Below are positions 1 through 64,000 of a stretch of DNA of 64,000 bases, piece after piece. The DNA is taken from contig JBGAIQ010000007.1 of assembly GCA_044225365.1 (NCBI GenBank), positions 1-64,000 of the forward strand, written 5' to 3'. The position numbers and the translations under genes are program-made. This DNA comes from Planctomycetota bacterium. GTDB lineage: Bacteria > Planctomycetota > B15-G4 > JADJEK01. The notes beneath the pieces were generated by a model, which was given only the letters and a program-made list of their open reading frames with translations, was not told where the DNA came from and searched no databases. How positions within the stretch are numbered: position 1 is the first letter of the stretch; every line of letters starts with the position of its first letter.

Positions 1-482
1 CCCCGCGCGTCCCCGAACACCGCGGCGATCTCGCGACGCGACGCCATCCGCGGCCACTCGATTGGGTGCGGGAGGGAGAGCAATCCATACATCGTGAGTC
101 CAGCGCGCAGCATGAGCGGGCCGACGCGATCCGTATCACGTAGAGCGAACAGGAACGGCTCCGGGCGGACGTGATCGGGCGCGATCCGCGCGAGGATCGC
201 CCGCTCGCGCAGCGCCTCGCGCACGAACGCGAACTGGTATTGCTCGAGGTAGCGCAGCCCGCCGTGGATCAACCGCGAAGACGCCGATGACGTCGCGTTC
301 GCGAAGTCGCCGCGCTCGATGAGAGCGACGGAAAGCCCGCGCAGTGCGAGATCCAGCGCAACGCCGCAGCCCGTGACGCCGCCGCCGATGACGAGGGCAT
401 CGAATGCGCCGCGCGAGAGCCGGTCGATCTCGACGTCACGATGAGATGTGCGGATCCCGGTCGTGGGTGAGCTCGAGTTCAA
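1..482 (-). CDS. glpD: FAD-dependent glycerol-3-phosphate dehydrogenase, N-terminal part (runs off window start)
   Basis: Manual minus-strand translation: FDALVIGGGVTGCGVALDLALRGLSVALIERGDFANATSSASSRLIHGGLRYLEQ, a classic GlpD N-terminus. The first in-frame start after the upstream stop is TTG at 482. Confidence 0.9.
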   Translation of the reverse strand, partial: MNSSSPTTGIRTSHRDVEIDRLSRGAFDALVIGGGVTGCGVALDLALRGLSVALIERGDFANATSSASSRLIHGGLRYLEQYQFAFVREALRERAILARIAPDHVRPEPFLFALRDTDRVGPLMLRAGLTMYGLLSLPHPIEWPRMASRREIAAVFGDAR

Positions 483-583
483 TACACACCGACGAGTAGG
501 GGTTCACGGGCTCGATCGGAGAAGGAACGGTCGGATCATAGGACATCGCGCCCCACAGTAGTTCGCAAGAGCGCGCACGGATC

Positions 584-600
584 CCTTCGTGTCCTTCGTG
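584..600. repeat. Short intergenic tandem repeat CCTTCGTG-T-CCTTCGTG (CACGAAGGACACGAAGG on minus strand)
   Basis: Two exact 8-mers with a 9-nt period, read directly. Confidence 0.5.
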
Positions 601-629
601 AGACGTCGTGATTCGGGGCCGCAGCCCCT

Positions 630-986
630 TCAAGTCGCGAGGGATCTCCACGCGTCTTCCGAGAAGCCGACGTAGAAGACGTCGCCCACGCGGATCGTGG
701 GGGCGCGGAGGTTTCCGGAATTGCCGAGCACCGAGTCCGCGAGCGTGGCCCAGTCGACCGGTTTCTTCGAGAGATCGATGTCCACGATCTTCTTGCCCTT
801 TGCGATCACGACGCGGCGCGCATCGCCGAAGACCCCTCGAATCGCCTCGGCAGGGAAACGAGTCTTCTTCGCGTCGACGAGGGTGGCGACCGGGACCGCA
901 TGCTTGCCGACGAACTCGTCGGCGCGTTCACAGCCCGTTCAGTTCTTGCGGTGGTAGTACCAGTCGATCGTTGGGCGCTTGCTCAT
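630..986 (-). CDS. ArsC/Spx-family thioredoxin-fold protein, probable selenoprotein (Sec at codon 16, TGA 941-939)
   Basis: GAGGAG RBS, then ATG 986: MSKRPTIDWYYHRKN-TGA-TGCERADEFVGKHAVPVATLVDAKKTRF...LGNSGNLRAPTIRVGDVFYVGFSEDAW..*. The frame stays open for about 100 codons after the TGA, which occupies the first Cys position of CxxC. The GNLRAPT...VGF C-terminal motif is ArsC/Spx-like. Confidence 0.85.
906..923 (-). promoter_or_regulatory. Putative bacterial SECIS hairpin
   Basis: mRNA GCCGACG-AGUU-CGUCGGC: perfect 7-bp stem starting 15 nt after the UGA, with G as second nucleotide of the apical loop followed by U. Confidence 0.7.
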
Positions 987-1065
987 CTCGGGCTCCTCGC
1001 ATTGGATTCGTCGCGAACCGCCGGAGCATAGCAGCCCGCTTCCGTGCTCGCTCAGGATCGATCCT

Positions 1066-1896
1066 CTACAGTTGGATGTCGGGGAGCGTTCGCGTGGTGT
1101 GGACTTCGGGGCCGTCGAAGCCCACGAATGCCGTCGGATGATGCTGGGTCGGCCAGACCTCGAGCGCCTGGCCGCGAGCCCGAGAAGCCTGCTCGATGCG
1201 CAGCGATCCCGTTTCGTCCGTCACGAAGGTCGGAATCGACTCGAGCGCGACTCCCAACGTGCAGTACCTGCTTCGCGCGATCCAAGCGGGATCGAGCACG
1301 TCGACGCGCACGCGAGGCAAGGGCTCGTTCGTCACGGCATCGACGATCCGCACCACGAGCGTCCCGCGGATCGATGCTGCATTGGCGAGATCGCATACGA
1401 TCGTGAGCGGAGTCGAATCCCGGGCGACGGCAAGCGGAGTGGAGCCCAGCACGACGTCGTCGTCCGCGAGCAGTGCGATGTACCACGATCGATGGGGATC
1501 CCAGACGGAGAGATCGTAAGACGCCGAGTCCTCGGCTTTGGCGCGTGCGGACCCGCGCACCGATCGCAGGAGACAGAACTCCTCGGGATCGTCCCCGACG
1601 ACCTCTCGCGGGGGCGTCTTCAGGATCGTGACGCGTGCTTGCACTCGAAGCGGTTCCGGTCGGGGCGGCGGCGCGGAACTCGGGTCGGAGGCGACCGACG
1701 TGAGCGCGACGGGACACCCGTCCGGGGTCACGATGCGCAGAGGGATCGTCTGCGCCTTCTCGATGGCGTAGCGTTCGAGCAGCGCCAAACGCGGAGCGTC
1801 GTGAGGGCGGATCTCACGCTCGCTCGACGTCACGCAGCCGACGCTCGTCCCGAGCAGCAACAGGAGGATGCCGTCCGGGCGCAGGAGGAACCTCAT
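1066..1896 (-). CDS. Hypothetical lipoprotein, possible carboxypeptidase-regulatory-like beta-sandwich at C-terminus
   Basis: ATG 1896 overlaps the upstream TGA (ATGA). MRFLLRPDGILLLLLGTSVGC is a signal/lipobox; VRIVDAVTNEPLPRVRV..TDETG motif. Confidence 0.6.
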   Translation of the reverse strand: MRFLLRPDGILLLLLGTSVGCVTSSEREIRPHDAPRLALLERYAIEKAQTIPLRIVTPDGCPVALTSVASDPSSAPPPRPEPLRVQARVTILKTPPREVVGDDPEEFCLLRSVRGSARAKAEDSASYDLSVWDPHRSWYIALLADDDVVLGSTPLAVARDSTPLTIVCDLANAASIRGTLVVRIVDAVTNEPLPRVRVDVLDPAWIARSRYCTLGVALESIPTFVTDETGSLRIEQASRARGQALEVWPTQHHPTAFVGFDGPEVHTTRTLPDIQL

Positions 1897-3230
1897 TCGA
1901 AGGGGATTCCGATGACGACGCGCGAAGGGAAGAAGGACTCGCCCGCCGGTAGTTCGCACTCGATTCGGAACGGACACGTCGGATCGAAAGCGGAAGGCAG
2001 GTCGCCGCTGGAGTCCTTCGGAAGGATGCGCAGTTCCGACCCGTCGGCTCGACGTTGAACCAAAGTGTACTCCGTAGGTCCCTGCCACAGCACCCGGATC
2101 GCCGACGGATCGCGGGGTTTTCGACCGCCGTCGGTCCACCGCTCCGCCTTCGAGAGCCACATGGGCGGCGGCTCCTTCGGATCCGCGGCGGCAGACCTCG
2201 GATGGCTGCGCAGGCCGTATTCGACGACGCTGCGGGACAGGACATTCGCGTCGATCTCGAGGATCATCCTCTTCGGATGCGCCAGCACGACGCGGAGCTG
2301 ATCGCCGCCCTCCACATCGTGGCCCATGCATTCGATCGGATACGGATCTCCCCCTTCGAACGTCGGTACGACATCGACGTGCCGTCTCCGTTCGTCGAGC
2401 AGGAGGCGAAGATCGAAGTCGGGACCGTCGGTGACCGAGTTCAGGAAGTCCACGATCCCGAGGAGGTACGCCGTGATGGCGGTGCGCTGATCCTCGACGT
2501 AGACGAACTCGGGATCGGCGACGTGGAGTCTCATGCCGCGATCCTCGAGGACTCTTAGCTCTCGATCGTCGAGTGCCTCGGAGGGCGCGATGTTCGGCAC
2601 GGTGTACGGCGCCGGCCTGCTGACGAGGGAGAACGGCTCCATGTCCCGCAGCTCGAAGCCGAGCCCACGAGTACGATCGACTCCGTCGAGTAGTGCTTCG
2701 ACCTTCTCGGAGCCCAGACGAACCTGCATCGGGAGAGTCACGTCGATGCCGTAGGCCTCGAAGATCCTGCGTGCGTACTGACGCGCGAGCCACACGTCGA
2801 AGATGCCGCTGTCCGCGTTGCCGAAGTGGATCGGAATCGACTCGACGAATCGCGGCGAGCGACCGATTCGATCTCGACCCTCGGCGCGCCAGACTCGCGC
2901 GATGTCCCGATTGCATCCGCTCGGGACCTTGGACTCGAGTTGCTCCAGGATCCCTAGCACGCGGGGAACGACGTCCTGCGGGGCCATCGGCCGCTGCGGA
3001 TCGATCTGGGGCATGCGATCCCCCGTCGTGCGGGACGCGTCGTTGTCGTCACTGCACGCGGCGTTCGCGAGCGCAATGGCGGCCGCTGCCATGGCGAGGT
3101 TCAGCAGGCGCGCGTCCTGACGTGCGGCGACGAGCGCACGAAACTCGTCGGGATCGAGGCGAGCGGGGTAGGCCGGCCGATACGTCGACGTGATCGGGGC
3201 GAGAGGTCGGAACTTCGTTCGCGGCGTCAT
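1893..3230 (-). CDS. Hypothetical protein with N-terminal leader and lipobox-like signal
   Basis: 445-aa ORF directly downstream of gcvP. YRPAYP leader, then LLNLAMAAAAIALANAAC; translationally coupled to the next gene. Confidence 0.7.
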   Translation of the reverse strand: MTPRTKFRPLAPITSTYRPAYPARLDPDEFRALVAARQDARLLNLAMAAAAIALANAACSDDNDASRTTGDRMPQIDPQRPMAPQDVVPRVLGILEQLESKVPSGCNRDIARVWRAEGRDRIGRSPRFVESIPIHFGNADSGIFDVWLARQYARRIFEAYGIDVTLPMQVRLGSEKVEALLDGVDRTRGLGFELRDMEPFSLVSRPAPYTVPNIAPSEALDDRELRVLEDRGMRLHVADPEFVYVEDQRTAITAYLLGIVDFLNSVTDGPDFDLRLLLDERRRHVDVVPTFEGGDPYPIECMGHDVEGGDQLRVVLAHPKRMILEIDANVLSRSVVEYGLRSHPRSAAADPKEPPPMWLSKAERWTDGGRKPRDPSAIRVLWQGPTEYTLVQRRADGSELRILPKDSSGDLPSAFDPTCPFRIECELPAGESFFPSRVVIGIPFE

Positions 3231-3279
3231 ACCGCCGCGAACGGAAGAGGCGGCCGTTGGTTCGGGTGGAAGAATCGTT

Positions 3280-3329
3280 GCCGGGCTGGAGCCCGGCGGT
3301 CCGTACGCCGGGCTAGAGCCCGGCGGTCC
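3280..3329 (-). repeat. Two tandem copies of a 23-nt REP-like palindrome (GGACCGCCGGGCTCYAGCCCGGC on minus strand)
   Basis: 3280-3302 and 3307-3329 differ at one base, and each contains the GCCGGGCT/AGCCCGGC stem. The second copy supplies the gcvP stop codon. Confidence 0.8.
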
Positions 3330-6210
3330 CAGTGGCTTCGATCATCTCGGGCGACCAGGTGCAGCACATGTTGCGATCGCCGTAGACGTTGTCGATGCGG
3401 GAGACGTAGGGCCAGAACTTGTGCTCGCGCGTCCAGGGCGCGGGGAAGGCCGCGATCTCGCGACCGTACTTGCGCGACCACGAGTCGGAGACCACGACAG
3501 CGGCCGTGTGCGGCGCGTTGGCGAGCGGGTTGTCCTTGGCGTCCCATTCGCCGCTCTGCACCTTGTCGATCTCCTTCTTGATCGCGATGAGCGCGTCGCA
3601 GAAGCGATCGAGTTCGGCCTTCGACTCGGATTCGGTCGGCTCGATCATCAGCGTTCCCGGAACTGGGAAGGACATCGTCGGCGCGTGGAATCCGTAGTCC
3701 ATGAGTCGCTTCGCCACGTCGTCGATCGACACGTGCGACTGCGCGGAGATGTCGCGATAGTCGATGATGCACTCGTGTGCGATCCGGCCGTGCGAGCCCT
3801 TGTAGAGCACAGGGACGTGAGGGTCGATCCGGCTCGCGATGTAGTTGGCGTTGAGGATCGCGGTCTTCGTGGCGAGCGCGAGGCCGTCGGCTCCCATCAT
3901 CGCAATGTACGCGTACGGGATCGGGAGGATGCCCGGGCTGCCGAACGGGGCCGCGGAGACCGCGCCCGTGCCCTTCTCGCCGCCGCACTCGACGACGGGG
4001 TGCTTCGGCAGATAGGGCGCGAGGTGCGACGCGACGCAGATCGGTCCCATGCCGGGCCCGCCGCCGCCATGCGGGATGCAGAACGTCTTGTGCAGGTTGA
4101 GGTGACAGACGTCGCCGCCGATGTCGCCCGGTCGGCAGAGCCCGACCATCGCGTTCATGTTCGCGCCGTCGAGGTAGACCTGGCCGCCGTGCTGGTGGAC
4201 GATCTTGCAGATCTCTTGGATCGATTCCTCGAACACGCCGTGCGTCGACGGATACGTGACCATGATCGCCGAGAGGTTCGCGGAGTGCTCCGCGGCCTTC
4301 TTGCGCAGATCCGCGACGTCGATGTTGCCGTTCTTGTCGCAATCGACCGCGAAGATGCGCATGCCCGCGAGCGCCGCCGACGCGGGATTCGTGCCGTGCG
4401 CGGAGGTAGGGATGAGGCAGACGTCGCGATGCGCGTCGCCGCGCGCGATGTGATAGGCGCGGATCACGAGGAGCCCGGCGTACTCGCCCTGGCTTCCGGC
4501 GTTCGGCTGCATCGAGCAGGCGGCGAACCCCGTGATGTTGCAGAGCCACCCCTCGAGGCGGCGGATCATCTCGCGATAGCCTGCGACCTGCGCAGTCGGC
4601 GCGAACGGATGGATCTGGGAGAAGCCCGGGAAGCTCACCGGCACCATCTCCGCTGTTGCGTTCAGCTTCATCGTGCACGAGCCGAGCGAGATCATCGACG
4701 TGGTCAGCGAGAGATCGCGGCTCTCGAGTCGCTTGATGTAGCGGAGGAGTTCGTGCTCGGTGTGATGGCTCGCGAAGACGGGCTGCTGCATGTACGCCGT
4801 CGTGCGTGCGAGCGCACCGAAGGCGACTTTCTCCCCCGCGGCGACGGTCGACGGCGAGAACGCGGCGCGCTCCCCGCCGAAGCACTCGAACAGGTCCTGG
4901 AGGTCCGACGGCTCGACCGTCTCGTCGAGGGCGATCGCGAGATCGCCACCGTCGAGCGTGCGCAGATTGATGCGCTTGCTCTCGGCGCGCTTCCTCACCT
5001 CGGCGGCCGGCACCTTCGCGGACGGCTTCACGCGCAATGTGTCGAAATACGAACCGTGGACGATCGTGCACCCGATCTTCGCGAGCGCGGCGGCGAGGGC
5101 CTTCGCTCCGAGATGGACCTTCGTCGCGATGCGCTTCAGTCCTTCCGGGCCGTGGTAGACCGCGTACATCGACGCGGTGACGGCGAGCAGGACCTGCGCG
5201 GTGCAGATGTTGCTCGTCGCGCGATCGCGTCGAATGTGCTGCTCACGCGTCTGCAGCGCGAGGCGAAGCGCGGGGCGTCCGGTCGCGTCGATCGAGACGC
5301 CGACGATGCGGCCCGGCATCTTGCGTTGATGATCTTCCTTGCACGCCATGAACGCCGCGTGCGGCCCGCCGTAGAACAGCGGGACTCCGAAGCGCTGGCT
5401 GTTGCCGACGACGACGTCGGCGCCCATCTCGCCCGGCGGCTTCAGCAGCGTGAGGGCGAGGAGGTCGGACGCGACGACCGCGAGGCTGCCGTTCTGGTGT
5501 GCACGATCGATGAACGCCTGCACGTCCTCGACGCAGCCGTCCGTCGCGGGGTACTGCACGATGCCGCCAAAGGTCTTCGCGTCGAACTGGAACGTCTTCC
5601 AGTTCCCGACGACGACCGACAGACCGAGCGGTTCGGCGCGGGTGCGGATCACGTCGATCGTCTGCGGATGACAATGATCGGCCACGAAGAACGTATTGGC
5701 GTCCTTCTTCTTTTCGAGCACGCGGCGCGCGAGCGTCATCGCCTCTGCGGCGGCGGTGGCTTCATCGAGCATCGAGGCGTTCGCCGCCGGCATGCCGGTG
5801 AGCTCGCAGACCATGGTCTGGAAGTTGAGCAGCGCCTGCATGCGACCCTGGGAGATCTCGGCCTGGTAGGGCGTGTATTGCGTGTACCAACCGGCGTTCT
5901 CGAGGATCTGGCGCTGGACGACGGGCGGCGTCACCGTTCCCGAGTAGCCCATTCCGAGGTAGCTGCGGAAGATCTGATTCTTCGCCGCGAGATCGGAGAG
6001 ATCGGCGAGGACTTCGCGCTCCGTGCGCGCGGGCGGCAGGTCCAACTTCCCTTGCATCCGGATGGCGCCGGGGATCGTCTGCTCGATGAGCTGATCGATG
6101 GAGTTCGCCTTCACGGAAGCGAGCATCGCCGTGGTGTCGGCATCGCTCTTTCCGAGGTGGCGGTTCTGGAAGACGTCGTGCGGGCTGAGCGGGTCGTGAC
6201 CTGCGGCCAT
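3313..6210 (-). CDS. gcvP: Glycine dehydrogenase (decarboxylating), single-chain glycine cleavage P protein
   Basis: [31 protein letters not shown] and the PLP-lysine motif [18 protein letters not shown]. Start trimmed to MAAGHDPL. Confidence 0.97.
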
Positions 6211-6549
6211 GCTGTGTCCTGATCTGCGGAAACTGTGGGAAATGGGACCCGAAGACGATCGGTTTCCAAGGTAGCAGGCGAGGGGGTCGAAATCGAATCG
6301 TTTCGATGCGGCACAACGGCGCATCGAAATGGCGGGAAGGGCGGATCAAGGGTCTCCTGCGTACCGCATTGGCCGATTCTCGGGAAGTCGCCGCGCGAGG
6401 GTGTTTCCCGGTTCGGCATTGCGCTTCAGAGTGGTTCTGCGATCATCCGATGTTGAGTAGGGAGGGCCGCCCGCGCGAGCGACGCTAGGTTCGAGCGGGA
6501 CTGGATCTCGGCGCCTCCCGACACTCCATCGTTCATCGGAGCACGAAAC

Positions 6550-7368
6550 ATGTTCGCGGCGTTCCTCTGTCTCATCGGTCTCCTTTCCGCGGCGCAGGCT
6601 CCGGCCACTCCGGCCGGTTCGGGCGGCAAACCGTCACCCGCGGCGACTGGCGCTCCCGACAAGGCTGCGCCGCCCTCGGCGACCGCCAAGCTCAGCGCGC
6701 ACGGATACGAGCTGTATTCCTGGCAGGACGATAAGAAGGAGTGGTGCTTCCAGCTCTGGCAGAAACTCGATCGCGTCCGCACTCGCGAGGAAGTGACGCT
6801 CCCCCGTGCGACGTTCAAGGGAGTCGACGAGCTGAAGAAGCACCTCTACGCGCTGGCGGATCAGGAGACGGTGAGTTGGCTCGAATTCCATCCGCTCGGC
6901 AAGGGCCCGCGCTTCGATCTTCCACCGCAGGACATCATCGACGCAGTGAAGCAGTTCGCGACGCATCACAAGCTGCGGCTTCGCCTCGGCAAGGCGGAGG
7001 ACGAGGCGGCCTATCAGAAGCAGCAGGAGAACGCGGCGAAGCACGTCCCGAAGGCGGACCCCGCCGCGAGCGCCCCGAAGGAATTCGGACTCTACAGTTG
7101 GCTCGGCGAAGGCGAGACGTGGCGCTTCGCGATCCTCGAGAACTCGACGACTGCTCGCAAGGGTGCAGAGATCCGGGCCGCGGAAGTGACTCCTGGCGGT
7201 TTCGACGAGTTGAAGGCGCGACTCAAGAAGTTCGCGTCGGGCGCAAAGGTCACGTGGATCCCGATCGCGGCCAAGGACGACGCCAAGCCCGACGTTCCGC
7301 CGGAGTTCGCGACCAAGATGCTCGAGGAGTACTGCAAGACGATCGGCGCGACGCTGAAGAAGCCCTGA
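6550..7368 (+). CDS. Secreted hypothetical protein with an internally duplicated ~95-aa domain
   Basis: Signal peptide and Ala/Pro linker; YELYSW..W.F..GVDELK..VSW..LPP is repeated as FGLYSW..W.F..GFDELK..VTW..VPP. Confidence 0.8.
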   Translation: MFAAFLCLIGLLSAAQAPATPAGSGGKPSPAATGAPDKAAPPSATAKLSAHGYELYSWQDDKKEWCFQLWQKLDRVRTREEVTLPRATFKGVDELKKHLYALADQETVSWLEFHPLGKGPRFDLPPQDIIDAVKQFATHHKLRLRLGKAEDEAAYQKQQENAAKHVPKADPAASAPKEFGLYSWLGEGETWRFAILENSTTARKGAEIRAAEVTPGGFDELKARLKKFASGAKVTWIPIAAKDDAKPDVPPEFATKMLEEYCKTIGATLKKP

Positions 7369-7384
7369 CGCCGAATCATCGGAG

Positions 7385-9370
7385 TCACTCGTCGCTCGGC
7401 AATCCGGAGAGCTCGATACCGGTGGTCTCCCACTCGGCGAGCGTGTTCTCGATCGAAGTGATCACGGCCGCATGGCGGTCGCTCAAGGACTTGGCGCGGA
7501 CTCCGTCGGACCACACGTCCGGCGACGAGAGTTCCGCGTCGAGCGATGCCTTCTCGGATTCCAGGTCGGCGAGTGCAGCCTCGAGGTCCGCGATGCGCCG
7601 CTCGAGCTTGGCGCGACGCCGTTTGCGTTGCTTCTCGTCCTCGCGCGCCTTTACGCGTGCTTGCTTCGAGTCGTCTTCGCGCGGAGCCCGATCGCTGCTC
7701 GTCGCTCGCCGCTCGTCGCCATTGTCGGCGTCGAAGCGCGAGGCGGCGGCCTCCTGGTCGTTCTTCAGCTTGTCCAGGTAGTCGGAGAGCGTGCCCGGAT
7801 AGACGAAGACACGGCCGTCGCGCAGGTCCCACACCTTCGTCGCGAGAGCCTTCGCGAAGTCGAGGTTGTGGGAGACGAACAGGATCGTCCCGGCGAAGCG
7901 CTGGAGTGATTCGGTGAGGCGCTGCGCCGACTCGGTGTCGAGGTGGTTCGTGGGCTCGTCGAGGAGCAAGAGATTGCCGGGACGCACGAGGAGCTTCGCC
8001 AGCGCGACTCGGGCCTTCTCCCCGCCGGAGAGGACTTCGATCTTCTTCTCGACTTCGTCGTCGCTGAACAGGAACGACCCGAGGATGCCGCGCACTCGCG
8101 ATTGCGGTAGGTGTGGCGCCTCGGCGGAGACTTCCTCGAGGATCGTGTTCTGGCGCCGCAGCGCCTCGGAGTGGTGCTGCGCGAAGTAACGGCGCTCCAC
8201 GTTGATGCCGTAACGGACCTTGCCCTCGCCGATCGGGAGTTCGTTGGCGAGGACGCGAAGCAGAGTCGTCTTGCCCGCTCCGTTGAGGCCCACGATCGCG
8301 ATGCGGTCCTTCTCGCGAACGGTCCCCGTGAAATCCGCGAAGATGCGCTTCGAGCCGTACGCATGGCCGAGATGTTCGATCTCGATCGCGGGATCGGAGC
8401 TCTTCGGAGGCGGAGGGAATTCGAGCGCGATCGACTTGCGCGGCTTCGGGAGCTCGACCGCATCCTCCTGCATCTTCTCGATGAGGCGCATCTTGCTCTG
8501 CGCCTGACGCGCCTTCGACGCCTTCGCCTTGAACCTCGTGACGAACGCCTCGAGATCTTTCTTCTTGGCCTCGTCCTTCTTCTGCCGTGCTTCCAGGTGC
8601 TCGAGTTCGAGGGAGCGCAAACGCTTGTACTCGTCATAATCGCCCTTGTAGGCGCGCAGACCTTCGACCTCGAACGAGAGCACGCGCTGGACATGACGAT
8701 TCAGGAACTCGCGGTCGTGACAGATGAGGACGAGTGCACAGGGAAACGAGTCGAGGAACCGATCGAGCCACGCGACGGACGGCATGTCGAGGTGGTTCGT
8801 CGGCTCGTCGAGGAGGAGCACCTCCGGCTGCTCGAAGAGGAGGCGCGCGAGTTCGGCCCGCATTCGCCAGCCGCCCGAGAACTCGGAGAGGGGCTGCTCG
8901 AACTGCGGCTCGGTGAACCCGAGTCCGACGAGGATCTTCGCCGCGCGGTGTGGTGCGAATCGTCGCGCGAGATCGGCGAGTTCCACGTGAAGGTCGGCGA
9001 GCCTTACCGCGAGTTCGGCATGGCGTTCGGGTTCGCCATCGCGAGTGAGTTCGTCCTCGATCTCCAGAATGCGCTGCTCGACCTCGCTCTTGCGCGGAGC
9101 CGCCGCGAGCACGGAATCAAGGAGTCCGATCGCTCCTCCCGCAGGCAGTTCTTGTGCGAGGTATCCCACTCGGAGGCCCCGCTGTCGCACGATCTCTCCA
9201 CCATCGGGTTCGATCGTTCCCGCGAGGAGTCGCAAGAGCGTGCTCTTGCCCGACCCGTTCGGGCCGACGATGCCGAGGCGATCCATGCGCTCGACCGTGG
9301 CAGAGTCCTCGTCGAGGAGGATCTTCGGCCCAAGTTGGAGGAAGAGGTCGCGCGCGACGATCAGGGACAT
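7385..9370 (-). CDS. ABC-F family ATP-binding protein (YheS/Uup-like)
   Basis: Two ABC cassettes (GPNGSGKS, FSGGW, LLDEPTNHLD; GLNGAGKT, LSGGE, LLDEPTNHLD), a linker and C-terminal coiled coil, and no transmembrane segments. Confidence 0.93.
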   Translation of the reverse strand: MSLIVARDLFLQLGPKILLDEDSATVERMDRLGIVGPNGSGKSTLLRLLAGTIEPDGGEIVRQRGLRVGYLAQELPAGGAIGLLDSVLAAAPRKSEVEQRILEIEDELTRDGEPERHAELAVRLADLHVELADLARRFAPHRAAKILVGLGFTEPQFEQPLSEFSGGWRMRAELARLLFEQPEVLLLDEPTNHLDMPSVAWLDRFLDSFPCALVLICHDREFLNRHVQRVLSFEVEGLRAYKGDYDEYKRLRSLELEHLEARQKKDEAKKKDLEAFVTRFKAKASKARQAQSKMRLIEKMQEDAVELPKPRKSIALEFPPPPKSSDPAIEIEHLGHAYGSKRIFADFTGTVREKDRIAIVGLNGAGKTTLLRVLANELPIGEGKVRYGINVERRYFAQHHSEALRRQNTILEEVSAEAPHLPQSRVRGILGSFLFSDDEVEKKIEVLSGGEKARVALAKLLVRPGNLLLLDEPTNHLDTESAQRLTESLQRFAGTILFVSHNLDFAKALATKVWDLRDGRVFVYPGTLSDYLDKLKNDQEAAASRFDADNGDERRATSSDRAPREDDSKQARVKAREDEKQRKRRRAKLERRIADLEAALADLESEKASLDAELSSPDVWSDGVRAKSLSDRHAAVITSIENTLAEWETTGIELSGLPSDE

Positions 9371-9382
9371 GATGCGGAGAAT

Positions 9383-11683
9383 CTACGCGGACCGCTGGAA
9401 AAGCGCGAGCGCGGCGAGAGCGTAGAGTACGCCTGCCACCCCGAGCGCGGCGGAGAAGCCGAGCTCGAGCGCAAGGAAGGCGGCGAGTGGGCCCGCGATC
9501 GCGGACGCGACGCCATTCAGCACGATGGCCGGGCCGATCGCGATCGGATTCGAGTAGAGCCCCCGGAGAACGAGCGGGAACGGGATGCCGAGCGCGAACG
9601 CGGGCATGCCGAGGAAGAGGAGCACCGCGCAAACCCTCGCGGAGTCACTCGCGCCTACGACGGCATCGACGAGTTCCTGATGCCCGAACGTCAGGATGCC
9701 GATGACGAGAACGGCCGCGGCGAGCGCGGCGGACGCCGTGCGAGAGGTAGGCATTCGCTGCGAGTAATAGGCTCCGATCCCCGATCCGAGGAGCATTCCG
9801 GTGAGCACGACGGGAACCGCGCGCGCCGGATGCCCGAGCACGAGCGCGAGGCGCGACATCAAGGGGACTTCGACGCTCACGTACGCGAGCCCGAGCAGGA
9901 CGACCGCGGAAGCAAGTCGCGCCGATAGGTTCGAACGCTTCGAGACCCAGATCGCGAGTGGAACGCCGAGCAGGAGGAGACAGAGCAGGGTGATCGCGAG
10001 GACCTCGAGCCCTCCGAGACGATCGTGGATCCAGTCGCCTGCGGTGCGGAACACTCGGGAGAGTTTCGTTGTCTCGAAGAAGAACGGCTCGTCGTCCGTG
10101 CACGGTTCGATGCGGTACGGCCACCCAGCGATGAAGGCTTCGCGCGTCGCGTCATCGAAGACTGCTTTGAATCGGTCGTCGGTGAACATCCCCGGCGAAT
10201 GGACCAGCTCTAGCCCTCGTGGCTCTTGAGCCGTGAGCACGGCTTCGGTCTCGGGCACGGTGAACTCGCCGTTCTTGACGAGGGTGACCGAGTTCATCGC
10301 GGTATGGCCGATGATGATCTGGCGCGCGGGGTCTTTTGCGCCGAGTTCGCGCAGAGCTCGTTCGATCGTGAGGGCGAGTCGGAGTGTCTGGCGGGGCGGC
10401 TCGTACCACCAGCGCGTGAAGGTTAGGATCCCACCCGGAGCGAGTCGTTGGATCCAGTCCTTCATCGCCTCCACGGTGTAGAGGTAGTTCTCGGAGAGTG
10501 CGAAGGCTCCGGCTTCGGTTGCGGCGAACGTGTCGACGCCGGTGAGCACGATTCGGTCGTAGAGTTGGTTCGAGTTCGCTGCGAAATGACGGCCTTCGGC
10601 GACGTGGACGGAGACCTCGGGTCGGTCGTAGAGCCCACCCGAGAATTCTCGGTACACACCTCGCACGGCGTTCACGATGAGCGGGTTGATCTCGACGGCA
10701 TCGACGTGGCCTGCACCGAAATGCAGGGCGGCCGCGACGTCGACTCCGCCGCCTGCACCGATGACGAGCGATTGGAACCCCTTCTTCGCCCCGACGTAGG
10801 CGAGGGTCGCCGGGTAGAACTCGAAGAAGTACTCTTCGGCGGGCGCCGCGAAGTGGAGGATCGAGGTGATCGCCCAGGCGTCGATTGCGATGCCGATCGA
10901 TTGTGGAAGAGCGCCGCTGAAGCGACCGGCGACGTCCCAGAGGCCGTGACGCTCGGGATTGTCGTAGAACGTGACCCGCGAGAATGCATTCCACTCCTCC
11001 CTCTGGACCTGGCGCTCTTCGAGCTTCGGAAAGTGCTTCGCGCTGCGCATGGGCAGGAGATCGTTCGGCGCGACGAAACTCGCGACCGCGAGGATCACGG
11101 CGGCGAGGCCGCTCGAGACGAGCGCGCGGCGCGGCACCGGAACGAGGGGAAGCAATGCGACGAGAGCCAGAGCCCGCGGCGCACCGATGAGGTCCATTCC
11201 GAAGTAGCCGATGACGGCGCCGATCGCTCCGCCTGCGAACGTCGAGGCGTAGGTGGTGGAAACGAGACTTTCGCCGCGAGCCATCGCGGCGGCGAATACG
11301 GCACCGAGGAAACAAAAGGGGACCGCGAGGAGAGCGGCAATCGTGAATAGCTTCGCGGCTTCGAACGGAACCGTGAGGAGATCGCGTGCCTCGATCGGAA
11401 TTCGCAACACGATGAGGAGCACGGCGAAGGCGGAGAGGGCGGCCCACGGAAGGGGCGACGCGGGTTCGACCTCGCGACCCTGCCTCTTGCGCACCAACAC
11501 GAACGCGGCGCCTACCGCAGTTCCGAGCATCGCCAAACTGACGACGAAGAAACCGAGGTGGTACCACAGCACGACGGAGAAGACTCTTGGGAGGATGACC
11601 TGAAGTGCAAGTGCCGTCGCCATCGCGGCGCATGCAACGCCGCCGTCGTTCCGTCGTCCGCCGTCGACTGGAGTCGTCGTCAT
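9383..11683 (-). CDS. Membrane protein with spermidine-synthase-like SAM-dependent methyltransferase domain
   Basis: N- and C-terminal transmembrane blocks flank LVIGAGGGVDV, DAVEINP, AEGRHF, ENYLYTVEA and TDDEPFF motifs. Start approximate. Confidence 0.85.
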   Translation of the reverse strand: MTTTPVDGGRRNDGGVACAAMATALALQVILPRVFSVVLWYHLGFFVVSLAMLGTAVGAAFVLVRKRQGREVEPASPLPWAALSAFAVLLIVLRIPIEARDLLTVPFEAAKLFTIAALLAVPFCFLGAVFAAAMARGESLVSTTYASTFAGGAIGAVIGYFGMDLIGAPRALALVALLPLVPVPRRALVSSGLAAVILAVASFVAPNDLLPMRSAKHFPKLEERQVQREEWNAFSRVTFYDNPERHGLWDVAGRFSGALPQSIGIAIDAWAITSILHFAAPAEEYFFEFYPATLAYVGAKKGFQSLVIGAGGGVDVAAALHFGAGHVDAVEINPLIVNAVRGVYREFSGGLYDRPEVSVHVAEGRHFAANSNQLYDRIVLTGVDTFAATEAGAFALSENYLYTVEAMKDWIQRLAPGGILTFTRWWYEPPRQTLRLALTIERALRELGAKDPARQIIIGHTAMNSVTLVKNGEFTVPETEAVLTAQEPRGLELVHSPGMFTDDRFKAVFDDATREAFIAGWPYRIEPCTDDEPFFFETTKLSRVFRTAGDWIHDRLGGLEVLAITLLCLLLLGVPLAIWVSKRSNLSARLASAVVLLGLAYVSVEVPLMSRLALVLGHPARAVPVVLTGMLLGSGIGAYYSQRMPTSRTASAALAAAVLVIGILTFGHQELVDAVVGASDSARVCAVLLFLGMPAFALGIPFPLVLRGLYSNPIAIGPAIVLNGVASAIAGPLAAFLALELGFSAALGVAGVLYALAALALFQRSA

Positions 11684-11810
11684 TTCGTCGTCTTGCACGT
11701 GGAGCCGAAGCGATCGGAGACGCTGCGCCGCGCTCCCGAAGTCTCGATCGAAGGTGAGGCCGATCCCTCGTGAGCCCGATGGACCGCACGGAGGTGGCCG
11801 CGAGAATAGC

Positions 11811-11860
11811 GATCCCCCGGTCCGGTTTCGACATTGGATTCGAAACCGAACCGGGGGATC
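11811..11860. repeat. 21-bp intergenic inverted repeat (1 mismatch, 8-nt loop)
   Basis: GATCCCCCGGTCCGGTTTCGA-cattggat-TCGAAACCGAACCGGGGGATC. Confidence 0.85.
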
Positions 11861-11914
11861 CATTCACTCGGGCGCGACGTACGATCGGTCGCGCCGCGAA
11901 TCCGCGACTCGAGA

Positions 11915-14407
11915 TCAGTTCTTCTTGATCTCGAGCGCCTTGTCCACGTCGGCGACGATGTCGATGAGATGTGCCCGCATCGTTCGATCGTCCTTCGTGG
12001 CTTCGAGCGCCGCGCTCGCGAGATCGCGAATCGTCATCAGTTCGACGCGAGCGAGTGCGGAATCATCGTTGCCGGCGTCCTCCGAGCCCGCCTTCGCGAT
12101 GAGCAGGTCGAGGAACGACCGCTGCAGATTGCGTCGCTGCAGCGACACGCTCACCGGCCGCTCGGAGAGTTCACGGAAGATCGCGGAGCGTAGGTCGAGC
12201 ATCAGGTCGGCGGGCGTATACGCGCCCGGAGTTCCCTGCGCATGTTCCGCCATGCGAGCAAGGCGACCCGAGTTCAGCAGGGAGCTGAGGACTCGCGACT
12301 GCGAGGAGAGGAGTCGCGAGGGCGCTCCCGACTTCTGGATGCGATCGAGGATCTCCGGGCGATCGATCCATGCCGGGGTCTCGAAGAGGTTCGCGATGAG
12401 GAATGCCACCGCGCGCTTCTGCTCGTCGGCGGGGGCGGGATCGTAGATGCGTTCGCCCTGGCCGTAGCGGATATCGTGTCCGCGTAGGCCGCCGATCACG
12501 TTCGCGACGTGACCGAGTTCACGGTCGAGCTGGCCCATCATCTCGCCGTAGAATTCGCCGAGCAGTTCGAAGTCCTCGCCGTCCTTGCAACACGCCGGGA
12601 TCAAGAGATCCGCCACGCGCTTCAAGTTGGCGATGCCCATCTCCGTCGCCTTCACGGGGTCGGAGCCGAGATCCTCGGTCTGCTGCGACGGATCCTCGAA
12701 CGGATCGGGATCGCCGAAGCGAACGGTCGGATCCGTGTTCTGACGTTCGCAGATCTTCGCGAGCAGAGGCTTGTCCTCCGCCGCACTCTTGGTGCCCGGG
12801 AACTGCTTGTAACCCCACTCGATCGCGAAGTAGTCGTACGGCGCGAGCAGCGGAACGAGGCGCGCGCCGTCACCCGGTTGCGCGACGTAGTTGAAGCGGC
12901 CGTAGTCCATGATCGACGCCTCGGTGCCGTACTTCTCGGTGAACTCCTTGCTCCGGAGCTGTTCCACCGTGTAGGCGGAACTCGCCTTCATATTGTGGCG
13001 AAGGCCGAGGCTATGTCCGACCTCGTGCGTCACGACGTAGGCCAGGATCTCGCCGATGAGGTCGTCGGGCAACGGCAGCTTCTGAGCGCGCGGATCGAGC
13101 GGTCCCACCTGGACGAAGTACCACGACGTGAGGAGCTTCAGTACGTTGTGCCAGATCAGGATGTCGGCGTCGAGGATCTCGCCCGTTCGCGGATCGGAGA
13201 CGTGCGGACCCATCGCGTTCTCGATGGTCGACGGCAGCCAGCGTATCGTCGCGTAGCGAGCGTCCTCGGCGTCCCAGTCCGGATCCTCGCGACGCGACGG
13301 CGCGTCGAGACAGCGGATCGCATCCTTGAACCCGGCCTTCTCGAAGACCGGCTTCCAGGCCTCGACGCCCTTCTTGATGTACGGCTTCCACTTCGCCGGA
13401 ACCTCGCGACCGACGTAGAACGTGATCGGAGTGATCGGTTCGCTGACCTCCGCGTTCGGGTCCTTCTTCTCGAGACGCCAGCGCGAGACGTACTCCACCG
13501 GCTTCACCCGGTGCTCGTTCGTGCCGAAGTCCTGGAAGTTCTCACCGAAGTATCCGACGCGCGAGTCCGCCTCGCGGGGGCGCATCGGCTTCTCCGGGAG
13601 GAGGATCATGCTGTGGTGGACCTGAACGGTGACCGCCGACAATGTCGGATCGGTGCGCGACGCCAGGTCGGGAATCGGACCGCGCCCGACTCCGGGTCCA
13701 CCGCCACCGCCCACGCGGTACGTCGCGAGGACCTTCGTCTCGAGGTTGCGCGGAAACGCCTTGAAGTCATCGAGGAAGCTGCGGTCCTTGTCCATGCCCT
13801 GAGCATTCAGTTGCTTACCGGGGCCGAACTCGGAGGAGTCGGAGAAGAACAGGTCCGTCACCTCGATGACCGGCGCCTGATCCTTGCCCCAGGCCTTGAT
13901 CGGGAACGAGCGAATGATCGGATCGACGCTCGTGTTCGCGACCGCTTCCTTGATCGGGTCGTCGATGTCGGCGCGGATCGAGAACTTCCGATCGCGCAAC
14001 AGGACCTTCTCGTCGCGGATCTCGAAGCGCACGACGCGATCCTGCACTTCGGTTCCGGAGTAGCCGTAGCCCGTGCCGGTCTGCGCGATCTCGGTGACCC
14101 AGAGGAAGTCATTGCCGAGCTGATCGCGTGGGATCTCGAAGAAGAGTTTGTCGTCGACCTTGTGATAGACGAACACGCCCTTCTTCGTCACGGCTCCGTC
14201 GGTGATGACGGTGTCGTACGGCTTGATGTCGCTCTTCTTCTCGTCCTTCTTCTTGCCGCCGCCTTCCTTCGGACCTTCTTTCGGTTTCTCACCTTCCTTC
14301 GGCGCCTCCTCGGGCGGCTTCTTCGGTTCGTCCTGCGTCGCGGCCCGCGCGACCATCGTCGAGCAGGGAACGAGGACGGCGAGACTCATCAGAGTGCGGC
14401 GAAGCAT
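11915..14407 (-). CDS. Secreted zinc-dependent metalloprotease (met-zincin, DUF5118/DUF5117/DUF4953 type)
   Basis: Signal peptide; DPRTGEIL, HEVGHSLGLRHN and SIMDY motifs. Confidence 0.92.
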   Translation of the reverse strand: MLRRTLMSLAVLVPCSTMVARAATQDEPKKPPEEAPKEGEKPKEGPKEGGGKKKDEKKSDIKPYDTVITDGAVTKKGVFVYHKVDDKLFFEIPRDQLGNDFLWVTEIAQTGTGYGYSGTEVQDRVVRFEIRDEKVLLRDRKFSIRADIDDPIKEAVANTSVDPIIRSFPIKAWGKDQAPVIEVTDLFFSDSSEFGPGKQLNAQGMDKDRSFLDDFKAFPRNLETKVLATYRVGGGGGPGVGRGPIPDLASRTDPTLSAVTVQVHHSMILLPEKPMRPREADSRVGYFGENFQDFGTNEHRVKPVEYVSRWRLEKKDPNAEVSEPITPITFYVGREVPAKWKPYIKKGVEAWKPVFEKAGFKDAIRCLDAPSRREDPDWDAEDARYATIRWLPSTIENAMGPHVSDPRTGEILDADILIWHNVLKLLTSWYFVQVGPLDPRAQKLPLPDDLIGEILAYVVTHEVGHSLGLRHNMKASSAYTVEQLRSKEFTEKYGTEASIMDYGRFNYVAQPGDGARLVPLLAPYDYFAIEWGYKQFPGTKSAAEDKPLLAKICERQNTDPTVRFGDPDPFEDPSQQTEDLGSDPVKATEMGIANLKRVADLLIPACCKDGEDFELLGEFYGEMMGQLDRELGHVANVIGGLRGHDIRYGQGERIYDPAPADEQKRAVAFLIANLFETPAWIDRPEILDRIQKSGAPSRLLSSQSRVLSSLLNSGRLARMAEHAQGTPGAYTPADLMLDLRSAIFRELSERPVSVSLQRRNLQRSFLDLLIAKAGSEDAGNDDSALARVELMTIRDLASAALEATKDDRTMRAHLIDIVADVDKALEIKKN

Positions 14408-17283
14408 CAGCGGGTTCCTTTCTTCTCGGACTTGTCTCCGGCGGAGCCGGATTCCTTGGGAGTCACAGCGACGACACTCGCGCGACCCGCTGCGAAGTAG
14501 CGCTTCGCGACGTCGGTGAGGTGCTTGGCGTCGAGCGACTGGTAGTAGGCCTCGGCGGTGAGCGCATCGTCGAGGGCGGTCGGAGTCGTGAACGTACGTT
14601 CGAGGGACTGCAGCCAGAAGGCATTCTGTCGTTTCTGGTCGCGCAGATCCTTGAGCAGCGGCTCGCGCAGACGCGAGACCTCTTCGTCGGTGATGCCGTC
14701 CTTGCCGAGCGATTCGCCGACTTCGACGACGGCCTTCGCGAGAGCGTCGACGCCCTTGGGATCGCCCTCGGCACGGATGACGAAACGGCCCATGCCCGGA
14801 TAGGTGGGACTCAGTTCGTCGTAGGCCTGGGGGCTGTAACTCGCGCCGAGCTTCTCACGCACGACGTTCAGGACTCGATCCTGGAGCACCCTGGCGAGGA
14901 AGTGTTGATCGCGGCGGCGGGACGGCTCGAGCGCGTCGTTGGCCTGGAAGAGTCCGAGCACGAGCGCGCCGGGAACCTTGGTATCGACTTGCGCGGTGAG
15001 TCTGGCGCCCGTCTTGAGTCGAGGCATTTCGAGTCGCTTGGGGTCGACTTGCCGCGCCCGACGCGACCCGAGATTGCCGAATGTTTGCGCGAGCCCGTTC
15101 ACCGCGGCGTCGACGTCGAAGTCACCGACCAACACCACCTGGATCGGTGCGGACTTGAATTGCGGCTCGATCCAAGCGCGCACCTGCTTCATGTCGATCG
15201 CCTGGACCTCGGCGAGAGATGGGGCGCCGAACCGAGGATCACCCGAGTAGAGCTCGCGCTCGAGTTGCATCGCATACGGGCCGTCCAGCGAGTGGCCGAG
15301 CGATTCGTACTGCTGGGGCACTTCCCGCAACAGCCGCAGCAGCCCGTCCTCGCGCCAGCCACAGTGCTCGATGCTCGCCGCGGCGAGTTCGAGGCAGGTC
15401 AGCAGGTCGTCGGTCGCCGAGGATCCGACGATCCCGAACGATGCGTCCGAGATGCCGAAGGAAACACTGACGGCCTTGCCCGCCAGGACTCGACGCAGTT
15501 GATCCTCGTCGTGGGCTTCGAGTCCGGCCCCGTTCACCGCATCCGCGGCAACGAATCGAAGTGCGCTGTCTTCGGGACGCGAAGACAGCTCGCCTTCACC
15601 GAACGAGACGGCGAGGCGCACTTCGCGCTGTTTGAAATCCGTCTTCTTCAGCTTGGCGACGACGCCGTTCTCGAAGATCACCTCCTCGACGTCGTGATTC
15701 GCGGTCGTCCGACTCGCGATCTTGCCCGCGTGCGCGGGATCCGAAGCGTAGGCGAACTTGCCGGCCGTGAGCTTCTCCGGCGCGGCGGGAACCTGCTTCT
15801 CGCTCTCGGCGAGAAGACTCTCGAGAACCGTTGCAGCGTCGTTGCCGAGATCGACATTGCCAAGACACTGCATGCCGAGCTTCCCCTCGGTCGCGGCCTT
15901 CGCGAGAGCCGCCTTGCAAGCCTCGGGAGTGAGTTCGGCGTACGCCGGTTTCAGGATGTCTCGAATCGTCGCGGAGGCTGCGGGCACGACGGGATTCTCC
16001 GCGGCCGCCGCGAGATCCTGCGCGTAGGATTGCGAGCTGCGTGTCTTCTCGCGCTTCACCGCCTCGTCGAGCGCGCGCGTACGTTCGGCTCGTTGAACGC
16101 GCAACTCCTCGTCCTGGAATCCGAACTCGATCGCGCCCCGGAACTCGAGTTCGGCCGCCTTGAACGCGTCCTGCCATTTCTTGGGCTCGGCCGCGAGACT
16201 GAGAGTCAGTCCGCGGTAGACACCGTCGAGCGCACCGTAGCGAGCAGCGGCGCCGAGGTAGGGCGCCTTGCCGGCCTTCGACTTCTCGGCGAACCTTCGG
16301 TTCAGCATCGAGCAGGCGGTATTGAGTGCGAGGTCCTTAGTGAGCGTCGCCTTGTCGAACGGACGGTCGACGAATTCGGAGTAGTGACCGTACTCGACCT
16401 GCACGACCGGGATCTCGGCCTCCGACCGGTTGTAGAACGGCTTCTCATACGTCGGCTTGCCGAGGGCGGGCTCGGCGGGGCGCGCTGAGTTCGGCGTGAC
16501 GAGGGAACCGAACATCTCCTGGATGATCGGCGTCGGGTCGAGGTCGCCGAGATCTCCGACGAGGATGAGGGTCATGTTGTCGGGCCGATACCACTTCGAG
16601 TAGAAGGCGCGGACCGATTCGGCGGAGAACTTGTCGCGCATCTCCTTCTTTCCGATCGGAATTCGGAGTGCGAGGCGCGAGCCTGCGAAGAAATCCTGGA
16701 GGGTCTTGATGCCGAGGCGCGCCGCGGCGGAGTCGCGTTCGCGCTCCTCGCCGTCGATGACGCCCTTCTCGGCGTCGATCTCCTTCTGCGAGAGGGTGAG
16801 GCGACCCGCCATGTCGGAGAGCACGGTCAGTCCCTCGCGGACCATCTTGGCATCGGACGACGGAAGATTGAGGGTGTAGACCGTTTCCGAGAACGCGGTG
16901 TGCGCGTTGGAATCCGCGCCGAAATCGAGCCCGTGCTCCTGGAGCCACTGGATCAGCGTTCCGGCGGGGAAGTGCTCGCTGCCGTTGAACGCCATGTGCT
17001 CGAGGAAGTGCGCCATTCCCTGCTCGGAATCGTCCTCGGCGAGCGATCCGACATCGACATGGAGCCATGCGTAGCAGCGGTCCTTCGGTTCGCCATTCTT
17101 GCGCCAGGCGTAGCGCATGCCGTTCTGGAGAGCCCCGAAGTGCGTGCCGGGATCGGCGGGAATGTCGGACGTCTCGTGTTCCCACGCTCGGGGCTTGACG
17201 GCGGCGCCATCGGTCTTGTCGGTGGCGAAGGCCGTGGTGGAAGCGAGCAGGACCGCGCAGAGGGCGGTTCGCGGAAGATGCAT
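14407..17283 (-). CDS. Secreted M16 family zinc peptidase (PqqL-like)
   Basis: GMAHFLEHMAFNGS inverted zincin, four-domain length and REKLGASYS. Stop overlaps the next start (TGATG). Confidence 0.93.
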   Translation of the reverse strand: MHLPRTALCAVLLASTTAFATDKTDGAAVKPRAWEHETSDIPADPGTHFGALQNGMRYAWRKNGEPKDRCYAWLHVDVGSLAEDDSEQGMAHFLEHMAFNGSEHFPAGTLIQWLQEHGLDFGADSNAHTAFSETVYTLNLPSSDAKMVREGLTVLSDMAGRLTLSQKEIDAEKGVIDGEERERDSAAARLGIKTLQDFFAGSRLALRIPIGKKEMRDKFSAESVRAFYSKWYRPDNMTLILVGDLGDLDPTPIIQEMFGSLVTPNSARPAEPALGKPTYEKPFYNRSEAEIPVVQVEYGHYSEFVDRPFDKATLTKDLALNTACSMLNRRFAEKSKAGKAPYLGAAARYGALDGVYRGLTLSLAAEPKKWQDAFKAAELEFRGAIEFGFQDEELRVQRAERTRALDEAVKREKTRSSQSYAQDLAAAAENPVVPAASATIRDILKPAYAELTPEACKAALAKAATEGKLGMQCLGNVDLGNDAATVLESLLAESEKQVPAAPEKLTAGKFAYASDPAHAGKIASRTTANHDVEEVIFENGVVAKLKKTDFKQREVRLAVSFGEGELSSRPEDSALRFVAADAVNGAGLEAHDEDQLRRVLAGKAVSVSFGISDASFGIVGSSATDDLLTCLELAAASIEHCGWREDGLLRLLREVPQQYESLGHSLDGPYAMQLERELYSGDPRFGAPSLAEVQAIDMKQVRAWIEPQFKSAPIQVVLVGDFDVDAAVNGLAQTFGNLGSRRARQVDPKRLEMPRLKTGARLTAQVDTKVPGALVLGLFQANDALEPSRRRDQHFLARVLQDRVLNVVREKLGASYSPQAYDELSPTYPGMGRFVIRAEGDPKGVDALAKAVVEVGESLGKDGITDEEVSRLREPLLKDLRDQKRQNAFWLQSLERTFTTPTALDDALTAEAYYQSLDAKHLTDVAKRYFAAGRASVVAVTPKESGSAGDKSEKKGTR

Positions 17284-17473
17284 CGAAAGGGCGCTCCAGA
17301 ACGAGGGGAGGAACGGATTGCGCGCGTTGGTGGCGCGGCGGATACCGTGGACCGTTCCGTTCTACCAAAACGAAGGCAACGTGGCAGTCGTTGGAGAGTC
17401 CTTCCGGGAGAGAAGCGTTCGCATGGGCCGCCCTTTGCTTATGCTCTCCCCGCAATTCCCGACGAGGTGATGA

Positions 17474-19747
17474 ATGCGCATCGCGTGCATGGGCGGCGGA
17501 CCCGGCAGTTTGTATTTCGCCATCCTGATGAAGAAGCGTTTCCCGGGACACTCGATCACGGTCTACGAACGCAACAAGAGCAACGACACGTTCGGGTTCG
17601 GCGTCGTCTTCTCCAAGGAGACTCTCGGAGGACTCGGGGCGGCGGATCCGGAGTCGTACCGTCGGATCGAGGACAGCTTCTCGTACTGGGACGACATCGA
17701 CACCTTCATCCACGGTGAGAAGGTAACGACGACCGGGCACGGATTCTGTGGCTTGGCGCGACAACGCTTGCTCGACATCCTGCAGAAGCGGGCGATCGAA
17801 CTCGGCGTCGACGTTCGCTTCGAGACCGAGGTCACCGATCTCGAACCGCACCTCCGCAACGATCTGATCTTCGCTTGCGACGGCGTGAACAGCCGGATTC
17901 GCGAGACGTACAAGGAATCGTTCCAGCCGTCGATCGAGTGGGGCAAGTGCCGATTCTCATGGCTCGGCACGACGCGCCCCCTCACCGCGTTCACATTCTT
18001 CTATCGCGAGACGCAGCACGGACTCTTCCAGGTCCACGCCTATCCCTTCGAGAAAGGGGGTGCGGGCGAGAAGAAGACGTCGACGTTCATCGTGGAGTGC
18101 CACGAGGACACGTGGCTTCGAGCCGGCCTCGATCGCGCGACCGAGGAAGAGACGGTCGCCTACTGCGAGCGGGCATTCGCGCAGGAACTGGAGGGGCATC
18201 GGTTGCTCGGCAATCGCTCGATCTGGCGATCGTTCCCGACGATTCGCAACGAGTGTTGGCGCGCCGGCAACATCCTGCTCGCGGGCGACGCCGCGCACAC
18301 CGCGCACTTCTCGATCGGATCAGGCACGAAGCTCGCGATGGAAGATTCCATCGCGCTCGCTTCGGTGTTCGACCGGATGGGGTGCGAGGACGTGCCCGCA
18401 GCGCTCGCGCAGTACGAAACGGAACGGCGACCCGAGGTGGAGCGTTTGCAACGGACCGCGGCCGTGAGTCGCCAGTGGTACGAGAACACGCGACGCTACT
18501 TTCGCCAGCATCCCATCCAATTCACTTTCAACCAGACGACTCGCAGCAAACGGATCACGTGGGACAATCTCGCCAAGCGCGATCCCGAGTTCGTGGGACG
18601 AGTGCGTTCGTGGTTCGCGGCGGAGGCGAAGGCGCCGGTGCAGAGCGACGGGAAACCGCCGGTCGCCGCGTTCACGCCGTTCCAGTTGCGCGGACTCACC
18701 CTGAACAACCGCATCGTCGTTTCACCGATGTGCATGTACTCGGCGGTCGACGGTCTCGTGAACGACTGGCATCTCGTGCACCTGGGGAGTCGCGCGGTCG
18801 GTGGCGCAGGACTCGTGATCGCGGAGGCGACTGGAATCTCCGCCGATGGCCGGATCACCCCAGGTTGCGCCGGATTGTACGAGGAGCGTCACGTGGGCGC
18901 GTGGCGGCGGATCGTCGAGTTCGTGCATCGGAACAGCTCGGCCAAGATCGCGATGCAGATCGGCCACGCGGGGAGGAAGGGGAGTTGTCGTGTCCCGTTC
19001 GAAAAGGGCTACGACGTTCCCCTCGAGACGGGCGCATGGCCCATCTATGCGCCGTCGGCGATCCCGTTCGATGAGAAGATGCAGACTCCGCGGGCGATGG
19101 AGCGCGCCGACATGGATCGCGTACGCGGCGCGTTCGTTCGTTCCGCGAAGTTCGCGCTCGAGGCGGGTTTCGACCTCCTCGAACTGCATTACGCCCATGG
19201 TTATCTGATGTCGTCCTTCATCTCGCCGTTGTCGAACAAGCGCACGGATGAATACGGCGGCAGCATCGAGAATCGAATGCGTTTCCCGCTCGAGGTGTTC
19301 GACGCGGTACGGGCGGCGTGGCCGTCGAACATGCCGGTCGCGGTGCGGATCTCCGCGACGGACTGGACCGACGACGGACTCACCGGTGAAGACATGGTGA
19401 CGGTTGCGACGCTCCTGAAGGAGCGCGGCTGCGACGCGATCGACGTCTCCGCGGGAGGAACGAGCACGCGAGGCAAGCCGGTCTACGGTCGCATGTTCCA
19501 GTTGCCGTTCGCGGATCGGATCCGCCATGAGGCGAAGATCCCGGTGATGTCGGTCGGCAACATCCAGGACGTCGATCAGGTGAACACGATCGTCGCGGCG
19601 GGACGTGCCGATCTCTGCGTCATCGCGCGCGGTCATCTCCGCGATCCATACCTCGCGAATCACGCCGCCTTGCAGTACGGTTTCGTCGATCAGCCGTGGC
19701 CAAAGCAGTATCTGGCGGTTCGGAACTTCGAGCGAGGCGCGTCGTGA
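17474..19747 (+). CDS. Bifunctional salicylyl-CoA 5-hydroxylase / 2-aminobenzoyl-CoA monooxygenase-reductase
   Basis: N-terminal flavin monooxygenase ([40 protein letters not shown]) fused to an OYE-type domain ([16 protein letters not shown]). Confidence 0.93.
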
Positions 19748-19838
19748 AATAGCGCCGCCGCGGACTCTTCGTTCGGAGGCGTCCGCGGCGGCGTCGAGAG
19801 CTACGCGCTCTCGAAGAACTTGAGGTGAGTTGCTTTGA

Positions 19839-21284
19839 TCAGGGCACGTAGACCTTGGCCTTGCCCCGCTTCGGCTGGACCGGCAGGACGCCGACCTTGG
19901 CCTTGGCCTTTGGATCGGCGCCAAAGCCCGCGACCTCGATGAAGTAGCTGCCGCACTTCTCGGTCAGGACGTCCTCGACCCGCGTCTCCTTGCCATTCGC
20001 AGGTTGGATGTTCGACAGGATGTCGAGCTGCGAACCGAGGGGCGACATGAACCCGAGCTGGGTCGGACCGGCGAACACATTGTTGATGCGCACCGCGAAG
20101 TCGAGCTTCGCGCCGGGCAGCAGACGCACTTCGACGCTGGCGAAACCGGCGCCCGGGCTCTTCACGTTCACGACGCGCGCTTCGCCCGCCTTCGGAAGCT
20201 TGCGATCGGTCTTCGCGAACCAGCCGCCGGTGGTCGTCCCGTCCTTCGACAGTACGCGGAGCGTGTATTCGCCGCTCGTCTTCAGCTTCGCGACCTTCTT
20301 CAGCTTCTGCTTGTTCGAGAAGTTGAGAGTGGTCTCGACCTGTCCGTTCGGATCGATGACCTGCACCTGCGGTGCGAGATCGCCCGCCTTCACCCCAAAC
20401 TTGATCTTGAGGAGCATGCCCTTGATGCCGTCGAACTTCATGTCGTCCTTGTCGCCGATGCTCGCGACCTGGCCGAGAAGACGGTCACCCGGCACGAACT
20501 TGGGGTCGCCGACGGTGAGCGTGACGGGAAGGTCGACGAAGTCGCTCGTATTGAAGAAGTTCTGGAAGCGTAGGGTCGTGGAGTAGGAGCCGGGGACCAG
20601 CCCCTCGTAGTGCGCGATGAGATCGATCGGCTGACCCGTCTGTCCAGCGACGGCGAACGACGACGGCGGCGCGATCTCGAGCCACGGGGCGGGCTGCTGC
20701 GGATCGACGCTGAAGACGAGCACGGAGTCCGGCGTTCCGAGGTTGTTGACCACCACTTCGGCTTGGAGCGACGTCACGTCGCTCGGGCGGACGAAGAACT
20801 GGATCGGGGACGCGTCGTCGAGCGAGAGATCGAGCGCCTGGACGTAGCCCTGGGTGCCGATCGCAGCGTTGTTGGCGAGCGCGAGTTCACCCGAAGCGCC
20901 GCTGATCCGCGCTCCCCAGTAGAGGAGTCCGGTGGGGGCGTTCGCCGGCACCGTGAGCGGTACGCCGACGTAGCCGAGGGTCGAAGTCGACAAGCTACCG
21001 ACGACGAGGTCCGAGCCATCGACGACGGAGTCGGTCGACAGGACGATCTCGAGCGTGTAGTTGCCGATCAGCGGGTCGCCGAAGTTTGCGACGTTGACCG
21101 TCACGATCGTCGGAGCGCTGGTGTAGGACGTTCCGGGTCCGACGACGGACGTGGGTCCGAGATCAGGAACTCCAGCGAAGGCGCTACTGCTCGCGCCGAG
21201 CGCGGTGGCAAGAGCGAGCGTGAGAAGGCAGCGGCGCGCGGGATTCGACTTCGTGGTTTGAACGTGATTCATGGTTGTCCGCAT
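19839..21284 (-). CDS. Secreted multi-beta-sandwich protein (CARDB-like + BACON-like + PPC-like), paralog 1
   Basis: Signal peptide ending AFA; PDL...LSTD..D.SD...GE..ANN, APWL and GEYTLRV motifs; ends KVYVP. Confidence 0.8.
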   Translation of the reverse strand: MRTTMNHVQTTKSNPARRCLLTLALATALGASSSAFAGVPDLGPTSVVGPGTSYTSAPTIVTVNVANFGDPLIGNYTLEIVLSTDSVVDGSDLVVGSLSTSTLGYVGVPLTVPANAPTGLLYWGARISGASGELALANNAAIGTQGYVQALDLSLDDASPIQFFVRPSDVTSLQAEVVVNNLGTPDSVLVFSVDPQQPAPWLEIAPPSSFAVAGQTGQPIDLIAHYEGLVPGSYSTTLRFQNFFNTSDFVDLPVTLTVGDPKFVPGDRLLGQVASIGDKDDMKFDGIKGMLLKIKFGVKAGDLAPQVQVIDPNGQVETTLNFSNKQKLKKVAKLKTSGEYTLRVLSKDGTTTGGWFAKTDRKLPKAGEARVVNVKSPGAGFASVEVRLLPGAKLDFAVRINNVFAGPTQLGFMSPLGSQLDILSNIQPANGKETRVEDVLTEKCGSYFIEVAGFGADPKAKAKVGVLPVQPKRGKAKVYVP

Positions 21285-21445
21285 GTTCCTGACCTCATTC
21301 CTGCGGGTGCCGCGCACCCAGCCAGTTCTCTCCTCGATCCGTTCCAGCGCCCTCGCGGGGGAGGGGTTCCTTCCGGTGTAGTCCGAGTCGGCCATAGCGT
21401 CGATCTTGGGCGGTGTAGATGGCGAGCGGGTTTCGGTTCGTCTCC

Positions 21446-22894
21446 TCATGGCACGTACACCTTGGTCGTGCCCTTCGGGGGCTGAACGGGGTAGACCAGG
21501 AGCTTCGCCATTCCGCCCGGCAGAGCGGAGAGGCCCGCGACCGTGATCTCGTACTCGCCGAGGAGCGCAGCCGTCACCGCCTCGACCTTCAGCGCGGTCC
21601 CGAAGATGGGCGTGGTCTTGTTGCTGAGATCGACCGCCGTGCCGTGAGGATCGAGGAGCGTCAGCGCGAACGGCGCGGTTTCGCCTGCCATCGACTGGAC
21701 GCTGAAGTCGAGCTTCGCACCGGGGTACATCAGCACTGGAGCCGTTGCGGTACCGTTACCAGAGTCGTGAACGATGACCTCGTGCGACGACGAGAGAGGA
21801 CCGTTGTGGCGATCGGTCTTCACGCGGAAGGAACCGGTGGTCGAGCCCTTGCCCGAGAAGACCATCCGATACTCGCCGGTCTCGTTCAGGATCACGATCT
21901 TCTTCAGGATCGCGTGGCTGTTCTTGTAGTTCAGGACCTTCTCGATCTGGCCGCTCGGAGCGAACAGCGTGACCTGGAACTTCAGGTTGCCGGCGAGGAC
22001 CTGACCCTTGAAGATCGCGGTCGACCCCGCGAGCCCGTCGAAGCGGACCTCGTCGGTCTCGCCCACCTGGCCGATCTGGCCGCGGATGCGATCGCCGAGG
22101 ACGATGTGCTGATTACCGACTTCGAGGCGCACCGAGACGTCCTGGAAGTCGTTCGCGTTGTTCACGTTCTCGAGGCGCACCGTCGTGATGTAACTGCCGA
22201 TGGGCAGACCGGTCGGATCGCAATGGAGGACGACGGTCGCGGGCGCCTTGCCCTGGATCGCGAATCCATCGCCGATGTCGATCGTGAGCCACGGCGCGAA
22301 GGACTGCTTCTTGGCCGCGAAGAGCAGGATGCTGCCCGGATTCCCGAGGTCCGCGACCTCGAGTTCGCCGTCGACCGCTTGCGGGTTCTCGAACGCCGTC
22401 TTGAACACGACGGGGGAGGGATCGACGACGGAGAGGTCGGTCGCGAGGATGTTCACGCTCTGACCGACGTAGAGGTTGTTCGCGAGGTTCGTCTCACCGG
22501 CAACTTGGAGCACCCGCGCCATCCAACGGTAGCTGCCGCCCGCCATGTTCGCGGGGATCGTGAAGAACACGTTCTGCGTCGAGAACGTCGCCGAATTGAT
22601 CGTCTGGACGACGATGTCGTTGGCGTCGTAGACGGCGTCCTTCGAGAGGATGATCTCGGCCTGGTACGCCCCGTTGTAGGCGGCCTGGATGTTCCAGACG
22701 TCGAGGGTGACGTAGTTCAGAAGTCCGACGTGCGCGGTCATTGGACCGATCACGTCGAGGACGGCGAGATCGGGCGCCGGAGCATCGGCCACCGCAGTTC
22801 CTGCTCCAACGAGCGCAGCGAATGCGCAAGCGGACTGTAGGATCGCGCGGCAGTACGAAACGCGGCCGATTGATGCAATCGAGCGGGTCGTCAT
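21446..22894 (-). CDS. Secreted multi-beta-sandwich protein (CARDB-like + BACON-like + PPC-like), paralog 2
   Basis: Colinear with the 19839-21284 protein along its whole length; also ends KVYVP. Confidence 0.8.
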   Translation of the reverse strand: MTTRSIASIGRVSYCRAILQSACAFAALVGAGTAVADAPAPDLAVLDVIGPMTAHVGLLNYVTLDVWNIQAAYNGAYQAEIILSKDAVYDANDIVVQTINSATFSTQNVFFTIPANMAGGSYRWMARVLQVAGETNLANNLYVGQSVNILATDLSVVDPSPVVFKTAFENPQAVDGELEVADLGNPGSILLFAAKKQSFAPWLTIDIGDGFAIQGKAPATVVLHCDPTGLPIGSYITTVRLENVNNANDFQDVSVRLEVGNQHIVLGDRIRGQIGQVGETDEVRFDGLAGSTAIFKGQVLAGNLKFQVTLFAPSGQIEKVLNYKNSHAILKKIVILNETGEYRMVFSGKGSTTGSFRVKTDRHNGPLSSSHEVIVHDSGNGTATAPVLMYPGAKLDFSVQSMAGETAPFALTLLDPHGTAVDLSNKTTPIFGTALKVEAVTAALLGEYEITVAGLSALPGGMAKLLVYPVQPPKGTTKVYVP

Positions 22895-23089
22895 GGTGTC
22901 GTGGCCTTTGGGTCTTTTGGGTTCGACCCGGACCGCGATCTCCTACGCAGGTCCAGGTCGTCCGTCGGTCAACATCTCGCTCGCGCCTTCTTGGCCAACT
23001 TTACCCCCGAATGCAAAGAAGGCGAATCGATCGTCGAGATTTTGGAATCCATCTCCGTCCACGCACTAAAGGCCGCTCTAAAGGTTGAA

Positions 23090-24049
23090 ATGGACAAGGC
23101 TTTCGAAAACGCCGATGCGCCGGCATTCGTGGCACGATTGCAGAAGAACGCTCGCCATCTCGGGAAATTCGCGCGGCGGATCGGCACCGATGCCTACCGG
23201 ATCTACGACGCTGACGTTCCCAACTACAACGCTGCGATCGATCGTTACGCGGACCACTTCGTCATCGCGGAATACGCGCCCCCCAAGACCGTTGCGGCGG
23301 ATATCGCGGCTTCCCGATTGCGCGATCTTTTCGTCGGCGTGAGTCAGGTGTTCGACGCGGCTCCCGAGCGGATCGTGATGAAGCAGCGGCGTCGGCAGAG
23401 CCCGACCACGCAATATGGCAAGACTTCGAACGAAAATCGTCTCGTGGCAGTGCAGGAGGGTGATGCGAAGTACCTCGTGAACCTCGGCGACCGCCTCGAT
23501 ACGGGGCTCTACCTCGATCATCGCGGGACTCGCGAGTTCCTGCGCGCGCGAGCGGACGGCAAGAGCGTTCTCAACCTGTTCGCCTACACGGCGACCGCGA
23601 CCGTCGCCGTCGCGCTCGGCGGCGCACGCCGCTCGGTCTCGGTCGATTGGTCGAACACGTACATCGATTGGGGTTCGAAGAACCTCCGCGAGAATGGGAT
23701 CTCGGAGACGCAGCACGTTCTCTTCCACTTCGATTGCAATGAGTACGTAGCGGGCGCGAAGGATCGATTCGACCTCGTCTTCGTCGATCCACCGACGTTT
23801 TCGAATCGGAGCGGGATCGACGAGACGTTCGAGGTCCAGCGTGATCACGGCGGAATGCTGCGCGAGTTGAAGCGGTTGTTGCCCGTCGGCGGCGAGATCG
23901 TGTTCTCGACGCACGCGCAACGCTTCAAGCTCGACGAGACGCTCGAGCAGTCCTACCGGATCCGCGACGTGACGAAAGCCACGCTTCACGAGGACTTCAA
24001 GCGCAGTCCGAAGATTCACCAAGCCTGGTTGCTGACGCGCGCCCGTTGA
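23090..24049 (+). CDS. 23S rRNA methyltransferase, RlmK-like (C-terminal half of RlmKL; RlmI/K family)
   Basis: RLQKN..YRIYDADVP.Y..AIDRY, LDTGLYLDHR, LNLFAYT, DPPTFSN and QRDH motifs. Confidence 0.85.
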   Translation: MDKAFENADAPAFVARLQKNARHLGKFARRIGTDAYRIYDADVPNYNAAIDRYADHFVIAEYAPPKTVAADIAASRLRDLFVGVSQVFDAAPERIVMKQRRRQSPTTQYGKTSNENRLVAVQEGDAKYLVNLGDRLDTGLYLDHRGTREFLRARADGKSVLNLFAYTATATVAVALGGARRSVSVDWSNTYIDWGSKNLRENGISETQHVLFHFDCNEYVAGAKDRFDLVFVDPPTFSNRSGIDETFEVQRDHGGMLRELKRLLPVGGEIVFSTHAQRFKLDETLEQSYRIRDVTKATLHEDFKRSPKIHQAWLLTRAR

Positions 24050-24161
24050 AGCGCTTGCCGACCGGCCGGTGGATTCGCTCCGGATGAAGGTTTTCGGTAC
24101 GATTTCCGCCGCGTCCAAGGACGCACGACGAACCAAGATCTCGGCACGAAGGAAGATTCGC

Positions 24162-25118
24162 ATGCAGTACCGCGCGCTCGGCCCCTCAGGAACGAAGGTG
24201 TCGGCGATCTCGCTCGGCAGTTGGCTCACGATCGGAAGCGCGATCGAACAGCGAGCAACGGACGCGTGCGTCCACGCCGCGTTCGAGGGTGGGATCAACT
24301 TCTTCGATACCGCCGACGTCTACAATCGCGGCGAAGGTGAGATCGCGCTCGGCAAGGCGCTCAAGGGATACCGTCGCGCGGACTACGTGCTCGCGACGAA
24401 GGCGTTCTGGCCGATGTCGGAGAACGTGAACGACCGCGGACTGTCACGCAAGCACCTGTTCGAAGCGTGTCACGCGTCGCTCAAGCGACTCGGTACCGAC
24501 TACATCGATCTCTACCAATGCCATCGATTCGATCCCGAGACGGCGGTCGAGGAAGTCGTGCGTGCGATGGAGGATCTGATCCGTCAGGGCAAGGTCCTCT
24601 ATTGGGGCGTGTCGGTGTGGACAGGCGCGCAGATCGAGAGCGCATGCGCGCAGGCCGAAGCGTGGTGCGCCTACAAGCCCGTCACGAATCAGCCGCCCTA
24701 CAACCTGCTGGACCGCGGCATCGAATCGGAGGTCGTTCCCGCTTCGCGACGGCGCGGGATCCAGCAGATCGTGTTCTCTCCGCTCGCCCAGGGTCTCCTC
24801 ACCGGTAAGTACGCCGGAGGAAAGGTGCCTCCGGGATCTCGCGCCGCCGATGAGCGCCATGGTGGATTTCTCAGGCCGAAGATGACCGCGGACAATCTCG
24901 CGAAGGCGGACAAGATCGCCGGGCTCGCGCGCGAACTTGGAATCACGTCCGCGCAGCTCGCGCTCGGTTGGATCCTCAGCAAGGACTTCGTCGCGTCCGC
25001 GATCGTCGGCGCGACGCGCGCCGATCAGGTCGTGGAGAACCTGAAAGCAGTCGACGTGCAGCTCCCGCGCGATGCGATCGCGAAGCTCGACGAATGGACG
25101 GCCGTGAAACCGGCCTGA
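24162..25118 (+). CDS. Aldo/keto reductase (Kv-beta-like subfamily)
   Basis: LGSWLT, FFDTADVY, GLSRKH, LGTDYIDLYQCHR and FSPLAQGLLTGKY motifs. Confidence 0.95.
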   Translation: MQYRALGPSGTKVSAISLGSWLTIGSAIEQRATDACVHAAFEGGINFFDTADVYNRGEGEIALGKALKGYRRADYVLATKAFWPMSENVNDRGLSRKHLFEACHASLKRLGTDYIDLYQCHRFDPETAVEEVVRAMEDLIRQGKVLYWGVSVWTGAQIESACAQAEAWCAYKPVTNQPPYNLLDRGIESEVVPASRRRGIQQIVFSPLAQGLLTGKYAGGKVPPGSRAADERHGGFLRPKMTADNLAKADKIAGLARELGITSAQLALGWILSKDFVASAIVGATRADQVVENLKAVDVQLPRDAIAKLDEWTAVKPA

Positions 25119-25122
25119 ACCC

Positions 25123-25722
25123 ATGGGCCGAATCGTCGCCAGGCAGTATCAGGATCCACTCGATCGGGTATGGATCGCATGCGCGGAAGGCATCGGTCTC
25201 ACGATCGTGCGCAGTGGGGCGGTCTATGCGTCCGTGAATTCCGATGGCCTCGGTGTCCTGACCCTGGGCACGGCGGAGACGCTCGATGCCGACGACTGCC
25301 TGGCGCAGATGGTCTTCCACGAGATCTGTCACGCATTGGTTCAAGTGGCGGCCGATCCCGACGCGATGACGAAGCGCGACTGGGGACTCGACAATCGAAC
25401 CGAGCGCGACGCTCCTCGCGAGCGCGCGACTCTGCGCGTGCAAGCCGAGATCGCGCGGCGTCATGGGCTCCGGATCTTCTTCGCGCCGACGACGGACTAT
25501 CGAACGTTCTTCGATTCACTGCTCGTCGATCCGCTCGAGGGCGCGCCTCGGGACGAACACGAACTCGCGACCGACGCCCTGCGTCGTTCGCGCGGCAAGC
25601 CGTTCTCACCGCATCTCGACGACGCTCTCCTCGCGACCGCGGCGGTGGTTCGCGCAGTGTCACCCTTTCGGTGCCGCGGAATCGCTAGCCTCTACGACAT
25701 CGACCCGATCGAGGATCCCTGA
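25123..25722 (+). CDS. Hypothetical HExxH-motif protein
   Basis: LAQMVFHEICHALV, DWGLDN and FFAPTTDYR; begins 4 nt after the AKR stop. Confidence 0.7.
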   Translation: MGRIVARQYQDPLDRVWIACAEGIGLTIVRSGAVYASVNSDGLGVLTLGTAETLDADDCLAQMVFHEICHALVQVAADPDAMTKRDWGLDNRTERDAPRERATLRVQAEIARRHGLRIFFAPTTDYRTFFDSLLVDPLEGAPRDEHELATDALRRSRGKPFSPHLDDALLATAAVVRAVSPFRCRGIASLYDIDPIEDP

Positions 25723-25760
25723 GCGACTCAGACGAGTCACACGGGGCGGAGATTTCGACG

Positions 25761-27773
25761 ATGCTCCTACCTGCCGTTCTGCTTTGTTTCGTGTTGCAAG
25801 ACGATGGGGCACCGCAAGAGAGTCCGATCGGGACGTTGATCGGGCGCATCGTCGCCGAGAACGAGAGTGCGCACGCGGAGCCCGATCCGTACACGGTCGT
25901 GATGACGCACCTGAAGGGCGTGCCGCGACGCCACTCGTTGCTGCATCGAATCTCGCGTGCGACGTCGATGTTCACCGATCCGTGGTCGGGCCCGAGGCTC
26001 GCCGCGGATCTGCGTGATCGCCTGCTCGCCCCGTTCGCCGATGGGAAGGTTGCAATATTCACCTCCGTCGTGCCGACGATCGAGGACTGGCTCGACGCGC
26101 CAGAGTCGGAATTCGACGATGAAGTGAAGGGCAAGCTCGCAGCGATCGACAATGCATGGGCGGCCGTGATGGACGAGAGCGCGACGGAAGCCGAACTGAT
26201 GATCCGGCTCTCGAAGTTCTGCGCGAGCATGAACGCGGCCCTCGAGCAGGCTTTCGCCGACCTTTCCGACGACGAGAAGAAGTTCCTGTTCGAGAAGGCG
26301 CAGACCCTGCTCGACGGCTGGTTCCACGTGAATTCGCCGAAGCCGGACGTCTCGGAGGAACAAGTCGCGGCGATTGCCGGGATGATGAAGGTGCTCCCGA
26401 GAATCGATCGCGCCCTCGTGCTCGCGGTCGCGCGTCGCGGCATGTTCCTCGCCGATCCCGCGTTCTCCGCATCGTTCCCGAAGCGTCTCAACAAAATGCG
26501 ATTGCAGGCGAAAGCGCCGGACGGATTCTCCGGCGACATCCTCGCATTCGCCGGCGAGAGCGACTCCGATCGCGTGGTGCTGGGTGGGCCGGGGAAGACG
26601 GTGTACGCGGGGAAGGCGGCGCTCGTCCTCGATCTCGCTGGCAACGATCAATACGACCGGGCCGCGGTCGCAACGACGCCGGGCGCGTTGTTCTCGGCGG
26701 TCGTCGACCTGCGCGGCGACGATCTCTACAAGGGCAACGGCGAGGGGCCCTGCGCGTCCGTCGGCGGAGTGGCGATCCTGGTCGATCGTCTCGGGAAGGA
26801 CAGCTACATCGGTACGCGGCTCTCGCAAGCGGCGTCGGTCGGGGGGTATGCGTTCCTGTTCGACGGCGAGGGCAACGACACGTACACGATGCAGGACTAC
26901 GGTCAGGGTTGCGGGGTTTATGGCGTCGGCGTCCTCTACGACCAATCGGGCAATGACAAACGCGATGCCTGGGCGTTTGCCCAGGGCGCGTCGTTGTGGG
27001 TGGGGTTCGGCGCGTGTGTCGACGACACGGGAGACGATTCGTATCTCGCCGACGGACACTGGCCCGATGTCTACGGAGACTCCGGCCCGAACTCGTTCCA
27101 CGGAGCGTCGCAGGGCTACTCGACCGGGATCCGAATGGAGCAGGACGCGAAGGGCGGCGTGATCTGGGGCGACATGCCAGGCGGCGTCGGCGTGCTCATC
27201 GATCGGCTCGGCAAGGACCGCTACCAATCGGGCAACTTCAGTCAGGGCGGCGCCTACTTCTTCGCGTTCGGCCTGATGTACGACGGCGGCGGCGACGACG
27301 AGAACTTCGGGTATCGCTACTCGCAGGGATTCGGTGTGCACGAAGCCGTGGGGGTGCGGTGGGACGCCGGTGGGAACGACCACTACGTGACGCGCTGCGC
27401 TGCGAATCTCGGTTCGGCCTGGGACGAGGGCATCGGCTTCTTCCTCGACGATCAGGGCGACGACAAGTACGAGATGGGTAGCCTCGGGCTCGGCGGCGCC
27501 GCGAACAGCGCGATCGCGATCTTCGTCGACGGCGGCGGTTCCGATACCTACACCGGCGGGGGCCTCGACTCGCAGGGCGGCGCGGGCGATCGCAGCTACT
27601 ACAAGGAACCCTCGCTCTCGCTCCTGCTCGATCTCGGAGGGAAGCCCGACAAGTACTCGCGCATGGGTCGCAAGGACGATCTGCTCGCCGCGGACCCCGC
27701 GATCTCTCTCTTCCTCGACACGCAGAAGAAGTCGATCGCGGAGTTGCTCGCATTGCCGAAGATCGCTCCCTGA
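25761..27773 (+). CDS. Large secreted protein with about 12 Gly-rich hDxxGxDxY repeats
   Basis: Signal peptide and helical N-terminal half, then repeats LDLAGNDQY, VDLRGDDLY, VDRLGKDSY, FDGEGNDTY and others. Confidence 0.85.
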   Translation: MLLPAVLLCFVLQDDGAPQESPIGTLIGRIVAENESAHAEPDPYTVVMTHLKGVPRRHSLLHRISRATSMFTDPWSGPRLAADLRDRLLAPFADGKVAIFTSVVPTIEDWLDAPESEFDDEVKGKLAAIDNAWAAVMDESATEAELMIRLSKFCASMNAALEQAFADLSDDEKKFLFEKAQTLLDGWFHVNSPKPDVSEEQVAAIAGMMKVLPRIDRALVLAVARRGMFLADPAFSASFPKRLNKMRLQAKAPDGFSGDILAFAGESDSDRVVLGGPGKTVYAGKAALVLDLAGNDQYDRAAVATTPGALFSAVVDLRGDDLYKGNGEGPCASVGGVAILVDRLGKDSYIGTRLSQAASVGGYAFLFDGEGNDTYTMQDYGQGCGVYGVGVLYDQSGNDKRDAWAFAQGASLWVGFGACVDDTGDDSYLADGHWPDVYGDSGPNSFHGASQGYSTGIRMEQDAKGGVIWGDMPGGVGVLIDRLGKDRYQSGNFSQGGAYFFAFGLMYDGGGDDENFGYRYSQGFGVHEAVGVRWDAGGNDHYVTRCAANLGSAWDEGIGFFLDDQGDDKYEMGSLGLGGAANSAIAIFVDGGGSDTYTGGGLDSQGGAGDRSYYKEPSLSLLLDLGGKPDKYSRMGRKDDLLAADPAISLFLDTQKKSIAELLALPKIAP

Positions 27774-27779
27774 TCCTTG

Positions 27780-27802
27780 GGAGCGCCAGGCTCCAGCCTG
27801 GC
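27780..27802 (+). repeat. Third copy of the REP-like palindrome (GGAGCGCCAGGCTCCAGCCTGGC)
   Basis: 20/23 identical to the reverse complement of 3280-3302; two of the three differences form a compensatory base pair. Confidence 0.75.
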
Positions 27803-27845
27803 TCTTCTCTTCTCTTCTCTTCTCCTCTCTTCTCTTCTCTTCTCC
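27802..27845. repeat. (CTCTT)n microsatellite, 44-nt pure pyrimidine tract
   Basis: CTCTT x4, CTCCT, CTCTT x3, CTCC, lying between convergent genes. Confidence 0.95.
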
Positions 27846-27870
27846 GGCATGCGGACGAGGCTCGTCCTGA

Positions 27871-29421
27871 TCAGTTTCCTTTCGAGTCCGGCGACTCGAA
27901 ACTCTGCTGATTGCCGCAGAACCACCCGCCGTGCGGAGGATCGAAGAAAGGATCGATGGCGAAGCCGAGCGCCGCGGCGGCGAGATCAGGGCACACGACC
28001 GCGCCGAACGAATCGAGATGGTCCGACGCGGCGGCATAGTCCGTCAGATCGACGATGACGGTGAGCCGACCGTCGTGGTGGAACTCGCGGTCGAAGTCTT
28101 CGGAGAGCGGGGTGAGCAGCGAATTCGAGGTCCGATCTCCGAACGCCATGACTCGCCCAATCGGCGGTGACCCCGCGGCAACCTGTTCGAGATAGACGGC
28201 GTCGGATACCACCTGCGGCACGATGTCGCCGTAGTACCAGAGGCGCTGCTGCCAGAATCTCGCGAGCGCGAGGAGCGCGGCGTCGGACTCCGGCGGACCC
28301 GCCGTGCCGTACACGAAGACCGATTGGAGGACGCCTTCGCGATCTTCTTCTCCACCCCATGGAGTGCCGAGGGGACTCCCGAGGCATTCGGCGAGTTTCG
28401 ACCACTCGATCGTCCGTGCAGGGCGCTCACGAATGTCGAGCGGTCGACCGCGAAAGCGGAGGATCCTGCGATCCTCGGGAGTTCCATCGTGAAGCCCCGC
28501 CGCAACCGGCGCGGCGAATACGTCGGCGGTCGAATTCTCTGCGGTGTCGTCGATCGCGAAGGTCATCACGTAGCCCGCTGCGAGACACAGCGGCCCGGTC
28601 TCGGGCCTGCACGCAAAGCCGTAGCCCGTGGACATTGCGCGGCCATCGGCACGCGCTCCACCATAGTCGAGATGGACGGCCGCCGCCGGTCGCGGGGACG
28701 CGTTGAAGACCGGTATCGAAATCGTCGAGAATGCGCTGAGCAGTTCGGGGATCTCGTAGAGACGCCGCGGAATCCACACGTCCCAGGTTGCAATCACGGC
28801 TCGCGTCGCCGGACGCCAGAACTCGAGGCGGAAGTCGTGGGCTGCGTCGGTGACGTAGATCGTGTTCGCGCCGGCGTGGAGCAGAACGGGCACGCCTTCG
28901 AATCCGCGATTCTCGGGATCGCCTTGGAAGCACTCGCCGTTCACGAAGAGTCGATCCGCGCCGGCCAATTTTGCCATGTAGACGGCAGTCTCGGACACGA
29001 CGACGCTCGACGTTGCGAAACTGATCGGGCCGGGCACCGCACCGTTCGATTGCGTCACGGCTCGCTCCCAGCGGCCGTCGCACCACGGCAGTCGGTCGCC
29101 GGCGCGCGGCGGATCACGATCGGCAACGACACATTGGTGAACGAATGAGGCTCGCGCCTCGCCGTCCGGAACGTCTCCGCGCACGACGAGCCAGGCTTGC
29201 GGTACGTGCGAGGCGCAGGGTTGGCGGAGCAAGGCTCCTTCTGTCGGCGTCGCGGGTTCCTTCCACGCCGCACATATCGCCGCGTCGTCGACCGGCTCGC
29301 GCGGCTGCGGCTGGATCCGATTGCTCGGCCAGAAGTTTTCGCCGTCAGTGAGTTGGTCGATTCCACATCCCGCGTGGAGCGCTAACCCCCATGTGAACAC
29401 CGCCACGGTCCTGCTTCGCAC
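27871..29421 (-). CDS. Hypothetical lipoprotein resembling the non-catalytic domains of prolyl-oligopeptidase-family proteins
   Basis: Lipobox LHAGC; FVNGE..GDP..VPVLLHAGAN and FVYGTAG..ARFWQQRLWYYG motifs; no GxSxG nucleophile seen. Confidence 0.6.
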   Translation of the reverse strand: MRSRTVAVFTWGLALHAGCGIDQLTDGENFWPSNRIQPQPREPVDDAAICAAWKEPATPTEGALLRQPCASHVPQAWLVVRGDVPDGEARASFVHQCVVADRDPPRAGDRLPWCDGRWERAVTQSNGAVPGPISFATSSVVVSETAVYMAKLAGADRLFVNGECFQGDPENRGFEGVPVLLHAGANTIYVTDAAHDFRLEFWRPATRAVIATWDVWIPRRLYEIPELLSAFSTISIPVFNASPRPAAAVHLDYGGARADGRAMSTGYGFACRPETGPLCLAAGYVMTFAIDDTAENSTADVFAAPVAAGLHDGTPEDRRILRFRGRPLDIRERPARTIEWSKLAECLGSPLGTPWGGEEDREGVLQSVFVYGTAGPPESDAALLALARFWQQRLWYYGDIVPQVVSDAVYLEQVAAGSPPIGRVMAFGDRTSNSLLTPLSEDFDREFHHDGRLTVIVDLTDYAAASDHLDSFGAVVCPDLAAAALGFAIDPFFDPPHGGWFCGNQQSFESPDSKGN

Positions 29422-29494
29422 GATTCGATCCTCCGGCCGCCAGCCATCGCGGAGACTATCGGCAGCGTCGGAGAGTTCGATGTAACGAGCCCGT

Positions 29495-29568
29495 CATCAC
29501 GTCACCCGTGGACGAACTCGGCTTTCGGTTCGGCCTGGGACGAAGGCTCCGGCCTCTTCCTCGACGAT
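29495..29568 (+). pseudogene. Short remnant duplicate of part of the 25761-27773 gene
   Basis: 29525-29568 matches 27409-27452 at 40/44 nt; upstream HHVTR versus HYVTR with a frame disruption. Confidence 0.6.
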
Positions 29569-29705
29569 GGCGCGCGATCGAAGGATTTCGCGCCTGACCA
29601 CGAACGAAGCGAGACGCGGGCGAGGAAGCAAGGATTTCGGGATTAGGGCATGCGCACGCAGCCCATCACGAATCCAACGCTCATGAGAACCTCGGGAACC
29701 TCGCC

Positions 29706-30968
29706 ATGTCGATCCTCTTCGCATTCGCTCTCCTCTCCGTCGGCGGCTTCTCGAATCCGCCGTCCCTCGCGTCGTTCGATCCCTCCGCGACCGCGGGTGG
29801 CGATCATGCGAGCCATCATCCGAAGCTGGCGCTGAACGGGCGCCTCGTGTTCTTCGAATCCGCGGCGACGACGCTCGATCCTGCCGACACGACGCCCGAT
29901 CTCGACGTGTACGTCCTCGATCAGGCGACGAGCAAGATCGAGCTCGTTCGACTCGGCGACAAGGACACCGACTCGACGGGAGACTGCAGCTTGATCGGTG
30001 TCTCTACCAACGGGCGCTACGTCGCCTTCACTTCCGCGGACCCCGCGATCGCTCCGGGCGTCGACGGATTCGGTGTCCGCGCGTTCGTCCACGATCGCAT
30101 CAAGAAGACGACGGTTCTCGCATCCGCGACCTACAAGAACGTCGCGATCGGCGGCAGCGTCGGTGAAGGGTACCTGTCCGCGAACGGCCGCTTCTTCGCA
30201 TTCACCACGCCCGCGGTGGGAGTCGTGAAGCTGCCGACGCTCGGCGCCAAGCAGGTCTACGTCCGCGATCTCAAGAAGCACAAGACCGAGTTGGTCACAC
30301 TGACGCTCTCCGGTTCACCGACCACGGTGCCGTGCTTCACGCCGAAGGTGTCGAACAACGGTCGCTACGTGTTCTTCGTCTCGAACGATTCGGGCTTCGT
30401 GGCAGGGGACACGTTCGCGTCTACCGACGTACTGGTGCGCGATCGCAAGACGAAGACGACGTCGTACGCCGCATACGGAAGCAATGGACCGCTTCCGAGC
30501 GGTTGCATCGACTATGCGATCTCCTCGAACGGTCGCGCCGTCGCGTTCGCTGCGGGAGGGGATGTCGTCGGCGACGGTGGCGCAGTCGGCGGCGTGTACG
30601 TGCGAAACTTGAAGGCGAAGACGACGGTGCCCGCGGGAAAGACGCCGATGGGGAAGTCGCCCGGCGGTTGTCTCACGGGTGACCTCGCGATCAGCAAGGA
30701 CGGTCGCTACGTCGTGTTCTCGTCGTACTTCGCCGACATCGTGTCGATCGATCCGAACAGCTTCACGCGCGACGTGTTCTACGCCGACACCGTCACCGGC
30801 GACATCACGATCGCGAGCTACGGCATCGCCGGCGCCGGCGCGAGCGCCGACTGCGAGCAGGTTGCGATCTCGGAGGACGCGAGCACGGTGGCGTTCGTCT
30901 CGAAGGCGTCGAATCTCACGCAGATCCCGACGAACTCGATCGATCAGATCTACGTCACGGAGAAGTGA
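29706..30968 (+). CDS. Secreted TolB-like (PD40) beta-propeller protein, paralog 1
   Basis: Repeated S.NGRYV.F.S....DV.V.D blades; signal peptide. Confidence 0.85.
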   Translation: MSILFAFALLSVGGFSNPPSLASFDPSATAGGDHASHHPKLALNGRLVFFESAATTLDPADTTPDLDVYVLDQATSKIELVRLGDKDTDSTGDCSLIGVSTNGRYVAFTSADPAIAPGVDGFGVRAFVHDRIKKTTVLASATYKNVAIGGSVGEGYLSANGRFFAFTTPAVGVVKLPTLGAKQVYVRDLKKHKTELVTLTLSGSPTTVPCFTPKVSNNGRYVFFVSNDSGFVAGDTFASTDVLVRDRKTKTTSYAAYGSNGPLPSGCIDYAISSNGRAVAFAAGGDVVGDGGAVGGVYVRNLKAKTTVPAGKTPMGKSPGGCLTGDLAISKDGRYVVFSSYFADIVSIDPNSFTRDVFYADTVTGDITIASYGIAGAGASADCEQVAISEDASTVAFVSKASNLTQIPTNSIDQIYVTEK

Positions 30969-31056
30969 CCGGACTCGGTTCCTCGATGTCCCACGCTTCG
31001 CGCGGTGACGCGGTCACGAAGTCGCACGCAGGACTCCGGGGCCGCGACACCATCGT

Positions 31057-33090
31057 TCAACCGTGGACGAACGCGGCCTTCGCCTTCGGTCCGTTCTTCA
31101 GGAAGTTCTCGACGCCGATCTTCATGTCCTGCGTCGCGCAGACTTCGCCGAAAGCCTTCGCTTCGATCGCGAGGCCTTGCTCGAGGGTCGTTCGCGCGCC
31201 GTCGAGGATCGCGCGGCACAAGATCGCATCGACCTTCTTGCTGCGGTGGCCGATCTCGACGGGTGGCAACTCCGCGGGCACGTTCGGAAGCGGGCCCGAC
31301 GGCATCGGCGGCGCCTTCAGCGTTCCGTTCGAGAGTGACTTCGCGAGATCGATCGCGCGCTCGACCAACTTGTCGGGATCGCCGTCAACCTCTTCGGAGA
31401 CGAGCCCGATCGCGACGGCGTCCTTCGACGAGATCGGACGCGCAGTGCGCATCATCTCAGCGGCCTTGGCGATCCCTACGATGCGCGGCAATCGCTGCGT
31501 CCCGCCTGCGCCAGGGATGATCCCGAGATTGGTCTCGGGCTGACCCGCGAGCGGCATGAGGTCCCTCGTCGCGATGCGCATCGTGGCGGCCATGGCGAGC
31601 TCGATGCCGCCGCCGAACGCGAGCCCGTTCAGAGCGCACACGACCGGTTTGCCGAGCTGCGCCACCGTGTCGATCGCCGCTTGGGAGTCGCGAGACGTGG
31701 CTTCACCGTGAGCGGCGCTCTCGATCTTCGCGAGGAAGTTCACGTCGGCGCCCGACACGAACGCCTTCTTGCCGAAGCCCGTGAGAACGACGGCCTTCAC
31801 GCTCGCATCGCTCTTCAGCGCCGTCATCTTCGATCGCAGCTCGTCGAAGACGCCCTGATTCAACGCGTTCAGGACCTTCGGGCGGCGAATGGTGAGGACC
31901 GCCACGCTGTCCTTGTCACGACGTTGGATGACGGGGATCTCGAACGGCTCGTTCTTCTCGCCACGTTCCGTGAGGCACTTCGGGACCGGGAACCCCGGGT
32001 GTCGGTCCGCGTACGCTCGAACCAGCGCGAGTGCGTTCTTCGTGCCGATCTGATTCATGAAGCGAAACGCTGGCTTCATGTCGAGCGCGAGTTCGAGGGA
32101 CATGTCGAAATCGGAAATCGAGATGAGACCGGCATCGACGATCTCGCACACGATCCCGAAATACGCGCCGCGCAATTCGTTCGTGATGCGCTCCGCGAGT
32201 TCCGGCGGCACGTCGACGACTTCTCCGCGGCCGGGAGCGTCCCACGGCTGTCCGCTCTTCACGCGCTCCTTCAGGCTCTCCGGCGTCCGATACCACGAGT
32301 TGATCTTGCTCGTGTAGTGGTCGAGGCCGACGGCCGTGATCGGATTTCCGCCCGTGAGATTCATCGCCGTGAACGAACCCACACCGAGACCGAGCGCCTT
32401 CGTCGCGACGGTGTCGATCTGCTTCGTCGTCGCGACGCCCGCGTCGGCGATCTTCAAGCTGGCGAGGAAGAGCCCTTCGAACACGGGATCGAGCGCGTAG
32501 CCATAGCGCGATTTCACCGCGACCGGGACCTTCCCGATCGACTCGTAGAAGGACGAGAGCCACGCGGCGGTTTCCGTTGCGGTGTCCTTGCCCGACACCA
32601 CCTCGACGACCAGGTTCCGCTCGGCCGGGAAGAAGTAGTGAACGACGGCGGTGCGGCCCTTGCGCGCGAGGCTCGCGAAAATGACCTCGGGTTCGAGGTG
32701 CGACGAATTCGAGCACAGGATCGCGGTCTCGGAGACGAGTCCCTCGACCTGACCGAAGATCTTACCCTTCAGATCGCGGTTCTCCGTCGCCGCCTCGATG
32801 ACGAGGTCGCATCCGCGCAGACGATCGTATTCCGTCGTGAACTCGACATGTGCCAGCATCGCGCGCTGCTCGTCGGCCGTGAAGGCGCCCGCTTCGACAC
32901 CCTTGGCGATCTTCTTCTCGAGCTTGGCCTTGCCCTTGGCGAGCGCGTCGTTCGAGACATCGACGACGACCGTGGCGACGGCGTGCGGCGACAACACCTT
33001 GGTGAAGAAGAGTGCGATATCGGGGCCGATCTGACCCGAACCGATGACACCGACTTTGTTGAGCGTGCGGCCGCGATGGCTGTAGGACAT
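31057..33090 (-). CDS. 3-hydroxyacyl-CoA dehydrogenase / enoyl-CoA hydratase fusion (dehydrogenase N-terminal)
   Basis: GVIGSGQIG, VIEAATE, CSNSSHL; C-terminal LNALN, AFVSGAD, GGGIELAMA and GQPETNLGIIPGAGGTQRLPR. Confidence 0.93.
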   Translation of the reverse strand: MSYSHRGRTLNKVGVIGSGQIGPDIALFFTKVLSPHAVATVVVDVSNDALAKGKAKLEKKIAKGVEAGAFTADEQRAMLAHVEFTTEYDRLRGCDLVIEAATENRDLKGKIFGQVEGLVSETAILCSNSSHLEPEVIFASLARKGRTAVVHYFFPAERNLVVEVVSGKDTATETAAWLSSFYESIGKVPVAVKSRYGYALDPVFEGLFLASLKIADAGVATTKQIDTVATKALGLGVGSFTAMNLTGGNPITAVGLDHYTSKINSWYRTPESLKERVKSGQPWDAPGRGEVVDVPPELAERITNELRGAYFGIVCEIVDAGLISISDFDMSLELALDMKPAFRFMNQIGTKNALALVRAYADRHPGFPVPKCLTERGEKNEPFEIPVIQRRDKDSVAVLTIRRPKVLNALNQGVFDELRSKMTALKSDASVKAVVLTGFGKKAFVSGADVNFLAKIESAAHGEATSRDSQAAIDTVAQLGKPVVCALNGLAFGGGIELAMAATMRIATRDLMPLAGQPETNLGIIPGAGGTQRLPRIVGIAKAAEMMRTARPISSKDAVAIGLVSEEVDGDPDKLVERAIDLAKSLSNGTLKAPPMPSGPLPNVPAELPPVEIGHRSKKVDAILCRAILDGARTTLEQGLAIEAKAFGEVCATQDMKIGVENFLKNGPKAKAAFVHG

Positions 33091-33336
33091 GGCTGTTCTT
33101 CGATTGGGATTTCGGAAGGAGTTCGAGCGCGTCCACGCGCATGTCGCTTCCGGACTACGTTCGAAACCGGGCAATCTAAATGAGCGCTCGCGTTTGTGCT
33201 AGCCGTGGTTGCGCGGAGGCCTGCTTCGAAGGACCAAGAACTCGGGATCTCGGGATTGGGAGAGACGCCGCGAGCCATGCGCGGATCCTGCACCTCACGT
33301 CCAATTCATCCCCGATCCCAGGAAGCTGCTCGACCC

Positions 33337-34605
33337 ATGATGTCCCTCGTCGCCACCCTCTGCTTCGCCACGATCGTAGACTTCTCGAACCCGTCGATCC
33401 TCGCTTCGCGAAACGCGCTGTCCGGCGATGCGGGGAACGCAGGCGCCTATCGTCCAGTGCTCGCGAAGAACGGGAGGCTCGTGTTCTTCGAGTCCGGTGC
33501 CACCAACCTCGATCCCTCCGACGTTACGACCGATCACGACGTCTTCGTACTCGACCGCCAGGGAACGGGCGTCCAGTTGGCGAAGCTCGGAGATGGTAAC
33601 ACCGACGTGATTGGCGACTGCTATCTCGACGGCGTTTCGAGCAACGGTCGGTACGTGTGCTTCAGCTCGAGCGCGTCGGGAGTCGTCCCGGGCGTCATCC
33701 CGAACGGGATCCAGGAGTACGTTCATGATCGCAAGACCGGGAAGACGATTCTCGCGTCGATGACGACGATGGGAGGCCCGCTCCTCGGCTCGATCTACAA
33801 CGCCTCTCTGTCGCCGAACGGACGGTACTGCGTCTTCACCACCTCGGCATCGGACGTCGTCCCCGGCGTGTCGACGGGCATCCTCCAAGCGTACGTCCGC
33901 GACTTGAAGGCCGGGAAGACCGAACTCGCGTCCGTCGGGTTCAACTCCCAGCCCGCGAACGGCGACTGCTTCGCTCCCAAGGTCTCCAATGATGGCCGCT
34001 ACGTGTTTTTCACGAGCAACGCCACGACGCTCGTTCCCGTGGACGCGAACCAGACGCACGACGTCTTCGTGCGCGATCGCAAGCTGCACACGACTCTGCG
34101 TGCGGCGCTCGGAGCGAATGGAGAACTCGCCAAAGGCGCCGGCGAATATCGAATCACGCCGAATGGAAAGACGATCTTCTTCACGACGGACTCGGACGCT
34201 CTCGGCGACGGCAGCTCCGTCTACCGCGGGATCTACGTTCGGAACATGGCGACGGGCGAGGTCGATGCCGCTGCCCGAACGCAGCAGGGGTCGCTCGTCG
34301 GCGGGATCGAGAGCGGTGATTTCGCGATCAGCAAGTCGGGCCGCTACCTCGCCTTCACGACGTACTACACGTCCATCGTGACTCCGGACCCGAGTGGATC
34401 GAAGCGCGACGTTTTCGTCGCCGATCGCAAGCTCGGAACTGTGAAGATCGCGAGCGTGGGAATGGGTGGCACGGGCGTCAACGCCGATTGTTCGCACGCC
34501 GAGATCAGCGGGAACGGACACGTGGTCGCGTACGACTCGATGGCCACGAACCTGAATCCCGTACCGTCGCTCGGCAAGACGCAGGTGTTCTACACCGAAC
34601 CGTGA
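33337..34605 (+). CDS. Secreted TolB-like (PD40) beta-propeller protein, paralog 2
   Basis: Same blade repeats; colinear with the 29706 protein. Confidence 0.85.
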   Translation: MMSLVATLCFATIVDFSNPSILASRNALSGDAGNAGAYRPVLAKNGRLVFFESGATNLDPSDVTTDHDVFVLDRQGTGVQLAKLGDGNTDVIGDCYLDGVSSNGRYVCFSSSASGVVPGVIPNGIQEYVHDRKTGKTILASMTTMGGPLLGSIYNASLSPNGRYCVFTTSASDVVPGVSTGILQAYVRDLKAGKTELASVGFNSQPANGDCFAPKVSNDGRYVFFTSNATTLVPVDANQTHDVFVRDRKLHTTLRAALGANGELAKGAGEYRITPNGKTIFFTTDSDALGDGSSVYRGIYVRNMATGEVDAAARTQQGSLVGGIESGDFAISKSGRYLAFTTYYTSIVTPDPSGSKRDVFVADRKLGTVKIASVGMGGTGVNADCSHAEISGNGHVVAYDSMATNLNPVPSLGKTQVFYTEP

Positions 34606-34699
34606 TCCATTCGGTCGCGGGCCGATATCGCCGAGACCCCGGACGGATTTCCCGGATCGAAGGAATGAACGAACTCTTCTCCTCCGGATCGGGGTCTCC

Positions 34700-35965
34700 A
34701 TGTTCTTCTTCGCGGCGGCACTCGCTCTCTCTTCATCACCGCACTTCGAGGCGCCGGCCACGATGGTGTCGGCCGTACCCGGTACGAACACGTTCGCGAA
34801 CGCCGGAAGCAACGGTCCCCGACTCGCGAAGATGGGAAGGCTCGTCTTCTTCACTTCGACAGCGACGAACCTCGATCCCGCGGACAAGTCGGCCGATGAC
34901 GACGTCTTCGTCTACGACGGCGCGAAGAACAAGCTCGAACTCGTGCGAGTGGGCGATGGGTACGTGGATCCGATCGGAGCTACGTCCCTCTGTGGGGTCT
35001 CGGAGAATGGGCGAATCGTTGCGTTCGTCTCCTACGCGAAGAACGTGGTCCCTGGCGTCCAGGACGGAGTCGGACGAGCGTATCTCCACGATCGCACGAC
35101 GGGACACACCGTTCTCGCAGCGAAGAACCAGAACGGCACGCCGATCGCCGGTGCGGCGATCGAGGCGTCGCTCTCGGAGAACGGCAGGTTCCTGGTGTTC
35201 GTCACCAAGTCGCCAAGCGTCGTCCCGGGCGTCCAGAACGGGGTCGCCGAAACGTATCTCTACGATGTCGCCCACGACGTGGTCTCACTCGCCTCCGTCT
35301 CGAACGATGAGCAGCCGAGCGCTGCGGACACCTTCGGATCGAAGGTCTCGAACGACGGCCGGTTCGTGTTCTTCGTGAGCACCGCCACCAATCTGGTGTC
35401 GAGCAACAAGAACAACTTCGCGGACGTATTCGTCAGAGACATGAAGCTCGGTACGACGGCGCGCGCATCCCTCGGCGTCGCGGGCGAGCTCACGAAAGTC
35501 GTCAACGCGTTCGAGATCACGTCGAACGGGCGGGTCTTGATCTTCAACACGAGCGCCGACGTGCTGGGCGATGGAGGCATCGCTCTCGGACTCTATCGGC
35601 GGGACCTGAAGACCGGGATCGTGACGGGTGCGTGTGCCGGCGCGAAAGTCGCCGTTCCGGGTGGAATCAGCAACGGGCAATACAAAGTGAGCCGAAACGG
35701 TCGGTTCCTCGCCTTCATCACGAACTCGACGGACGTCGTCGACTTCGATCCGAGCAGCTTTCACGCCGACGTGTTCCTCTTCGATGCGAAGAAGAAGCAT
35801 GTCGAGGTCGCAACGTTCGCGGCGAACGGCGGGGGTATCGACAACGACTGCTACTCACCGGCGGTGAGCCGGGACGGAAAGAAGATCGCGTTCGACTCCG
35901 TGGCGACGAATCTCATGGCGCCGGCGACTCCGTTCCAGCACCACACCTACCTCGTCACGCGTTGA
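34700..35965 (+). CDS. Secreted TolB-like (PD40) beta-propeller protein, paralog 3
   Basis: Same blade repeats; colinear with paralogs 1 and 2. Confidence 0.85.
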   Translation: MFFFAAALALSSSPHFEAPATMVSAVPGTNTFANAGSNGPRLAKMGRLVFFTSTATNLDPADKSADDDVFVYDGAKNKLELVRVGDGYVDPIGATSLCGVSENGRIVAFVSYAKNVVPGVQDGVGRAYLHDRTTGHTVLAAKNQNGTPIAGAAIEASLSENGRFLVFVTKSPSVVPGVQNGVAETYLYDVAHDVVSLASVSNDEQPSAADTFGSKVSNDGRFVFFVSTATNLVSSNKNNFADVFVRDMKLGTTARASLGVAGELTKVVNAFEITSNGRVLIFNTSADVLGDGGIALGLYRRDLKTGIVTGACAGAKVAVPGGISNGQYKVSRNGRFLAFITNSTDVVDFDPSSFHADVFLFDAKKKHVEVATFAANGGGIDNDCYSPAVSRDGKKIAFDSVATNLMAPATPFQHHTYLVTR

Positions 35966-35984
35966 AGCGTCCGCGCCCTTGTCG

Positions 35985-37493
35985 TCAGGGCGCCGAGGCT
36001 CTGTAGAACTCCATGAGGTCGGCCTTCATCTTGGCGAGGCTCGAGCGCTGGATGTAGATCATGTGGCCTGCGGGATACTCGGCGCGCTGCAGGCGGCCAC
36101 GTTGTTCGGGATCGAGACCGAGGTGATCGAGGACGTACCAGCTTGCGAAGTACGGCGTCGCGAAATCGTAGTGTCCGCCAGCGACGAAGACGTGAAGGAA
36201 CGGGTTCACGGTCATGGCATCGCGCAGACGCGTCGCAACGTTCACGTACCGATTGCGCGCGCCGCCCCAGTTCCAGGGCTGGACGCGGCCGGTGAGGATT
36301 TCGTAGGGCAGATCGCTCTCGAAGCCGAGTTCGCGTCGAACGTAGTCGTTGAGGGCGCCAGAGAACACGCCTTGGATGTTCGCGTAGCTCGGGTCGTAGC
36401 GCACCGAGTCGGCGGCGGCGTCGGGGTCGATTCCGACGAAGCGCGAGTCGAGGCGCCCGATCGTGCGACGGCGATCCCGCAGCAGTTCGGCCTGGAAGCG
36501 ATCGAGCGAGACGCGCAGATTGCATTGCATCACGAAATCCGGCGAGAGTCCGAGATAGCGACCCATCTCGGTCGCCACGGCACGACGATCGGCGTCGGGG
36601 AGCGCGTCGCCCTTCATCAACGCGAGGGTCCAAGGTCCGAGGACCTTCGCCTCGACGTCGCGAAGGATCTTGTCGAGATCGCTGCCCAGATCGGGCGCGA
36701 GCTTCTTGTGGAAGAACGCCGTTGCGGTGCAGGTGGGGTACTGGAGGAGATACGCGATATCGTTGCCGGGATCGGTCTCGACCGTGTGGAAATCGAGGAT
36801 CGCCGAGATGAGCACGACCCCGTTCAAGTACATCCCGTGGCGATCCTGAAGTTGGCGCGAAAGCGCGGCTGCGCGCGTGGTGCCGTAGCTTTCGCCCGCG
36901 AGGAACTTCGGCGATGGCCACCGCTTGTAGAACGTCGTGAACAGGCGGATGAACTCGGAGACGGCGTCGACGTCCTCGTCGAGACCGTAGAACTGCTGCG
37001 GATTCTCGCCGGGGGCCGTGCGGCTGTAGCCCGTGGTCGGCGGATCGATGAACACGAGATCGGAGATGTCGAGCAGCGTGCTCGGATTCTCGATGATCTT
37101 GCTCGGCGGCGGCCCGGCGTTCCCCTCCGCATCGAGTTCGACGATCTTCGGTCCGAAACAGCCGAGGTGCAGCCAGACGGAGGACGATCCCGGTCCGCCG
37201 TTGAAGATGTAGGTGATCGGTCGCTTGGCGACGTCGGTCACGCCGCTCTTGAAGTACGCGGTGAAGAAGATCCTGGCCTTCTCCTTGCCGTCCTCGGACT
37301 TCAATGGGAGCGTCCCTGCGACCGTGTCGTAGGCCAGCTCCTGACCTCCGACGTGCGTGGTCGCGGTGCGACGGACGTGGTCCTTGTCGAGCGCAGCTTC
37401 CGGCGGCTTCTTGGGGGGATCCTCCGCGTGGGCCCGAGTGGCGGAGATCAGGCAAATCACGAGCAACGACCATCGCAGGACGATTCGACTCAC
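35985..37493 (-). CDS. Serine carboxypeptidase, S10 family
   Basis: FNGGPGSSSVWLH, DLVFIDP, GESYG nucleophile, YDFATP and GHMIY; signal peptide. GTG start chosen by RBS. Confidence 0.93.
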   Translation of the reverse strand: MSRIVLRWSLLVICLISATRAHAEDPPKKPPEAALDKDHVRRTATTHVGGQELAYDTVAGTLPLKSEDGKEKARIFFTAYFKSGVTDVAKRPITYIFNGGPGSSSVWLHLGCFGPKIVELDAEGNAGPPPSKIIENPSTLLDISDLVFIDPPTTGYSRTAPGENPQQFYGLDEDVDAVSEFIRLFTTFYKRWPSPKFLAGESYGTTRAAALSRQLQDRHGMYLNGVVLISAILDFHTVETDPGNDIAYLLQYPTCTATAFFHKKLAPDLGSDLDKILRDVEAKVLGPWTLALMKGDALPDADRRAVATEMGRYLGLSPDFVMQCNLRVSLDRFQAELLRDRRRTIGRLDSRFVGIDPDAAADSVRYDPSYANIQGVFSGALNDYVRRELGFESDLPYEILTGRVQPWNWGGARNRYVNVATRLRDAMTVNPFLHVFVAGGHYDFATPYFASWYVLDHLGLDPEQRGRLQRAEYPAGHMIYIQRSSLAKMKADLMEFYRASAP

Positions 37494-37562
37494 CGGTAAG
37501 TCCTCTTCATCGTGGAGCTTCTGCGGCATTCCAGGGGTCGAACCATTTCACCAGAATCCGCC

Positions 37563-37589
37563 TCAAACGCATCCCTCGAGCGCCGAAGA
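37563..37589 (+). promoter_or_regulatory. Candidate sigma28-type promoter (TCAAA-N14-GCCGAAGA)
   Basis: Resembles TAAA-N15-GCCGATAA; lies upstream of the DRVEIS/DUF5610-like gene. Confidence 0.35.
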
Positions 37590-37710
37590 ATAGGGGTGGT
37601 CGATCTCGTCGTCGCTTCCCTGCGTGGGGCGGTCGGAGGGCTCGACTCGAGAGGGTAGGAGGCGGGGCGGACGAGGGATGGGCCCTCGGGAGCTCCGATG
37701 GAGGCGCACG

Positions 37711-38283
37711 ATGGATGCGCAGGATGTGCCAGGACCGTCGGAATCCGCGGAGATTCCGAGTATCCCGATCTTCCCGGCGACGCGACTCGAGCGTCGGCCG
37801 CAATCCCCCCTTCGTGAGTTCCTGAAGTCCAAGCTGGACGACGCCACGAGCGTGGAGGGAACCGATCGCGTCGAGATCTCGGCGCGTGGCCGCGACTACC
37901 ATTCGACGCAGGTCCTCTTCGAGCGCATCGCGCGCTCGTTCAACGACGCTGCGCGGTCGACTGGGATTTCGTCGGCGCTCGACCTGACGCGCCTCGACGG
38001 CAAGCTCCTCGACTCCCCGGACTCGTCCCCCGATGTCACTGCCGGCTTCGTATTGGAGGAACTGCAGCGCGTTGCCTCGGCGAGCTTCGCGCGCGGCGAG
38101 GCCGTGAAGACCCGCGCCTTCGAGTCGTTCCGCGAAGAGGCTCGCACGGCGGCGACGACGGCGCTCGATGCGGCGAAATCGCGCCTCCAAGCCGCGGGAC
38201 AGCTCGACGACGCGACGAGGAGTCGCCTCGACGCGACCGCCGAGCGGATCGTGAAGGGGATCGCCGAGCTGAAGCCCTTCTGA
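37711..38283 (+). CDS. DUF5610-like hypothetical protein with DRVEIS motif
   Basis: GGAGG RBS; DRVEIS; DSSPDVTA followed by a helical C-terminus. Confidence 0.65.
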   Translation: MDAQDVPGPSESAEIPSIPIFPATRLERRPQSPLREFLKSKLDDATSVEGTDRVEISARGRDYHSTQVLFERIARSFNDAARSTGISSALDLTRLDGKLLDSPDSSPDVTAGFVLEELQRVASASFARGEAVKTRAFESFREEARTAATTALDAAKSRLQAAGQLDDATRSRLDATAERIVKGIAELKPF

Positions 38284-38303
38284 TCTGCTTCCGCTTCTCT
38301 ATC

Positions 38304-39044
38304 GTGACGCGAGTGTATCGCGTCATCCTCGTTCGAACTCAAGGCGCGCGGAACGCGGGTCTCGCGGCTCGCGCCGTCGCCAATTTCGGACCCGCGGAGT
38401 TGTACTTCGCGGCGCCCGTTGATCCCGGTCTGTTCCAGACCTGCGAGTTCTACGAGATGGCCCACGGCGTGAAGAACTCGCGCACTCGCTTCCCAATCGT
38501 CGCCACGCTGGAGGAAGCGCTGGCGGAATGCACCGATTCGTACGGCTTCACCGCGCGGATGCGACGCCATCGGGGGATGCGTGATCTGATGGAGCTCGCG
38601 ACCGAGTTCGACAACCGATCCCACGCACCCGGGGAGCGGATCGCGCTGGTCTTCGGCAACGAGATCGACGGGATGACGACGGAAGAGACCGCGCTGTTGA
38701 GGCACCTCGTGCACATCCGCACGTCGCGGGAGCAACCGTCGATCAATCTCGGGGCGTGCGTGTCCATCGTCATGTCCCGACTCTACGTCGGCGAGGGTGC
38801 GAAGCACGCGAGCAAGAAGCATCGTCCGCTGGCGGCGGCGAAGACGGACATGCTCATCACGCACTTGAAGCCCGCGCTGTTGCGGCTCGTACGCGGCGAG
38901 TCGGCAACGAGGGATCTCGAAGCGAGCATCGATCGCGTCTTTCGCTCGGCGCAGCTCGAGACGCGGGACGCCAGAGCGTGGCATCGACTCGCGCGACTCG
39001 TGCTCGGCGAGACTGCGACCGACGGCGACGACACGAACGGCTGA
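38304..39044 (+). CDS. SPOUT RNA methyltransferase, TrmJ/LasT-like
   Basis: VILVRTQGARNAGLAARAVANFG, FTAR, LVFGNE.DG and PSINL motifs. Confidence 0.9.
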   Translation: MTRVYRVILVRTQGARNAGLAARAVANFGPAELYFAAPVDPGLFQTCEFYEMAHGVKNSRTRFPIVATLEEALAECTDSYGFTARMRRHRGMRDLMELATEFDNRSHAPGERIALVFGNEIDGMTTEETALLRHLVHIRTSREQPSINLGACVSIVMSRLYVGEGAKHASKKHRPLAAAKTDMLITHLKPALLRLVRGESATRDLEASIDRVFRSAQLETRDARAWHRLARLVLGETATDGDDTNG

Positions 39045-39048
39045 GACG

Positions 39049-40062
39049 TCAGTTCTGGTGCGACTCGGGTTTCGTCGGCTCTTGGGATTTCGCATCCTTC
39101 GGGGCGGATGCTTCCGGCTTGGCTGCGGTCGGGTTCCTTCCGGCGAATACCTCGGCGTGGAACTCGAGAGAGAAGTCGACGTACTTCACGTAGTAGTCGC
39201 GCCCGTGATCTCCCGTACGCAGATGATACTCATGGGGGATCGACCGCTTGTCGAGTGCTTCGTGAAGGGCGCGGGCGCCGATGTCGAAGCCGAAGTCGTC
39301 GTTGTCTCCGCAATCGAAGTAGATCGCGAGGGACTTCAGCGCGTCCGCATCGCCTTCCTTCGCGACGTGGATCGGATTGTTCGCCTTCCACAGCGCGACG
39401 TCCGGTGGGTCGCCGAAGATCTGGCGGACCCGCTTGCCGAATCGCTTCATCCACTCGGGCGTCTGACTCGGGTCCTCGGGAAGCAGCGCCGCGGAATGGG
39501 CGCTGATCGAGCCGAAGACCTTGGGATTGCGGAAGCCGAGGTTGAGAGCGCCAAAGCCTCCCATCGAGTCGCCGGTGAGCCCGCGCTTGCTGCGGTCCGC
39601 GATCGTTCGGTACTTCTTGTCGATCGCTTCCACGAGGTCCTTCACGATGAAGGTCTCCCAGTCCGCGGAGCCGTCGGCCCACTTCATGTAGAACGAATTC
39701 TCGCCGTCAGGGCAAACGACGATCATCGGTTCGACCTTCTTCGATGCGATCAGCGCGTCGAGGTGCTTCGGCGTGCCGCGCTGCTCCCACTTGTGCTCGG
39801 ACCCGAACATGCCATGGAGGAAGTAGACCGCGGGGTAGCGCTTGGCCTGATCCGCGTCGTATCCCGCCGGCAGGTAGACGCCGACCGAGACCTGACGCTT
39901 CAGAGTGGGGGAATCGATCTGGACGTACTCGACCTTCGAGGTCGGTTCGGCGGCGGGCTGCGCCGCGGGCGCCTTCGTCGCAGGATCCTGTGCCCAGCTC
40001 GACGTCGCGAAACCAAGAAGGAGAAGACCGGTGAACCGAGGCAACGAACGCGTGAGCACCAT
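39049..40062 (-). CDS. Secreted alpha/beta-hydrolase, putative esterase family
   Basis: Signal peptide; YLPAGY, YFLHG, GDSMGG, DCGDND and GDH motifs. Confidence 0.9.
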   Translation of the reverse strand: MVLTRSLPRFTGLLLLGFATSSWAQDPATKAPAAQPAAEPTSKVEYVQIDSPTLKRQVSVGVYLPAGYDADQAKRYPAVYFLHGMFGSEHKWEQRGTPKHLDALIASKKVEPMIVVCPDGENSFYMKWADGSADWETFIVKDLVEAIDKKYRTIADRSKRGLTGDSMGGFGALNLGFRNPKVFGSISAHSAALLPEDPSQTPEWMKRFGKRVRQIFGDPPDVALWKANNPIHVAKEGDADALKSLAIYFDCGDNDDFGFDIGARALHEALDKRSIPHEYHLRTGDHGRDYYVKYVDFSLEFHAEVFAGRNPTAAKPEASAPKDAKSQEPTKPESHQN

Positions 40063-40154
40063 CGAACGCTCCGGGTGTTGGGAGGATCGTGGGGAATCCT
40101 AACAGCCTGTTCCTTTGCCGCCCATGAGGAACCGCCGGGCATCCGGTGGCCGCT

Positions 40155-42119
40155 TCAGAACGAATAGCGCGAGAGAACGTCGCGCAACTCGTTGCTCATC
40201 CTCGCCAACTCCTCGGTGGCCTGCTCGACCCCGACGATGCTCTCTCGGGCTCGCGACGTGCCAACTGCGACCACAGTGTTCGCCTTCGCCATCTCTCCGG
40301 CGCTCGTCGACACGGTGGTGATCGTGTTCGTCAGCTCCGAACTGTTCGCGGACTGCTCCTCGACGGCGCCCGCGATGGAACTCTGGAGGTCGCTGACCGT
40401 CCGGATCGAAAGCGCGATCTTGCCGATCGATTCGATCGCGGCGGAGGTCTCGTTCTGGATCGAGAGCACGCGTTGCGAGATCGTCTCCGTGGCCTTTCTG
40501 GTCTCCATCGCGAGTTCCTTCACCTCGGTCGCCACGACGGCGAAGCCCTTCCCCGTTTCGCCGGCGCGCGCCGCCTCGATCGTGGCGTTCAGCGCGAGGA
40601 GGTTCGTCTGCTCGGCGATGGTGGTGATGACTCTCACGACCTCGCCGATCGCCTTGCTGCTGTCGGCGAGCTGACGCATCGCGCGGTCCGTCGTGTTCGC
40701 GAGGTCCGAGGCCTCCGCCGCGCAACGGGCACCTTCCGAGGTGTTGCGACTGATGTCCGTCACGGCGGTACTCATCTCTTCGAGACTCTTCGCGGCGGTC
40801 TGAATGCTCGAATTCACCTGCTGCGACGCGGCCGCGACCTTCGTGGCCTCGGCCGAGGCGTCGTCCGATGTCTGACGGATCTCGCGCGATGCGGTCGCGA
40901 GTTCGGTCGCGGCACTAGCGAGGTGAACCGTGTTCTCCTGGATCGTGCGAAACGAGGTGCGCAGGGACTGCGTCGCCGCGCCGAGCGACCTCTTCATCTG
41001 CCCGATCTCGTCGTCCTGGTCGTAGTCTGCTTCCGCCGTGAAGTCCCCGGCCGCGACTCGATCGAGAACGGCGCACATGTTCACGATCGGTCGGGTGAAG
41101 CGACCGGCGACGAAGAACCCGAAGACCGTGGAGGCGATTGCCGCCGCGAGGCCGAGCGCCAGGATCCAGTTGCGCAATTCGCTCGCCGCGGCGACGGCTT
41201 GCGCCTCATCGACGGTAATGAGACAACGCCAATCGTAGCCTGGAAAGCCGAGAGCTCCGTCGGCCCGGGCGATTCCGCAGAGCGTCGGCACGTGGGACGT
41301 GGGATCTTCCGCGAGCAGATAGTGACCCGCGCCGGGTTTCAATCCGGTCGTGTACTCCAGGTTCGAACGAGCGTACGCGTCCGACCCGACGATGTGCCGA
41401 TCTTCGGCATCGAAGACCCGGTCCTTGGAGTCGACGAGAACGACCCGCGCGGATCCGAGGCCGCTTCTTCGAAGTGCTACTTCCGATTCCCGGGTGATCG
41501 CGTCGAGGATACGCGCAGGCGAGGCGCAGTTCATCCAGACCCGTTCGATCGCGCCCGAAGCTCCGAAGATCGGCGCCGCGAAGTGCAGAGTCGCGATGTC
41601 CGCCCGGCCGGCGGCCGCGAGAAGGGGTTCGTCTGCGATATCCGAGTAGTAGCTTGCGCCGGCGGTGATCTTCCCGGAACGAACGCTCTTGAACCACTCC
41701 GCGTCGGCGACCGAGCGGCCGACGAGCGATTGCGTGGGGAGGGGGTGGCCATCGGCGTCCACCGTGTTCGTACCGAGGATCTTGCCGTCGAGGTCGGCGA
41801 CGACGAGCAGATCGTAGACGACATAGGAGCGGCAGTAGAAGTTGGCGGCTTCCTCGATCGCCGCTGCGTCGCCACGCGCGTTTGGATGGAACGCGAAGGC
41901 CTGGACGTCGCCGAATCGCTCGAAGAGGTTCCGATCCGCCTTGTCGAGGATCTCGCTCGCTTCTCTTGCGAGGGAGTCACCCTGTTCGTCGATGAGCGAC
42001 GTGCGTGCGTGTTGCCACGCGATCGTGCCGAGGAGTCCGGACGTCACGATCGAGAGCGCGGCGATGGAAAATCCGAGGCGAACGCGAAGGCTCGAGGTCG
42101 TGGAAGAATGCGAGGCCAT
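40155..42119 (-). CDS. Methyl-accepting chemotaxis protein (Cache-like sensor, HAMP, signalling domain)
   Basis: Two transmembrane segments, DEIG HAMP and [30 protein letters not shown] hairpin. Confidence 0.95.
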
Positions 42120-42480
42120 GGCGGTTCCCAACTCGTAGGAGTGCGAACTCCGTTCGCGATTCGCACTCGCGTCACGGATGTGAATCCAATTTCCATTCCC
42201 GCTCCGAATCGGAAATCGGAACGTGACCCATCCTCGTTCATCGTCCGGGGATCCCGGACCGCTTGAGGTGATGCGCAGAATGTCGCAGCTCGACGCTTTG
42301 ACGGCTGCGAAGGGCCGCGAAGGGGCTCCATCCCGGATTCCGACGCGCGGGTCGATCGTGCGTTCCCCGCCGATCTGACGATCGAAACGAGCTCGAGGTG
42401 CGATAAACTCTTCGGTCTTTGTCATGGGGTAGCCGATGCAGTGCGATCGGAACCCCACGAAGCCCGTTCGAGAATTGCCG

Positions 42481-43047
42481 ATGAGGATCGTGTTCATGGG
42501 ACCGCCGGGTGCCGGTAAGGGCACTCAGGCGGCCAAAGTGTCGCAAACGCTCGAGATCCCGCACATCTCGACTGGAGAGATGCTGCGTACCGCCATTCGC
42601 GAGGACACGCCCCTCGGACGGAGTGTGAAGGACTTCCTCGATCAAGGGCATCTGGTCACGGACGAAGTCATGAATTCGGTGGTGGCCGATCGCCTCCGAC
42701 GGGACGACTGCAAGCGCGGGTTCCTGCTCGACGGCTACCCGCGAACCCTGCCGCAAGTAAGAGCCCTGGACGAACTCCTTGCCAGGCTGAAGTCCCCGCT
42801 AACCGTGGTGCTTGCTCTCGAAGTCGACGCGGACCACCTCATCGAGCGACTCGTGAAGCGCGGTAAGGAGCAAGGACGAAGCGACGACACCGAGGAAGTG
42901 ATTCGCGAACGCCAACGCGTTTATCGATCCGACACCCAGCCCTTGATCGATTACTACGCGAAGAGCGGAATCCTGCGGCGTGTGGACGGACTGGGCTCGA
43001 TCGACGAGGTCTTCGGACGAATCGTGGCCGCCTGCAAGTTGCGCTGA
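42481..43047 (+). CDS. adk: Adenylate kinase (short, LID-less type)
   Basis: [29 protein letters not shown] and GRSDD motifs. Confidence 0.97.
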
Positions 43048-43064
43048 CGAGGCCGACTCACGAC

Positions 43065-43094
43065 TTGCGATCCCATGTTCCTGTCTGGTAAGCT
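43065..43094 (+). promoter_or_regulatory. Candidate sigma70 promoter for rpmB (TTGCGA-N18-TAAGCT, extended TG)
   Basis: Motif read directly, about 40 nt upstream of rpmB. Confidence 0.35.
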
Positions 43095-43134
43095 GCTCCG
43101 TTTTCGTCCCGCCTCGAATTGACGAGAGTGTTCC

Positions 43135-43455
43135 ATGTCTCGAGTTTGCCCGATCACCGGAAGTCGTACTCGCTTCGGCAAGAAGATCGCGCGCCGCGGC
43201 CTCGCCAAGAGCAAGGGCGGCGTCGGCATCAAGACGACGGGCATCACCCCGCGTACCTTTCAGCCGAACCTCAAGACGAAGCGAATCTTCGTCCCCGAGT
43301 TGAATCGCTTCGTTCGCGTGCGCATCTCCGCCCACGCGATGAAGACGATCCACAAGAAGGGCCCGTATCGAGTGTTCCTCGACGCGGGAATCGTGAAGCC
43401 GAACAAGCCCCGAGTGAATCGGAAGAACGCCGCGAAGGCCGACGCCAAGAACTGA
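43135..43455 (+). CDS. rpmB: 50S ribosomal protein L28
   Basis: MSRVCPITG..RRGLAKSKGGVGIKTTG..RTFQPNL..K.I.KKG; PVC-type insertion, no CxxC, basic C-terminal tail. Confidence 0.95.
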   Translation: MSRVCPITGSRTRFGKKIARRGLAKSKGGVGIKTTGITPRTFQPNLKTKRIFVPELNRFVRVRISAHAMKTIHKKGPYRVFLDAGIVKPNKPRVNRKNAAKADAKN

Positions 43456-43551
43456 GGATTCGCGAGCGAATGTGACCCGGCCTCTCGTCGCCGCCCGTCG
43501 GCCCGAGAGGCCGCGGCGTTTTCACGGGGCTGCTTTCCCGCTCCTGACGAA

Positions 43552-44289
43552 TCAGAACTTGACCCGTCGCATGACGAACCGGGGCAGGTACGAAATGATC
43601 GTCATGACGAACCACCACGCCGCGGGGGCGTAAACGACGGGCTTTCCCGAATCGATGGCGGCGAGTACGCGAGCGGCAACCGGTTCGGGCTCTCCAGCAA
43701 AGGGCGGGGGTTTCATCCCGTCGGTCATCGCCGTCTTCACGAATCCCGGCTTCACGCAAATCGTCTTCAGGCCGAGCGCGCGAAATCGAAAGTCGAGGGA
43801 CTCGAGGTAGTGGGAGAGTCCGGCCTTCGTCGCGCCGTAGATCGCCACGGGCTTGCGCCCCCGATCGCCGGCCACCGACGAGAAGACGCAGAGAGTGCCT
43901 CCACCCTGCTTCAGGAGACGCTTTCGCGCACTCTCGCAGAACAGGATCGTGTTCGTGAAGTCGACGAGCATCAAGGATCTCGCGAGTTCGGGATCCGCCT
44001 CCAGGTCTTCCTGCTTCGCGTAGACGCCGGCCGTGACGACGACGGTGTCGAAACCGGTTAGCGCCGCGTGGGCGCGATCGAGTGCGGCCTCGAATCCTTC
44101 GGGCTCGAGCAGATCCGCGTTCGCGTGTCCCACGACCGCCCCGGGCCGCCGTACCGAGAGGTCGGCTGCGGTCCGTTCGAGTTCTCGAGTATTGCGGCCG
44201 AGCAGGAAGAGGGAGTCGCCGCGCTCCGCCATGAGTCGTGCGAGCGCGCGACCCATTCCGCGAGTGGCGCCGAGGAACACGACCTTCAA
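43552..44289 (-). CDS. SDR oxidoreductase, DprE2-like
   Basis: LGATRGMG, FSSVAGDRGR, YGATKAG and KPGFVKT motifs. TTG start overlaps the upstream TGA. Confidence 0.88.
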   Translation of the reverse strand: MKVVFLGATRGMGRALARLMAERGDSLFLLGRNTRELERTAADLSVRRPGAVVGHANADLLEPEGFEAALDRAHAALTGFDTVVVTAGVYAKQEDLEADPELARSLMLVDFTNTILFCESARKRLLKQGGGTLCVFSSVAGDRGRKPVAIYGATKAGLSHYLESLDFRFRALGLKTICVKPGFVKTAMTDGMKPPPFAGEPEPVAARVLAAIDSGKPVVYAPAAWWFVMTIISYLPRFVMRRVKF

Positions 44290-45629
44290 GGTGGATCTCC
44301 GAGGATTCGAACGGACTGCGCGCTCTTCAGACGAAGAGTCGGATCCCACTTTCTACGGATCGCGAGGAACTGGTCAATACGTGGTTCCATGCGACGGAAG
44401 TCCGCGGCGCGAGTGAACTGGTCCTTCGCGAGATAGATCCGTCCGCCTTCGCGAATCACGAGTTCGTTGAGGGCGTCGACGAGACTCTGGGTGTCGTTGC
44501 GAATCGCGATGTCGAGCGCGATCGAGATCCCGCGCAGCGGGAACGAGATGAGCCCTTCACCTTGTGGACCCGAGTCCTTGATGACGCAAAGAAACGACGC
44601 GCCACCACGCGAGGTGAGGAGTTCGAGGAAGCGACGAGCGGCGTTCGTCCCCGCGCTCTCGGGCATCACACACTGGTATTGCGTGAACCCCCTCGGTCCG
44701 TAGAGCCGATTCCAATTCCGGATCTTGTCGAGCGGATAGAAGAAGTCCTCGGGATGCTGGATCCCGCGATGGGTGCCGTCGGCATACAACGCGTAGTTCA
44801 CTTCGTTGAACGTTCGAACGACGGGCTCGGACAGCAGCCAGCTCGGGCAGACGAAGGGTACGCCGACGCGCCGCTTCCACGGCGGATCCACGCGAGGAGC
44901 CTCGTCCTCGTGAGCGAATCGACCGCGCATGATCACCCCGCGGCCGAGGGACGCACCCCGCGACAGGCAGTCGATCCAGCCCACGGTATAGGGCCAGGCT
45001 GCGGCGGCTTCCTTGAGGGCGACGATGTACTCGTCGATGTCCCTCACCTGCTCACTCTCTTGGAAGATCCAGGGACTCGGGATCCGCTTCATCCGGAATT
45101 CGACCTCGAGGATGTGGCCCGTGAGGCCCATTCCGCCGATCGTCGCGAAGAACAGATCGGAGTGTTCGAAAGGCGTGCACTCGACGATCCCGCCGTCCGC
45201 GACCCGGATACGAATTCGCGTCACGTGCCGACCGAAGCAACCTTCGATGTGGTGGTTCTTCCCGTGAACGTCGGCGGCGACCATGCCGCCAAGAGTCACG
45301 TACTGGGTACCCGGCGAGACCGGCGTGAACCAGCGACGCGGTAGGAAGACGCGATTCAGTTCGAGGAGTGAGATTCCAGCTTCGACGCGCAAGAGCCCCG
45401 TCGATTCGTCGAATGCAAGGAGACGGTCCGCGAGCGGACTCGCGATGACCTCGCGCTGGGACGGGGCAGGCAAGGAGGCGTCGCCATACGATCGACCGAG
45501 GCCGCGAGTGAGGGTGGCACCCAGCGTGGCGCGTTCCAAGTCCTCGTCACGCCGCTCGCGACCCTGCACCGGAACGCATCCCCAGCCGGCGATCCATTCG
45601 GTGGGGGCAGTATCGGGGGTGGCGGGCAT
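44286..45629 (-). CDS. FAD-binding oxidoreductase, DprE1-like (decaprenylphosphoryl-ribose oxidase)
   Basis: GLGRSYGDA, PGTQYVTLGG..ADVHGKNHH, GGMGLTG, FFYPLD..WNRLYG..GF.QYQ and YLAKD motifs. Confidence 0.92.
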   Translation of the reverse strand: MPATPDTAPTEWIAGWGCVPVQGRERRDEDLERATLGATLTRGLGRSYGDASLPAPSQREVIASPLADRLLAFDESTGLLRVEAGISLLELNRVFLPRRWFTPVSPGTQYVTLGGMVAADVHGKNHHIEGCFGRHVTRIRIRVADGGIVECTPFEHSDLFFATIGGMGLTGHILEVEFRMKRIPSPWIFQESEQVRDIDEYIVALKEAAAAWPYTVGWIDCLSRGASLGRGVIMRGRFAHEDEAPRVDPPWKRRVGVPFVCPSWLLSEPVVRTFNEVNYALYADGTHRGIQHPEDFFYPLDKIRNWNRLYGPRGFTQYQCVMPESAGTNAARRFLELLTSRGGASFLCVIKDSGPQGEGLISFPLRGISIALDIAIRNDTQSLVDALNELVIREGGRIYLAKDQFTRAADFRRMEPRIDQFLAIRRKWDPTLRLKSAQSVRILGDPP

Positions 45630-45893
45630 CGGGTTCAAGCCGTACGGAGGGCGAGGGGTGAGCCGGGAATCGACCAGTCTAGACGACCGTTCACGATTCC
45701 GCAGGACCCGCGGCTGGCCGCGGAGCGTGGGGGATGCCGAATCGTGAAGAGCCACTTGGCGAGCCCACGTTCTTCGGAATTGGAACGTGGGTTTCAAGAG
45801 GTGACCTTGGAAAAGACCCGAACCGAGCGCCTTGGGGTCCCGCCAGGAATGGAACGTACCAGGCTCGTCGAATGGAAGATGCAGTCACTGGCC

Positions 45894-45919
45894 TAAAGCC
45901 CGGACGCCCGAACCGACGA
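45894..45919 (+). promoter_or_regulatory. Candidate sigma28-type promoter for the che operon (TAAA-N14-ACCGACGA)
   Basis: Partial match to the sigma28 consensus, about 60 nt upstream of cheA. Confidence 0.3.
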
Positions 45920-45978
45920 AATCGATCGCTACGCACTCGGAGTCGGTCAGGATCGAGAGTGCAGGAGTGTGGTGGCGA

Positions 45979-48309
45979 ATGGACGACATCCTGCGGGAAT
46001 TCCTCGTTGAGAGCAACGAGAGCCTGGATCGGCTCGACCGTGATCTCCTCTCGCTCGAAGAGCGGCCGGACGATCCTTCGACGATCTCGAGCATCTTCCG
46101 AACGATTCACACCATCAAGGGAACGTCGGGATTCCTGGCGTTCAAGAAACTCGAAGGCCTTGCTCACGTCGCAGAGAGTCTGCTCTCGCTGCTGCGCGAT
46201 CGAGCTCTATCGATCAACGCCGAGATCACCAGCGCGCTGCTCTCGACGAACGACGCCGTCCGATCGATGCTCGGTTCGATCGAGAAGAGCGGTACGGACG
46301 GAGAGGAGTGCTACCGCGAGCTGATCGATCGGCTCGCCTTGCTGCAGGGCTCGGGGCAGAAGAGTGTCTCCAAGCCCGAAGTGACTGCGGCAGCCACCCC
46401 CGCGCCCCCCGCGCAAGCTCCGGTCGAAACGCCCGTGACGCCTCCTGTCGTTGCGGCCGCGTCTTCGACTCCATCAGGAAAGGCCGATGTCGCGTGCGTC
46501 GATTCGGCTCATCCACCCGCCGCGAATCCGCATCCCGAACTCCCGGCCGAGAACCATCCCGAAAGCGGTAACGCCTCTCAGGGTGGCAAACTCGCCGAGA
46601 CGAGCATTCGCGTCGACGTCGAACTGCTCGAACGACTCATGAATCTCGTCGGTGAGCTCGTGCTCGCTCGCAATCAGATCCTGCAGTTCGCGAATCAATT
46701 CGACGATGCAGGCCTTGGTCAGACCTCGCAGCGCTTGAACCTCGTCACGACCGAGCTGCAAGAAGGCGTGATGAAGACGCGCATGCAGCCGATCGGAAAC
46801 GTTTGGAGCAAGTTTCCGCGCGTGGTGCGGGACCTCGCCCTCGCTTGCAAGAAGAAGGTCCGGATCGAGATGGAGGGCAAGGAGACCGAGCTCGATCGCT
46901 CTCTCCTCGAAGCCATCAAGGATCCCCTGACCCACATCGTGCGCAACTCGATCGACCACGGCATCGAATTGCCGGCGGTCCGTGCAGCGGCGGGCAAGAA
47001 CGAGGAGGGCGTGTTGCGACTTCGCGCCTACCACGAGGGCGGGCAAGTCAACATCGAGATCAGTGATGACGGCAATGGCATCGACCTCGATCGCGTGAAG
47101 GCGAAGGCGGTCCAGCAGAATCTGATCACGGCCGAACAGGCCGCAAAGATGAGCGATCGCGAGACGATTGCCCTCATCTTCCGACCGGGCTTCTCGACTG
47201 CAGCGGCTGTGACCAACATCAGTGGCCGGGGCGTCGGGATGGATGTCGTCAAATCGAACATCGAGAAGATCGGCGGGAACGTGGAGATCCAGAGCCGTCT
47301 CGGCGAAGGGACCACTCTCCGCATCAAGATCCCGCTCACGCTCGCGATCATTCCAGCGCTCACGGTGATGTGCGGTGGCGATCGCTTCGCGATCCCGCAA
47401 GTCAGTCTGCTCGAACTCGTGCGACTCGAATGCGACGACGCGAAAAAGGGCATCGAGAATCTCCACGGCAGTCTCGTCCACCGTCTGCGCGGCCGCTTGC
47501 TCCCGCTCGTCTTCCTGTCGGACGAACTCGGCCTCACGGCCGGCCGCTCGCCGCGCGAAGTCATCGAGTCGATCGGGGAATTCGTGAACATCGTCGTCCT
47601 CCAGGCCGAGGGTCGACCCTTCGGACTCGTCGTCGACCGGATCCAGGACACCGAGGAGATCGTGGTGAAGCCGCTCGGCAAGCACCTCAAGTCCCTCCCG
47701 GCGTTCGCGGGTACGACGATCATGGGGGACGGCAGCGTCGCCCTGATCCTGGATGTCCGGGGGATCGCCACCTCGGCGCGCATCATCGGTGAGGACGTCG
47801 AAGCGATCGAGAATCGGGAGGCCAAGACCGCGCAGCACAACGACGCGGAACGTCGCACCCTGTTGCTGTTCCAGATCGGTGTATCGGGACGAATGGCGGT
47901 TCCGCTCGCGGACGTGTCGCGACTCGAAGAATTCAAGGCCGCCGACATCGAGCAGGCCGGTGCGCTGCAAGTGATCCAGTACCGCGGCGACATCATGCCA
48001 CTCGTCGAAGTGGCCTCGATCGTTCCCTCTCACTCCGCGGAGTACAACGCGAACGGCGACGACTCGGCGAAGGAGATCGTCCAGGCGATCGTCCACACCT
48101 CGAACGGACGCACCGTGGGGCTCGTGGTCTCGCGAATCCTCGACATCGTCGACGAAGAGGTCGCGTCGCGGCGCGAAGCGACTCGCGATGGTGTGAAGGA
48201 GACCGTCGTGGTGCAGGGGAAGGTGACCGAAGTGCTCGATATCCGATACGTGCTGGACAGCATCGATTCGATGTTGAACCACACCAATTCCATGGCGGCG
48301 AGGAGCTGA
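45979..48309 (+). CDS. cheA: Chemotaxis histidine kinase with two CheW-like domains
   Basis: FRTIHTIKG HPt, NLVGELVLARN, HIVRNSIDHGIE and SGRGVGMDVV; extra C-terminal CheW domain. Confidence 0.97.
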   Translation: MDDILREFLVESNESLDRLDRDLLSLEERPDDPSTISSIFRTIHTIKGTSGFLAFKKLEGLAHVAESLLSLLRDRALSINAEITSALLSTNDAVRSMLGSIEKSGTDGEECYRELIDRLALLQGSGQKSVSKPEVTAAATPAPPAQAPVETPVTPPVVAAASSTPSGKADVACVDSAHPPAANPHPELPAENHPESGNASQGGKLAETSIRVDVELLERLMNLVGELVLARNQILQFANQFDDAGLGQTSQRLNLVTTELQEGVMKTRMQPIGNVWSKFPRVVRDLALACKKKVRIEMEGKETELDRSLLEAIKDPLTHIVRNSIDHGIELPAVRAAAGKNEEGVLRLRAYHEGGQVNIEISDDGNGIDLDRVKAKAVQQNLITAEQAAKMSDRETIALIFRPGFSTAAAVTNISGRGVGMDVVKSNIEKIGGNVEIQSRLGEGTTLRIKIPLTLAIIPALTVMCGGDRFAIPQVSLLELVRLECDDAKKGIENLHGSLVHRLRGRLLPLVFLSDELGLTAGRSPREVIESIGEFVNIVVLQAEGRPFGLVVDRIQDTEEIVVKPLGKHLKSLPAFAGTTIMGDGSVALILDVRGIATSARIIGEDVEAIENREAKTAQHNDAERRTLLLFQIGVSGRMAVPLADVSRLEEFKAADIEQAGALQVIQYRGDIMPLVEVASIVPSHSAEYNANGDDSAKEIVQAIVHTSNGRTVGLVVSRILDIVDEEVASRREATRDGVKETVVVQGKVTEVLDIRYVLDSIDSMLNHTNSMAARS

Positions 48310-48312
48310 ACC

Positions 48313-48771
48313 ATGATCGATGGCATCCAGTACTGCACGTTCTTCGCCGACGGCCTGTGCTTCGGACTCGACGTCCGAGAGGTGCAGGAGGTCATTCGCT
48401 ACCAGTCGATGACGCGAGTGCCGCTCGCGAGCGACATGGTGCGTGGGCTCATCAATCTCCGAGGACAGATCGTGACTGCGATCGATCTGCGCCGGCGCCT
48501 CGGTTGTCCGCCACGCGACGGCGAACAGAAGCCCATGAACGTGATCGTGCGAACGACGGACGGGCCGATCAGCTTGCTCGTCGACGAGATCGGCGACGTG
48601 ATCGAGGTCGACCCCTCTCAGTTCGAAGCCCCCCCCGAGCGTCTGTCCGGGCTGGCGCGCGACGTCGTGACGGGTGTCTACAAACTCGCCGATCGACTCC
48701 TGCTCGTTCTCGATGCCAAGAAGGCGATCGAGATGCCGCACGCGACGATCGCCGCGGGGACGCATGCATGA
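48313..48771 (+). CDS. cheW: Chemotaxis adaptor
   Basis: VQEVI..TRVPLA..GLINLRGQIVTAIDLR motif. Confidence 0.95.
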   Translation: MIDGIQYCTFFADGLCFGLDVREVQEVIRYQSMTRVPLASDMVRGLINLRGQIVTAIDLRRRLGCPPRDGEQKPMNVIVRTTDGPISLLVDEIGDVIEVDPSQFEAPPERLSGLARDVVTGVYKLADRLLLVLDAKKAIEMPHATIAAGTHA

Positions 48772-48820
48772 TTGCGACGCGGCGAACACGTCGGGATCGA
48801 GTTACGCAGGAGGGATCTTC

Positions 48821-49195
48821 ATGCGCGCCCTGATCGTGGATGACTCACGTGCCATTCGCACGGTTCTATCTCGCTACATGTCGGAACTCGGCCTCGAGAT
48901 CGCGGAAGCGGGCGAACACGAACAGGCCCTTGCGGCGATGAAGCGGTACTCCGATATCGCGGTCGTACTCCTCGACTGGAATCTGCCGGGGAAGAGCGGC
49001 TTCGAGATCCTCACCGACATCCGCAGCAATGCAGCGTGGAATTCGATCCCCATCATCATGTGCACGACCGAAACCGAGATGAACCAGGTCTCGAGAGCCC
49101 TCGAGGCCGGTGCGAACGAGTACGTGATGAAGCCATTCTCACGACTCGTGATCATGGAGAAGCTCGGCCTCGTGGGACTCACCAGGGAAGGATGA
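48821..49195 (+). CDS. cheY: CheY-like single-domain response regulator
   Basis: IVDDS, DWNLP, GANEYVMKPF; AGGAGG RBS. Confidence 0.9.
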   Translation: MRALIVDDSRAIRTVLSRYMSELGLEIAEAGEHEQALAAMKRYSDIAVVLLDWNLPGKSGFEILTDIRSNAAWNSIPIIMCTTETEMNQVSRALEAGANEYVMKPFSRLVIMEKLGLVGLTREG

Positions 49196-49199
49196 TTCG

Positions 49200-50306
49200 A
49201 TGCCCAAGTCACGAATTCTCGTCGTCGACGATTCGGCCGTCTTTCGGCGTGCGCTGAGCGATGCTTTCGCCGCGGACCCGGACCTCGAGGTCGTCGGAAC
49301 CGCGAGCAATGGTCAGCTCGCGCTCGAGGCGATCTCTCGGCTGAAGCCGGATCTCGTCACGCTCGACGTCGAGATGCCCGTGATGGACGGACTGCAGACG
49401 GTTTCCGAGATCCGGAAGAAGGAACGGCGGTTGCCGATCCTGATGTTCTCGACACTCACGAGTTCGGGCGCCGGCGCGACGCTCGAAGCGCTGAACCGCG
49501 GAGCCTCCGACTATTGCTGCAAACCGACGGGTGGAATCGGGGTTGCCCAGGACCAACTGAAGCGGGAGCTTCTCCCGAAGGTCCGTGCGCTGCTGCGACT
49601 CGATCGAATCGGGAGCGCGAAGATCGCGCCCGTGAAGAAGTTCGTCCCTCCGGCGATGCCGGCTTCCCGCGGGGACACTCCGAAACGAGTCGATTTGATC
49701 GCGATCGGCTGCTCGACGGGCGGACCGAATGCACTCGCGAACGTCTTGCCCCTCCTGCCTGCGGATCTGCCGTGTCCGGTCGTCGTCGTCCAGCACATGC
49801 CGCCGGTATTCACTCGGCTGCTTGCCGAGCGACTCGATTCGACGTCGAAGGTCAAGATCGAGGAGGCAGCCCACGGATCGGTCTTGGAGCCTGGAAAGGT
49901 GCTCATCGCTCCGGGCGATCATCACATGGTGCTCGAGCGCTCCGGCACGACGACTCGCGTTCGATTGAATCAAGACGCTCCGGAGAACTTCTGCAGGCCC
50001 GCCGTCGACCCGCTCTTCCGGTCGGTCGCGTCGATCTATGGCGGCTCGGTCCTCGCCGTGATCTTGACCGGGATGGGTCGGGATGGAACGAAAGGCTGTG
50101 AAGACATCCGTCGCACCGGTGGATACGTGATCGGACAGGACGAAGCCACTTCGGTCGTTTGGGGCATGCCCGGGTCGATCGTGGAGAAGGGACTCGCCAA
50201 CGAAGTCCTGCCCCTCGAGCGGATCGCGGGTGAAATCGCGAAGTGGGCCCAGCGCGGACGTGTCGGCAACTCGGCGGGCGTCGATCGCCGGCCTGCGTCG
50301 AGGTGA
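49200..50306 (+). CDS. cheB: Chemotaxis methylesterase
   Basis: Receiver domain plus GCSTGGP, VQHMP and LTGMGRDG motifs. Confidence 0.97.
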   Translation: MPKSRILVVDDSAVFRRALSDAFAADPDLEVVGTASNGQLALEAISRLKPDLVTLDVEMPVMDGLQTVSEIRKKERRLPILMFSTLTSSGAGATLEALNRGASDYCCKPTGGIGVAQDQLKRELLPKVRALLRLDRIGSAKIAPVKKFVPPAMPASRGDTPKRVDLIAIGCSTGGPNALANVLPLLPADLPCPVVVVQHMPPVFTRLLAERLDSTSKVKIEEAAHGSVLEPGKVLIAPGDHHMVLERSGTTTRVRLNQDAPENFCRPAVDPLFRSVASIYGGSVLAVILTGMGRDGTKGCEDIRRTGGYVIGQDEATSVVWGMPGSIVEKGLANEVLPLERIAGEIAKWAQRGRVGNSAGVDRRPASR

Positions 50307-50311
50307 CCTCC

Positions 50312-51139
50312 GTGGCGATTCAGGCGTCCGATTTCCAATACGTCCGGGACCTGGTCCAACGAGAGACATCGATCGTCCTCGAGGCCGGTCGTGAATACCT
50401 CGTCGAATCTCGCCTCCTGACGCTCGCTCGTCAGGAGAACGCCGCGGGGATCGAGCAGTTGATGTCGGCGGCTCGAAGCAACCGAGATCCGCGACTGACG
50501 CGTCGCATCGTCGAAGCGATGACGACGAACGAAACCTCGTTCTTCCGCGATCCCAACTTCTTCGAGGGACTGAAGACCGTCGTCCTTCCCGATCTGATCG
50601 CGAAACGAAAGGCCGAGAAAAAGCTCACGATCTGGTGCGCAGCGTGCTCTTCGGGGCAGGAACCCTACAGCATTGCGATGATGCTGAAGGAGCTCTCACC
50701 CAAGATGCCCGACTTCCGCATCGAGATCATCGCGACCGACTTCTGCGAGAAGATGGTCGAGAAGTCTCGCAGCGGGCTGTACTCGCAACTCGAGGTGAAC
50801 CGCGGACTCCCGACGAAACTGCTCCTGCAGTGGTTCGAGAGGTCGGGAGCGGACTTCAGGGTGAAGGAAGAGGTTCGCCGGATGATCGAATTCCGGCAGC
50901 TCAATCTCGCCGCTTCGACGTGGCCGAATCTCCCTCCGCTCGACCTCGTGTTCCTGCGAAACGTCCTCATCTACTTCAACCTCGAGACGAAGCGCGGGAT
51001 CCTGCAGCGAGCTCGGCGACTCATGCGCTCGGACGCCACCCTCGTGTTGGGAAGTACCGAAACTACATTCAACGTCGACCCTACTTTCGACCGATACGAA
51101 GCCGCACGGGCCATCTTCTACCGTCTCCGCGAAGTTTGA
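50312..51139 (+). CDS. cheR: Chemotaxis methyltransferase
   Basis: TTNETSFFRD, WCAACSSGQEPYS and RNVLIYF motifs. GTG start could alternatively be 50303. Confidence 0.96.
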   Translation: MAIQASDFQYVRDLVQRETSIVLEAGREYLVESRLLTLARQENAAGIEQLMSAARSNRDPRLTRRIVEAMTTNETSFFRDPNFFEGLKTVVLPDLIAKRKAEKKLTIWCAACSSGQEPYSIAMMLKELSPKMPDFRIEIIATDFCEKMVEKSRSGLYSQLEVNRGLPTKLLLQWFERSGADFRVKEEVRRMIEFRQLNLAASTWPNLPPLDLVFLRNVLIYFNLETKRGILQRARRLMRSDATLVLGSTETTFNVDPTFDRYEAARAIFYRLREV

Positions 51140-51150
51140 GGAGCCAGCGA

Positions 51151-51615
51151 ATGTTCACAGACGAAACCCTGCAGGCCGACATCGCCAAGATCACGCACGA
51201 CGTCTTCGAGACGATGCTGGGGATGTCGGTCGAGCGCATCGAAGCGGCGCAGGCGCCCTCCGACACGAAGATGATGTACACGGGCCTCGTGACCGTCTCC
51301 GGGAGCTGGAGCGGCGCGATCATGCTGGCGTGCGACGCGGAACTGGCGCGGACGATCGCTTCGATGATGTTCGGGACGGAATCGAGTGCGACGACCGACG
51401 CCGAGATCAACGACGCGATGGGCGAGATGGCGAACATGATCGGCGGCAACTTCAAGTCGATGATCCCTCCGCCGGTGACCCTGTCGCTCCCGAGCGTCGC
51501 AACCGGGATCAAATCGGTAGTTCGCGTGCCGGGCTGCAGCGAGGTTGGTCGCTACGCCTTCGAATTCCGCGCGGGCGAAGCACAGTTCACCGTCTGCGTG
51601 CTCGAACATTCGTGA
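51151..51615 (+). CDS. cheX: Chemotaxis phosphatase CheX
   Basis: DAMGEMANMIGGNFK and LSLPSV motifs. Confidence 0.9.
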   Translation: MFTDETLQADIAKITHDVFETMLGMSVERIEAAQAPSDTKMMYTGLVTVSGSWSGAIMLACDAELARTIASMMFGTESSATTDAEINDAMGEMANMIGGNFKSMIPPPVTLSLPSVATGIKSVVRVPGCSEVGRYAFEFRAGEAQFTVCVLEHS

Positions 51616-51670
51616 AAGAACCAGATCGACAACGACGAAGACAGCAACGGATTCAGCGAGGACAACCCAG

Positions 51671-52039
51671 ATGAAGATCATGATCGTCGACGACAGCAAG
51701 GCCATGCGGATGATCGTCATGCGCACGCTGCGCCAAGCGGGATTCGATGGGAACACGTTCATCGAGGCCGAGAACGGAGCGCAAGCCTTCACCGCGATCT
51801 CCGCCGACATGCCCGACATCGTCCTATGCGACTGGAACATGCCGGAGATGAACGGTCTCGAATTGCTCCAGAAACTGAATACCGAGCAGAAGAAGGTGAA
51901 GTTCGGCTTCGTCACGTCGGAGGCGAGTCCGGAGATGCGGGAGAAGGCCCTCGCGAACGGCGCGCTGTTCCTGATCGGCAAGCCGTTCACGGCCGAAGCG
52001 TTCCAAGGCGTTCTCCAGCCGCTGCTCGCCGCGAAGTGA
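51671..52039 (+). CDS. cheY: Second CheY-like response regulator
   Basis: IVDDSKAMR, DWNMP, FGFVTSE and KPFT motifs. Confidence 0.9.
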   Translation: MKIMIVDDSKAMRMIVMRTLRQAGFDGNTFIEAENGAQAFTAISADMPDIVLCDWNMPEMNGLELLQKLNTEQKKVKFGFVTSEASPEMREKALANGALFLIGKPFTAEAFQGVLQPLLAAK

Positions 52040-52064
52040 GGACCAAGGGCGCGAGGACTCGAAG

Positions 52065-52550
52065 ATGACCTGCGTCTACGAACTACCGGCCCCGGAGACC
52101 GTCACGAAGCTGCTCTCCGACCTCCTGGGCAAACCATCGAAGGCTCTGAGGGCAAGTCGGTTTCCCGTAGGCCCGAAGACACCTGGTGCGGTGAGCATCC
52201 TCGTCAACGAGGAGAACAAACCGGGCGTGGTGATCTTCGCCGACATCGCATTTGCGTGCTCGGCCGGTGGTGCACTCTCACTGATCCCGCAGAACATCGT
52301 GGAAGAGGGGATCAAGTCCGGTGACGTTCCGAGCAACATGCTCGAGAACTTCAAGGAAGTGATGAACATCGCGAGATCCTGGTTCGAGAAACCGAGCGTC
52401 CCGAAACTGAAGCTGGACTCGGTGAAGCCCGCGGTCGGCAATTGCTCGCGCGGCTTGCTCACGATGTTGTTGAAGTCGAAGTATCGCCTCGACCTGAACG
52501 TCGAGATCACGGGCTACCCGAAGGGGCGCCTCGTGATCTGCGTCACTTGA
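52065..52550 (+). CDS. Conserved hypothetical, possible CheC/CheX-like fold (ExxN)
   Basis: Last gene of the che operon; LP..V..LL.DLLG, GALSLIP and ENFKEVMNI motifs. Confidence 0.65.
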   Translation: MTCVYELPAPETVTKLLSDLLGKPSKALRASRFPVGPKTPGAVSILVNEENKPGVVIFADIAFACSAGGALSLIPQNIVEEGIKSGDVPSNMLENFKEVMNIARSWFEKPSVPKLKLDSVKPAVGNCSRGLLTMLLKSKYRLDLNVEITGYPKGRLVICVT

Positions 52551-52578
52551 TCGAGTCGCGACCTCCGCCTCGAATGGC

Positions 52579-55512
52579 TTACCAGTCGAAGATCTGCTCG
52601 ACGGATTCGAAGTCGTTCAGCATGTCGAACGGCGGATCCCGATCGTTCTTCTTGGGGTCGTCGAGGCGTCGCTTCTGCTTGCGGGGCCGCGTCGCTTCGT
52701 GTCCACGCGGGTCGCCCTCGATCATCTTGAACGCTTGTAGCGCAGGCTGATCCTCGACCTCTTTCGATAGCTCGCGCGCAGCGCCGTCGAGTTTCCGGCG
52801 GCGACGTCGGCCACCCTTCTTCTCGGTCTGGTCGACTCCCGTGCGAATCACACTGATCGGACCTGGATCGTCGACGGTCCCGAAGGGGGCGTGCCAGTCG
52901 ATCTCCACGACCGGATCCTCCTCCTCGACGAGCTCGACGATTTCGGGTGGCGGGCCGCGGCGATTTCGGTCCCCGCCGTGGCGCGCGTTGTCGGAGGCGC
53001 CCTGCGACGGACCCTGGCGATCGGCGCCATCGCGACCGCGCCCGCGACCGCGCCGCCTCCGTCGTCGCCCGCGTCGATCGTCGTTTCCCTGGCCCGAACC
53101 GCGCGACTCATCGCCGGACGCACCAGGAGCGTGCGAATCATCGCTTGGAGACGATGGAGAGCCCGCGACGGGCTCGAGGTCGAGATTCTCCGAATCGACC
53201 GGTTCCGACGGTGTATCGGGCTGACGCTGAGGATCGCGATGGCCTCGCCGAGAGGAGTTGTTGCGGTCGTCCCGATGGCGGTCGGAATGCGGAGATCGCT
53301 CGTTGCGCGGTCCTCGATCCTGGCGTTCTCCACGGGGGCCACGAGCGTCACGGTTCGAAGGATGCTGCGATGGGTCGATCTCTTCGGTCGGTCGCGGTTC
53401 GCCGGATTCCGTGCGGGCTCCGCTCGGGCCACCGCCGTCTCGTTCACGATCGCGTCCGCGGCCACGGCCCCTGCGGCGCCGACGTCCGCGGCGGCCACGG
53501 CCCTCGTTCGAGTCGCCCTCGCTCGTAGGAGCATGACGACCGAACGGCGTGGGTCCGCCGCCTTCGTCGTCGGGATGTGCCGCTTCGTCGCCAGCCATCG
53601 CCCCCGCGGCATCGCGGTCGAATGCGTCCTCGGAATCGGGAGGCGGAGACTCGTCCTCGGCGTCGCCTTCGTCGCTTCGGAAATTCGCGTTGCCGCGATC
53701 GTTCCGAGCGCGAACAACGGGGTAGTCCGGAGCGTCGTCCCCTCCGCCATCTTCGTGATCGGAAGCGATGGGCGAATCGTCGGAGTCGTCCGGATGGCCC
53801 TTGCTGGAGTCCTGGTGCGGGCGATCCCGCCGCGCGCGATCGCCCGGAGAGCGCGAATCCCCGCGATGCGAGCGCTCCTCGGCTTCCTGATCGGTCGTGA
53901 AGTCGTCGAAGGGCGCTTCGAGCTTTGCGCGATGATAGGCCTGCGGATTCGTGCTACGGAGATGCCCGTAATACACGTCGAGCCAACGCCGGATCTCGTC
54001 CTCGTTGTGGTCCTGGAGGACGTGCGACTCGATTCGGAAGAAGTCGAGCGAGTCCTTGAAGTAGTCGCGACGAACGAAGTCGATCGGCTTCACGCGCCGC
54101 CGTCGGCGCGATCCTTTCGGCTTCAAGAATCGCGATTGCGCGACCACGATCTGCTTCACGCGGAACGCGTCGCGTCGCGAAATCGCCGTACGCGCGGCGA
54201 ACGGGCGCATCACTCGATCCGCGGCCATGCCGGGATCGCGGGGGCCATCGGGATCGGCGATCGCTTCGCGGATCGCTCCGACGAGGAGGCAACACAGCAG
54301 CGTCGCGTTTCCAAAGCTGCGCCGACCACGATCCGCGTGATCGACGACCTCGAGATACTGACGAATCCGATCCCCGGCATCGAACGGCAGAGCATCGGGA
54401 TCGTCGTTCTCGACGCGCTCGGCCTGCCGCTCGAGATAGGCGTGAATCTCCGGGAGGATGATCTCGAGCACGCCCGTGCGTCGCATGAGATCGAACGCAA
54501 CCGCCGAAGCTCCGCACGAGAGGATCTTGAGGAGTTCTTCGGTGAGGCGCGGTGGGGCGCACTTGCGGAGATCGACGCTGTATTCCGTCATCGCGTCGAA
54601 CGTGGCTGGGTCGAACTCGAATCCAAGTCGCGCCGCGAACTTGATCGCGCGCAGGATCCGAACCGGATCCTCCTGGAATCGAATGGCGGGATCGCCGATG
54701 GTGCGGATCGTGCGGGTCGCGAGGTCCTCGGCGCCACCGACGTAGTCGAGGACGACGTTCTCATCGACGTCGTAGAACAACGCATTGACGGTGAAGTCGC
54801 GGCGCACCGCATCTTCCTGAGCAGACCCGAAGACGTTGTCGCGGCGGATCATCAGATCGCCGGAGGAACCGTCGCCGAACTCCTCTTCACCGCCGTCCCC
54901 ATCGCCGTCCGGAGAGTCCTCGTCGCGTTCGTTCGCCGATCGTTCGGAACGCCGCGAATTGCGAGGTCCGCCGCCGCGACCGCGACCTCCGTCGTGGGTG
55001 CGATTCCTCTCGACTCGGTCCGGGCGATCGTAGTCGTCGCTCGGGGCTTCGCCTTCGTCACTGCCGTCGCCTTCGTAGCCAGGTTCGGACTCATCGCTCG
55101 CGGAGGTTTCCGGGGGAGCGCTTTCGAGGGAATCGTTCGCTTCGATGGGTTCGACGAAGTCGGAGGGTGCGTCGACCTCGATGTCGGCTGCCGTCTCCGC
55201 GTCGATGTTCGGATTCTTGCGGAACGTCGAGACCTCGATGATCTTCTCGCCGAACTGGATGTGCACCAGCTTGAAGCGTCGGCCGATGATCCGCGCGTTG
55301 CGGAACAGCCGTTTGATCTGGCGGGGCCGTGCCGAGGTTGCGACGTCGAAATCCTTCGGGATGTGGCCGAGAGACAGGTCGCGCACGCAACCGCCCACGA
55401 GGTAGGCCTCGTGACCGTATCGCTTCAGACGACGGCAAATCTTCACGGCCTCCGGATCGAGGGACGCGGGGACGATCAGGGGCTCGTAGATGCGCGCGGG
55501 CTGGGACTCCAT
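52579..55512 (-). CDS. pcnB: Poly(A) polymerase I with a large disordered insertion and C-terminal tail
   Basis: GGCVRD, PKDFD, the PAP-specific IIGRRFKLVHI, RRDFTVNAL and EDPVRILRAIKF; start MESQPARIYEP. Confidence 0.93.
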   Translation of the reverse strand: MESQPARIYEPLIVPASLDPEAVKICRRLKRYGHEAYLVGGCVRDLSLGHIPKDFDVATSARPRQIKRLFRNARIIGRRFKLVHIQFGEKIIEVSTFRKNPNIDAETAADIEVDAPSDFVEPIEANDSLESAPPETSASDESEPGYEGDGSDEGEAPSDDYDRPDRVERNRTHDGGRGRGGGPRNSRRSERSANERDEDSPDGDGDGGEEEFGDGSSGDLMIRRDNVFGSAQEDAVRRDFTVNALFYDVDENVVLDYVGGAEDLATRTIRTIGDPAIRFQEDPVRILRAIKFAARLGFEFDPATFDAMTEYSVDLRKCAPPRLTEELLKILSCGASAVAFDLMRRTGVLEIILPEIHAYLERQAERVENDDPDALPFDAGDRIRQYLEVVDHADRGRRSFGNATLLCCLLVGAIREAIADPDGPRDPGMAADRVMRPFAARTAISRRDAFRVKQIVVAQSRFLKPKGSRRRRRVKPIDFVRRDYFKDSLDFFRIESHVLQDHNEDEIRRWLDVYYGHLRSTNPQAYHRAKLEAPFDDFTTDQEAEERSHRGDSRSPGDRARRDRPHQDSSKGHPDDSDDSPIASDHEDGGGDDAPDYPVVRARNDRGNANFRSDEGDAEDESPPPDSEDAFDRDAAGAMAGDEAAHPDDEGGGPTPFGRHAPTSEGDSNEGRGRRGRRRRRGRGRGRDRERDGGGPSGARTESGEPRPTEEIDPSQHPSNRDARGPRGERQDRGPRNERSPHSDRHRDDRNNSSRRGHRDPQRQPDTPSEPVDSENLDLEPVAGSPSSPSDDSHAPGASGDESRGSGQGNDDRRGRRRRRRGRGRGRDGADRQGPSQGASDNARHGGDRNRRGPPPEIVELVEEEDPVVEIDWHAPFGTVDDPGPISVIRTGVDQTEKKGGRRRRRKLDGAARELSKEVEDQPALQAFKMIEGDPRGHEATRPRKQKRRLDDPKKNDRDPPFDMLNDFESVEQIFDW

Positions 55513-55583
55513 CGCACTTTCCGAAGGGGACAAGGCCGGGTGGCCGAAAAGAGGATCCGACCCTGGATTGTAGCGGACTGGCT

Positions 55584-56405
55584 CTACGAACGAGCGTCCA
55601 TCGCGGAACGAAACCTCGCAACTCGGCGGGGATCGACTGGCCGCGAGATCTCGCCGCCCTGCTTCAGCGCGGTTCCGACGACGAATCCACGCGCCGCGGT
55701 GAAACTCCGGAGATTGTCGGCCGTCGCCCCGCTCGCGACGAGGACCGGAGCACCCTTGGAGCAGGCCGCGACCGCGTCCAGCCATTCGTGCCCCGGGGCC
55801 CGTCCCGTCGTCTTCCCCGTGACCAGGATGGCATCGACCAGCGCTCGATCGAGCAATTCCTCGACCTCGACCGCCACGTCCTCGGTTCGCATCGGCGTCG
55901 CGTGCTTCACGCGCAGGTCGGCGAGGATCCGGCAATCACTTTCGAGCATCCGACGACGTCGGAGCAGTTCGGCGGCGCGCCCTTCGATGATCCCCTGATC
56001 CGTGACGGCGGCTCCGGTCAGGACGTTCACCCGCAGGAAATCGAGTTCGGCTCCCACGGCGACCGCGAGAGCCGAGAGCGCCGCATTGCGGAGTACGTTG
56101 ACTCCGACCGGCTTCCCCTTGGCGAGAGACTTCAGGTCCGATCCGATCACCGCCATCGCGGCGACGACCTGTTCTTCTGCGATGTCGCGGTGGAACGGAG
56201 CATCGCCGAAGTTTTCGACGATCACCGCGTCGGCTCCGTGATCGAAGTACGCCCTGGCGTCGGCGATGGCGGACTCTCGGATTCGCGAAAGCGATTCACT
56301 CGCGCGCGGCGAGCCGGGCAGCGGGGCGAGGTGCACGACTCCGATCAACGTACGGCCGCGCCCGAACAGCGCGTCGTAGCTCGAAGCGATCTTCTTGCTC
56401 GCCAT
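55584..56405 (-). CDS. BtpA/SgcQ family protein
   Basis: IGVVHLAPLPGSP, ENFGDAPF, GVNVLRN, VKH and VGTALK motifs. Confidence 0.93.
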   Translation of the reverse strand: MASKKIASSYDALFGRGRTLIGVVHLAPLPGSPRASESLSRIRESAIADARAYFDHGADAVIVENFGDAPFHRDIAEEQVVAAMAVIGSDLKSLAKGKPVGVNVLRNAALSALAVAVGAELDFLRVNVLTGAAVTDQGIIEGRAAELLRRRRMLESDCRILADLRVKHATPMRTEDVAVEVEELLDRALVDAILVTGKTTGRAPGHEWLDAVAACSKGAPVLVASGATADNLRSFTAARGFVVGTALKQGGEISRPVDPRRVARFRSAMDARS

Positions 56406-56645
56406 GGACCGTCCTCGTTTCGATGGCTGCGGATGCAGAGGTCTGCCGGGTGCCGAGACGCAGTCTCTCGGTGACGACCGGGGCCGGAAATGTACCGGAT
56501 CGATTCGGCTCGATCAGGGTTGCTCGCGAATTGGTCGGAGGATCGTTCGAGGCGTCTGCTACCTTCGGGTTGCGCGCGCGAAGCGGGGTCGGCGCGATCG
56601 AGACCCGCCGCATCACCGCGCCTTTCGACCCAGCGAGAGTCCCGA

Positions 56646-57989
56646 ATGACTCCACTCTTCGAACGCCACGACCTCGCCGACGGAATCACGCTGTATGCGG
56701 CGTCCACGGCGCGATTCAAGTCGATCGCCGTCAAGCTGCGCTTCATCGAGCCGCTCGATGCGCGCGCGGCGATGCGCGCCATCGTCGTTTCGCTGCTGCG
56801 GCGCGGGTGTGTCAGCGCTCCCGACCTGATGTCGATCGCCCGTCGCGCAGAGAGTCTCTACGGTGCTTCGTTCATGATGGACGTGGGCCGGATCGGAGAG
56901 ATGCAGGCGAGCGACTTCGGATTGCAGGTGGCGCATCCGAAGTTCCTCGACGAGCCTCGGACGCTCGTCGATTCCCTGGCGTTCCTGCGCGAATTGATCG
57001 AACAGCCGGTCCTCGAGGACGGCGGCTTTCGTGCACACGAATTCGAGCAGGAGCGATCGAATCTCCTCCGAGCGATCGCTGCGATCTTCGATGACAAAGC
57101 GTCCTGGTCGCACGTTCGACTCATCGAGTGCATGTTCGCGGGCGAACCCTATGCGAGGCTCGATCACGGCACGATCGCCGAGGTGAATTCCCTCGATCGG
57201 TGCACGTCGTGGTCGGAACATCGGAGACGAGTGCGGGAGACGCCCCTCGATCTGTTCGCGATCGGCGATCTCGGCGAGTCGCGATCCGATTCAGCGGTGC
57301 TCGATCCGTTGCGAGCAATCGGGGAGTTCGGCTCGGCGTTCTCTGCGCGAGCGTCGCGAACGCGGAGCTTCGAGTACGAGTCGGCGCCTCACGCCCCTCG
57401 ATCGCAGACTCCGCGCCAGATCGTCGAGCCGATCCAAGCTGCCGAGAGCCACCTCTTGATCGGGCATCGATTCGATGCGAAGTCCCTTGACCCTCGCGGC
57501 CAGCTCGCGATGTCGGTATTCGCGACGATGCTCGGCGGCGGGGCGCACTCGCTGTTGTTCTCCGAGCTGCGCGAACGAGCCGGCCTCGCGTATTCGACGA
57601 ACGCCCACCTCGACCGCGTGAAGGGTTTCCTCGCGGTCTATGCCGGTATCGCTCGCGATCGCTTCGAAGAAGCGCGCGATCGGATGCGGGACCTCGTGGC
57701 GCGATGTGCGAAGGGCGAGTTCGACGACGGCACCTATTCCGCGGCGATCGCGACTTTGCGACACTCGATCCGTACGGCGTTGGATTCGCCGGGTCGAGCG
57801 ATCGAATTCGCGTCTCGGGCGGTCGCCACGGGTTGGCCACCCGACCCCGTCGCATACTCGACGGTGCTCGATACATTGGATCGCGCCGCCGTCATCGAAG
57901 CCGCGAATCGCGTGCGTGAGGACGTGTGTTTCCTGGCCGCTGGAAGGACCGATGCAAACGACCGCGGAACTGAGCAAGAAACTCGATGA
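56646..57989 (+). CDS. M16 family non-catalytic subunit, YmfF-like
   Basis: RFKS, ESLYGA, LGGGAHSLLFSELRERAGLAYS; no HxxEH. Confidence 0.85.
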   Translation: MTPLFERHDLADGITLYAASTARFKSIAVKLRFIEPLDARAAMRAIVVSLLRRGCVSAPDLMSIARRAESLYGASFMMDVGRIGEMQASDFGLQVAHPKFLDEPRTLVDSLAFLRELIEQPVLEDGGFRAHEFEQERSNLLRAIAAIFDDKASWSHVRLIECMFAGEPYARLDHGTIAEVNSLDRCTSWSEHRRRVRETPLDLFAIGDLGESRSDSAVLDPLRAIGEFGSAFSARASRTRSFEYESAPHAPRSQTPRQIVEPIQAAESHLLIGHRFDAKSLDPRGQLAMSVFATMLGGGAHSLLFSELRERAGLAYSTNAHLDRVKGFLAVYAGIARDRFEEARDRMRDLVARCAKGEFDDGTYSAAIATLRHSIRTALDSPGRAIEFASRAVATGWPPDPVAYSTVLDTLDRAAVIEAANRVREDVCFLAAGRTDANDRGTEQETR

Positions 57990-59271
57990 ACCGCTCATCG
58001 CGCTGACGCACCCATCGGGAATGCGCATCCGTATCGCGAGGAAGCCCGGTTTCTCGCGAGTCCACGCCGTGTTGACCGCGCGCTTCGGATCGGTCGATCG
58101 CCGCCGGGAGAATTCGGGAAGCTCGACGGAACTGCCGGCAGGTCTCGCGCACTTCCTCGAGCATCAGATGTTCGAGGACGAGGGTGGTGACATCGCGGCG
58201 CGCTTTGCCCGGCTCGGCGCATCGTCGAACGCGTTCACATCGTTCGTCAATACGAGCTACGTCTTCGATGCGTCGGATTTCCTTCCCGAATGCCTGGACC
58301 TCCTGCTCGCGCTCGTGTTGCGACCCCATTTCACCTCGGCATCGGTCGCGAAGGAGGTCCTCGTCATCGCACGGGAGATCCGGATGGTCGAGGACGATCC
58401 AGGCGCCCGGATCTTTCAGAATCTCTTGCGCGCACTGTATTCGACCCATCCCGTTCGAGTGCCCATCGCGGGGACCGAGGCCTCGATCGCGACGATCACG
58501 CCGGAAATGCTGATGGACGCGCATCGCGCGTTCTATCGTCCCGACCATCTCGCGCTCGCGGTCGTGGGGGACGTGGATCCGAACGTCGTATTCGCAGCCG
58601 TCGACCGGGCCCTGGGGCGAGAGACGGCCACCGCCTCGGACCCTGCACCGTCGGAGATGACCGTGTCGAACGACGAGGGTTCGCCGGCCGTCGCTGAGAT
58701 TCGCGCGACGATGGAAGTCGCCCGCCCGAAGTGGCTCCTCGGTTTCAAGGATCGTGGCGTTCCGGCCGCAGGTATGCGGCTGCTCGAACGCGAGATCGCG
58801 ACCAGCATGCTTCTCGACATCCTGTTCTCCGCCTCGTCCACGGCGCACGAGGAGTGGCTGCGTTCGGGAGTGATCGACGACACGTTCGCCTACGAATACA
58901 CCGCCGAGTCGGGATTCGGATTCCTCGCATTCGCCTCGGACATCGCCGAGGCGCCCGCACGCGGAGCCTCGACTCGTCTCGAGGACGCCATCGGACGCGA
59001 GATCGAACGGGTTCGGACCGCGGGCGTCGACGAAGCGGATTTCGCGCGGATCCAGCGCCGTCAGATCGGCAGATTCGTGAGCTTCTTCGATCACCTCGAC
59101 GGACTCGCGACGGCGTTGTCGCAACTCGCGTTGTACGAACTCACGCCGCTGCATTGGATCGAGGCCGCACGTTCGATCCGTCGCGAAGATCTGGAAGCGC
59201 GTGCTTGCGACCTATTCGACCGGCGATTCGCGTCGCGTTCGCTCGTGCTCCCGTCGGGCGTGGAATCGTGA
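57952..59271 (+). CDS. M16 family catalytic subunit, YmfH-like
   Basis: PAGLAHFLEHQMFE, NAFTSF..TSY.F, HPVR.PIAGT and FYRP motifs. Confidence 0.9.
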   Translation: MQTTAELSKKLDEPLIALTHPSGMRIRIARKPGFSRVHAVLTARFGSVDRRRENSGSSTELPAGLAHFLEHQMFEDEGGDIAARFARLGASSNAFTSFVNTSYVFDASDFLPECLDLLLALVLRPHFTSASVAKEVLVIAREIRMVEDDPGARIFQNLLRALYSTHPVRVPIAGTEASIATITPEMLMDAHRAFYRPDHLALAVVGDVDPNVVFAAVDRALGRETATASDPAPSEMTVSNDEGSPAVAEIRATMEVARPKWLLGFKDRGVPAAGMRLLEREIATSMLLDILFSASSTAHEEWLRSGVIDDTFAYEYTAESGFGFLAFASDIAEAPARGASTRLEDAIGREIERVRTAGVDEADFARIQRRQIGRFVSFFDHLDGLATALSQLALYELTPLHWIEAARSIRREDLEARACDLFDRRFASRSLVLPSGVES

Positions 59272-60212
59272 GCGAGGACGCGCAGATCGTATTCGTCCTC
59301 ACCGGCGAGACGGCCGTCGGCAAGAAGGACGTCGGACTCGCGATCGCCCGACGACACGACTGCGAGATCGTGGCCGTCGATTCGATCAAGGTCTACCGCG
59401 GCCTCGTGATCGGCGGCGCGCAACCCACCGCGAGCGACCTGGGCGGGATCACGGCTCATCTGATCGGAACGGTGGATCCTGGAGAATCCTTCAGCGTGGG
59501 GCGGTGGGTGAAGGAAGCGGCGCAGGCCGTCGCGGCGATCCGTCGCCGCGGAAAGCGGCCGCTCTTCCTGGGCGGCACGCCCCTCTATCTGAATGCGCTG
59601 TTACGCGGGTTCTTCGACGGCCCGGCCTCCGACCCGAAGCTGCGCGCGGAACTCGAAGGAATCGCAGACCGCGACGGCGTGCCGACTCTTCACGCTCGCT
59701 TGGAAGCCGTGGATCCGGATTCGGCGGCGTGGATCGGGAAGAACGATTCGAAACGAATCGTTCGCGCACTCGAGGTCCACGCGATGACCGGAACGCCGAT
59801 TTCGCGACTGCAGCGCGAACAGACGCGGAGGATGGTCGACGGCGAATTCAAAGTGGCCGGAATCACCGCTGCGAACGACTTCTTGAGACAGCGACAGGCT
59901 GCTCGAGTCGATCGAATGCTCGAACGCGGGCTGGTCGACGAGGTGAGGATGCTCCTCGCCGCGGGGACGCTTCGGGGTGAGGCGGCCCGCGCGATCGGTT
60001 ACCGCGAGATCATCGATCATTTGCAGGAGGGATCGAGCCTCGAAGCGGCGCGCAGCCTGATCGTGCGCAACACTTGGGAGCTGACTCGCAAGCAGCGCAA
60101 GTGGTTTCGGAAGTTGAACGAGATCACCTTCGTCGAGCGCTTGCCGACGATGTCGCTCGAGACCTTGATCGACGAAGTCGATCGCGTGCTGACCTCGGCT
60201 CGAACTGTGTGA
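59268..60212 (+). CDS. miaA: tRNA dimethylallyltransferase
   Basis: GETAVGK, DSIKVYRG, GGTPLY, RIVRALEV, AIGYRE and RKQRKWF. GTGA overlap with the upstream stop. Confidence 0.93.
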   Translation: MSEDAQIVFVLTGETAVGKKDVGLAIARRHDCEIVAVDSIKVYRGLVIGGAQPTASDLGGITAHLIGTVDPGESFSVGRWVKEAAQAVAAIRRRGKRPLFLGGTPLYLNALLRGFFDGPASDPKLRAELEGIADRDGVPTLHARLEAVDPDSAAWIGKNDSKRIVRALEVHAMTGTPISRLQREQTRRMVDGEFKVAGITAANDFLRQRQAARVDRMLERGLVDEVRMLLAAGTLRGEAARAIGYREIIDHLQEGSSLEAARSLIVRNTWELTRKQRKWFRKLNEITFVERLPTMSLETLIDEVDRVLTSARTV

Positions 60213-60223
60213 CCGGATCTTGG

Positions 60224-61450
60224 TCAGCCGCGATGTCCGATCGCGGACTCCATCTCTTCGATCATCGAAAGATACCGATCGCTGTCGCGAAGCATCGCGC
60301 GTCGCCGGTTCGGGTCCCGTTCCTCGCTCTCCGCGATCGAGCGTCGAGTCGACTCGAAGTGCGCGCGCGCCCCTTCGAGGAACTTCGACGCGAGCTTGCG
60401 ATCGGGTGACTCTGCTGGAGTGCGGAGAGTTGCTTGGACGAAGAGCGAGAGCGCCGGAATATGCCATGGCGTCTTCGCGAGGAGAGAGCGCGCTCGAACG
60501 ATCGCGGAGTCCGGCTGGTCGAGATCACCATGCGCTTGGCAAGCGAGCCACAGAAGGTCGGTCTCCCGATCTCCTGCGCCACGAGCGAGGATCCGGTCGA
60601 CTTCGTGAATGCATTGCTCCGGGTAGCCCGAAGCTCGATCGACGTAGGCCTTCACGAACGAGAGCCCGGTGTCGTCGGGACGGATCTCCACTCCGTGCGT
60701 CGCGATCTTGCGCAGCAGAAGCTCGAGCGAATGGCTCCGCGATCCCAGTTCCTCGATGACGAAAACCGCCTGTGTCACGTCGGAGGCGACGGCCGACGAC
60801 AGTTCTTCGACGGAGTCGTTGGAGTCGCCAGCGGGCCCGGCGATCGAGAGCGCGTGTCCGACTCGCCCGGCGAGCGCCCAGTCGTTTGCCTTCGCTGTCC
60901 CAATGGCGACGAGTCGATCGAAATGGAGATTGGCCGTTTCGTGATCGCCCCGCTCGAGCGCGTTGGTCCCGGCGAACCATCGCAGCTCCTCGGAGTTCGG
61001 ATGGAATCGCAACGACTGCTCGATCGTGCGCTTCGCGTCTTCGAGCTTGCCCTGCTCCGCGGCGGCTTCGCTCACCAGCAGGGCGGTCATCGGGGCGTCG
61101 GGGGCGACCACCGAAAGGCGTGCAAGGGTCTTCTCCGCAAGCGGTCGGTCGCGCTTGGCGAGGGCGACTTGATACGCCAACGCATAGAGATCGGACTGGA
61201 TCTCCGGTGAACGCGCATCCCCGAGGCCCTGGTCGAGCGCGCGATCGGCATTCGCGAGTTCGGTCTTCGACGCTTCGTCCTGATTCGCTTGGTGGAGCTG
61301 CATGGCGCGGGACATCGAAGCGCGCGCCTCATCCGAGTGAGCCGCGGCGAACCGATCCAAACTCAAAGCGCCGCACCCTGGCAGTCCCAGGAAGAATGCG
61401 GCGCCAAGAAGGACCGGCCCGCGGCGATCGTAACGCCGGCGGGTGATCAT
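60224..61450 (-). CDS. TPR-containing lipoprotein
   Basis: Lipobox LPGC; TPR-like helices (QGKLEDAKRTIEQSLRFHPNS). Confidence 0.75.
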   Translation of the reverse strand: MITRRRYDRRGPVLLGAAFFLGLPGCGALSLDRFAAAHSDEARASMSRAMQLHQANQDEASKTELANADRALDQGLGDARSPEIQSDLYALAYQVALAKRDRPLAEKTLARLSVVAPDAPMTALLVSEAAAEQGKLEDAKRTIEQSLRFHPNSEELRWFAGTNALERGDHETANLHFDRLVAIGTAKANDWALAGRVGHALSIAGPAGDSNDSVEELSSAVASDVTQAVFVIEELGSRSHSLELLLRKIATHGVEIRPDDTGLSFVKAYVDRASGYPEQCIHEVDRILARGAGDRETDLLWLACQAHGDLDQPDSAIVRARSLLAKTPWHIPALSLFVQATLRTPAESPDRKLASKFLEGARAHFESTRRSIAESEERDPNRRRAMLRDSDRYLSMIEEMESAIGHRG

Positions 61451-61459
61451 GACTTCAGC

Positions 61460-62161
61460 TCAGAAGCGGGGATTCTCGAGCGTGTACCGGAAGTAGGGGA
61501 GGTGGTACTTCTCGCGGAGTCGAGCACGCGTGTCGTCGTCGCCCGGATCCATTTCCGGAGAGAGCGGCGAAGCGTAGATGCTCGGCAACGCGAAGATTCC
61601 GGCGACGAAGTCGACGGCCTCGAACGGAGAGGCGTTGACGTTGAGCCCCACCCAGAACAGGTGGAGGTTCGCGCCGACGTCGCTCCAGTGGCGATCGTGG
61701 TTGTCGAGGTAGTCGGGGCCCGTGTAGGAGAACTCGTTCTCGAACAGGGTCGACGTTCCCCAGACCGGCGTGCGATTCAGCTTCACCCAGTACAGGTTGA
61801 AACCGCAGGCGACGCCGCCTTCGACACGGTCATCGCTCCACAGGCCCGCCGAGCGACGGAGCAGACCCCAGCGAGCGCCGAGGTTCATGTAGCCGCCACC
61901 CGCCTGCAGGAACTTCGTGACGTGCGCGTTCGCGAGAACGCCGTCACCGACCGAGAGGTCGCCCTGGAAGATGTCGCAGGCGTCGAGGAACCGATCCTTG
62001 GCATAGATGCCGACCTTTTCGGCACCCGTCCACTGATTGATCTCTTGCGAGTACGCCTCGAATTCCGGCGACGACGTGAACTTGTACGAGGCCTGGCATC
62101 CTGCGGCCGCGAGCAGCAGAAGCGCGCCTGCACCGGTCGTCCAATGCTTCATCAGCTTCAT
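61460..62161 (-). CDS. Hypothetical lipoprotein, paralog A
   Basis: Lipobox AAGC; shares CDIF, GLW, HWxDxGA, SPxEAxDFV and DDDTR with the next gene. Start may be 62152. Confidence 0.85.
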   Translation of the reverse strand: MKLMKHWTTGAGALLLLAAAGCQASYKFTSSPEFEAYSQEINQWTGAEKVGIYAKDRFLDACDIFQGDLSVGDGVLANAHVTKFLQAGGGYMNLGARWGLLRRSAGLWSDDRVEGGVACGFNLYWVKLNRTPVWGTSTLFENEFSYTGPDYLDNHDRHWSDVGANLHLFWVGLNVNASPFEAVDFVAGIFALPSIYASPLSPEMDPGDDDTRARLREKYHLPYFRYTLENPRF

Positions 62162-62234
62162 TTCGAAAGTCCTATCGAGCTAGTTCGTGAAAACGTGACC
62201 GCGGATATGCCTGGTGAACGATCGTCGACCCAGC

Positions 62235-63116
62235 TCAACGATGAGCCTTGTCGCCGCCGTACGCACCACCGACCGAGCCGGTAGCGGGGGAGAGAGTCGG
62301 GGTGAAACCATTCTCGACGCCCTCGAACTCCTCGTGGTGCCCGAACGTGGTCGGCCAGATGGTCGGCCAAATCGAGTACGAGCTGAACCGACTACGACCG
62401 TGCTTGGCGTCGTACGTCGACGGACGGGTGTCGTCGTCGGCGATGTCCGTGCCGATGTCCCACGGCATCGGATGACCCGTGAGCTCGACCGGATTCGGAT
62501 AGTTGTTCAGCGTGCCCCACACGAAGTCGAGCGCCTCGTACGGACTGAGGTTGACGTCGAAGCCGGGGAGGATGAAGAAGTAGAGAGACGCACCGAAATC
62601 GGTCCAGTGGTTGTGCTTGTCGAGGTCGATGTCGTAGCCGTGCGCGTCGAGGTAGCGACTCGCGAGCTGCGAGTTGCCACGCGACGGGACGCGGGTCATG
62701 TCGACCGAATAGTTCTGGACGAGACCGACGTTGAACCCGCCGTCGTAGTTCTCCTCGCGCCAGAGGCCCATGCCGCGGCCGATCATTCCGACCTTGTAGC
62801 CGGACCAATTGCCGTAACCGACCTCGAGGTACTTGGTGAGGTGAACGTTGATGAAGATCCAGTTGGCGAGGATCGGCGCGTAGAAGTGGTCGTGGTACTC
62901 GCCGTTCGCGGTCTTACCCCAGCCCAGATCCAACGTGAAGATGTCGCAGAAGTCGTACCCCGTGTCCTTGAGGTAGGCCATCATCTTGTCGCTGGCGCTC
63001 CAGCGATCTTCCTCGGTACGGAAGAATCGATCCTCATCCTGCGTTGACTGGCACGCACCGAGCGTTCCGAGCGTGACGAGAGACAACGCGGCTCCGAGAC
63101 GCGTAAGGGCCTTCAT
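62235..63116 (-). CDS. Hypothetical lipoprotein, paralog B
   Basis: Lipobox LGAC; colinear with paralog A. Confidence 0.85.
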   Translation of the reverse strand: MKALTRLGAALSLVTLGTLGACQSTQDEDRFFRTEEDRWSASDKMMAYLKDTGYDFCDIFTLDLGWGKTANGEYHDHFYAPILANWIFINVHLTKYLEVGYGNWSGYKVGMIGRGMGLWREENYDGGFNVGLVQNYSVDMTRVPSRGNSQLASRYLDAHGYDIDLDKHNHWTDFGASLYFFILPGFDVNLSPYEALDFVWGTLNNYPNPVELTGHPMPWDIGTDIADDDTRPSTYDAKHGRSRFSSYSIWPTIWPTTFGHHEEFEGVENGFTPTLSPATGSVGGAYGGDKAHR

Positions 63117-63294
63117 TCTTCTTCAAGCTCCAGATGAAGCGGGAAAAGCGGGGGGAAGATATTTGGTTCCGCAAGACGACCACGGGAGCGAACTCCGACC
63201 CCGGGGCGCTCTCCCACCAAGGGGAAGAGCAACGACGCGCACCACGCACCGATCCGGATTCCGTTGGAATCCGAACCGATCCGAACCGATCCGA

Positions 63295-63495
63295 TCAATC
63301 GATGTACGGATCGTCCCAGTCGTAGTTCATGAAGTGGCGGTCGAACGACTTGTAGACGCTCTCGGCGTCGCGGCGAACGACCTGGTAGTAACCGCGCGCG
63401 TGCGCACCCCACCAGTAAACCGAGTCGTAGTGGCAGGCGCCGAAGCAGGTCGCCACGAGGGCGACACCGAGCAGGGCCCGAAGCTTGCGAGCCAT
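63295..63495 (-). CDS. Small aromatic-rich lipoprotein (66 aa)
   Basis: AAGGAG RBS; lipobox FGAC; C-terminus FDRHFMNYDWDDPYID. Confidence 0.8.
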   Translation of the reverse strand: MARKLRALLGVALVATCFGACHYDSVYWWGAHARGYYQVVRRDAESVYKSFDRHFMNYDWDDPYID

Positions 63496-63693
63496 CGCGA
63501 ATCTCCTTCAGGTCAGTCGCTCCGAAGAACGGTGTCTTCGGAATCTGGGTGACTTCGATTCTGTGTTGCTGAACTCGGCGGGGTGCGCTCGCAAAGGGAG
63601 TGATCGACCACTCGCCATCCGTTCGAACACCTCGACCCGAGCCAAGAGCCTGACAGCAAGTTCTGCCGTCGACGCCCTATATGAATCGGCGGG

Positions 63694-63721
63694 AGTGTAG
63701 CAACGCGAGTAGGGGGTTCAA
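63694..63721 (-). promoter_or_regulatory. Candidate sigma70 promoter (TTGAAC-N16-TACACT with extended TG) for the lipoprotein cluster
   Basis: Near-consensus -35 and -10 in a locally AT-richer intergenic stretch. Confidence 0.5.
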
Positions 63722-63831
63722 TCCAAAAAGAACGCCCCTTTTGACTTGCGGATCCTTCGCTTCGAGCCGTCGCGTTTCTTCTCGGCTTGCCTCGGCTATC
63801 CTGTGCCGCGATTGCCCACTGGAGCCCTTGG

Positions 63832-64000
63832 ATGACCGATCGTCGCGTCTCGCGCCGCAACTTCCTTCTGCCGATCCTCGCGGTCTCGGTAGTCGCTGCC
63901 ATCTTGCATTTTCGCCCGCGAGCGAATCGCGATGCGGGCATCAAGAACGCCGAGGATGGCACGCCGACACCGCAGGCGGAGAGTGCAACGGAGAATCGGC
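63832..64000 (+). CDS. N-terminus of a protein with a twin-arginine-like signal (runs off window end)
   Basis: GGAG RBS; MTDRRVSRRNFLLPILAVSVVAAILHF; frame open to the window edge. Confidence 0.6.
   Translation, partial: MTDRRVSRRNFLLPILAVSVVAAILHFRPRANRDAGIKNAEDGTPTPQAESATENR

Follow-up and report, generated by a model that had tools for sequence, protein, structure and literature searches.

An ArsC-family (seleno)protein gene with an in-frame TGA, overlooked in the ORF list of a Planctomycetota contig

Delivery of Sec-tRNA(Sec) to UGA by SelB through a hairpin is an established mechanism (PMC9312934), and the tables of prokaryotic selenoproteins contain an 'Arsenate reductase-like protein, UxxC' (PMC13188914, PMC9312934), which corresponds to the NCBIfam family NF041106, 'ArsC family (seleno)protein' (ArsC_rel_Se_1). 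The same family is probably the 'Arsenate reductase 2, cd03032, UxxC' of PMC2398784, and 'ArsC-like' selenoproteins appear in PMC1794560. According to a 2026 review these families are largely uncharacterised (PMC13188914), and our literature searches, with subscription journals outside their coverage, yielded no experimental or functional study of the NF041106 family. Sec machinery and candidate selenoproteins have been reported for planctomycetes (PMC4807772), with no ArsC-like protein listed by name in the S9 table of that study, while across bacteria the Sec pathway is recorded for 16,621 of 64,762 species (26%) in BSepDB (PMC13326102). Several better described proteins share the fold. The arsenate reductase of the R773 type has the catalytic motif HX3CX3R and the triad Arg60/Arg94/Arg107, and the ArsC-related proteins of the YffB/YusI type have been proposed to be thiol reductases (PMC3169414). 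In the regulator Spx, the residues contacting DNA in the activation complex are T11, S12, K15, R60, K62, R91 and Y105-D108 (PMC8501982). Both Spx and YffB are described with helices at the insertion into the fold (PMC8501982, PMC2801614, PMC3169414).

The window analysed here, 64,000 nucleotides of a Planctomycetota contig, contains on its minus strand a reading frame which starts with ATG at 986-984 and runs through 15 codons, an in-frame TGA as codon 16 and 102 more codons to a terminal TGA, encoding 118 residues if read through (Table 1). All of these elements, together with a ribosome-binding site, had been described in the original prediction and were seen directly in the sequence. The accompanying claim that the gene had been missed also holds, as the standard ORF list shows merely a 59-aa tail (630-809). 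The stretch after the in-frame stop had been given as TGC, which is right for the peptide T-G-C but not for the codon, Cys19 being encoded by TGT. The GC3 of the gene (0.84) is similar to that of its neighbours, no paralogue was found in its own genome, where it is single copy, and a scan of positions 1-3500 yielded neither promoter nor terminator. Contigs from the runs X1 and X2, which stem from a single sample that may be the source of the assembly, cross the TGA codon with 0 differences, and a contig from an independent study (X4; 883-1140) crosses it with 13 differences, 11 of them listed and none of these 11 at 939-941. By the differences listed, none of these contigs shows TGC or TGT at codon 16, the error that had been considered beforehand, and an assembly error at this codon is unlikely. 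Since the terminal TGA of the gene is a real stop, a global UGA=Trp code does not apply.

Table 1. Coordinates of the gene, its signals, its neighbours and further in-frame TGA motifs (window positions, or host contig:position with strand)
Feature	Position	Strand	Evidence and remarks
Predicted ArsC-family selenoprotein gene, NF041106	630..986	-	frame, family profile, AF2 model
Shine-Dalgarno-like GAGGAG	993..998	-	sequence; 6 nt upstream of ATG
In-frame TGA, codon 16, predicted Sec reading	939..941	-	sequence; TGA/Cys exchange in 63 extracted genes; selB co-occurrence
Cys19 codon TGT, predicted resolving Cys of UxxC	930..932	-	sequence; Cys in 63/63 aligned genes
Bacterial SECIS-like hairpin	906..923	-	7-bp stem, AGUU loop; fold; bSECIS constraints; covariation; Sec/Cys contrast
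True stop, also TGA	630..632	-	frame; orthologues terminate within few codons, with TGA, TAG or TAA
glpD-type FAD-dependent glycerol-3-phosphate dehydrogenase, 5' part, cut by contig end	1..482	-	best match NF008899, E 6e-39; fragment scoring under the cut-off
Two hypothetical ORFs between gcvP and the NF041106 gene	1066-1890, 1893-3230	-	no Pfam/NCBIfam match
gcvP, glycine cleavage P protein	3313..6207	-	immediately precedes the orthologue in G001, G004 and G009; two hypothetical ORFs between here
In-frame TGA redox motifs in the host genome, including SelD	C75:51058, C30:164880, C82:82583, C82:81226, C85:67551, C14:47654, C90:87485	+, +, -, -, +, +, +	rough scan

The read-through protein matches NF041106 with 113.9 bits (cut-off 85, E 5e-33), residues 7-112 covering positions 1-106 of the 107 in the model, and carries the motif U16-T-G-C19 as well as a second landmark, L93-R94-A95-P96. 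The Pfam ArsC match stays sub-threshold (19.4 bits vs. a cut-off of 24, E 0.0013), the Spx model NF002459 reaches only 12.7 bits against a cut-off of 123, and TIGR01617 is not among the matches at E <= 0.1. The protein is 29-57% identical to 62 aligned relatives. In the protein database, the nearest homologues that were found show 36-59% identity, and most of their records are cut short following the TGA. A CxxC is missing from 96 of the 150 best database representatives, 38 of which start two residues ahead of the resolving Cys. The finding mainly corrects annotation, as gene callers drop the active site. Some distant or unusual members were noted along the way. The jakobid eukaryote Andalucia godoyi has a Cys-form homologue just below the cut-off (78 bits), and a second, similar Cys-form homologue scores 97.7 bits; both records (P0205 and P0138) carry a basic N-terminal extension that may resemble a nuclear-localisation signal. 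The Planctomycetota member P0074 has an N-terminal tail of about 55 aa which is rich in Lys, Ala and Pro and histone-like.

A search of the host genome (G000; 6.53 Mb, 94% complete) for the Sec machinery, proposed along with the original prediction, detected all four components: a tRNA-Sec with TCA anticodon (68.5 bits vs. a gathering score of 47), selA (486.6 bits), selB (346.5 bits) and selD (361.5 bits), the three proteins each above cut-off. selA and selD are adjacent, selB lies on the same contig as the window, and selD carries one in-frame TGA of its own. A rough scan for further in-frame TGA redoxins yielded five thioredoxin-like W/Y-U-G-P-C motifs and one peroxiredoxin-like T-P-G-U motif, so that besides SelD at least six U-motif redoxins, exported or cytoplasmic, are encoded in this genome. 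No formate dehydrogenase passed the rough in-frame-TGA filter of the host genome.

NF041106 matches above cut-off were obtained in 31 of 41 relatives and, in a phylum sample of 401 Planctomycetota genomes of at least 85% completeness, in 99. The assignment of the sample to Planctomycetota follows from a genome of the same phylum in which a protein identical to P0010 of Polystyrenella longa is encoded. The family is thus present in about a quarter of the sampled genomes, mostly in the Sec form: the TGA form was found in 85 and the Cys form in 16 of them, with both in two and the Cys form alone in 14. In the family to which the window belongs, the matches have TGA in 10 of 10 cases. selB was above cut-off in 288 of the 401 genomes (72%; matched at E <= 1e-62 in 289). 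Compared with the 26% of BSepDB, Sec use in Planctomycetota looks unusually common, on the basis of differing methods and a sample drawn evenly from a larger group. As many as 83 of the 85 TGA-form genomes possess selB and only 2 of the 112 selB-negative genomes have the TGA form, counts whose significance is overstated by the fact that the sampled genomes are kin and not independent. One of these exceptions is G003, whose assembly is fragmented and whose selA is split. Among the 14 Cys-only genomes, 11 are without selB and 3 keep it.

For a comparison at the level of the gene, 65 loci were fetched and 63 genes extracted, 39 with TGA and 24 with TGC/TGT at the position in question; L032 and L033, both without internal stop, are absent from this set, which consists of the best 30 loci per genome search and is not a random sample. 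Homologues with a residue other than Cys at column 16 would, according to the original prediction, have pointed to a pseudogene or an artefact; in all 63 genes, that of the window included, the column contains TGA or Cys and no other residue. The best tree requires 7 Sec/Cys changes, at least 5 of them forced by well-supported branches, as judged from few columns and with the root untested. G013, G030 and G040 have one Cys copy and one Sec copy each, and G003 has two Sec copies. In all 39 Sec genes the TGA is followed by an A, and in 37 of them the next residue is T; the Cys genes vary at this residue. A tblastn search of a Cys orthologue against the PLSDB plasmids yielded no match.

Downstream of the TGA, the hairpin at 923-906 was confirmed as originally described, with a perfect 7-bp stem beginning 15 nt after the TGA and an AGUU loop beginning 22 nt after it, at -12.0 kcal/mol. 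Published bSECIS constraints ask for a loop of 3-9 nt, a stem of 4-16 bp, a G in the first two loop positions, a distance of 16-37 nt from the UGA and an MFE <= -7.5 (PMC13188914). Scored with our own script and not with bSECISearch itself, the hairpin lies within all of these limits, with a 4-nt loop whose second base is G, a 7-bp stem, a distance of 22 nt and -12.0 kcal/mol. The folding z-score is -1.41 for 880-945 and -2.19 for 888-941, and a GC3-weighted control gives -2.7. With synonymous codons drawn according to the codon usage of the genome, however, 7 of 7 pairs recur in 15% of 5000 draws, and a loose SECIS pattern fits 55,528 of the 134,983 TGA triplets (41%) in this genome of 65% GC. 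The hairpin was therefore rejected as stand-alone proof, being largely dictated by the peptide A-D-E-F-V-G (p = 0.15). By itself it is weak evidence for Sec, and the weight rests on the comparison with orthologues.

In this comparison, with identical hairpin regions (L051, L057) entered once, the strict bSECIS model is matched by 22 of 38 distinct Sec genes and by none of the 23 Cys genes; when the comparison is confined to the order, at similar GC3, the numbers are 11 of 20 and 0 of 7. The pairing register of the window is paired in 71.8% of cells across orthologues, 24 cells are changed on both sides (0 of 500 shuffles were as high), and it beats every slid register on both cells paired and covariation score. 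Still, the hairpin is not universal, as 16 of 38 Sec genes fail the strict model, and RNAalifold over the 39 Sec genes produced no consensus structure because a sizeable group of them folds in another register or without the loop G. The Sec genes L024, L027-L031, L034, L042, L046, L070-L072 and L078 have stable or moderate hairpins whose register differs, and in several of them the loop does not start with a G; these possibly represent a non-canonical SECIS class.

In G001, G004 and G009 an ABC-F gene and gcvP are followed 9-13 nt on by the NF041106 gene, and the same block occurs in the window, with two hypothetical ORFs inserted which are absent from the relatives' loci. Contig C64 carries a paralogue of the longer one (35% identity), and the shorter is joined to an upstream frame in the ORF list as a 616-aa ORF. 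The neighbours in other lineages are unrelated (rrf2-iscS, valS, rpsB, rhomboid protease, MATE transporters), and an arsenic-resistance Pfam was found in 0 of 48 ORFs scanned (selected neighbours and window ORFs), so that the context yields no pathway. In family f3 (L023-L030, L034-L036) the gene is located near the rrf2-iscS pair, with a convergent molybdopterin-oxidoreductase-like gene between. glpD was considered as a functional partner and rejected, given that the fragment matched only its own locus and G001 among 73 loci, mostly with 1.5 kb flanks. In G001 glpD starts about 0.7 kb downstream of the gene, and in G004 and G009 it is absent within the 12-15 kb contigs fetched. Elsewhere in the host genome, several long ORFs besides RpoA with one or two RNA polymerase alpha-CTD-like domains were observed on contigs C30, C16 and C95.

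The AF2 model of the window protein (C replacing U, one spurious terminal residue) has a mean pLDDT of 92.5, and that of a natural Cys orthologue 95.2. Both predict a thioredoxin core with an insertion in which a beta-hairpin (58-63/66-71, turning at the invariant G64) lies between two helices. In VIA comparisons the models reach Z 7-8.7 against Spx, YffB, NrdH and glutaredoxins. YffB (1rw1) is the best fold match of the wide search (Z 8.7, rmsd 2.7, 86 aligned), and Spx occupies Foldseek ranks 1-6 (TM 0.53; VIA Z 8.5, rmsd 2.9, 88 aligned). A profile search of solved proteins placed Spx regulators nearest (E 1.8e-10), followed by 2m46 and YffB. No solved structure sharing the predicted beta-hairpin insertion stood out in the fold searches, a result that does not speak for a new fold. 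The residues W9, R13, U/C16, C19, G64, G88, G91, L93, R94, P96, G101 and G107 are the same in all 63 genes, and a conserved face carries the basic residues R13, R/K21, K41, K/R63-G64-K/R65 (on the predicted beta-hairpin) and R94. The UxxC motif aligns to C10/C13 of Spx, the equivalents of the Spx G52 region (positions 52-56) are variable, and RAP stands in place of RPI.

Taken as a whole, the locus is almost certainly a translated selenoprotein gene, in which the hairpin would be bound by SelB-Sec-tRNA(Sec) and the UGA decoded as Sec to give a 118-aa cytoplasmic NF041106 protein; we infer Sec incorporation, whereas the analysis shows the reading frame, the family, the machinery, the exchange between Sec and Cys, the predicted fold and the conservation of residues. 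A pseudogene, a sequencing error or readthrough with Trp or Cys has hardly any probability left: the stop codon itself is the only point in favour of an artefact, the W at column 16 of representative P0146 most likely being a TGA translated under another code, and against it stand the recurrence of the TGA at this codon, in intact frames, across 85 genomes from many families, its co-occurrence with selB, the agreement of the contigs and the terminal stop. It is improbable that the protein is a genuine arsenate reductase like R773 ArsC of E. coli, with Sec replacing Cys12. The sub-threshold Pfam match, H12 four residues ahead of the nucleophile (54 of 63 genes), a K/R at the Arg60 equivalent (K63) and the lack of another PF03960 protein in the host genome would fit such an enzyme. 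The motif here is HX3UX3E, though, the motif Arg being found in 1 of 24 Cys genes and ranking below the top four residues at this position in the 39 Sec genes. With the Arg60 and Arg94 positions mapped through the Spx HMM alignment (ArsC Arg94 being presumably equivalent to Spx R92), the residue preceding the Pro, Ala95 here, is A, S or T in 63 of 63, so that the Arg94 position is not occupied by Arg. Since both the ArsC motif and the Arg triad are incomplete, the protein does not appear to be an arsenate reductase. Further points against are the dithiol type of the motif, the failure to find glutathione synthesis genes in the host, the lack of ars neighbours among the ORFs scanned, and the presence of three host proteins with the LMW-PTP fold, the other ArsC type. 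Equally little can be said for an accessory redoxin of glycine cleavage or a related lipoyl/flavin pathway, for example one in electron exchange with GcvH through its dihydrolipoyl arm. The close spacing to gcvP in the three relatives, in the window widened by the two ORFs, speaks for it, and the basic surface would be well matched to a carrier protein of acidic character. But the linkage is confined to 3 of 4 gene-bearing genera of one family, the genus of the window included, and is absent from other lineages within the fetched flanks (+/-1.5 kb for most loci), gcvH lies on another contig, and the block also holds the unrelated ABC-F gene, which makes it look like inherited gene order.

With classical arsenate reduction unlikely, a general redoxin and an Spx-like switch are the two options left. 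As a switch, U16-x-x-C19 would be oxidised to a selenenylsulfide and thereby trigger binding of RNA polymerase and/or promoter DNA, making the protein a selenium-tuned stress regulator and not an enzyme, a live alternative that we regard as clearly less likely than the redoxin. Besides the best sequence and fold matches being Spx, it draws on the HMM alignment of the Spx residues contacting DNA: T11, S12 and K15 align to T17, G18 (S/T in most) and R21 (K/R in 63/63), and R60, K62, R91 and Y105-D108 to K63 (K/R in 57/63), K65 (K/R in 58/63), R94 (63/63) and F108-D111. The median net charge of +5 and the single copy outside any operon in the host genome are also in line with it. On the other hand, conservation extends neither to G52, which defines Spx, nor to the alpha-CTD face. 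The RPI motif has A/S/T in place of R92, a C-terminal sigma-contacting helix is missing, both models have a beta-hairpin where Spx has helices 3-4 (TM 0.53), and the score against the Spx model is far below cut-off. Moreover, several of the residues in common may simply be features of the ArsC/Spx/YffB fold at large. A complex prediction of the Cys orthologue from G028 with its own RNA polymerase alpha-CTD gave no answer (score 0.00) and counts neither way. It appears doubtful that NF041106 as a family consists of Sec-based Spx-like switches which bind nucleic acid or RNA polymerase via a basic surface rebuilt on the beta-hairpin; if true, it would be a transcription regulator with Sec as sensor, in a phylum in which Sec use looks far above the bacterial average.

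For the stand-alone, glutaredoxin/NrdH-like cytoplasmic selenol/thiol-disulfide redoxin, we see about an even chance; catalysis, electron donor and substrate are what we infer for it. After Sec has been inserted at UGA 941-939 via SelB-Sec-tRNA(Sec) on the hairpin, the Sec16 selenolate would sit at the start of helix 1, opposite Pro96 at the cis-Pro position of the thioredoxin fold, and would attack a disulfide or another oxidised sulfur or selenium centre on the substrate. Cys19 would then resolve the mixed bond, leaving a Se-S bridge which would be re-reduced by the thioredoxin reductase system and not by glutathione. trxB is present in the host genome, and neither gshA nor gshB was found in this 94% complete assembly. 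The conserved basic face hints at a partner that is acidic or carries phosphate. The neighbours, varying between lineages and without an ars-operon Pfam among the ORFs scanned, are as expected of a housekeeping redoxin. What counts against the redoxin is that the solved proteins nearest in sequence are Spx regulators and not enzymes. The order also contains natural Cys orthologues, whose expression does not require the Sec machinery.

The core of the original prediction, a Sec-containing protein of the ArsC/Spx fold in a Sec-decoding planctomycete, is supported by the family match, the machinery and the orthologues. Its claim of novelty survives in one part, the unknown function. The lineage is not new, because NCBI naming already applies 'ArsC family (seleno)protein' to Planctomycetota proteins and Sec decoding in planctomycetes has been published (PMC4807772), nor is the context upstream of glpD, which is local synteny found here and in G001 only.

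Among the known systems, R773-type ArsC (TIGR00014; PDB 1sk0), of which a separate UxxS selenoprotein form exists, resembles the window protein in fold (VIA Z 6.0, rmsd 3.1, 89 aligned) and in the His four residues before the nucleophile. It differs in that the window protein has a second Cys, does not conserve the Arg of HX3CX3R or Arg94, has no ars neighbours in view and belongs to a host without gshA/gshB matches. The YffB/YusI-like proteins (PDB 1rw1, 2kok, 2m46) share size, fold and an incomplete Arg triad, whereas YffB has one Cys, binds glutathione and has an all-helical bundle as insertion. Spx/MgsR of Bacillota (PDB 1z3e, 3gfk, 7f75) likewise combine a thioredoxin core and an inserted subdomain with a CxxC-type centre, and the window protein has equivalents of the Spx DNA-backbone contacts K15, R60, K62 and R91 and of the G-[YF]-N-E-[DE] stretch. 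Unlike them, it lacks the conserved G52, the alpha-CTD face and the C-terminal helix 7, has Ala for R92, is predicted to form a beta-hairpin in place of helices 3-4 and would use Sec as nucleophile. With NF041106 itself, the agreement extends over the whole model, with UxxC at the same place and interchanging Sec and Cys forms, and nothing material differs.
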